A stretch of 63,324 bases of DNA, counting the filler, from Octopus bimaculoides (Eukaryota), in assembly GCF_001194135.2 (NCBI RefSeq). It is 11 parts of 8 records of this genome, joined end to end, with 100 filler letters (N's around TTAATTAATTAA, not from the genome) between each part and the next. Parts side by side here need not be neighbours in the genome. Positions count along the whole stretch, not along the records: positions 30,512 to 35,274 come from NC_068985.1; 10 more parts are not named here. One strand, written 5' to 3'. Positions within the stretch are counted from its first letter, which is position 1. Each line of letters starts with the position of its first letter. A program made the translations under genes and the position numbers. Shown here piece by piece: positions 1 to 63,324 of the stretch. The notes under the pieces are model-generated. The model saw nothing but the letters and a program-made list of their open reading frames with translations. It searched no databases and was not told the DNA's origin.

Positions 1-13754: not shown

Positions 13755-14700
13755 TTAGGATTCCAAAATTCCTCACTGAACAACCGGAACATTTAGTTTT
13801 TTTTTATAGTAATTAAATGGTTGTAAAGTACTAGTAATGTTTAATAAAAAGTAACTTATTTATCTATGTTTTAACAGTGTCTCCTTCGAAATAGTCTCCT
13901 TGTGCAGTAATATACTGGCCCTAGCAATCCTGCCACTTTTGGAATCCAGCCTGGAAGTCATTTTCCATAATTGAGCCGAGGAGATGCTGTAATTTACTCT
14001 GGATCTCAACAATTGTGTTAAAATGGTGACCCTTGAGCTGCATTTTCCCCTTGGGGAAGAGCTGAAAGTCTGCAGGGGCCAAATCTGGTGAATAGGGCAG
14101 GTGTAGAAGCAATACCCTACTGTTTACAGTGAGAAACTTATGAGTGAGGAGAGCTTGGTGACAAGGTGCATTGTTGTTGCTCCACAGATCCAGTTGCTTT
14201 TGCTGTGTATCCTCCCTCAAACATTTCAAAACATTGTTGATTGTCCTCCAGCAATCCCCATGCGCTGGCTGATGAATTTTCTCTGCATTTCTGGAAATGA
14301 GGTTTGTGATTGGTCTTCCAGATCACTCGCCGTCTTCCAGGGATGTTCTTTTGCCTTTCAAGCACCCGTGCCACTCAAAACATTGTGTACGACCCATTAC
14401 CTTGTCACCATAAGTTTGCCAAAGCATGCTCAATGTCTCCGTAGCAGACTTCCCAAGTTTAACGCAAAATTTTATGTTGGCTCTTTGTTCCATCTTCCAC
14501 TCCATGACAAAAATCTCAGACTGCAGCGTACATGTGACCACAAAAACACAAATTTCACAACTTGCAAAGTAAACACAGTGACATCACTCAACACACTGCC
14601 CCATGAAGTTCTTGCTGCTAGTTCTCACTATGTGCACAACTGTGTGCTGCCATCTGCTGGCACACTACAGAACTAGTCCAGGAACTTTTAGATAAACATA
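13755..14700 (-). mobile_element. Internally deleted mariner transposon
   Basis: MEQRANIKFCVKLGKSATETL HTH region is joined directly to NNAPCH..HLPYSPDLAPADFQLFPK; the WVPH and first-Asp region is missing; TIRs are degenerate. Confidence 0.9.
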
Positions 14701-15073
14701 ATACACACACAGAGACACAGGAAAAGGAGAAAAAAGAGAGAAAGAGAGAGTAAAACAGAGATGAGCCATGATCCTTAAGTAAGATAGAATAGAATGAACC
14801 CTGAATCGTAATAATGTTAAAAAAATAGGTGCATCTATGGACATGTGGGACACATGTATGAATTTATGTGTGTCTAATAACTTGCCCTGAAGTATAGGCT
14901 TTCTTTGTGCATGTGCTCGTGCAGCTGTCTCTGCATGCATGCACATGCATGAATATGCTAATGAGAATGGGTTTTGCATGAGATCATTTGGAATGTAACT
15001 CATGCATAAATTATGCTGGTATCACTGTGAGAATATGAAAAATAAGTGAGTTTATACGAGCAACTGAGATTAG

Positions 15074-15116
<43 letters not shown>

Positions 15117-15440
15117 TGTGGTGTGAATGTGCGTTTCCATGTGTGTGTATAATAAGCAAGTTCTGAATTTAATGTATTATTAATGTGGTACATTATGTAT
15201 GTATGAATGTATGTATGTATGTATGTATGTATGTATGTATGTATGAATGTATGTATGTGTGGACATGTGTATGAATATATATGTGCGAGTGTGTATGAGT
15301 ATATGTAATACATTCATGTGAATATGTGTGCATGTATATATATATGTGTATCTATATAAACACACATATATAAATATATTTGTATGTATGTGTGAGAATA
15401 AATTATGCTGTACATATTTATGCTTATGTATATATATATC

Positions 15441-15472
<32 letters not shown>

Positions 15473-15524
15473 TGTATGTATGTAGGTATCTATCTATGTA
15501 TACATACATGTATTTATATGAATA

Positions 15525-15561
<37 letters not shown>

Positions 15562-15642
15562 NNNNNNNNNNNNNNNNNNNNNNNNNNNNNNNNNNNNNNN
15601 NNNNNNNNGAACATATATTATACATGCATAAACACATACACA

Positions 15643-15681
<39 letters not shown>

Positions 15682-16210
15682 AGACACAAACACACACACA
15701 CATACATTAATATATTCTCATAAAAACGTTGAAACTTCTTATAGTGATTATGTCTGTTGCCTATCAACAAAGTTATTCAATTTTAATATGCTTTGTTTTA
15801 GCAATCATGACTGTACGATGCATTCACCATCTCTCATATCTACTAAATGATTCACACATTTCATATGTCCTAATTAGAATTATCCCAAATTAAAATGAAA
15901 ATTTGTAGACGCATGAAATATAATAGATAATAGATAAGTGTGGCAGTCACAGAACCTCCAGCAGGGCTTTTAACAATAACTATCAGATAATAAATAATTC
16001 AGCCACACACATCCTGACTTAGAGAATTAAGTAAGTACATCAAGAACTGCTGGTAAATGGAGACAAACATTTCCTTCACATCTGGTATATATATATATAT
16101 GTATGTATACCAATGAGACAAAATGAGTGCTTTCTCTCTCTCTCTCTGTATATATATATTTTATTTATATATATATGTGAAGATGATGATGATGATAATG
16201 ATGATGATGA

Positions 16211-16256
<46 letters not shown>

Positions 16257-16462
16257 TGTAATCTTTATCTTTTATCTTTTGTTTTCTACTTGTTTCAGTC
16301 ATTAGACTGCAACCATGCTGGGACACCTCTTTGAGGGACTTTAGGTCAAATGAATTGACCCCAGTTCTTATTTTATAATGTATCTACACACATACATACA
16401 TATATGTACATTTACACACACACATATTTAAATGTTTCTGTGTAACTATCTGTCTGTCTCCA

Positions 16463-16505
<43 letters not shown>

Positions 16506-16610
16506 TTAAGTGTATGTATGTATATGTATATGTGTGTATATGTGTGTGTGTTTATGTGTGTGTGTATATGTGTGTGTGTATATGTGTGTGCGTATATGTG
16601 TGTGTGTATA

Positions 16611-16657
<47 letters not shown>

Positions 16658-17349
16658 NNNNNNNNNNNNNNNNNNNNNNNNNNNNNNNNNNNNNNNNNNN
16701 NNNNNNNNNNNNNNNNNNNNNNNNNNNNNNNNNNNNNNNNNNNNNNNNNNNNNNNNNNNNNNNNNNNNNNNNNNNNNNNNNNNNNNNNNNNNNNNNNNNN
16801 NNNNNNNNNNNNNNNNNNNNNNNNNNNNNNNNNNNNNNNNNNNNNNNNNNNNNNNNNNNNNNNNNNNNNNNNNNNNNNNNNNNNNNNNNNNNNNNNNNNN
16901 NNNNNNNNNNNNNNNNNNNNNNNNNNNNNNNNNNNNNNNNNNNNNNNNNNNNNNNNNNNNNNNNNNNNNNNNNNNNNNNNNNNNNNNNNNNNNNNNNNNN
17001 NNNNNNNNNNNNNNNNNNNNNNNNNNNNNNNNNNNNNNNNNNNNNNNNNNNNNNNNNNNNNNNNNNNNNNNNNNNNNNNNNNNNNNNNNNNNNNNNNNNN
17101 NNNNNNNNNNNNNNNNNNNNNNNNNNNNNNNNNNNNNNNNNNNNNNNNNNNNNNNNNNNNNNNNNNNNNNNNNNNNNNNNNNNNNNNNNNNNNNNNNNNN
17201 NNNNNNNNNNNNNNNNNNNNNNNNNNNNNNNNNNNNNNNNNNNNNNNNNNNNNNNNNNNNNNNNNNNNNNNNNNNNNNNNNNNNNNNNNNNNNNNNNNNN
17301 NNNNNNNNNNNNNNNNNNNNNNNNNNNNNNNNNNNNNNNNNNNNNNNNN

Positions 17350-17380
<31 letters not shown>

Positions 17381-17861
17381 CATACATATACACCTGTCTG
17401 TCTGTCTGTCTGTTTGTCTTTCAGTCTGTATGTATGTATGCATATATGCATGTATGCATGTATGTATGGTTTCAGTCACTGCACTGTAGTCATACTGGTG
17501 CACCTACTTCAAAAATTTTAATGAACTATATCAATTCCAGTACTTAGTGTTGTACTTATTTTATTGAATGACTGATATTATATTTATCTATCTGTCTGTC
17601 TGTCTGTCTGTCTATATATGGGTGTGTGTATGTGTATGTATGTATGTATGTATGCATATACATATGCATACATGCATACATACATACATACATATATATA
17701 TTTATGTATGTATGTATGTATGTATGTATGTATGCATACATGCATACATACATACATATATATTTATGTATGTATGTATGTATGTATGTATGTATGCATG
17801 TATGTGTATGTATATGCATACATACATACATTCATACACACACACACATATATACATCTAT

Positions 17862-17919
<58 letters not shown>

Positions 17920-17920
17920 G

Positions 17921-18048
17921 TAAATAAATAAATGGAGTTAAACGCAGGTGTTATTCAAATTCTTTTCCTTCCAACACATGTTTCGAACACAATGTCAGAA
18001 GTAAAAGAATTTGAATAACACCTGCGTTTAACTCCATTTATTTATTTA
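17921..18048. repeat. Perfect 46-bp inverted repeat with 36-nt spacer
   Basis: 17921-17966 is the exact reverse complement of 18003-18048. Confidence 0.95.
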
Positions 18049-18564
18049 TTGATATATATTATACAAAACATTTCACATCAGCCCGGAGTTTCTACCTTTA
18101 CAAACAGGGTGTTACATCCTTATTACTTGTGTGATTTTNNNNNNNNNNNNNNNNNNNNNNNNNNNNNNNNNNNNNNNNNNNNNNNNNNNNNNNNNNNNNN
18201 NNNNNNNNNNNNNNNNNNNNNNNNNNNNNNNNNNNNNNNNNNNNNNNNNNNNNNNNNNNNNNNNNNNNNNNNNNNNNNNNNNNNNNNNNNNNNNNNNNNN
18301 NNNNNNNNNNNNNNNNNNNNNNNNNNNNNNNNNNNNNNNNNNNNNNNNNNNNNNNNNNNNNNNNNNNNNNNNNNNNNNNNNNNNNNNNNNNNNNNNNNNN
18401 NNNNNNNNNNNNNNNNNNNNNNNNNNNNNNNNNNNNNNNNNNNNNNNNNNNNNNNNNNNNNNNNNNNNNNNNNNNNNNNNNNNNNNNNNNNNNNNNNNNN
18501 NNNNNNNNNNNNNNNNNNNNNNNNNNNNNNNNNNNNNNNNNNNNNNNNNNNNNNNNTATATATA

Positions 18565-18738
18565 CTACACTCTCTGAGTGGTTGGCGTTAGGAAGGGCAT
18601 CCAGCTGTAGAAACTCTGCCAAATTAGATTGGAGCCTGGTGTTGCCATCCGGTTTCACCAGTCCTCAGTCAAATCGTCCAACCCATGCTAGCATGGAAAG
18701 CGGACGTTAAACGATGATGATGATGATGATGATGATGA
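18565..18738 (+). mobile_element. RTE-type 3' tail ending in (GAT)n (LINE end or RTE-tailed SINE)
   Basis: GGTTGGCGTTAGGAAGGGCATCCAGCTGTAGAA...GGACGTTAAACGATGATGAT. Further copies at 18963-19170(-), 22246-22583(-), 44600-44730(+), 46425-46765(+), 47860-48055(+), 49370-49680(-), 53388-53700(-). Confidence 0.75.
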
Positions 18739-20034
18739 TATATATATAATAATACAAATGATACATGAGCATATGCATGTATACATACATATATGTGCAT
18801 GCCTACATCTACATGTATATATAGATGCATATCTGGGTACAGGACTTCAGAAAAAGGAACAGGAACATAACACACAAAAATGGACTTTGTTTACAGACAA
18901 CAGAACGAACACATAGGAAAACAGACGAGCCACTTAAGGAATTTTTCCTTCATCAGCTGCCTCATCATCATCATCATCATCATCATCATTTAACATCCAC
19001 TCTCCATGCTGGCATGGGTTAGACGGTTTGACTGGAGCTGATGAGCCGGAGAGGTGCACCAGATTCCAGTCTGATTTGGCATGGTTTCTACAGCTGGATA
19101 CCCTTCCTAATGCCAACCACTCTTGGAGTGTAATGGGTGCTTTTGCACACCACCGACATGGGTGCTATTTACATGACACTAGTAATGACCACAACAATGT
19201 CTTCTAAATTCCATTCATGATGCATTGGTCAAGGAGAGAAAGAACCCTAATTTTGACAACAGTGTCATCAAAGCCACATGGTTCTAAAGCAAACTTCTTC
19301 ACCACATGGCCATGCCTGTATTTCATTAATCAGGAACTCCTATTATACGTTTTCAGGTTTAAGAGCTTCTAACACTCAAAGTAATTTTCATATATTAAAT
19401 ATATTCAAAGCGAAGCTTTACCTGGTTTATGAAACCTTAGGAATATAGACACTAGTGAAGGTAAACCTAAAGTAATTGCATTCACGTCTTCTCACAACAG
19501 GTAGTAACACCTATTGTTATTAATTCCTGGCACTTCAAATACTGCACTTTTATGAGAAGAAAATGACAAAATTAATTCTTTATGTTTGAAGTATTAGGAT
19601 TTTTATTTCCATCTTTGAAAATGTTATTGCATGCAAGTAATTATATTTGGTTATGCAATTATTATATCTGGAAATTGTCATTACTTTTGCGGTTTTGTTT
19701 TTAGACTTACCAAAGCATTCATTTTCTTTCTTTCTTTTTTTTTTTGTTTTTTCTTTTTTTTTTCTTTCACAGAATGATAATTTAGGCATTATAGAGTTAA
19801 GGCAAACTTGGAATTCTTTCTAATTGGGAATTGAAACAAATATACTGATGATTTATCATTGAATATTGAAGCCCCCCACCTACATACGCATTAAGCATAT
19901 TAAAATAAAATATCAGTCCTTCTGTTGTAAAAGTTCTCTAAGCTTTCATATTCAGATGTTGTTGTCACTGTGGCTGCTGCTGCTGCTGTTGTTGTTGTTA
20001 CGGTTTCTAGTGTGGTTGTTCTTGGTGTTATCGC

Positions 20035-20262
20035 TTATTTCTTTATTACCCACAAGGGGGCTAAACATAGAGGGAACAAACAAGGACAGACAAAGGGATT
20101 AAGTCAATTAGATCGACGCCAGTGCATAGCAGGTACTAAATTTATCGACCTCGAAAGGATGAAAGGCAAAGTCGACCTCGGTGGAATTTGAACTCAGAAC
20201 GTAACGGCAGACGAAATACCGCTAAGCATTTCGCCCGGCGTGCTAACGTTTCTGCCAGCTTG
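20035..20262 (-). mobile_element. SINE family B, tail Y
   Basis: Nearly full-length match to the family consensus inferred from this window. Confidence 0.85.
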
Positions 20263-20396
20263 CAGCTTTTTATTATTGCTGTTGATGATTGTCACCACTG
20301 TTGTTATTGTTGTTGTTGCTGTTGTTGTTTTTGTAATTGATGTTGGTGTTGTTGTTGTTGTTGCTGCTGCTGCTTCTGTTTTTGTTGCTATTGTTG

Positions 20397-20789
20397 CGGT
20401 GTGGAGGCGCAATGGCCCAGTAGTTAGGGCAGCGGACTCGCGGTCATAGGATCGCGGTTTCGATTCCCAGACCGGGCGTTGTGAGTGTTTATTGAGCCAA
20501 AACACCTAAAGCTCCACGAGGCTCCGGCAGGGGATGGTGGCAAACCCTGCTGTACTCTTTCACCACAACTTTCTCTCACTCTTACTTCCTGTTTCTGTTG
20601 TGCCTGTAATCCAAAGGGTCAGCCTTGTCACACTGTGTCACGCTGATTATCCCCGAGAACTGCGTTAAGGGTACACGTGTCTGTGGAGTGCTCAGCCACT
20701 TGCACGCTAATTTCACGAGCAGGCTGTTCCGTTGATCGGATCAACTGGAACCATCGACGTCGTAAGCGACGGAGTGCCAACAACAACAC
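20397..20789 (+). mobile_element. tRNA-Arg-derived SINE (family C, OR-type), full length, (CAA)n tail
   Basis: Head GGCGCAATGGCCCAGTAGTTAGGGCAGCGGACTCGCGG..GTTTCGATTCCC with A/B boxes and a TCG anticodon-like loop; flanked by ~120-bp direct repeats. Confidence 0.85.
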
Positions 20790-21374
20790 TATTACTGTTG
20801 ATGATAGTCACCATTGTTGTTATTGTTGTTGCTGCTGCCGTTGTTTTTGTAATTGCTGCTGGTGCTGTTGTTGCTGCTGCTGCTGCTTCTGTTCTTGTTG
20901 CAATTGTTGTTGTTATTATTGTCGTCGATCTCACTGCTGCTGTTGTTGTAATTATTATTGTTGTCGTTGCTGCTGCTTTAGCTTCTCCTGCTGTTGGTGT
21001 TTTTTACTGTTACTGCTGCTGTGGCTCTCACTGTTGCAGTTGTTATTGTCACTGCTGTCATTGCTGCAGTTACTGCAGTTGCTATTCTTACCGTCATTGC
21101 TATTGCTGTGTTGTCACAATCATTATTGTTATTACTACTGCTGCTACTACCGCTACTACCGTTGCTGCTACTATTGTTCAGCACCAGATTACCCCTAACA
21201 GAGAAGACCTATGATCAAACACATTTCAGTCATGAACAACTTTCACTTTTTTTTATAGTATGAGACTAATATATGTAAACTCTAAGACAGTAATAAACGA
21301 TTTGATTGGAATTCGGTTACTATTTCTAGCAGGCTGAGTGACTCTCTGAAGTGCCTGTTACTGACCACTATTAC

Positions 21375-21770
21375 TCTTTTACTCTTTTACTTGTTTCAGT
21401 CATTTGATTGTGGCCATGCTGGAGCACCGCCTTTAGTCGAGCAAATCGATCCCAGGACTTATTCTTTGTAAGCCTAATACTTATTCTATCGGTCTCTTTT
21501 GCCGAACCGCTAAGTTACAGGACGTAAACACACCAGCATCGGTTGTCAAGCGATGTTGGGGGGACAAACAAGACACACAAATACATATATGTATACATAT
21601 ATACGATGGGCTTCTTTCAGTTTCCGTCTACCAAATCCACTCACAAGGCTTTGGTCAGCCCGAGGCTATAGTAGAAGACACTTGCCCAAGGTGCCACACA
21701 GTGGGACTGAACCCGGGACCATGTGGTTCATTAGCAAGCTTCTTACCACACAGCCACTCCTACGCCTATG
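21375..21770 (-). mobile_element. SINE family A, full length
   Basis: Head, CORE-like segment, internal microsatellite and (GTAAAAGA)n tail are all present. Related tail fragments at 16270-16375, 22017-22245, 32705-32900 and 34535-34660. Confidence 0.88.
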
Positions 21771-22964
21771 TATTTTAATGCATCAATGCTTTGTTCTGAT
21801 TTCATGACATTAAGCAGATGTGAAGTAAATGACCCCTGGATAGTCATTGGATAGAATGATATTGTAACTGTTTCTTAGAGCTCATGCTAATAGAATTCAG
21901 TATTTAGCTAATCATTGCACATTGAAATATCAGGAATGTGTATTAATTAAAGACATCTAAATTACTGATCAAATGCCAAATACAGCCATTTAACAATTTG
22001 TTTCAATCTTTTTTCTTTTATCTTTTACTTGTTTCAGTCATTAGACTGTGGCCATACTGGGGCACTGCTATGAAGAATTTTTAGTCAAAGGAATTGAGCC
22101 CATTACTTGTTTTTATTTTTTAAAGCTTGGTATTTATTCTATTGTACCCTTTTTGCTGAACCACTAAGTTACAGAGAACAAAGCATACCAACACTGGTTG
22201 TTAAGTGGTGGTGGGGGACAAATACAGACACATAGACACACACTTATATCATCATCATCATCATCATCATCGTTTAACGTCCGCTTTCCATGCTAGCATG
22301 GGTTGGATGGTTTGACTGAGGACTGGTGCAACCGGATGGCTACACCAGGCTCCAATCTAATTTTGCAGAGTTTCTACAGCTGGATGCCCTTCCTAACGTC
22401 AACCACTCAGAGAGTGTAGTGGGTGCTTTTACGTGTCACCCACACGAAAACGGCCATGCTCGAAATGGTGTCTTTTATGTGCCACCCGCACAAGAGCCAG
22501 TCCGGGGGCACTGGCAACGATCTCGCTCGAAAACCCTACAAGGCCAGTCAGGCGGTACTGGCAACGGTCACGCTCAGGATGGTNNNNNNNNNNNNNNNNN
22601 NNNNNNNNNNNNNNNNNNNNNNNNNNNTTAATTAATTAANNNNNNNNNNNNNNNNNNNNNNNNNNNNNNNNNNNNNNNNNNNNAGAAAAACACGGAGAAA
22701 AAAAATTGAATAGTGTTCAGTCAACGGTATGTAATGTATGCTTGTTATCCAGTGGTTGTAGGATAGCGCAGAGTAACGGCTGCAGAAACTCACAACAGTT
22801 AACTTCGTTTAAGGAATGTGACGTCGACGATGATGTATTCTGTTCTCACACGAATGATTGCTGTTATTACTCAGACATCTCACATTAAGTATTGAACTGC
22901 TTCACTTGAAGAGCAATCTAGTTTTTCCTGTCATTCAACGCAACGGCAAGATATTGTTCTGATC

Positions 22965-23360
22965 ATTCTTTTCTACTCAAGGCCGGGTATGCAACTGGTA
23001 CTTAATTTATCGACCCCGGAAGGATGAAAAGCAAAGTCGACCTCGGCGGAATTTGAACTCAGAACGTAAAAAAAACAGACGAAATACCGCAAGGCATTTC
23101 ACCCGACGTGCTAACGCTTCTGCCAGCTCGCCACATTAATGTAACTGTTTATTTTTTTCTACTCTAGGCTCGAGGCCTGAAATTTTTGAGGAGGAGCCAG
23201 TCGATTAGGTCGACCCCAGTACGCAACTGGTACTTAATTTATCAGTCCCGAAAGAATAAAAAGCAAAGTCGACCTCGGCAGAATTTGAACTCTGAACTTA
23301 AAAAACAGACGAAATACCGCTAAGCATTTCGCCGGTGTGCTAACGATTCTGCCAGCTCAC
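22965..23360 (-). mobile_element. Two tandem family-B SINEs
   Basis: Copies at ~22965-23135 (internally deleted) and ~23155-23360. Confidence 0.85.
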
Positions 23361-24309
23361 CAGCTTAATAGGGCTATCATAATGATAAATAAATGTTTTT
23401 TTCGAAAACCGACGCAGATTTTAATCAACCAGTTCTTAACCAGACCAAATTAATTTATTGTTACAACAGCATATAATATAAGCAGGAACAAAAATTGAAT
23501 CATTTTTCATAAATTTGAAGATTGTTGGTACTGATAGCGGAAGTGGTCCTGCTTAAGGTACAGAAACTGTTGTAATAAACGAGTGATCGACAGCTGATGA
23601 CAGGATATTACAGTCAGAGGAAACTAAATGAAGAAACATGAATATAGCATGATATACGTGTACATGTGTGCGCGCGTGTGTATATTACAATACACAAATG
23701 TAGGCGCACGAACATACACACATACAAACACACGCACACACGTGTATATATATATATATAGTCAGGATTTCACAGAGACAGTTTTTCAAACGGAAGGAAA
23801 GACAGACAAACAGGCAGAGAGATGAAGACATAGACGGATATTGAAAGAGAAACGTAAAGTGTGAGCGATAGCTAGCTAGCTAGACAGACAGACAGACAGA
23901 CAGATAAACAGATTTGAGGATACGTAGCTACCTAGATAGATAGATAGATATATAGATAGATAAACAAACAGACAGACAGGCCGATAGATAGATAGATAGA
24001 TAGATAGATTGTCAGAACAATGGATTGAGAGAATACATGCACAGATGCACTTAGATATGGACGGATGAAAATTCATGACAGATTTCAGCTTGATGCAAAT
24101 GGCGAAAACGGAGTGCCAGTCAGAAATAGACACATGCCACATAATAAATTCAAGAAAATCAAAACAAACAAGCATAAACTGTTTTAATACGTTTAATAGG
24201 TTTTTCAGTAACATACAGTGGTTTCTTCATCGTGACACAAAGGCAACACAACACAGATACCGAATGACGTAGGCCGCATGCACACAAGAAGTGACACAAA
24301 CAGCATAAC

Positions 24310-24310
24310 C

Positions 24311-24341
<31 letters not shown>

Positions 24342-24701
24342 AATATATACATATATATATATACATGTGTATATATATATACATTTATATATATATTTAA
24401 ATATATATATACATGTATATATATATATATATATATACATGTATATATATACATGTATATATGTATATATATACATGTATATATATATATATACATGTAT
24501 ATATATACNNNNNNNNNNATATATGTATATATATACATGTATATATATATATATACATGTATATATATACATGTATATATATATATATACATGTGTATAT
24601 ATATATATATATATACATATATACATATATATATGTGCATGTATGTATGTTTGTGTATATATAGATACATATATAAATATGCTGATCTGATTACACATAC
24701 A

Positions 24702-24767
<66 letters not shown>

Positions 24768-25162
24768 TGTATGTATACATATATGCAAATACCTATGTAT
24801 ACATATATATATGTATATATATATATATATATATACATACATACATACATACATACATACATGTACATACACTTTAAATATATAATGAGATGTATATTAA
24901 TGCATATACGAAAGGGAGTGAGGCTATACATAGGCAATATATATGGGTAATGTACAAGAAATATATGTCTGTATATGTATGAATATATACATATGTGTGT
25001 GTTCGTGTGTGTGTATGTGCATAATGTATATATATATATATATATATATACATACATTATACATATATATATATATGTATGTATATATATATATATAAAT
25101 ATATATATGTATATATATATATAAATATATATATATATGCATATATATATATATGTACATAT
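24310..25162. repeat. (TA)n / TACATGTATATA compound micro/minisatellite
   Basis: Direct reading; explains the YIYI/MYIY ORFs. Confidence 0.95.
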
Positions 25163-26124
25163 NNNNNNNNNNNNNNNNNNNNNNNNNNNNNNNNNNNNNN
25201 NNNNNNTTAATTAATTAANNNNNNNNNNNNNNNNNNNNNNNNNNNNNNNNNNNNNNNNNNNNATATTCAGTCTTGGGTTTAGTGGAAGTGCAGCAATGCA
25301 GTAGAGTAAACGGTGGTACCCCATCATGGCCGCAGTCCTTGGATTGAAACTAAGAAAAAAAAGAAAGATAATATGTGTATGTATGTGTGTGTGGTGGGGT
25401 GTACATGTTTCTGTATGTACCAAAGTATGCGTCGATATATATACGCATCTGCTCCGGAGTGTGTATATCTATTTATACATCTAGTGTTGTTGCTATATAC
25501 ACACATAATTATACGACTGCACATACTGAAGTATATGCAGATGCACAAGTAATATTTCATTTCACAAACATTCCATGTAATAGGCATGCCTAACACCCAC
25601 GCATATATATATATCTAATTGTGTGTATATATATATATATATATATATNNNNNNNNNNNNNNNNNNNNNNNNNNNNNNNNNNNNNNNNNNNNNNNNNNNN
25701 NNNNNNNNNNNNNNNNNNNNNNNNNNNNNNNNNNNNNNNNNNNNNNNNNNNNNNNNNNNNNNNNNNNNNNNNNNNNNNNNNNNNNNNNNNNNNNNNNNNN
25801 NNNNNNNNNNNNNNNNNNNNNNNNNNNNNNNNNNNNNNNNNNNNNNNNNNNNNNNNNNNNNNNNNNNNNNNNNNNNNNNNNNNNNNNNNNNNNNNNNNNN
25901 NNNNNNNNNNNNNNNNNNNNNNNNNNNNNNNNNNNNNNNNNNNNNNNNNNNNNNNNNNNNNNNNNNNNNNNNNNNNNNNNNNNNNNNNNNNNNNNNNNNN
26001 NNNNNNNNNNNNNNNNNNNNNNNNNNNNNNNNNNNNNNNNNNNNNNNNNNNNNNNNNNNNNNNNNNNNNNNNNNNNNNNNNNNNNNNNNNNNNNNNNNNN
26101 NNNNNNTATATATATATATATCTC

Positions 26125-26179
<55 letters not shown>

Positions 26180-26484
26180 ACTTGCGGACGTGTGTGTGTA
26201 AGTGTGCGAGTGTGTACGCGCGCATGAATACTTGTATGTATATTGTGTGTATGTACATTTTGTATCTGGCACAAAACAATACGCATCGCGGTGCACACAC
26301 ACACTTATATAGCGACGGAATCTCTTGCGCACAATGAATGCACAACTTCACATAAATGCGCATGTGTGCATGCGTGCATCACTATATATCGTAAAGTACG
26401 ATTGTGTCCGTATGTGGTGGCTGTATCTTTTGGATCGTATACAGGTACGAGTTTGCGTATGTGTGTATGTGTATCTATGTGCGC

Positions 26485-26520
<36 letters not shown>

Positions 26521-27486
26521 GTGGCTTGCAATTGAAAGGTGAGTTTTGGAGGATGCTGGGTCAGTTGAGCGCGTGCTCCGGTAGTCGACAGCTTCGTGCT
26601 GGTGTGCGATGCGGTGATGACAGCGGCGGCGTGGTTGGTGATGCAGAAGAAACAGCTGTAGTGTGGGTGTGTCAGCATTGACTAGAGGGACATCGAGAGA
26701 GAGAGAGAGAAAGAGAGACAGACAGAGAGACACAGAAGGAGAGAGAGAAGAGATAGGCAGAGTGAGTAGAAGAAAGCGATAGAAAGAGACAGAGAGAAGC
26801 GATCAGCTGACAGAGGATGCACTTGAAAAGGTGTGGTGAGGCTGAGTGTTGAGGATAGAGATTTTAGAAGTACGGAGTCGGGGTTGGTGTGAGGATTGTA
26901 GACAGTTAACGTCAATAATGGTGATAGTAGTTGTAGTGGTGATGAGACCGGTTGCAGTTATGGTGCCAGTGGTGGGGGATGATGTTTTAGTCCGACTCAG
27001 TCCTGATCGAGATGATATATAACCAAAGCTATTCCGAACGTGGTCGTCTGTTGTTTTATTTACCCTTATGTACTGTAAAGCCAGTATCGCAAGGAGCGTA
27101 TCCCCTTCTGAAATGGAGATTTTTGGGGGAAAAAGTGATAGAGTGCGAGTAGAGAGTGGGATTTGGTTGCTATTTCTAGCTGGCCGAACGACCATGTGAA
27201 GGTCTTCTCTTGTCTCGTGATTATAACGTAGGTGGTGGATGTTGATGGGAATAACGTTGGCGTTGCGGTTGCTAGGTAGCTACAGGTCAGTTCCGATCGG
27301 GAAGACTTATGATCAGAGGTACTCCACCCGAGACCATCCCAACTTTTAGTCATATATAGTTTATGTAGTACAAAAGTATCCAATATCAATGTATGTATAT
27401 GTATGTGCGTGTGTGCATGTGTTCATATACTTATACACACACACGCACACACACACGCACACACACACGCACACACACACACATAT

Positions 27487-27572
<86 letters not shown>

Positions 27573-28005
27573 CACACACACATATCAATAACAGCAGGTG
27601 TGGATTGATGAACATTTAGTTATATCTAGCAAAATGCAGTAACCACGTAATGGCTTCCTAGTTGGTTCAAGATTTGGGTGTTGTTCGTGTTGTTTAGATG
27701 TAAGGTGAGCTACGATCGAGCATGCCTATGAACAAAACAGTCCAATTATGACCATCCAGTAGGTATTCCCCGCACTATGCACGCAGAACGTAAGATCGAA
27801 AGTGTCCTTTCTTAAGAATGTAGGATGTGAAATATGAGACTTAACTGCTGTTTCTAGCTGGTTATGCGATCACATCGTGGCCTATTCCTCATCCGTTTCT
27901 TATGGAGTGACGTCGATAGGGTGCAATGCTGATAAGAATAATTGTCATGGCGATGATGATGGTGGTATAGAAGATGGTGAGTACGTGCGGTCGCGTGTAT
28001 GTCTG

Positions 28006-28073
<68 letters not shown>

Positions 28074-28151
28074 CGTAAGTGTAATGTATNNNNNNNNNNN
28101 NNNNNNNNNNNNNNNNNNNNNNNNNNNNNNNNNNNNNNNNTATATACACAG

Positions 28152-28191
<40 letters not shown>

Positions 28192-28214
28192 GCACACACA
28201 CACATGTATATAGA

Positions 28215-29727
28215 CAGAGTGCGGTGAATAAATTGTCGTCTAAATTACACAAAAATAAAAATAACACTGACATCTCATTTTAACAGATATATTTACCAAA
28301 ATTACATAAAAATGTCTTGAAATATTAAAGAGTAAATTTATTCAATGAAATCGCCGTTGGCTTCAACCACGACCTCCACACGACTCCGGAATCTCCTGCA
28401 ACTCTTCTGGACAGTGTCTTTGTTTAAGTTGGTAAATGCTGCCATAATCCTTGCCTTCAGTTCAACTTTGGTGTTACAAGGAGTTTTGTTGGTCTCTCAC
28501 TCAACTGTGCCCCACACATAATAATCAGGCGGGTTGCGGTTTGGGGAATTAGGCGGCCAGATGTTAGCAGTGATGTAGTCACAGAAATTGTAACAGACAT
28601 GATTGGGTCCTCCTACTTGTGTGGCATGGTGCAGAGTTCTGTTACCAGACATAGAGTCTTCCAGCAGCCATCACCTCCTCCAGGCACTTGATGTAGGTCT
28701 CTGTGGTAACTTTGAGGCCGTGTGAAAAGATGAATGGAGGCATGACGTCGCCATCATTAGTGATCACTCCAAACACGATGATGTTGACTGGATGTTTGAT
28801 TTTTATCACTCTCGGTACATGTTTCGGGAACAAAGCAAGCCAACGGTTGTTCTGTGTGTTCACCATCTGATCCTGGCAGAAAATTTGCTCTTCTGAGAAA
28901 AACCAAAGCATATTCAGTTGGACGGAATGCTTGAGTTTGTTGAAAAGCTTTGTAGCACGGTCTTTCCGCTTGTCCTTGATGGCTTGGGATAAAAATTGGC
29001 CCTTTCTCATCTGATTAACTTCGAGGAATCGTTGTCCATCATGGCCTGGATCTCACTAACAAATTCAAGAGTTCTTTTTTTTTATGAGAACGATCAGAGT
29101 GAGTTTTCCGAGCTGCAGTACCTTCGTAATTACCATTAGACTCATCCAACTCTCCGAATCCTCTGCACTGTCCTCAGACACTCAATTTATTTATGCGCCT
29201 TTTTCAAGCCTAGCCAGGCTCATGGGCCCGGTTTCCCGGTTTCTATGGCGTATGTGTTCCCCCTAGCTGGACGGGAGGCCAGTCCATCGCAGCGTTACTC
29301 AAGAAACAGGGAGAAAGAGTGAGAGAAAGTTGGAACGAAAGAGTACAACAGGGGTCGCCACCACCCCTTGCCGGAGCCTCGTGGAGCTTTAGGTGTTTTC
29401 GCACAATAAACATACACAACGCCCGGACTGGGAATCGAAACCGCAATCCTCCGATCACGAGTCCACTGCCCTAACTACTGGGCCATTGCGCCTTCTCAGA
29501 CACTCAAACACTCTGAAATGTTCGAATTGGAGCTTCCGGTGCGAATGCCAAGCAGTACAGCAAGTTGTTTCCAAATTTCGGGCAGAGTGAATTGCGTCAT
29601 GGTGCTGTTTTTCTCACAGACGGTGCCTAACTGACCCTACTATATTGTGTAGTCGACAAAACCAAAATCAATGTGCATACGCGAAATAAAATATATAATA
29701 TGGTGACAATTTATCCATCGCAGCCTA
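28215..29727 (-). mobile_element. maT-like (DD37D) Tc1/mariner transposon, decayed, with a nested SINE
   Basis: MRKGQFLSQ..WFFSEEQIFCQDQ..HPVNIIVFGVITNDGDVMPPFIF..VW*QNSAPCH..WPPNSPNRNPPDYYVW. TIRs CAGAGTGCGGTGAATAAATTGTC and (rc) TAGGCTGCGATGGATAAATTGTC. The 37-aa spacing requires correcting a frameshift. Confidence 0.88.
29186..29494 (-). mobile_element. tRNA-Arg-derived SINE (family C head, V-domain-like body) with 13-bp TSD
   Basis: TSD CTCAGACACTCAA at 29173-29185 and 29495-29507. Body contains GCGATGGACTGGCCTCCCGTCCAG, similar to the V-SINE domain (from memory). Confidence 0.88.
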
Positions 29728-29749
29728 TATATGCATGTGTGTGTATGTA

Positions 29750-29780
<31 letters not shown>

Positions 29781-30511
29781 GTGTGCGTGTATATGTACAT
29801 ATGCAAATATATATCATATATGTGTATATATATTGAAATATGAATGAGAGTATATGTACACATATATATATATATATATGTATGTATGTAGTTTGATATA
29901 TATATATATAGTTTTGGTTGTGGTCGCAAATAAAGCGATGTTATTGCTGTATTTGTTTGTTGTTTAATCACAGAACAATTCCTATCTAGCAGACCTTTTA
30001 ATGAAAGACGTTCCAACAGTGACCATCCCGTCGATGTTTCAGTCATAGTATATCTGGGACTGCATTATTCAACCTGCTCTTCACTTTTTCTGTTCTTTAT
30101 CTTTCGTTTTCTTCTTTTCTTTTTCTATTCGTTATTATATGATTTCTTCTTTATTTTTTTTGTTAAAGATGAGACCGTACTTTGAAGAGTTAACTGCTAT
30201 TTCTAGCCAGTCGAGTGACTACCTAGAAAATTAGTGGTTCCCTCGTTGTCAAGGTGCCAACGATATTGTTATTGTTATCGTTGATGGTGGTTACGGATGG
30301 GGAAGACGTGGGGGTGATGGTGGTAGCGAAGCAATGCCGATGCTACTCAATGTAGAACTGGTGGCGGTGGCGGTGGCGCTGGCGGTGGGGGTGGAGGAAG
30401 AGGTAGAGTGANNNNNNNNNNNNNNNNNNNNNNNNNNNNNNNNNNNNNNNNNNNNTTAATTAATTAANNNNNNNNNNNNNNNNNNNNNNNNNNNNNNNNN
30501 NNNNNNNNNNN

Positions 30512-30647
30512 GGCGAGCTGGCAGAAACGGTAGCACGCCGGGCGAAATGCTTAGCGGCATTTCGTCTGTCTTTATGTTCTGAGTTCAAATTCCGCCGAGG
30601 TTGACTTTACCTTTCATCCTTTCGGGGTCGATAAATTAAATGCCAGT
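30512..30647 (+). mobile_element. SINE family B, 5' part
   Basis: GGCGAGCTGGCAGAAACGG head plus core; truncated by the Penelope-like segment. Confidence 0.85.
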
Positions 30648-30835
30648 CCTATATTCAAACGATGAGGAATTATGTACATTATTTACGTTATTTACATTTG
30701 ACGGATATTTGTCCTCATCTTGTTTGTTGTTAACACAATATTTCGGCTGATATACCCTCCAGCCTTCATCAGGTGTCTTGGGGAAATTTCGAACCTGGGT
30801 TCTCATTCCTAAGGTATTTTTCGATATAATTATTA
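30648..30835 (-). mobile_element. Penelope-like element terminal (pLTR) fragment
   Basis: Minus strand CTGATGAAGGCTGG..CAGCCGAAA motif, typical of Penelope termini. No coding sequence is adjacent. Confidence 0.6.
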
Positions 30836-30869
30836 TTATGACCTGAATAATAATAATAATAATAATAAT

Positions 30870-31489
30870 AAAATTTTGGGGGAGGGTGCCAGTCAATTAA
30901 ATCGACCCCAGTATGTAACTGGTACTTAGTTTATCAACCCCGAAAGGATGAAAGTCAAAGTCAACCACGGTAGAATTTGAACTCAGAACATAAAGACAGA
31001 CGAAATACCGCTGAGTATTTCGCCCGGTGTGCTAACGTTTCTGCCAGCTCGCCGCCTTAAAATTTTTTTTTTCTACTTAAGGAACAAGGCCCGAAATTTT
31101 TTTAGGGGAGGTGGAGCAGTCGATTAGATCACCTTCAGTACGCAACTAGTACTTAATTTATCGACCCCGAAAGAGTGAAAGCAAAGTCGACCTCGGTGGA
31201 ATTGAACTCAGAACATAAAGACACGAAATACCGTTAAACATTTCGCCCGGTGTCCTAACGTTTCTTATTTCTTTATTGCCCACAAAGGTCTAAACATACA
31301 AGGGACAAACAAGGACAGACAAAGGGATTAAGTCGATTATATCAACCCCAGTGCGTAACTTCTACCTAATTTATCGACCCCGAAAGGATGAAAGGCAAAG
31401 TCGACCTCGGCGGAATTTGAACTCGGAACGTAACTGCAAATGAAATTCCGATAAGCATTTCGCCAAGTGTGCTAACGTTTCTGCCAGCT
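30870..31489 (-). mobile_element. Three head-to-tail family-B SINEs
   Basis: Copies at ~30870-31057 (tail X), ~31065-31262 (tail X) and ~31262-31489 (tail Y). Confidence 0.85.
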
Positions 31490-31543
31490 TAGAATTTGTT
31501 ACTATTGCACCGTAGTAAACCTAGATCGGAAAAAAAGAAATAA

Positions 31544-31799
31544 GGTAGAAGTTACGCACTGGGGCTGATATAATCGACTTAATCCCTTTGTCTGTCCTTG
31601 TTTGTCCCTTGTATGTTTAGACCTTTGTGGGCAATAAAGAAATAAGAAACGTTAGGACACCGGGCGAAATGCTTATCGGAATTTCATTTGCAGTTACGTT
31701 CCGAGTTCAAATTCCGCCGAGGTCGACTTTGCCTTTCATCCTTTCGGGGTCGATAAATTAGGTAGAAGTTACGCACTGGGGTTGATATAATCGACTTAA
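31544..31799 (+). repeat. Inverted, circularly permuted duplicate of 31239-31455
   Basis: 31544-31671 = rc(31239-31366) with 1 mismatch; 31672-31799 = rc(31328-31455) exactly. Confidence 0.92.
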
Positions 31800-31939
31800 G
31801 GATGGCTATGGTTGGAACGCCTTTGATCATGTTTGTTTGGTAATACTACCGCCATTACTTCCAGGACCACTTTGTGGTCCTCGTACCACTTAGAAAAATA
31901 AAAATTAACTATATCTCTCCCGGACTATAAACTATCATC

Positions 31940-32015
<76 letters not shown>

Positions 32016-32650
32016 NNNNNNNNNNACACACACACGCGCGCACTCTCTCGCGCTCTCTCTCGTATGTGTGTGTGTCTGTGAGTATTAAATATATATGCAT
32101 GCATGTGTGTATATGTATAAGTGTACAATGAAAAAGGTTTAGAATGTATTCAAAGTTTTGTGTTACTTATCATTAGACAGCTGCTTACTTCGGTATATCA
32201 AGTATTATATAAATAGTTTTATGCGTAAAGGGAATCACCTAGTAGGTCGAAGGGGATATATGCAAATTAGGTAGAGTGTCAACGAGTTTGTGAGAATGAG
32301 ATGTGGTTGTATAAGAAGGGGTTGGAATTATCGCTTCACCTAACAAATGCATGGCCCAAATAAACTCTCCCTCCCTCTCCCAACCTCTCTCTCTCTTTTT
32401 CCCTCCATCCATCTGCGACTTCTCTCTCCCCTCCCTCTTTCTCTTATATACATATATACACATATACACATATATTTATTTCTTTGTTGCTCACAGGGGC
32501 TAAACAGAGGGGACAAACAAGGACAGACAAAGCGATTAAGTCGATTACATCGACCCTAGTGCGTAACTGGTTCTTATTTAATCGACCCTGAAAGCATGAA
32601 AGTCAAAGTCGACCTCGATGAAATATACATACATACATGCATACATACAT

Positions 32651-32681
<31 letters not shown>

Positions 32682-33539
32682 CATACATACATACATACAT
32701 ATATTTCAGTCATTAGACTGAGGCCGTGCTGGGGCATTGCCTTGAAAAATCTTAGTCGAACGAATAAATCCTAGTATTTATGTTTTTAAAGCTTGGCACT
32801 TATTCTATCGAAATGTTTTGTTGGCCTTCTAAGTTACGGGGACATAGACATATCAGCACCGGTTGTCAAGCCATGGTGGCAGACAAACATAGACACATAG
32901 ACAGTAAAACAGACACACACACACACGCACACATACACACACACACATACGCATGCGTGTGCGCACACACACACTTCTGAAGCTCGTTCTGGCAAAAGGT
33001 TCTGTAATGAAGACGAATTGGCCATGGCTGGAATGTCTTTGACCATTTGTCTGTTAGGTCTGACCTTAACCAATATCAACAATCACAACAGCGATATTAT
33101 CAATATTTCTTTGATGATGCATGCGCTTGTTTTTCTATTCTCTTTTGTTAATTTATTTATTTATTTATTTATTTATCTATTTTAGAGAGTAGCGAAGAGT
33201 GATGGATATTTGATGGTTAATTTTACAAGGTCAAGTGATCAAAACACACTCAACTAGTCTTTCAATTATTCCATTTTTAAAGATTAATTAATCATTTGAT
33301 GTTTGTCACAAGAGTTGCCCTATTGGGAAAGGTGTGATGAGAAAAAGAAAAAGGCATAATAGTTGTAATTCTTTTCAAAAAATGAAAATGTTTTTAGACC
33401 TTGTCCAACATCATAGCGAAGCAAAATGAATGATATGGCTGCTAATTCTTTGTTATCTTATTCAGAAACTTTTAAAGTGTCAGAAAAAGAATGCTTCGCA
33501 GTAATTCTTCCGGATTTTAACGTTGTGAGTTCCTGTCCT

Positions 33540-34110
33540 CTGACCTAATAATTGCTCTGTCTTGATACAAAGAGGCTAAACAGGGGCACATAAGGGAAAT
33601 TCAGTCAATACCTGTCAAATATTGGGAAATATCTAAGCAGGTTTACGAGATTTTTGAACCGTCTTCTACGCGCTAGCCCTACAGAATTGTTTTGAGAATC
33701 TAAAATACAGTTCTAGTTTCCCACTTGTAGAAGTGATCGGGACGTTCCCAGGAATGCTTCCAGACGTCTGAAAAACTCTGGCTGTTCTACTCCTGTTGGG
33801 GCATAGACGGCCACTACTGGTCTAAAAGCACTGCCTTCGCTGCCGGTCACATCCAAAACCATTGACTTATGGTCAGGTCCATGAATATTGCCTATATTGT
33901 GAGATCGAAGGATTTGGGGAATAATAATACAACCACATCATCCGATACCTATAGACTACGAGATGAGAATATTTCATTGTCATCAAAAATAGGTCCAAGT
34001 ACGTGCGTTCGAGAGAACCCAATCTCGCTGCTGATTTTTATATGTATATCTAGGGTCCGTGTTTCCATGCTGAACCCAAGTTGCACACATTTGAACATAC
34101 GACATTGTGA
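33540..34110 (-). mobile_element. L1/Tx1-clade LINE AP-endonuclease remnant
   Basis: THVLGPIFDDNEIFSS, frameshift, MVLDVTGSEGSAFRPVVAVYAPTGVEQPEFFRRLEAFLGTSRSLLQVGN*NCILD (VYAP and GDxN-like motifs). May extend to ~34450. Confidence 0.78.
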
Positions 34111-35465
34111 ATAGCAATGTCTATTGGAGAAAATAAAATGGGAGTGGTCAACCACCTTGGTCCTCGAGACAGTAGATTGATCTGGTCTCCTTGTTGATTA
34201 AGAAGGATGTTTTGAAAGACCTTTGTGAGGTATTTCTAATGGGCATTTTTCTAAAAAGTCCAGCCTCAAAGGAAAACTTTTCCTTCAACATCTCTGTCAG
34301 TTTATGATAAAAATCTGTCCATAGGAGTTTTAGGGAAGAACCCTTCAAAGTCCTCTCTATTAGTGGCAATATTATTACCGTTTCTGTAAATTCAATATTG
34401 TTTATTTGTATAACAATGAAGTTAAGGAAGTTGCCTTCCGGCTTATCTTGCCTGTTTGTCTTGTCTGGTCATTTTAAAGGGATTGCGGTTGCACTTCTGG
34501 CTGAGAGTTTCGTTTAAATTGTTATCGTTCTGGTTGCAGTTTAAGCCCGTTCGAATAAGTACTAGGCTTACAAAGAATAAGTCCTGGGGTCGATTTGCTA
34601 GACTAAAGGCGGTGCTCCAGCATGGCCGCAGTCAAATGACTGAAACAAATAAATGAATAAAATAATATGATAAAGAGACTGAAAAATTTGAACAGTCAAA
34701 CTTTATGCTTATTTCGAGTTAGCTTCTTCATAATACTTGTCCGATAAGTATTTCTATCGCACTAACTGAATACATGCAACAATATGCAGTTAATGCGATA
34801 GAAACACGTGACGGACAGTCATTATGAATAAACTAACTAGAAATTAACAATTCTTCATTCTCCTTATTGTCAATATTGTAATTTACACTCTAAGTAGCCA
34901 AGAAATAAACTATATATATTATATGTTTGGGTGGTGTGAACATGTAAACGATTTTGTATACGTGTATCTGTAAGCTGCTTATTTCTGAGTGTCAGAAGTC
35001 TGTGTGGTAAGTTGGCATACGTGGACATTTGCGTGTGCATATATATATATATCTACACACAGCTGAGTATGTATTAAATTATGAGTACTAGTGTACTCAT
35101 AGTATGTTAACAATGGAATTGTGTGTGAATGCGCATATACACCTCTGTATGTGTGTGTATATCCATATATCTGTATGGTAATCTATATGTGCTAGTGAGC
35201 TTTCATGTGTTGTAATGTGTAACCCTTAACGTGTATGTGTGTGTTTGTGTGTGTATATATATATATATATATATNNNNNNNNNNNNNNNNNNNNNNNNNN
35301 NNNNNNNNNNNNNNNNNNTTAATTAATTAANNNNNNNNNNNNNNNNNNNNNNNNNNNNNNNNNNNNNNNNNNNNACAACAACAACAACAATAACAACAAT
35401 AATCATAATGGCTTTTGATTTTAGCACGTTATTTTATCGACCTCGGTGCAGTTTGACCTCAGAGT

Positions 35466-35717
35466 CGAAAGAAGTACAGTAATGCGGCGAGCTGGCAGAA
35501 ACGTTAGGACGCCGGGTGAAATACTTAGCGGTATTTCATCTGTCTTTACGTTCTGAGTTCAAATTCTGCCGAGGTCGACTTTACCTTTCATCTTTTCGGG
35601 GTCGCTAAATCAAGTACCAGTTACGCACTGGGATCGATGTAATCGTCTTAATCCCTTTGTCTGTCCTTGTTTGTCCCCTCTGTGTGTAGCCCCTTGTGGG
35701 CAATAAAGAAATAAGAA
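35466..35717 (+). mobile_element. SINE family B, full length, tail Y
   Basis: Head to AATAAAGAAATAAG tail. Confidence 0.85.
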
Positions 35718-35921
35718 ATACCGTAATGCATTTTGTTCGACACTCTAATAATTCGCAACTCTGATGAAGCTAAGAAGCAGTCAGATGGGGAGGTAGCCAC
35801 TGACAAAGTTTAAGCACTTTCCTCGTTCATAAAAGTCTTTAATGATTGAATTATATTCGTAATTCGCGTGCAGTTTGCTTTGGATTTTCCTCAGCTCCAG
35901 TCTTCAGAAGCTCAATATATT

Positions 35922-36135
35922 CTTCTCTACTCTAGGCACAAGGTTCGAATTTTTTGGGGGGTGGGGGTGGCCAGTCGATTAGATTGATCCCAGTACGCAA
36001 CTGGTACTTAATTCATCGACCCCGAAAGTATGAAAGGCAAAGTCGACCTCGGCGGAATTTGAACTCAGAACGTAAAGACAGACGAAATACTGCTAAGGAT
36101 TTCGCCCGGCGTGCTAACGTTTCTGCCAATTCGCC
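35922..36135 (-). mobile_element. SINE family B, full length, tail X
   Basis: Opposite orientation to the copy at 35466, ~200 bp away. Confidence 0.85.
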
Positions 36136-36539
36136 ACTTTTCAGAAGATCAATATTGACAGAGCTTGGTTCTTGAAGTTGAGGGTAGAATGCTAAAGAAT
36201 AATTTCCAGAGCGAAACTGGCCAAACCATAATTGGTGTATCCGGACACTTAAAACTTAATTTCTGTAGAACTTAATTTCTTGATGCTTCCATGGCTGAAA
36301 ATATCCTTTTGAATTCATAGACAATCCAGTGTCTGAGATGAGTCTAATCTAAATTCATTTTGAGAGTAAAATTGCAAAGAAAGAAACAAACATAAGACTG
36401 TAAAAAATAATGCTTATTTTATCACAAGGATTGAAAAATACTCTCAAAATTATCGTATCAAAAAGCGTCAGGACTCTCTCTCTCTCTCTCCAATCAAATA
36501 GTCCTACATGTGCATTGCCCTAAAAAGTAATAACAAAAC

Positions 36540-37336
36540 CAACAATATGGTCATGCTCGAATTACCTTTCATCATAGGACTACTCATTCAAGGATGACAT
36601 GGTGCTAAGCAACACATGATCAACGACAACCGCAACACCAAAAAAAACAATATCAACAACAACTTCAAAAACAACTGTAACGACCTCATCATTAACAACA
36701 ACCACATCATCAACAAGCTTAGCAAAAGTAACACAAAACAAGCAATACAAATAACAACTTCCAAAAGAAACGAACTCCCACAACAATAATATAATTCGAA
36801 CAGCAAAACAACATTAACTTATATAACAACAAAAAAGCAAACAAACAGAAACCTCCACATCAAAAGCTAAACAATGTAAAACAATACTAAACTACAGCAA
36901 ATACGATAACTACAACAGCAAGAATTGTAAAAAAGCAAGTTCAGCAAATATCATAACAAACATACGAAAGACACCAAACATGCATAGACAGCGCTAACGA
37001 CAATAACAATATGAAAAATAGGGACGACGAATAATAACAAGAATACAAACCACACCGCGGCTGCTGCCGCCGCCACCGCCGTCGCCACCTCCGCTGCCAA
37101 TCACAGTGACAACAACAACAACAACAACAACAACAGCAATAGCAATATCGAGCAAAAATCAAAATCAAAAGCAATATTTACAACATTTAGTCCGCAACAT
37201 TAGCAAGAAAAACCAATCGCAACATCAAAAGCGACTGCGTCTTAATTATAAACAACATTAACGAAATCAGCGTTGTAGTCGTCGACGTCGTTGTCATCAT
37301 GACGATGATGGTGAGAAGGATGATGATGACGACGAC

Positions 37337-37369
<33 letters not shown>

Positions 37370-37935
37370 GAGGAGGGTGGTGACGATGATGATGATGCTG
37401 ATGATGGCGATGGGAATGGGGACGTTGGTGGTGTTGGGAGTGACGATGATGATCGTGATGTTAATGTTAACAGTGATCATTCTCAACAGAAACATCGTCA
37501 TCACCATCACCATCACCATCACCATCACCATCACCATCACCACCACCTCCATTGCCATAATCACTCCTCCTTCACTTCCACTTCCTCCTCCACCTCCACC
37601 TCCACCTCCACTTCGNNNNNNNNNNNNNNNNNNNNNNNNNNNNNNNNNNNNNNNNNNNNNNNNNNNNNNNNNNNNNNNNNNNNNNNNNNNNNNNNNNNNN
37701 NNNNNNNNNNNNNNNNNNNNNNNNNNNNNNNNNNNNNNNNNNNNNNNNNNNNNNNNNNNNNNNNNNNNNNNNNNNNNNNNNNNNNNNNNNNNNNNNNNNN
37801 NNNNNNNNNNNNNNNNNNNNNNNNNNNNNNNNNNNNNNNNNNNNNNNNNNNNNNNNNNNNNNNNNNNNNNNNNNNNNNNNNNNNNNNNNNNNNNNNNNNN
37901 NNNNNNNNNNNNNNNNNNNNNNNNNNNNNNNNNNN

Positions 37936-37977
<42 letters not shown>

Positions 37978-37991
37978 CATCATCATCATCA
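36540..37991. repeat. (AAC)n, (GAT)n, (CAC)n and (CAT)n low-complexity block containing a gap
   Basis: Direct reading. Confidence 0.9.
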
Positions 37992-38129
37992 TAAAATTTG
38001 TTGAAACAAAAAACCATTAAAAAAAATTTTGCCAACAAAACAATCTTAAATTTTCATTGAAAAATTTTTTGTTTAAATTACTTCACGACATATTTTTCAT
38101 TCCTTTCTCTATGTTGCTGATTAAATTAA

Positions 38130-38150
38130 AACTAGTACCCTGTGTGTGTA

Positions 38151-38191
<41 letters not shown>

Positions 38192-39178
38192 ATGTATATG
38201 TCTGCGTATGTGTGTGCACGTACGTCAGTATGTCTGTCTGTATACGTGTGTATTTGTGTAAGAATCTTTGCTTTTCTCTACGCGTATGTTTCTTTCTCTC
38301 TATCTCTCTCTCTGTGTTTATGTGTATGTGTGTCTTTCAGTGTGTGTGCTTGTATCATTGTTAATGTTCATCAGGGTGTGTGATTCATTGTGTCTTTATT
38401 TGTGTGTGTATGTATGTGTGTGTGTGCAAGTTTGTGTGTGTGTGTGTGTGGTGATACGTGTATGCGTCGGATCATATGTTGGGGGACGAATTGTGATTAG
38501 CATGTATACACGCGTTTATGTGTGTGTACATCGATATACGCGTATATGATAAGACATTCAAGTTTATATGTGGATGGATGTATGTACGAGTGACTGTGTA
38601 TATTCATGCGTGGGAGTGTGTACCTACGTATGTGCGTATGTGTCTGTATGTGATAGCACGAATATGTAAGTGTACTTCTGTAATTGTTTAATGTAATCAT
38701 GTGTATAATATTGTGTGTGATTGTGTGTGAGTGTGTGCGTGTGTGCGCGCTAGTATTTTTGTGTGTGATTGCGTGTGATTGTATATGCGTATGTGTGATT
38801 GTATGTGTGTGATTGTATGTGTGTGTTTGCGTGTGAGATTGTGTGTATGTGATTGCATGTGTGTGAGTGTTTGCGTGCGTGATTGTATATGCGTGCGTGT
38901 AATTCTCTGTGTCTGTGCGTGTGCGTGTACGTGTATGTGTGAATGCAATAATTTGTGCGTGCATGTATATATGTGTGTGTGTGCCTGTGTGTGTGAATGT
39001 GTTTATATGTATGAGTGTATGCACCCGGGTATGTGAGTGTGTGGGTTTGTGCATCTGTATGAGCTGTGATTTCATTTGTGTGAATGTGTGTGTGTATGTT
39101 TGTGAGTGTTTGTGTGCACACTTATGCAAACATAAACACTCGCTAACACATGCATACTCACACTAATACGCACATACG

Positions 39179-39209
<31 letters not shown>

Positions 39210-39240
39210 AAAGTGTGTTTGTGTGTGTGTGTGTGTGTGA
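38130..39240. repeat. 1.1-kb degenerate (GT)n tract with recurring GTGTGATTG
   Basis: Direct reading. Confidence 0.9.
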
Positions 39241-40836
39241 TTGCCAGTGTACTGCCTGGATATGCATTTATATAGATGCTGTGCATACGCATAAATATTC
39301 TTGTATTTGCTTACACTTTTCACCTCTAAGGCTGTGGCCATGCTGGGGCACAACCAGTGAACATGTAAGTAAAGATGTGTTAGTCTTCATATTTTGTGTT
39401 TTTTTCCTTAGCCTTAGCCCTGGGTCAGCTCTGACTGAACAGATCCATGATCTCAGTCGTTCCAATCATGACCATTCTGCTTTTTTATAACTGTCTTACA
39501 TCGTGAAAGTGTCAAAATACGATCTGAGGGAGATTTGACAGCTGATTCTTGAAGGTCAATCAATCACTAAGCATATTTACACGTATCTATGTGTTTATTT
39601 ATCTTTCTATACATGCTTGTCTCTCTGTACATGGTGCTCGGGTAAAACATGAGGATTTTTAAGTCTTCCTTTCTCGGGAGCATCTTGATGTATTGTTAAA
39701 TAGTCAACGGTGTTGGAGAGCATAGAGATTAACGTTGTAGCTGAGAAAAAGTTAGCTGACATAGAGGACTGGAAGCCATATGAATATTGGAAAAGAGCTA
39801 ACTGTATCATGATGATGCGCGCCGTGTTTCAAGACGCCGACACTATGGCAGCTGCTCAATGCTTTGTGGATTGTAAAGGATGAAAGACGTGAGATGGAGA
39901 GCTGCAACAGAGGGAACCAACCCATGGCCAGGAGAAAGGGACACAGCAGGCGTTCTGACTGCATCTGAACGCTGGAATTCNNNNNNNNNNGAGAACCGCT
40001 TGATGAAAGCGAAGAAGCTGCCAAATAAACTGTGGCATCTTGTTGAGCGGAGAATGATAATCGCAGTTTGCAGTATGACGTTAACAGGACCTTTCTGACT
40101 GGCAAAAATTAGCAAAAAAAAACAACAAAAACTAAATAAAAAAGATAAAAAATAAAATCCTTACATGTTTGCAACATGTTATTAATTTATACATCCACCA
40201 AAAACAATAATAATAATAATAATAATAATAATAATNNNNNNNNNNNNNNNNNNNNNNNNNNNNNNNNNNNNNNNNNNNNNNNNNNNNNNNNNNNNNNNNN
40301 NNNNNNNNNNNNNNNNNNNNNNNNNNNNNNNNNNNNNNNNNNNNNNNNNNNNNNNNNNNNNNNNNNNNNNNNNNNNNNNNNNNNNNNNNNNNNNNNNNNN
40401 NNNNNNNNNNNNNNNNNNNNNNNNNNNNNNNNNNNNNNNNNNNNNNNNNNNNNNNNNNNNNNNNNNNNNNNNNNNNNNNNNNNNNNNNNNNNNNNNNNNN
40501 NNNNNNNNNNNNNNNNNNNNNNNNNNNNNNNNNNNNNNNNNNNNNNNNNNNNNNNNNNNNNNNNNNNNNNNNNNNNNNNNNNNNNNNNNNNNNNNNNNNN
40601 NNNNNNNNNNNNNNNNNNNNNNNNNNNNNNNNNNNNNNNNNNNNNNNNNNNNNNNNNNNNNNNNNNNNNNNNNNNNNNNNNNNNNNNNNNNNNNNNNNNN
40701 NNNNNNNNNNNNNNNNNNNNNNNNNNNNNNNNNNNNNNNNNNNNNNNNNNNNNNNNNNNNNNNNNNNNNNNNNNNNNNNNNNNNNNNNNNNNNNNNNNNN
40801 NNNNNNNNNNNNNNNNNNNNNNNNNNNNNNNNNNNN

Positions 40837-40971
<135 letters not shown>

Positions 40972-41426
40972 GATAAAATAATAATGTGGTTTTCGTAATT
41001 AGCACGCCAAACTACCTCTGAATAGAAAATTTCCAAAAACTCGGGTATAAATTATGAAACGGAAAAGACCGTCTGCTACTTTGTCTGTTTGTGTGAGTGC
41101 ATGTGTATGTGTGCGTATGTGTGCGTATGTGTGCATGTGTTTGTATGTGTGTATGGGTGTGTGTGTGTGGGGGGGAGGTATATGTATGCAGGGGAAGAAA
41201 ATATTGGCTAATATATTGATAACTGATGCACCATGTGTGCATAATAAACGGGATCGTCGCAGCTGAAACATTTTTGATCATATCCCTGCTGAATCTGGGA
41301 TGAACTGGGAATAAACCACCACCACCNNNNNNNNNNNNNNNNNNNNNNNNNNNNNNNNNNNNNNNNNNNNTTAATTAATTAANNNNNNNNNNNNNNNNNN
41401 NNNNNNNNNNNNNNNNNNNNNNNNNN

Positions 41427-41463
<37 letters not shown>

Positions 41464-42849
41464 GCATACACACACACACACACACACTCATAATATATAT
41501 ATATATACATGCCAATACATATTTACATATATGTATATAACTATATCAATATATATGTACATACACATATATGCATACATCCATACATACACACACACAC
41601 ACACACACACACATACGCATATATATTCATACACATAAAATTATCCTCCGCTTTACCTTCAATGCTACACACACACATATATACACACACATACATACAC
41701 AGACAGACACAAAGTCTGTCGCACACAGACACAGACACACACATGCACAGACACACACTCATACACACACATATGTTCAAATAATAAGTAGAAACAGCGC
41801 TACGGTTGTAGATATTATCGACCGCACGAATCGCGATTGTTCGCCGGTAGGCTGTGGGTTAGCGCGATGGGGATGACACCCTCAAAGTGCCGGTGCTAAA
41901 ACACCTGAAAGTCATAGATAGGCGAGACACGTCGCCCTAAATCCCATTCACCAGAAATGGATATCGATATTTTGTCATTTTTGTTGCTTATCAGCATCAC
42001 TTACCTGAACCGAATTGGAGGCAAACTGAATGGCCAGTCTATGACTATGTGCAAATAGTGTAAAAAAAAACACCAAAAAACAATTGGTGGTGTACCACGA
42101 CGATGCATGTGCAAGAATGAATTCAAATATGAATTAAAAACAGCGCTAGTGTTTTAAANNNNNNNNNNNNNNNNNNNNNNNNNNNNNNNNNNNNNNNNNN
42201 NNNNNNNNNNNNNNNNNNNNNNNNNNNNNNNNNNNNNNNNNNNNNNNNNNNNNNNNNNNNNNNNNNNNNNNNNNNNNNNNNNNNNNNNNNNNNNNNNNNN
42301 NNNNNNNNNNNNNNNNNNNNNNNNNNNNNNNNNNNNNNNNNNNNNNNNNNNNNNNNNNNNNNNNNNNNNNNNNNNNNNNNNNNNNNNNNNNNNNNNNNNN
42401 NNNNNNNNNNNNNNNNNNNNNNNNNNNNNNNNNNNNNNNNNNNNNNNNNNNNNNNNNNNNNNNNNNNNNNNNNNNNNNNNNNNNNNNNNNNNNNNNNNNN
42501 NNNNNNNNNNNNNNNNNNNNNNNNNNNNNNNNNNNNNNNNNNNNNNNNNNNNNNNNNNNNNNNNNNNNNNNNNNNNNNNNNNNNNNNNNNNNNNNNNNNN
42601 NNNNNNNNNNNNNNNNNNNNNNNNNNNNNNNNNNNNNNNNNNNNNNNNNNNNNNNNNNNNNNNNNNNNNNNNNNNNNNNNNNNNNNNNNNNNNNNNNNNN
42701 NNNNNNNNNNNNNNNNNNNNNNNNNNNNNNNNNNNNNNNNNNNNNNNNNNNNNNNNNNNNNNNNNNNNNNNNNNNNNNNNNNNNNNNNNNNNNNNNNNNN
42801 NNNNNNNNNNNNNNNNNNNNNNNNNNNNNNNNNNNNNNNNNCAGTTGTT

Positions 42850-43413
42850 GGCTGCCTATCTACTTCTCATTTCGAGCATTGAACGACAATATGAGTCTTC
42901 GAAAAGGCAGTTGCTCCCACAAATACCAAAATAAAATTTGGAATTTATGGAGGGTTAAAGTTGGGAACAAAAACAGGACAGTGGAGACATACAAGGAAAC
43001 CAACCGAAAACAAGCATGGACGGTTGTTAAACCCGAATGAGGTTAAGATAGCGAACGCTGGAGAAATATTTTCTTTGACAAGAGAAAACATAGAGGAGAT
43101 AGGTAAATAGATACGTCCAGCCTCTAGAACAGCACTGAAAGAAAAGAAAGATGGACGATGGTCCCGTGTGAGAAACGAGACAGAGAGAGAGAGAGAGAGT
43201 AAAGGAGAAAGAAGGGGAGAGAGACAGATAGAAAACGGTGAAGGGGAAAAAAGGAATTAGAGACTGGATGAGAGAGAAAACGATAGTGGGAGAGAACAGT
43301 ATATGGTAGAATCGCATCAAAAACATTAAGATAAGCATACTTGGAAATGGATTCGTAGCGTTAAAGACTCATATTGACGTTCAATGCTCGAAATGAGGAG
43401 TAGATAGGCAGCC
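42850..43413. repeat. 50-bp inverted repeat around a 464-bp purine-rich spacer
   Basis: 42850-42899 versus 43364-43413 match at 48/50 positions. Confidence 0.9.
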
Positions 43414-43739
43414 GAAAACTGATGAAGGGTCGTTCTTTATGTTATTTGTCCTGTTTTCCATTAAATTTCTCTCGATGTTTGCGTATTCAACTCTGTTTTC
43501 TATTTCATGTTGTTTACTGTTTGTGACGTCCTGTATCCATATATGCATATTCATATATATATATATATGTATAATGAGAATTTACAAAAAAAACCCAAAA
43601 AACGAAGACTGGCGACGGGTGTGTAAGCAACAAACATATGTATTAGTTTAAAGCTATGTATATATGTATATATATATATTATTTATATTATTATTATTTG
43701 ATTGAACGCCACACATCTATTTCCAAGTATGTATGTATG

Positions 43740-43782
<43 letters not shown>

Positions 43783-43928
43783 NNNNNNNNNNNNNNNNNN
43801 NNNNNNNNNNNNNNNNNNNNNNNNNNTTAATTAATTAANNNNNNNNNNNNNNNNNNNNNNNNNNNNNNNNNNNNNNNNNNNNATACATACATACATATAT
43901 AAACATGTATATACATATATATATACAT

Positions 43929-43973
<45 letters not shown>

Positions 43974-44258
43974 CATACATTTTTTTTCTTCACTAGTTTC
44001 AGCTCCCAAATTGTACCCATGCCGTGGCACCACCATATGGTGTTGCTACATTATTTTTACTTCACTAATTCTTTTTAAAACCATGCAATGAATATTATAC
44101 TTTCTTCTATAAAATATCTTTCTTGTGGTACAAAAAAGATCATTATCATTTTTTAATAACTAGTTAATGTCTACAGATAATAGCAATTGTTTGACAAGGT
44201 ATAAATTTATTTTGACACAAGAAGGATGTAAAGTAAAATAAACGCCATAAAAATTTAC

Positions 44259-44324
44259 CTCTTGCTTTTTGAGTGTTAAAGGTTTAGGTGGGTTTGTGAG
44301 TGGTGTGGATGCCAAAAGTCTCCG
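44259..44324 (-). CDS. PNKP: PNKP internal exon (RRLLASTPLTNPPKPLTLKKQE), phosphatase-kinase linker
   Basis: tttttcag|CGGAGA...CAAGAG|gtaaat; 66 nt, phase 0 to 0. Open frame; length and position fit the linker before the kinase P-loop. Sequence similarity is weaker than for the other three exons. Confidence 0.8.
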
Positions 44325-45380
44325 CTGAAAAATTTATAAAAAGTAACAAATTATTATCCTGTTAAATGAACTTCTTTCAAATGTATAATTGTTTCCATGT
44401 AAGATATGGCAAATTTTAGTTTGTCTACTCTTTCTTTAGAAATACCTTTATTTATGGTAAAACAAACAAGGCTCGATTGATGTTACTTAACATTTTATCG
44501 CATCAACATGTAGTTTTGTCTCAAATCAGAATTTAACTCTGAGCATTATGCATATATACATGTGTGCGTACACAAGTTATTTAGTGACCTCATTTGTGCC
44601 AGTAGCATGGAGGTTGACATTAGGAAGGGTATCCATCTACAGAAACTATACTAATGCAAACACTTAAGCATAATGCTCACTGGATCCTGTCACATAATCC
44701 TATCCATGCCACCATGAAAAATAGATATTAAATAATGATGATATATATGTGTTTGTGTGTGTGAGTGTATACATGTATATATATGCATATATATATAAGC
44801 GTGTGTGAGTATATAACATATAAATATATGTGCATATACAAAATATATAATTGTGTGTGTGTGTGTGTGTGTGTGTATTCAAAGATTTTTGTTAGAAGCA
44901 GCTCAATAATTATCAACATCACATACTTAATGTATGTATGTTATTAAACACTTTTTAGGTTGTGGTATTTCCTCCCGAGAAGTTACCTTTAAAGAAATAG
45001 AGTATCAAAAAACACAGTATACTTCAAAGCTAAACAAAACAAATTACCTCAGAAGTGAGCATCTTTAAAAGGACTTTCACTACACAAAATACTACAGCCT
45101 AAAAGCAATTAGCAACACACAAACATTAAGTGTTGGCCCCTTGTGGGTAATAAAAAAAATCACAAACATTAAGTATATGACATTGATAATGTTTATATAT
45201 ATATATATAAATGTCAAGCAATGAGAATGAATGCTCAACACCACATTGGAGGATAAAATTTCTTTATTTGTGTATTAAGGCTTCCATTGGTTTCATGTTA
45301 ACAAAATATCTTCATATCTTAACAATTTTTCTAGCCAATCATGTGGAGGAATGGTGTTCATCTCCATTTTGGATGCAAAC

Positions 45381-45420
<40 letters not shown>

Positions 45421-45502
45421 ATGGACAGAGCCCAGAAGCTAATTGCTGGGAAGCAAACCTCTTACCACACAGCCATGCTTGTGCCTATCATATACATACA
45501 TA

Positions 45503-45732
45503 CAGGTTGGCCAAAAGTCACCTGATAGCAAATCAAAACCATTTAATTCCAAGATTTATCTATGTTTAACAATTGAATGAATTTCATAAACGCATCTAAA
45601 TATGAAACATCATGGAAATTGTTCAAACTGACGTCCTTCTTGAGCAACACCATCTTTCCAAATGAATAAATAAAACTGAATATTAAGTATTTATGGAATT
45701 TTGATTTACTGTCGGATTAATTTTGGCCAATC

Positions 45733-45735
<3 letters not shown>
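45503..45735. mobile_element. Tc1/mariner-derived MITE (233 bp) with TA TSD, in a PNKP intron
   Basis: TA|CAGGTTGGCCAAAAG...TTTTGGCCAATCCTG|TA; ~36-bp imperfect TIRs. Minus-strand internal remnant VAQEGRQFEQF resembles a transposase C-terminus. Confidence 0.75.
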
Positions 45736-45774
<39 letters not shown>

Positions 45775-46889
45775 GTGTGTGTGTGTGTGTATGTGTGTAT
45801 GAGCACAAGCAAAGCTATATGGTTAAGAAATTCACTTCTTAACAACATGGTTTCAGATGCAGTCCTACTGTGTTGTGCCTTGAGAAAATAGAATTGGTAG
45901 ACAGAAACTGAAACTGTGGGTGGGTGGGAGTGCTGTGTGTACGCATGTATGTGAGTTTGTGCATGTGTGTGCGTTCCTGTCTTGACATTAAACAATAATT
46001 CATCAACCACGTTATTCATTTCCAATCTTCAGCGAAAACATTCTTGGAAACAAGTGCGGTTAAACAGCAGGAAGGATATCTAGCCATAGAATATCTGCCT
46101 CAAAAAGTCTGACTAGTTTACGCTAGCATGGAAAAGAATACTTGGCAGCATTTCATCCATTTTTACATTCTGAGTTCAAATTCTACCATGGTTGATTTTG
46201 CCTTTCATCCTTTTGGGGGTCAATAAAATAAGTACCAGATAAGTACTGGGGTTGATGTACTTGACTTACACCCTCCTCTGAAATTGCTGGCCTTGTGCCA
46301 AAACATAGTTTCTGTCTACCAAATTCACTCCCAAAGCATTGGTCAGCACAAAGTGTTGTGAAGCAGGACTGAACACAAAACCCATGTAGCTGCTAAATGA
46401 AATTCTTAACAAGCAAAATCGTGATGGCACCTGGCACTTGTGCCGGTGGCATGTGTAAAGACATTCAAGCGAGATCATGCCAGTGCCCCTGGACTGGCTC
46501 CTGTCCAGGTGGCACGTAAAATACACCATTTTGAACGTGGCCGTTGCCAGTACCACCTGACTGGCCTTCGTGCCAGTGGCACGTAAAAGCACCCACTACA
46601 CTCTCGGAGTGGTTGGCGTTAGGAAGGGCATCCAGCTGTAGAACCTCTGCCAAATCAGATTGGAGCCTGGTGTAGCCACCTGGTCCACCAGTCCTCAGTT
46701 AAATCGTCCAGCCCATGCTAGCACGGAAAGCGGATGTTAAACGATGATGATGAGGAGGAGGAGGACATTTGTTTTTCATTTTAATTAACAATAAAAGAAA
46801 CTATAGATTTAGAGAAGAATATTTTTGTTTTAAAGAGTAAGAAACAAAAAAGAAGAAAAAAAAGAAATGGTTTAGGCAAAAGTACTTAC

Positions 46890-46982
46890 TGGGTCAAAAT
46901 CAGGCATATTGAAAGGTGCAACTTCTGCTGATAAAAAATATTCTTCTGGTGTATAAAACTTTACATTGATATTAATGGCAAA
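46890..46982 (-). CDS. PNKP: PNKP internal exon (FAININVKFYTPEEYFLSAEVAPFNMPDFDP)
   Basis: tttatcag|TTTGCC...GACCCA|gtaagt; 93 nt, phase 0 to 0. Matches human FALNLGLPFATPEEFFL...FELPAFDP. Not present in the ORF track. Confidence 0.93.
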
Positions 46983-47329
46983 CTGATAAAAACCAAATGA
47001 AAAATGTCAGTACTTGATAATAAATTAATGATACAACAATACCATAATACAAAACAGATATGAATCTATATAGATGTTGATATAAGAGATTATTTCAAAG
47101 TCATTCTTAATGTTCTAAATGCAGGTATTTATGTTGAGTTACCTACTAATTAGCAATTGTCAAAGACATTATTCTTTGAAAAAACAATCTAACCCTAGAT
47201 TTTGCTAAAAGATTCATTTCTATCAGTAAACAAAAAAAATAAACATAATTATGCATGCAAGAATGTCCCTCCTATTCCAGACAACTTATCCTGGGTATAA
47301 AATAAAATAAATGCTCAGAAAATGATAGC

Positions 47330-47580
47330 CTCTTCAACATATCCTTGGAGAAATAAGTAAAATATCCAAGAAATTCGTTTGTGTCTATACAGGGACAATA
47401 GACTAAACATCTCCCAAATTTCAGATGAAGATAAATAAGATGAATTTAGGAAAAAACCTAATAAATATTTTCAAAGAGTTTGACCTAAAAGCATCTATAC
47501 ATATGAACTTAACCATAGCAAATTATCTTGGCATAACATTAACTCTAAACACTAGAAAACATTACCATTAAATGAAACCA
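47330..47580 (+). mobile_element. Penelope-like reverse transcriptase remnant in a PNKP intron
   Basis: CLYRDNRL (cf. GLYRDDGL), then NIFKEFDLKASIHMNLTIANYLGITLTLNTRKHY (cf. NLxxVNFLDITxNL). Confidence 0.7.
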
Positions 47581-47611
47581 AATGAAGTGGCTTTAAGTGT
47601 TAGTTTAAGTG

Positions 47612-47823
47612 TTAGCAAGCCCGGCGAAATGCCTAGCGGTATTTCATCTGCCGTTATGTTCTGAGTTCAAATTCTAACAAGGTCGACTTTGCCTTTCATC
47701 CTTTCAGGGTCGATAAATTAAGTACCAGTTATGCACTGGGGTCAATGTAATCGACTTAATCCCTTTGTCTGTCCTTGTTTGTCCTCTCTATGTTTAGCCT
47801 CTTGTGGGCAATAAAGAAATAAG
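47612..47823 (+). mobile_element. SINE family B, tail Y
   Basis: Core plus tail Y. A more diverged copy lies at ~46140-46305. Confidence 0.82.
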
Positions 47824-48242
47824 TGTAAGCATAAATTCAAGCTACCACCCATGCTACAGCCATACAAAGAGCACCCAATACACTCTTAAGTGGTTGGCAT
47901 TAGGAAGGTCAACCAGCTGTAGAAACCAATGCAAAGCAGACATAGAACCTGGAAGAGCCCTCTGGCTTGTCTGTTCATATCAAAATGCCAAACACATGCT
48001 AGCATGGAAAAAGGGACATTAAACAGTGGTGGTGATGATGATGATGATGATGATAAAGTATGTAATCCAAGCTGTGTCTCCAAAAAGCACATCTGCATAA
48101 TCCAGTACTCTAAAGTATATTTGTAGATATTATATTTCATACAAGAGTTGAGAATACTAGAGAATACTGGAAGATACATTTACAGAAAACTGGAAAACTT
48201 TTTTGGTATTATTTATTCCCATTACAAAACTTTCAATAGCAG

Positions 48243-48402
48243 GTGCAGGAGTGACAGTGTGGAAGTAGCTTGCTTACCAACCACATGGTTCCGGGTTCAG
48301 TCCCACTGTGTGGCACCTTAGGCAAGTGTCTTCTACTATAGCCTCGGGCCGACCAAAGCCTTGTGAGTGGATTTGGTAGACGGAAACTGAAAGCAGCCCG
48401 TC

Positions 48403-48446
<44 letters not shown>

Positions 48447-48669
48447 GTGTGTAAATGTTTGAGTGTCTGTGTTTGTCCCCCCAACATCGCTTGACAACCG
48501 ATGCTGGTGTGTTTACGTCCCCCGTAACTTAGCGGTTTGGCAAAAGAGACCGATAGAATAAGTACTAGGCTTACAAAGAATAAGTCCTGGGGTCAATTTG
48601 CTCAACTAAAGGCGGTGCTCCAGCATGGCCACAGTCAAATGACTGAAACAAGTAAAAGAGTAAAAGAGT
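48243..48669 (+). mobile_element. SINE family A, full length, 8-bp TSD
   Basis: TSD AATAGCAG at 48235-48242 and 48670-48677; B-box GGTTCAGTCCC; CORE-like GGCACCTTAGGCAAGTG; internal (TA)n; tail GTAAAAGAGTAAAAGAG. Confidence 0.9.
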
Positions 48670-50435
48670 AATAGCAGTTACAGAGGCATACATGTAGAAA
48701 AACATGTAAGGCATCTATCAATAATTCTTCAGACTGAGAATTAAAATTATACTATTAAGATAATATCATTTCAATATATTACAAGTTCATTAGCCATCAC
48801 AATGCTGCCAGCAAAAATATTTGTTAATCATACACGTACCTTCATAAATTGTTCAAAGTGAAAGTTTTTTTTTTTTAAATCTGTGTTGTGCTGTCTCTAT
48901 GTTGAAAGGTATACAAACACACACACACAAACAAACAACAACAAAAAATAACTATAGGTATTATAAATATATGCATATGGGTTTTGTATAAGTCTGTGTT
49001 TGCATTGTGTTGACAGGCTTGCACTTAAAATTCCCACATTTTAACCAAAACTTGTCAGTTAATAAGGTGACAACACTGTTTATTTACCTTTCACACACAC
49101 ACTCTCTCTTTTCCCCTCTCTCTCTCAATAATTTTTTCTCCTCTTCTTCCCTCTCTCAACACACGTTACAGGCAAACAGTCAGAGATCAGCTCTTTTAGA
49201 AAATAAGATTTTGATTCTCAGCCTAATCACTAATAGATGTCTTGCATATTTTTCTGTTTAACTGCTATTGGTAATGAAATTTTTGTAATGGGAATAAATA
49301 TTACCAAAAATATTTTTCCAGTTTTCTGTTTTGATACATGTGTATCTGTGTGTGTGTGTATGTGTGAACATCATCATCATTTAACATCAAACCTCCCATG
49401 CTGGCATGGGTTGGATGGTTTGACACAAGCCGGCCAGGAAGACTACACCAGGCTATTGTGTCTGCTTTGGCATGGTTTTTATGACTGGATGCCCTTCCTA
49501 ACACCAACCACCTCGCAGATTGGACTGAGTGCTTTTTATGTGGCACCAGCACATGTGAGGTCAGTTTTGGCATGGTTTTATAGCTAGATGCCTATCCAAA
49601 TGCCAACTGCTTCACCACGTGGACTGGATGCTTTTTATGTGGCACCAGCACTGACAGGGTCACCAAGTAACTTGCAAAACAAGGAATATTGAGAAAGGAG
49701 GGAGCATTGGAGGAGGTGATCTTGTGTCAGATGATGAAAGGTTAGAGTGTGACAGAGAGGTAGAAACAGGTGTTTTGCTATAGAGGAGATACATAGTTAC
49801 CCAGCCAGAGAGAGAGAGAGAGACCTAATGAGAAAGAGGACAGAAATAGGTGTGCTGATGTAAAGGAGATACTTGGTTACCTAGTCATAGAGAAGAGCAA
49901 CAGAGGGAAAGAGAAAGTGATTAAGAATGAGGGGCCTGACTCATCGTTATTGGTTTGCAGTTTCAGTTCCTGGACTGTGCAGCGCATTGTGTTCTTTGAA
50001 CAAACCACTCCACACAGCTGTAAATGAGTACCAGCCACTGCTTGTGCAACCGTCACATCCTGGATGCTTCATTGGGTCAAATGTGAGAAGGACCAAGAAG
50101 GTGTCTACATCAGCCTGCAACTACATAAACACCTAAAACAATTAATGAAGGTATGGTACATGCTACCAAGCCCTATCTGCTTGCAAGTGACAGCTGGATG
50201 TGCTTTTATACTACATACACATACACACAGAGATTCATGAATAACCATGTTTAAAGGCTACTTTATAACCGCATGGTTCCAGGCTTAATCTAGTAGATGA
50301 ATAGGTGCAGACATAGCTGTTTGATCAAGAAGTTCATTTTTAATCATGTGGTTCTGTGTTCAATCCTGCCATAAAGCACTCAGAAAAGATAATGTATGCT
50401 AGGTTGTAGGAATAGAATAATTAACTATAACTCAC

Positions 50436-50503
50436 CAATCGATCAGAACAAGAAAAATCTTTCTTTTTCCCATGCTTCCAATTATCAGGTCGTCCAGCAG
50501 CAT
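50436..50503 (-). CDS. PNKP: PNKP internal exon (D-AAGRPDNWKHGKKKDFSCSDRL)
   Basis: ttttag|ATGCTGCTGGA...GATCGATTG|gtgagt; 68 nt, phase 1 to 0. Close match to human [24 protein letters not shown] (from memory). Confidence 0.95.
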
Positions 50504-52450
50504 CTAAAAAGCAAAATAGAAAATAGTTAACCCTAATAAATGCTTTTTTCTTATTCTTCTTTGTCAGCAATTTTAAAATCAGTTTGAATAAATAAAGTAA
50601 TTTTGATGGACAAGACAAGAATATGATGTACACATCCTATTGAGCGTTAGCAAATAATTGTTGATTAGTCCCAGGTTAGCACCGATTGTGTAGATAACCT
50701 ATGATTAAGTAGTGGTCAAGATATTACCATTCCACACTTTCTGTATATCAGAGACTGCATTATACAATATGTTAATTTCTTAAAGATGGTAGAGTGAGCT
50801 GGCTCTTCTGAGTTCCTAGTATATACACCAAACACTGACAGCCCATACATCCTGTGTTATGCAATACTGTATCCTTGGTTAAATCTGCTATCTGCTATCA
50901 ATGATCCAATCTACCCATCTGTCAATAGATACTATGAGAAAGCAAAATTTACTGCGATATGTAGAACAATCACTGTAAAATTGGCAATTCTTTATACACT
51001 GCACTATATAATATTATTCTGTATTATATTTACATATAAAAAATACAAAGAGTCCCTATAGGAGAGTAGTAAATGAAATGAACTGCTAATTACATATATG
51101 GCCAAGATACTGACCACATTAAAAGTAGAGCCATTCTTTTACGCCTCAAGATATCTGTTTAATTTTATGCCTCAAGATATCTATATAATTAGTAATTTAC
51201 CAACAAAAATACTGACACATGCTAGTATGGAAAATCAATGCAGAACAGCAATATCATATACACTCATTTATTTAAGGCCCATTTATCTATGCAAGCATAT
51301 GGATTGAATGGGAATGTATTTCAGGCAATATTTTACAAATAGATGCTCTTCTTGTTGCCAACATTAAAATGTTTCATGTAGGGGAATTTTATTCCACAGG
51401 TCTTCAAAAGTGCAGAGCAACAGTCATAATGTCAACAAGAAATTTAAACATCATATCACCATTTCACTCAAGGAAAGCTGTAGGATAACAACATTCACAC
51501 ACATATACACACGTGTGTGTGTAATATCATCATCATTTTAATGTCCACTATTCCCTGTTCCATGCTCACAAGGGTCAGACAGAATTTTATAAGACAGACC
51601 ATTTACAGTTGTCATCTACCAAATTCAATCAAACGGCATTAATCAGCCTGGAGTGCCATGCTGTGGGACTGAATCTGAAACTACATGGTTGCAAAGTGAT
51701 CTTAACCAGCAAACCATGCCTATACCTATAAGCCAAACTAGAAATTCCAAACACATTTATAGCGACATTCTGCTTAATCAATCCCTTTTTCAGTAAATTT
51801 ATCATCAATATTTTGAGTGACCAAGTTATTATACTAAGGATATTCAACACTGTAATAGTAGAAGTTACCATTTGAAACTTGACAATTCAATAATTTGTGA
51901 AATGAAATTTCGTTACGAGAAATAGCATATTCAACAATTCAATTCTGTTGTGAATTATCTCCACTTGGATATGATAGCCTTTCAAATTACTAGCGCATGG
52001 AGAATAGTTACTTCCCTTTGAAAGGTCATCTACTTCAACTGTAACGAAATTACTGTCCAGGTTATATCTTTAAAACTATAAAAATCTTTTGTTTTAATAG
52101 TTCACATAACTAATATTTACATAAACATTATATTTCTTATTTTGAATTGGCAGAAGGCTAAGTTTCGTGCAGAACACTTATCAAACGCATCATATCACTG
52201 TTATTTCATCAATACGTGAAGATTTGTCTTGAGCCCTTGCACTCAAAGTGCCAGTTACCCAGTTTCTGGACATCACAACATTCCCTTTGAATGGGACGTT
52301 GGTCAGTTGCAAGATTACTCATTTACGCTGAGTGGGATGGAGCAACAAATGAAATGGAATGTTGCTCAAGAACACATTGCACAAACCAGTCCAAGAAAAA
52401 AATTAATCCAGCAATAATTAAGAGTGCAAAACCTTAATTACTAAGGCCAT

Positions 52451-52523
<73 letters not shown>

Positions 52524-54130
52524 ACAAGAGAAAGAGAGAGTGAGAGCGAGAGAGAGAGAGAGCAAGAGAGAGTGAGAGCAAGAGAGAGAGAGAGCAAGAG
52601 AGAGAGAGAGCAAGAGAGAGAGAGAGCAAGNNNNNNNNNNNNNNNNNNNNNNNNNNNNNNNNNNNNNNNNNNNNNNNNNNNNNNNNNNNNNNNNNNNNNN
52701 NNNNNNNNNNNNNNNNNNNNNNNNNNNNNNNNNNNNNNNNNNNNNNNNNNNNNNNNNNNNNNNNNNNNNNNNNNNNNNNNNNNNNNNNNNNNNNNNNNNN
52801 NNNNNNNNNNNNNNNNNNNNNNNNNNNNNNNNNNNNNNNNNNNNNNNNNNNNNNNNNNNNNNNNNNNNNNNNNNNNNNNNNNNNNNNNNNNNNNNNNNNN
52901 NNNNNNNNNNNNNNNNNNNNNNNNNNNNNNNNNNNNNNNNNNNNNNNNNNNNNNNNNNNNNNNNNNNNNNNNNNNNNNNNNNNNNNNNNNNNNNNNNNNN
53001 NNNNNNNNNNNNNNNNNNNNNNNNNNNNNNNNNNNNNNNNNNNNNNNNNNNNNNNTATATACACACACACACACACACACAGAGCTTGTTTTTGCTTAAA
53101 TTATGCAAATTAACTAAAGCCATTTCTATTTTCTACTTACAGGTAGAATATTTTGTGCCAGATATGGCCAGTTTAAATGCTAGAGGGTTAAACATCAAAG
53201 TAGCTATTTCTGTCAAGCAAGAAATGTCATTTACTTTTAGAATTGATATTTTTGTCCACAACACAAAATTTTTTAAAATAATAACAGAATTTTAAATCTT
53301 GCAAAGTTTGTTTAATAACTTGCAACATAAGTCAGGTGGGAGCAATATGCAAACCCATCTAATCTATGCTAGTATGGAAAAATGGATCATCGTCATCATT
53401 TAACATCTGTTTTCTATGCTGGCATGGGTTAGACAGTTCAACAGGAGCTGGTCAGCTGGAGAGCTGACCAAACTCCAATTGTTTGTTTTGACATGGTTTA
53501 TACAGCTGGATGCCCTTCCTAAATGCCAACCACTTTACAGAGTGTGTTGGATGCTTTTCACATGCTACTGCCACAGGTACCCTTACATGGCACCAGCACA
53601 AGTGCATTGCATGTAGTACCAGCATGAGTGCATTTAACATGGCACCAGTACAAGTGCAGTTTACATGGCACTAGAATGAGTGCATTTTATATGACACTGC
53701 ACTTGCAGAACAAAGACCTCTTGGCTGGAAGACAGGGTGGGGACGTGACCATGGGAAAAATGGGCATTTAAACAATCATGATGACAAATGATGATATAGT
53801 CATCATTACTGAGCAGACAGCTGATAGCTATTGGGACATGTTCTTGAAGCGAAGTATTCATTGAGTCCCACTTTGCCTAGCTGAAAAACAAGAGGTATAA
53901 TTCCAGCACATTACAGTTTGGTGACTATAGTAGAACAGACTTAATTTTAACACACAATTTCAGATAAAAGACCTCTTGCCTAGAAAGTAGATCAAAAATT
54001 AGCAATTTTATTAATCTGAAATTTCATCACACACTATCCTTATATTGAGGGAAATATGGGAGCATTTGTTACAAAAAAATACAAATGAATTGTTAAAAAA
54101 ATTGTTAAAATAAGAAAAGTATTAACTAAC

Positions 54131-54179
54131 CTCCAACATAAAAACTTTTCATGTGATCAATCGTAATGTTATCGTTTTC
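54131..54179 (-). CDS. PNKP: PNKP internal exon (ENDNITIDHMKSFYVG+G), phosphatase domain
   Basis: Minus strand gttatag|GAAAAC...GTTGGAG|gttagt; 49 nt, phase 0 to 1. Joins the next exon to give SFYVGDAAGR, the PNKP phosphatase motif (human SIFVGDAAGR, from memory). Confidence 0.9.
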
Positions 54180-54334
54180 CTATAACATAAAAAACACATA
54201 ATTAAATCAGTTGACAATGTACATAAATGTAGCTCTATAAACTACACCATAGAGAATGTAAATTAATTCAAAGTAAGAAAATGTGTCAAGAAGAGTTTTA
54301 TTTCATTTAGGATTATAGCCAATCAGGTGTAATA

Positions 54335-54591
54335 TATATCATTTATCTTTTATCTTTACTTGTTTCAGTCATCAGACTGCGGCCATGTTGGGGAACTGCA
54401 TTGAAGAATTTTTAGTTGAATGTATCAACCCCAGTACTTATTTTTTTAAAGTATGATACTTATTCTATTGGTCTCTCTGGCTGAACCACTAGGTTATGGG
54501 GACATAAACACACCAGCACAGGTTGTCAAGTGACAGTGGGGATGACAAACACAGACACAAAGACACACACACAAACACACACACACACACA
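54335..54591 (-). mobile_element. SINE family A tail, interrupted by the maT element
   Basis: Tail and (CA)n microsatellite run directly into the transposon TIR. Confidence 0.8.
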
Positions 54592-55448
54592 CAAGGTGCA
54601 GTAAATAAACTGTCGTCTAAATTACACAAAAATGAAAATATCACTGACATCTCATTTTAACAGATATATTGACCAAAATTACATAAAGATATCCTGAAAT
54701 ACTAAAGTAAATTTATTCAATAAAATTGCCATTGGTTTCAGCCATGGCCCCCAAATGACTTTGGAATCTCGTGATTCTTCTAGATGGTCTCCTTGTTTAA
54801 GTTGGTCAATGCTACCATAATCCTTGCCTTCAGTTTATCTATGGTGTTACAAGGAATTTTTTGGTCTCTCGCTCAACTGTGCCCAACATATAATAATCAA
54901 GGGGGTTGCAATCTGGAGAGTTAAACGACCAGATGTTAGGGGTGATGTGGTCACAGACAGCCATGACTGGGTTCTCCTTGTGTGACATGCTGCAGAGTCC
55001 TGTTGCCAGACACAGGGTCTTCCAGTAGCCACTCTCTTGATCCAGGGCAGCACTACCTCCTCCAAGAACTTGATGTAGGCCTCTGTGTTGAGCCTGAAGC
55101 CATGTGGGAAGATGAATGGAGGCATAACGTTGCCTTCACTAGTCATCCCTCCAAACACGATGATGTTGACTGGATGTTTCCTTTTTATCACTCTCAGTAC
55201 ATGTTTGTATTGGTGCATGTTCTTATTGGAGCTTCCAGCACTTCACATAGGAGATTCTGGCATGAATGCCAAGCAGTACAGCATGTCATTTCCAAATTTC
55301 TGGCAGAGTGAATTGCATCATGATGCTGTTTTTCTCACATATGGTGCCCAACGGACCCTACTATACTGTGTAGTCGACAAAATCTAAAACAATGCACATG
55401 CAAGAAATTAAAAATATAAAATGGCAACAATTTACCCATTGCACCCTG
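54592..55448 (-). mobile_element. Second maT-like element, internally deleted (857 bp)
   Basis: Same TIRs as 28215-29727, ending GCACCCTG|TA. Encodes KHPVNIIVFGGMTSEGNVMPPFIFPHG..VWQQDSAACH; most of the N-terminal half is missing. Confidence 0.88.
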
Positions 55449-55599
55449 TATATATGTATGCATATATATATATATATANNNNNNNNNNNNNNNNNNNNNN
55501 NNNNNNNNNNNNNNNNNNNNNNTTAATTAATTAANNNNNNNNNNNNNNNNNNNNNNNNNNNNNNNNNNNNNNNNNNNNATCGATAAAGTAAATACTTCT

Positions 55600-55807
55600 T
55601 TTACTCCTTTACTCGTTTCGGTCAGTTGACTGTGGCCATGCTGGAGCACCGCCTTTATAGTCGAGCAAATCGACCCTAGGACTTATTCTTTGTAAGCCTA
55701 TTACTTGTTCTATCGATCTCTTTTGCCGAACCGTTAAGTTACGGGGACGTAAACACACCAGCATCAGTTATCAAGCGATGCTGGGGAGGACAAACACAGA
55801 CGCACAA

Positions 55808-55838
<31 letters not shown>

Positions 55839-56000
55839 CATATATACGACGGGCTTCTTTCCGTCTACCAAATCCACTCATATGGCTTTGGTCGGCCCGA
55901 GGCTATAGTAGAAGACACTTGCCCAAGGTGCCACGCAGTAGGACTGAACCCAGAACCATGTGGTTGGTAAGCAAGCTACTTACCACACAGCCACTCCTGA
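55600..56000 (-). mobile_element. SINE family A, full length
   Basis: Matches the reverse complement of 48243-48669. Confidence 0.88.
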
Positions 56001-56261
56001 ACATTAGAGTTAATGTAATCGACCATCCTCTGGAACCGAACTTTCAGCTCTTGAGACTAGAGTAGAAATAATTTTTCTCAACTGGCTGTTAAACAAACGA
56101 ACAAAACTAGACAGGAAAAACAAGAGAAGTAATCGTAGTATTTAAAATACAACACTAAAAGTCTTTCGTAGAAGGATTATATTATTTACGTTTATATATT
56201 AAAGTAAAGACTTTATGCAACTGGAAAACTATTAGAAAATATCTACTATAGCGCTATAAGT

Positions 56262-56490
56262 TGGTGGCGCACAGCTTAGTGATTAGAGTGTTGGACTCAT
56301 GATCGTAAGAGTGTGGTTTCGATTCCTAGACTGGGTGATGCGTTGTATTCTTGAGCAAACCACTTCATTTTTCATTTCTCCAGTCCACTCAGCTGATAAA
56401 AAGGAGAAATTCTACGACGGGCTGGCGTCCCGCCTAGTAGGGAATTTATACGCCAGAGAAACCGGGAAACCGGGAAATCCTTACAGAGTG
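56262..56490 (+). mobile_element. Diverged tRNA-derived SINE with V-domain-like body
   Basis: Head TGGCGCACAGCTTAGTGATTAGAG..GTTTCGATTCCT; GACGGGCTGGCGTCCCG; AGAAACCGGGAAACCGGG tail as in 29186-29494. Confidence 0.7.
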
Positions 56491-56524
56491 ATGTGGACTA
56501 ACCAATCATAGTGCTATAGGAATA

Positions 56525-56805
56525 TGAAATAATTGTTTTTTTGGAACAGTGGATCTCGAAGCATGTAAGGCTATAAATAATAGCATGTAAATATTTGATT
56601 GAAAGACCCATTTGGATAGAAAAATTCGAAGTCTATCTGTGGGACTCGAGAAAGCCTTTCATATCTACAAGAGATACAGGTTCCAATCCCGGAGACAAAC
56701 TTCGACATTTTCTATCCAAAAAGGATTTTTAACCCGATATTTGCATGCTGTTATTTATAACTTTATATGCTTCGAGATCCACTGTTCCAAAGAAAAACTA
56801 TTTCA
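56525..56805. mobile_element. ~280-bp foldback element
   Basis: Arms ~56525-56644 and ~56687-56805; perfect 24-bp core at 56541-56564 / 56767-56790; 42-nt spacer. Confidence 0.85.
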
Positions 56806-57048
56806 CGTTCTTTAGAAGGTTTATACAACAAAAATTCTTATGATGTCAACTGTAAGAAATATTTAATTCATTGCAAACGATACAAACCTTGAAATGAAAA
56901 GAGAGAATTGTTTTCTTCCTCGGGGGAAGTCAGCAAACATGGAAGAGTGTTTGGAAGGATTGTTGTGAAAAGAAAGAGAGGACATAACATTGAGAGAAAG
57001 TAAGACAATTAAACAATATGAAAACTAAGCAAAGGACGGGGTTACAGA

Positions 57049-57049
<1 letters not shown>

Positions 57050-57103
<54 letters not shown>

Positions 57104-57131
57104 GAAGAAGAAGAAGAAGAAGAAGAAGAAT

Positions 57132-57178
<47 letters not shown>

Positions 57179-57416
57179 TAATAATAATGATAATGATTAT
57201 AATTTTTGTCTTGTTATTCTGCTTGCCAGGGGAGCAATAGATAAAGGGACATTGCAAGGACAAATTATAAAAGCGCTTCGACAGTTTATGATGAATTTAC
57301 GAAAGCAAAAGCAAGCATTAAAAATACAGGATTATGATGATAATAATGGTGACGACGACGACGACGACGACGACTATGATGATGAGTTCAACACCAAACG
57401 CAATGATAATGACGAC

Positions 57417-57455
<39 letters not shown>

Positions 57456-57465
57456 AACAATGACG
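57050..57465. repeat. (AAT)n, (AAG)n, (GAC)n and (GAT)n triplet cluster
   Basis: Direct reading; the poly-N/K/D ORF is incidental. Confidence 0.95.
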
Positions 57466-57844
57466 GTTCTCGAAGCTTCTGATCTTAACTGATTTCAAGT
57501 GTTATCATGTACATGCTTTGTCTTGGTGTAAAAGATAGGCTACACCAAATATTCTGTACAATACCACAGATTTGTTTGTCAGTTGTTTGACCTTAACCAG
57601 TTGAGCATGTCCCTTGGTGGCTGACGATATGTGCATCTCTGATCACGAGCAGAAGTAGTGGGGGAGCATCATAGCCATGTGTTGAGAGGAATTCTTTGGG
57701 GGTTTTGAGCGTGATGGGCTTCTCGACCAGAAGAAAATTCTACCTGGAACCTACCCGCAATGTCATGCACTTTTTTTTATCTTGATATGAAGTCACCATG
57801 TAGCGAACATATGCCTTTGAAGCATATGCCTGGCGTACCGTTAT

Positions 57845-58070
57845 CAGACGCAAACCATCGCAAGTTCTGCAGTATGCGGTAGTTAGTATCTTTTGGAATT
57901 TCAGTTTTCAGATTATCAGGAAATACAGGCTAATTGACCAGATATTGTGAAAAATCAATTGACAAGACGTGTCTACTGATGGATGTTGCAGCCCAGTCGG
58001 AAAAAAATATATCTTTGAAAACGTTTGGGAAATTGAGCAAATATGAGGACCTGAAGATTGAAATCGGCTC
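57845..58070 (+). mobile_element. R4/Dong-type restriction-like endonuclease remnant
   Basis: AVVSIFWNFS..KTCLLMDVAAQSEKNISLKTFGKLSKYEDLKIEI (cf. ILWDF..RPDIV..LIDV..KxxKYxDL). Confidence 0.78.
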
Positions 58071-58129
58071 AGTACATGCACTGGCCAGTATGTTGCACAT
58101 GCAGTCTCTATCACAAGACAATAATAGTT

Positions 58130-58510
58130 AGCAAGAACACTTAGAGAGCGTAAACCTCGGCCAATGCAACACCAACGTCCTCTCAACGATTGGCCAGAGA
58201 TGATTTTTAAAATGAGAATATCTGAAATAAACTCGGCTGCTCTCACAAACGAGAATACTAAAAAAGAACCCGACCGCTCTCAAAAATTAAGTAGAAATAA
58301 AACAGAAAAAATAATCCAGAATCCTTGTCCAGTACCGAATTGATCCCAAAATCTAATCAGTTTGTGCCAATCACGGGGCCCAACATCCCTGAAAGTTTCA
58401 TCCGAATCGATCCAGCGGTTCTTGAGATATCTTGTCCACGGAAAACAAACAAACCAACAAACAAACACGACTGAAAACAATACCTCCGCCTTCGCTAAGG
58501 CGGAGGTAAT
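58130..58510. mobile_element. Non-autonomous Helentron-type element (HINE/DINE-like)
   Basis: 5' subterminal ACCTCGGCC at 58154-58162; AAAGTTTCATCCGAATCG core; (AAAC)n; 3' hairpin TACCTCCGCCTT-CGCT-AAGGCGGAGGTA at 58481-58508. Confidence 0.7.
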
Positions 58511-58764
58511 AAGATTTATTTGTGTATTATCTGCCATCTTAATCAGTTTCTCACCTATGCACACCTGTCCTTTGTGTATAATATATATTTTCAGCTGAAA
58601 AGCAGATGATACCTGATAACATTTATTTTACTCAACATCGGAATAAGAAATATTTCTTTTATAACTTAATTCTTATTGGCGTGTTTTAACTCGTACACAT
58701 CTCAATGCATAGATATTTGTTCTTTTCCACCTAGTTTGAAGAGAGTATTCTTTTATTGTTTTAT

Positions 58765-59145
58765 TCTTTTACTTGTTTCGGTCATTTGACTGCGGCCATG
58801 CTGGGGCGCCACCTTAAAGTGCATTAGTCAAAAACATTGAACCCCCAGGACTTATTCTTTGTAAGCTTAGTACTTATTCTATCGGTCTCTGCCGAACCGC
58901 TAAGTTACGGGAACATAAGCACACCAGCATCGGTTGTCAAGGGATGATGGGGGACAAACCCAAACGCGCGCGCGCGCACACATATGTATATACGACGGGT
59001 TTCTTCCAGTTTCCGTCTACCAAATCCCTCACAAAGCATTGGACGGCCCGAGACAATAGTAGAAGACCGTTTCCCAAGGTGCCACGCAGTGGGATTGAAC
59101 GCAGAACCATGTGGTTGGGAAGCAAGCTTCTTACCAGACAGCCAC
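58765..59145 (-). mobile_element. SINE family A, full length
   Basis: Family match; internal microsatellite is (CG)n(CA)n. Confidence 0.85.
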
Positions 59146-59324
59146 AATAAAATTATCAAAAAGCTATATCGGGAAATATTTCAAATTCGGAAAATATTTA
59201 AAAATAAACTTTAATTGCAAAAAATTTAGAGCTTACAGAGAAAAACTAACTTCGTATTTGAATTCAGCTTGCTCAGATTAGGTAATAGCAATCGTTGGTA
59301 TCTCTGCAGCAAGAATTTTGTTGG

Positions 59325-59610
59325 CCAGTGTAACTGGTAGGAATAAAAACCACCACAAGTTGTGCAGAATGCGGTAGTTGGCATTCTTTGAAATTTCAGT
59401 ACTCGTTCTTATCGAGATATACAAGCTAACCGACTATATATTTTTGTGAAAAATCACGTGCCTTTTTGCTGCAGCCCCGGCCGAAAAAAGAAAAAAAAAC
59501 AAAGAACATTTTTGAAAACGCTTGAGAAATTGAGCAAATATAAGGACCTGGAGATGGAAATCAGAAGCAAGTAAAATCTGAATGCCATAAACTATTATGA
59601 ATGGCAAAGA
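59325..59610 (+). mobile_element. Second R4/Dong-type RLE remnant
   Basis: NW*E*KPPQVVQNAVVGIL*NFS..IQANR..LEKLSKYKDLEMEI. Confidence 0.75.
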
Positions 59611-59719
59611 ACCTCAGAGAAATTTTATTCAAGATGGGAAACGGAATCGAACCCGAATGCACGCGGCTGAGAATCGAACTCCATAACCACACCCCCTTAC
59701 CTGCATCCTGCACTGCCTG

Positions 59720-59875
59720 CTTAATGGTTATCGTAGTCAACGGCATGGGCAACTTTTTTTAAGAAGCGGGCCGCATGAAACATGGTTAATCATCAGGTGG
59801 GCCGCACTACTAAAAAATTCAAGTAATTTTTCGTTAGGTGAGCCATTTGGCAAAACTTGCGGGTCGCAATTTACT
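59720..59875 (+). mobile_element. hAT-like transposon end fragment
   Basis: GGCATGGGCAAC terminus-like motif and repeated GCGGGCCGCA subterminal motifs. Confidence 0.5.
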
Positions 59876-61041
59876 CATAACTGGATTAAACAAAGAGCGG
59901 CCGGGATGAACGCATTAGTAACAAGCCAACAAGAGTGAGCGTTCTATACGGAAGACATAGCAACGAAACCTCTAAGAAATAATTCTCTATTGTTATACAA
60001 AAACAAAAAATAATTTGAGGAAGGAAGAAATAAAGAAAAAAACGGAAGGACGCATTCGATAATTCTGTCCCAGATAAAATGACTGAAAAACAGATAAATA
60101 AATAAATGTGAGCTGCTCACGGCTGGAATGTATTTTATCATAGGTCATCTCATTCACAGAACACCTGGGGCCATAAACAGATGTAACGGACATAAGAAGC
60201 TGATGTATAACATTTAAATACACAGAAGTCAGCTTTAGTCTTCGAAATCAATATAATCCTTTTAGTAATATATTCAAATTAGCTGTAAGCAAAGTCAGCA
60301 TAGATAGTTGTCAAAAAATTACTTCCACACACATTCATATCTGCCTCTCTCTCTCTTTCTCCATTTCTGTCTCTTTCTGTCTCTCTTTCTCTTTCTCTTT
60401 CTCTCTCTCTCTTTCTCCCCCCCCTCTCTCTCTCTATCTATTTCTATCTATATAGATATCACACACAAACGGACATTTAACACGTTTTGCAGAAAAAAGT
60501 AAAAGAAAAACGAAAGAGAAATCGAGAGAACATGGTTTCTCTCTTCCTCTCAATATTTTCACTAGATTTTCTCTGTAAAATATGTGTGTATATAAGTTTC
60601 TGTATATAATTTNNNNNNNNNNNNNNNNNNNNNNNNNNNNNNNNNNNNNNNNNNNNNNNNNNNNNNNNNNNNNNNNNNNNNNNNNNNNNNNNNNNNNNNN
60701 NNNNNNNNNNNNNNNNNNNNNNNNNNNNNNNNNNNNNNNNNNNNNNNNNNNNNNNNNNNNNNNNNNNNNNNNNNNNNNNNNNNNNNNNNNNNNNNNNNNN
60801 NNNNNNNNNNNNNNNNNNNNNNNNNNNNNNNNNNNNNNNNNNNNNNNNNNNNNNNNNNNNNNNNNNNNNNNNNNNNNNNNNNNNNNNNNNNNNNNNNNNN
60901 NNNNNNNNNNNNNNNNNNNNNNNNNNNNNNNNNNNNNNNNNNNNNNNNNNNNNNNNNNNNNNNNNNNNNNNNNNNNNNNNNNNNNNNNNNNNNNNNNNNN
61001 NNNNNNNNNNNNNNNNNNNNNNNNNNNNNNNNNNNNNNNNN

Positions 61042-61082
<41 letters not shown>

Positions 61083-62247
61083 AAAGAAGATATCTGTGTC
61101 TATATAATACACATACAACTGCTCAAGTAGCCATCTGTTGACACAACGAGCATCGAGCATTTAGGTTTCAGTTAAAAGACAACAGCGTCTTAGGCTAATA
61201 ATAGTCATTGCCTGAAATCTAACGGTCTTTGTTGAATGGTAAACTTGAACAGTATTCACAGCTGTGATAATCAATATCTGAATATTATTGTTATAACAAT
61301 GGTGATTTTTGGAGTGAATGTATATTTGTGGCTGTTCTGTTTTTATGCTGGCTACTCTGTGTCCTGTGTATGTATGTATGTTCTTAGTTACGTATGCATG
61401 TATGGATCTAGGTCCGTATGTTTGGATGTATCTAATTTCACATGAATGTATTTATATATTTATATATATATATATNNNNNNNNNNNNNNNNNNNNNNNNN
61501 NNNNNNNNNNACATACTGAGAATCTTTGACGATTCCCTGCCCTGCATATCTAGATATATAGATAATCATAAATATATAGGGATTGACAGTAACCTGCTTC
61601 TCCAACATACTGAGAATCTTTGACGATTCCCTGCCCTGCATATCTAGATATATAGATAAATAGATAGATAGATATGTGTGCATGTACCTGTGGATGTATC
61701 CTCCTGTGTATTTATGTATATATGCATCTATGTATAAGTATGCATGTACGCACGTACGTATGTCTGTATGATTGTGTGTATGTATGCATATATATATGTA
61801 TTTATGAATGCATGTGTGTTTGTATGTTCTAGTTTTGAAGTTTCTCACCAATAAAGAGAGAAAAAAAAACAACAAACACCATCTGTAAATCAAACGAACA
61901 TCAACCAGGCAGTCACATCTATTTTGTCCTTTGTGGTTTATTAAAACATTTTCGCTTTTAGACTTCAAGCCGGTCACTGACAATGATCGAAGATTCTTTT
62001 GTCTAAATCATGACAGCTCTTTGAGTATGTAGCTATCTAGTTTGCTTAGCGTGCATGTGTATGCTTGGGGATAAACTGGCTGTTGTGTACTGGGTATGCA
62101 TATCCCTTTATACACAAACGCTTGTACTTCGTAACCGTTTATGTGCGTGCGCGCCAGCCTCTGGATTTGAAATTCACATTTTGACCCTTTATTTATTTCA
62201 GTCACTGAACTGCGACCATGCCGGAGCACCGTCTTGAAAGGCTTAGT

Positions 62248-62420
62248 CCAGTGATTCTTAACCAGGGTCCATGTGACCCTTAGTGCTTCATATAAGATCT
62301 ATGGGGGTCCACAGAAGCAAATTAGTAAATTGGGGATGCGCAATAGCATTTTAAGGATTATGACAGTAAAGTTTTCTTTAGATGTATTTATTGCGAGAAA
62401 CAGCTAGGGTTCTCTCTCTA
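62248..62420 (+). mobile_element. hAT/Charlie-like 5' end fragment
   Basis: CAGTGATTCTTAACC resembles the Charlie TIR CAGTGGTTCTCAACC. No right TIR seen; a family-A SINE follows at 62440-62610. Confidence 0.5.
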
Positions 62421-62959
62421 ATGTTTAAGCGCATGCGTGGTTGTGTATAAGTGCAGGCATGGTTTAGTAAGAAGCTTGCTTCCCAAACACATGGTTCCGG
62501 GTTCAGACCCACTGCGTGGCAACTTGGGCAAGTGTCTTCTACTATAACCTCGGGCCGACCAAAGCCTTGTGAGTGGATTTGGTAGACGGAAACTGAAAGA
62601 AGCACGTGAATGTGTTTGTAGGTGTGTGTATGTGTATATATATATATATGTGTGTGTGTGTATGTGTGTGTGTGTGTGTGTGTGTGGATATTTATATATA
62701 TATATATATGCATATGTATGTGTATGTATATATATTTGCATGTATGTGTGTATGTGTATATAGTTGTATGTGTGTGTGTATGTATGTGTGTATATGTATA
62801 TATATTTGTTTTTTATAANNNNNNNNNNATGTGTGTATATGTATATATATTTGTTTTTTATAATTGTATACGTCTTATGTGAATATGTACTTCTTTATTT
62901 TACTTGTATCTTCCCTCACACTTGCACCCCTGCATGTGTATGTGTGAGTGTATGCACGG

Positions 62960-62996
<37 letters not shown>

Positions 62997-63324
62997 TGTT
63001 CTGTGTGTGCGTATGTATGAATGTATATCCTTATGTATTAACTGTATACTTCTTATTTATCACTTGTAATTTTATAATAATTTTCCCGTTCATATATTCG
63101 TTTTTTGTTCCTACTTATTTCTGATTGTCTCCCCTACTCCGGGGTAGTTTTTCGAGTAAAGTAACTATCTTGAATACACCGGCCGGTCTTGTCTGATCGA
63201 TGCTTTTTCCTTGTTAAGTTCTCTTTGGTTTTTTCTCTGCATGTATGTACATTTTTACTTTAATATTATATTAAATCAAATTTTAGTAAATCTAGATATG
63301 CTGAGGATTATTTCTTCTTCATAT

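What the first reader, a model, noticed from the sequence alone, without database searches (positions are those of the whole stretch)
31239..31799. Inverted, circularly permuted 1.18-turn copy of a 217-bp SINE-SINE junction: footprint of a small DNA circle or double template switch
Seen: 31544-31671 is the reverse complement of 31239-31366 (1 mismatch) and 31672-31799 is the reverse complement of 31328-31455 (exact). The two pieces are joined at CATTTCGCC, a 9-bp identity shared by the heads of two tandem SINEs at 31239 and 31456, which are exactly 217 bp apart. The insert begins and ends with the same 39-mer (31544 and 31761, again 217 bp apart) and carries the private mutations of the neighbouring copies (AACTTCTACCTA, ACTGCAAATGAAATTCCGATAAG). 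Inference: recombination between the tandem heads made a 217-bp circle that was copied for more than one turn and inserted inverted ~90 bp away, or MMBIR/FoSTeS switching gave the same result. This would be a DNA-level route for reshuffling SINEs (tail-first permuted units) and would create a ~250-bp near-perfect dsRNA.
Basis: partly seen in the sequence, partly recalled or inferred. Interest (0 to 1): 0.75.

Follow-up and report, generated by a model that had tools for sequence, protein, structure and literature searches.

The report
Inverted local copy of two SINEs
A 256-base stretch is a near-perfect backwards copy of two neighbouring short interspersed repeats lying 88 bases away, most likely made when a DNA polymerase jumped between nearby templates; this kind of mutation is known, and I could not check the raw reads.

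Summary
31544-31671 is the reverse complement of 31239-31366 with one mismatch (31565). 31672-31799 is the exact reverse complement of 31328-31455. The two pieces meet inside a 9-base identity (CATTTCGCC at 31239 and 31456, 217 bases apart). The other repeat copies in the piece are only 60-90% alike, so this is a local DNA-level copy, not a new retrotransposition. The "128 + 128" split is an arbitrary cut inside ambiguous junctions; only 256, 217 and 39 are fixed.

All three junctions carry microhomology: AGG at entry (7 of 8), 9 bases inside 84%-alike repeat heads, and TAA at exit. The copy is inverted and 88 bases from its source. Its left edge sits at the end of a 28-base tail-like remnant that already formed an imperfect inverted repeat with the source.

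This fits one fold-back or template-switch synthesis event with an extra 217-base slip between the tandem heads. A free 217-base circle gives the same product but does not explain the proximity or orientation. RNA folding gives one helix of about 150 base pairs, not 250.

It is a tidy example of a known class.

The parts
30512..30660 (+). Repeat copy S0 (forward; its 5' end is cut by the edge of the piece). With copy A it forms an older inverted pair: 136 nt, 90% complementary.
   Evidence: I4, D6; alignment.
30862..31058 (-). Repeat copy A. It has a full head (GGCGGCGAGCTGGCAGAAACG...) and an (AAT)n tail.
31076..31264 (-). Repeat copy B. Its head lacks about the first 14-20 nt and abuts the tail of C with no spacer. 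Its A-rich tail abuts the head of A.
   Evidence: alignment; sequence.
31265..31489 (-). Repeat copy C, with a different tail type (...GGGCAATAAAGAAATAA). The same tail type is seen at 32476-32624.
   Evidence: (D3, D15).
31239..31455 (+). The 217-bp source unit: the distal part of B's head, C's tail, and C's body up to C's head. Sub-segments are a = 31239-31327, b = 31328-31366 and c = 31367-31455.
31239..31247 (+). CATTTCGCC in the head of B, the first copy of the 9-bp identity.
31456..31464 (+). CATTTCGCC in the head of C, the second copy, 217 bp from the first. It lies inside the head homeology 31223-31265 / 31440-31482 (36 of 43 identical).
   Evidence: (D8).
31456..31543 (.). 88-bp spacer between source and copy: C's head followed by non-repeat DNA.
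31516..31543 (+). Remnant F, which resembles the last 28 nt of the C-type tail (21 of 28; the last 10 nt, AAAGAAATAA, are exact). It forms an imperfect inverted repeat with 31265-31292 and ends exactly at the left junction.
   Evidence: D13; score 14 vs shuffles 8.1 +/- 1.2, 0 of 1000 reaching it.
31544..31671 (+). Copy segment 1, the reverse complement of 31239-31366 (b' a'): mid-body to tail end of C, then the distal head of B. There is one mismatch, at 31565.
31663..31671 (+). Middle junction J2: GGCGAAATG, the 9 bases where both registers match. B-type markers lie to its left (GGACACCGGG) and C-type markers to its right (CTTATCGGAATTTCATTTGCAG).
31672..31799 (+). Copy segment 2, the exact reverse complement of 31328-31455 (c' b').
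31541..31545 (+). TAAGG at the left edge. It is repeated at 31797-31801, exactly 256 bp away. This reflects overlapping entry (AGG) and exit (TAA) microhomologies. It can equally be read as a clean insertion of 31544-31799 at ...GAAATAA^GGATGG...
   Evidence: junction views; sequence.
31797..31801 (+). TAAGG at the right edge. Template identity ends at 31799.

Best explanation
One replication- or repair-associated template-switch event made the copy. This could be fold-back (snap-back) priming at a break or a strand switch at a stalled fork, in the manner of MMBIR/FoSTeS.

A growing 3' end stopped at ...GAAATAA(GG), at the end of a short tail-like remnant that already formed an imperfect inverted repeat with the tail of element C. 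It re-annealed about 175 bases upstream on the complementary sequence (AAATAAGG against AAATTAGG) and copied backwards from 31366 to 31239, through the C-tail/B-head junction. It then came loose inside the head of B and re-annealed on the 84%-alike head of C, 217 bases away, with its last 9 bases perfectly paired. From there it copied 31455 back to 31328, so 39 bases were copied twice. Finally it rejoined the original duplex at TAA/GG.

Shown: the anatomy, the three junctions and their microhomologies. Inferred: the single-event order, the enzyme, and break versus fork.

The result is a 128-155-bp near-perfect inverted repeat with a loop of 160-220 nt. It could form a hairpin in DNA or in any transcript that spans it.
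For: Identity is 255/256, and the copy shares the unique tail-to-head junction and private variants of its neighbours. The orientation is inverted and the distance is only 88 bp.

Entry microhomology is AGG exact, 7 of 8 with the flank. The middle seam is 9 exact bases inside a head homeology of 36 of 43. Exit microhomology is TAA. No base at any junction is left unexplained.

The left flank 31516-31543 resembles the C-type tail end and stops exactly at the junction (0 of 1000 shuffles reach the score). This gives a pre-existing quasi-palindrome of the kind that nucleates such switches.

The right flank has no similarity to the repeat, so gene conversion between two old inverted copies is excluded.

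The single difference at 31565 is present in one 39-mer but not in the other or in the source. This argues that the copy has sequence of its own rather than re-used source reads.

Precedents exist. Template-switch events of type 3-2-1-4 create inverted repeats (PMC5453318). Yeast fold-back inversions of 2 to about 150 bp are primed at imperfect 10-nt inverted microhomology with a 41-nt loop, and the other end is captured with 0-5 nt of microhomology (PMC11724301). MMBIR allows repeated switching (PMC2621351, listed).
Against: No read-level or second-assembly support could be obtained. At 256 bp with three switches, the event is longer and more complex than most documented short-range events. 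The perfect 10-11-nt match between the left flank (AAAGAAATAAG, 31534-31544) and the C-tail/B-head junction was available, yet it was not the priming site used. The single-event order cannot be told apart from multi-step histories on sequence alone.
Confidence: 0.5

Rival explanations
1. A multi-step history. A 217-bp tandem duplication first arose at the source by unequal exchange or slippage between the two heads. A simple two-switch inverted duplication then copied a contiguous 256 bp of it. The source duplication was later lost, or it is still present but collapsed in the assembly.
For: The copy is exactly a contiguous window of (a b c)(a b c). Head-to-head homeology of 36 of 43 with a 9-bp and an 11-bp identical block makes such duplications and their loss easy. 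Collapse of perfect tandem duplications is a common assembly error (general knowledge). The piece comes from a scaffolded assembly with a 10-N gap at 32017-32026.
Against: It needs two or three events where one suffices. No trace of a second unit remains in the source. The near-identity (1 difference in 256) leaves little time for successive events.
Confidence: 0.17
2. An artefact. The block comes from chimeric molecules or a gap-filling step, for example strand-displacement amplification chimeras or a mis-closed gap, and is not in the animal's genome.
For: No independent support was obtainable. Amplification chimeras are mostly inverted, local, and joined at 2-21 nt of complementarity (PMC1855051), which is the same signature. 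The region is dense in repeats and the assembly has gaps.
Against: Three new junctions with only 3, 9 and 3 bases of overlap cannot arise from graph or overlap mis-joins; each needs supporting reads. Missed-adapter palindromes have no spacer and no register shift, whereas here the spacer is 88 bp. The private base at 31565 suggests separate reads. Whole-genome amplification is unusual for a large animal genome (general knowledge). The '128 + 128' hint disappears once junction ambiguity is considered.
Confidence: 0.2
3. Recombination or microhomology joining at the two CATTTCGCC sites released a 217-bp circle. The circle was copied for 1.18 turns by rolling-circle synthesis, and the product was inserted nearby.
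For: The middle seam is exactly what a circle junction would be. The copy is longer than one period. Direct repeats flank the unit, and 217 bp is within the size range reported for small circular DNAs (reviews PMC9527254 and PMC8414719).
Against: The final sequence is identical to that of the slip model, so nothing specifically supports a circle. A free circle has no reason to land 88 bp from its origin or to be inverted. The source unit is still in place. No circle data exist.
Confidence: 0.06
4. An RNA-mediated origin. A read-through transcript running from C into B was reverse-transcribed, the enzyme jumped at the 9-base identity, and the cDNA was inserted with a 5-bp target duplication (TAAGG).
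For: The copy is in the sense orientation of C and B. TAAGG flanks it as a direct repeat. Reverse transcriptases do switch templates at short homologies (general knowledge).
Against: Both ends lie in mid-body (31544 and 31799), not at the tail that the partner LINE would recognise. There is no A-rich or microsatellite 3' end. A retro-insertion landing 88 bp from its own source gene is very improbable. TAAGG is fully explained by overlapping microhomologies.
Confidence: 0.04

Closest known systems
Short-range replication template-switch mutations (Ripley quasi-palindrome model; four-point model of Loytynoja and Goldman, event type 3-2-1-4; PMC5453318)
   Same: [quoted passage not shown] In the maximal-template reading the order of switch points is 3-2-1-4. 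A pre-existing imperfect inverted repeat sits at the departure point.
   Different: That model allows one excursion with a contiguous copied fragment, usually tens of bases. Here the fragment is 256-257 bases and contains an extra 217-base register shift. The authors state that they do not model multiple successive switches.
Fold-back (snap-back) templated inversions at double-strand breaks (yeast, Pol delta plus end joining; PMC11724301)
   Same: A 3' end folds back on an imperfect inverted microhomology with a loop of tens of bases, is extended, unwinds, and is captured by the other end with 0-5 bases of microhomology. Here the match is 7 of 8, the loop is 165 nt, and the exit is 0-3 bases. 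The event can be read as a clean insertion at ...GAAATAA^GGATGG...
   Different: The reported sizes are 2 to about 150 bp, mostly under 14 bp. Here the size is 256 bp with a second annealing step. Neither a break nor the enzyme can be shown here.
FoSTeS / MMBIR complex rearrangements (PMC2621351)
   Same: There are several template switches in one event, microhomology at each junction, nearby templates, and mixed orientation.
   Different: These were described mainly at kilobase-to-megabase scale in human copy-number variants. Here the whole event fits within 600 bp, and one 'switch' is a homeology-guided slip between tandem repeat heads.
Small circular DNA (microDNA/eccDNA) with rolling-circle amplification and reintegration, as proposed for tandem repeats (reviews PMC9527254, PMC8414719)
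   Same: The unit size is about 200 bp. Short direct repeats lie at the unit ends. The product is permuted and longer than one unit.
   Different: There is no evidence of a circle. The proximity and inversion are not predicted. The source is not deleted.
Multiple-displacement-amplification chimeras (PMC1855051)
   Same: They are inverted, local, and joined at 2-21 nt of complementarity.
   Different: Those are in-vitro artefacts present in single molecules. An assembly consensus would need them to outnumber true reads. Typical chimeras have one junction, not three.

Membership tests
Short-range template-switch mutation (four-point model) | The new sequence is the reverse complement of nearby sequence on the same molecule. 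| tested here: met
   255/256 identity to the reverse complement of 31239-31455. The source is 88 bp away.
Short-range template-switch mutation (four-point model) | A single excursion: the copied fragment is contiguous in the template (two switches only). | tested here: not met
   two registers 217 bp apart are needed, so a third switch or slip is required, unless the source once held two tandem units.
Short-range template-switch mutation (four-point model) | The return point does not precede the departure point (order 3-2-1-4). | tested here: met
   in the maximal-template reading (31543-31799 copied), departure is after ...GAAATA and return is at GGATGG, skipping one A.
Short-range template-switch mutation (four-point model) | An ancestral allele without the block exists in a relative or another individual. 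| not testable with these tools
   No other genome or reads were reachable.
MMBIR / FoSTeS-type complex event | There are two or more template switches, with microhomology at every junction. | tested here: met
   AGG (7 of 8), GGCGAAATG (9, inside 36 of 43), and TAA.
MMBIR / FoSTeS-type complex event | All junctions arose in one event. | not testable with these tools
   This needs pedigree or population data. The single mismatch in 256 only says the copy is young.
Circle-derived (eccDNA, rolling-circle) insertion | The permuted copy is longer than one unit, and its seam lies at the direct repeats that bound the unit. | tested here: met
   256/217 = 1.18 units, with the seam in CATTTCGCC. The slip model predicts the same.
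Circle-derived (eccDNA, rolling-circle) insertion | A physical circle, or other dispersed copies of the same permuted unit, can be found. | not testable with these tools
   The 43-mer across the tail-to-head junction has 0 hits in the two collections available. These collections do not contain this genome.
Ordinary SINE retro-insertion | The copy ends at the element's 3' tail and starts at or downstream of its head, as one colinear element. | tested here: not met
   the block starts in mid-body, runs through a tail into a head, and ends in mid-body at 31799.
Ordinary SINE retro-insertion | The copy is flanked by a target-site duplication. | tested here: inconclusive
   TAAGG is repeated at both edges, but it is equally explained by overlapping 3-nt microhomologies.
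tRNA-derived SINE (for the underlying repeats) | The head is recognisably tRNA-like. | tested here: not met
   ARAGORN found 0 genes. There is no tRNA hit in Rfam at E <= 1. A B-box-like GAGTTCAAATTCC is seen by eye only. Multi-copy status and a shared core support 'SINE-like', not the tRNA origin.
Assembly or library artefact | The junction overlaps are long enough for a graph or overlap mis-join, or the form is a zero-spacer palindrome. | tested here: not met
   The overlaps are 3, 9 and 3 bases and the spacer is 88 bp.
Assembly or library artefact | No independent read spans the structure. | not testable with these tools

The most novel reading that the evidence does not exclude
A 217-bp circle (or looped-out unit) excised between the two tandem repeat heads really was the template. 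It was copied for more than one turn and captured at a nearby break. This would be a DNA-level route by which short interspersed repeats are permuted and seeded as tandem or inverted arrays. It would also be a rare case of a small circle leaving a germline footprint.
Probability: 0.06. Interest if true: 0.65.

Novelty: new member of a known kind. Interest (0 to 1): 0.3.

Why it matters
If the structure is real, it is an unusually legible footprint. Every base of a 256-bp insertion can be assigned to a template, so the polymerase can be followed through three switches, one of them a slip between tandem repeat heads. It shows how a repeat-dense genome can turn diverged repeats (80-90% alike) into a nearly perfect 130-155-bp inverted repeat in one step. 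Such a structure is a potential hairpin in DNA, meaning a fragile or recombinogenic site. It is also a long double-stranded RNA if transcribed, which would be a substrate for editing or small-RNA pathways (inference, not tested). It also shows that permuted 'tail-first' repeat units need not mean a new mobile element. The class of event is already well described, so the value is as a worked example rather than a new principle.

Tried and rejected
I did not try to get round this.

Exact-protein look-ups for two open reading frames that cross the junctions and two from unique flank found nothing on record.

A homology search with the 44-residue frame across the tail-to-head junction and the seam found no candidate. 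The protein collection evidently lacks this genome's repeat frames, so I did not spend the other two searches.

The 43-mer across the junction had 0 hits in metagenome and prokaryote genome contigs.

The core 25-mer gave more than 120 metagenome contigs, but they share only a 40-55-nt core. They are of no use for this locus.

ARAGORN and Rfam gave no tRNA or other real RNA family. All Rfam hits lie on microsatellites.

A literal search of papers for the core sequence returned only one unrelated plant paper.

Gene conversion between two old inverted repeats was rejected. The right flank has no repeat similarity, and the copied block includes an idiosyncratic junction.

I tried to define the empty site from a paralogue of the right flank. 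31803-31841 resembles 33018-33059 (score 21.5 vs 9.1 +/- 1.3), but the similarity starts only after the junction, so it does not span the site.

'128 + 128 suggests an artefact' was rejected, because the split depends on where one cuts inside ambiguous junctions.

My impression that this is cephalopod DNA is from memory only and was not tested.

Full report
WHAT IS THERE. The piece (30512-35274) is AT-rich (about 38% G+C) and full of microsatellites and short interspersed repeats. One repeat family occurs six times.

- S0 runs forward from 30512.
- A (30862-31058), B (31076-31264) and C (31265-31489) lie head-to-tail on the minus strand.
- A truncated copy lies at 32476-32624.
- The sixth is the block under study.

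The copies are 60-90% alike. A and B share one tail type, and C and the 32476 copy share another (...GGGCAATAAAGAAATAA). B lacks about the first 14-20 bases of its head and abuts C's tail with no spacer, which gives the idiosyncratic junction AATAAAGAAATAAG-AAACGTTAGG. No tRNA-like structure was detected, so 'SINE' rests on copy number, architecture and a conserved core, not on a demonstrated tRNA origin.

THE OBSERVATION. One search confirms every coordinate. 31544-31671 is the reverse complement of 31239-31366 with one mismatch (31565, C for T). 31672-31799 is the exact reverse complement of 31328-31455. CATTTCGCC stands at 31239 and 31456, and the block begins and ends with the same 39-mer apart from that one base.

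Name the source segments a (31239-31327), b (31328-31366) and c (31367-31455). The layout is then a b c, an 88-bp spacer, then b' a' c' b'. That is a 256-bp window (1.18 periods) of the inverted 217-bp periodic sequence.

The marker words and the tail-to-head junction occur only in the source and the block. The alignment shows B-type bases left of the seam and C-type bases right of it. At 255/256 identity against 60-90% for other copies, this is a recent local DNA copy.

The first register matches over 31543-31671 and the second over 31663-31799. The '128 + 128' symmetry is therefore a choice of cut, not a property of the sequence.

THE JUNCTIONS.

- Entry: the flank ...AAGAAATAAGG lies against the template ...GATAAATTAGG. 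AGG is exact, and 7 of the last 8 bases match.
- Seam: GGCGAAATG, 9 exact bases, lies inside the head homeology of B and C (36 of 43).
- Exit: the template ...GACTTAA is followed by the flank GGATGG, and TAA is shared with the pre-insertion sequence.

The entry and exit microhomologies overlap on the ancestral TAAGG, which is why TAAGG appears at both edges 256 bp apart. The event can equally be written as a clean insertion of 31544-31799 at ...GAAATAA^GGATGG... No base is left unexplained.

The 28 bases left of the block (31516-31543) resemble the end of the C-type tail. The match is 21 of 28 with the last 10 exact, and the score is 14 against 8.1 +/- 1.2 for shuffles, with 0 of 1000 reaching it. 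Before the event there was therefore already an imperfect inverted repeat between 31265-31292 and 31516-31543. The block starts exactly where that repeat ends.

This is the classic setting for quasi-palindrome template switching, and it offers a reason for the departure point: a stall at the base of a hairpin. That reading is inference. One oddity remains. The perfect 10-11-base match to the C-tail/B-head junction was not the priming site used.

MECHANISM. The inverted orientation, the 88-bp distance, the microhomology at all three junctions and the pre-existing quasi-palindrome fit a single fold-back or strand-switch synthesis. A 3' end leaves its template and primes about 175 bases upstream on complementary sequence. 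It copies down to B's head and slips to C's homeologous head 217 bases away. It copies on for 128 bases and then returns.

Each step has precedent.

- Type 3-2-1-4 template switches create inverted repeats (PMC5453318).
- Yeast fold-back inversions of 2 to about 150 bp are primed at imperfect inverted microhomology across a 41-nt loop and captured with 0-5 bases of microhomology (PMC11724301).
- MMBIR allows repeated rounds of switching (PMC2621351, listed).

What is unusual here is the length and the extra slip, not the principle.

RIVALS.

(1) A tandem duplication of the 217-bp unit came first, followed by a plain inverted duplication, followed by loss or assembly collapse of the duplication. 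This gives the same sequence with more steps. Only read depth or other alleles can separate it from the single-event model.

(2) Artefact. Strand-displacement chimeras have the same signature (PMC1855051). Against this, three junctions with overlaps of 3-9 bases cannot come from mis-assembly without chimeric reads. The 88-bp spacer is unlike missed-adapter palindromes. The private base at 31565 points to separate reads.

(3) A free 217-bp circle copied by rolling circle. The product is identical, but the model does not predict the proximity or the inversion.

(4) Reverse transcription with a template jump. Both ends lie in mid-body with no tail at the 3' end, and the insertion sits next to its own source, so this is unlikely.

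(5) Gene conversion between old inverted copies is excluded. The right flank has no repeat similarity, and the block carries a unique junction.

CONSEQUENCE. Folded as RNA, 31200-31830 gives -342 kcal/mol against -155 +/- 7 for shuffles (z = -28). The fold has one long helix pairing 31328-31482 with 31645-31799, about 150 bp. Whether the locus is transcribed is unknown.

LIMITS. Every other route to independent sequence of this locus came back empty. So the structure's existence in the organism, its allele state and its age remain untested. I put about 0.7 on the structure being real in some form and 0.5 on the single-event template-switch account specifically.

VERDICT. The event belongs to a known class of mutation and is a clear, fully decodable example of it. 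Interest is modest.

Noticed in passing
window 31355-31410 (also 30600-30640 and 31715-31770); loci L001-L120: A 40-55-nt core of these repeats (...ATTTATCGACCCCGAAAGGATGAAAGGC...) recurs at 88-97% identity in more than 120 JGI metagenome contigs. Those contigs share neither the heads nor the tails. This looks like a conserved central domain of a SINE superfamily shared with a different host animal. I could not name the superfamily.
   Followed up: partly
window 30862-31489 (minus strand): Three repeats, C, B and A, lie head-to-tail with almost no spacer. C's tail runs straight into a 5'-truncated B head, and B's A-rich tail lies 4-9 bases from A's complete head. This could be one chimeric retro-insertion made by reverse-transcriptase jumps from RNA to RNA, or repeated insertion at the same spot.
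   Followed up: no
window 34706-34849: An imperfect hairpin has 67-nt arms that are 79% complementary and a 10-nt loop. Its RNA fold is -51 kcal/mol against -23 +/- 3 for shuffles (z = -8.5). There is only a weak chance-level microRNA hit. It could be a small foldback element or an older template-switch product.
   Followed up: partly
window 32691-32870 and 34456-34658: A second repeat family (…CAGTCATTAGACTGAGGCCGTGCTGGGGCATTGCCTT…) is present as an inverted pair about 1.9 kb apart. The listed part is 53 nt, 79% complementary (I10).
   Followed up: no
window 31803-31841 and 33018-33059: The DNA just right of the block resembles a stretch 1.2 kb downstream (score 21.5 against 9.1 +/- 1.3 for shuffles). 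The insertion site may therefore lie at the edge of yet another repeat.
   Followed up: partly
window 31942-32045: A long (CA)n run is interrupted by a 10-N gap at 32017-32026, so the assembly is scaffolded or gap-containing close to the finding. All Rfam 'microRNA' hits in the piece lie on such microsatellites and are spurious.
   Followed up: no
window 30512-30647 and 30918-31053: The older inverted pair of repeats (S0 and A) is 136 nt long, 90% complementary, and 270 nt apart (I4). The locus therefore already carried a diverged hairpin-forming pair before the new event.
   Followed up: no
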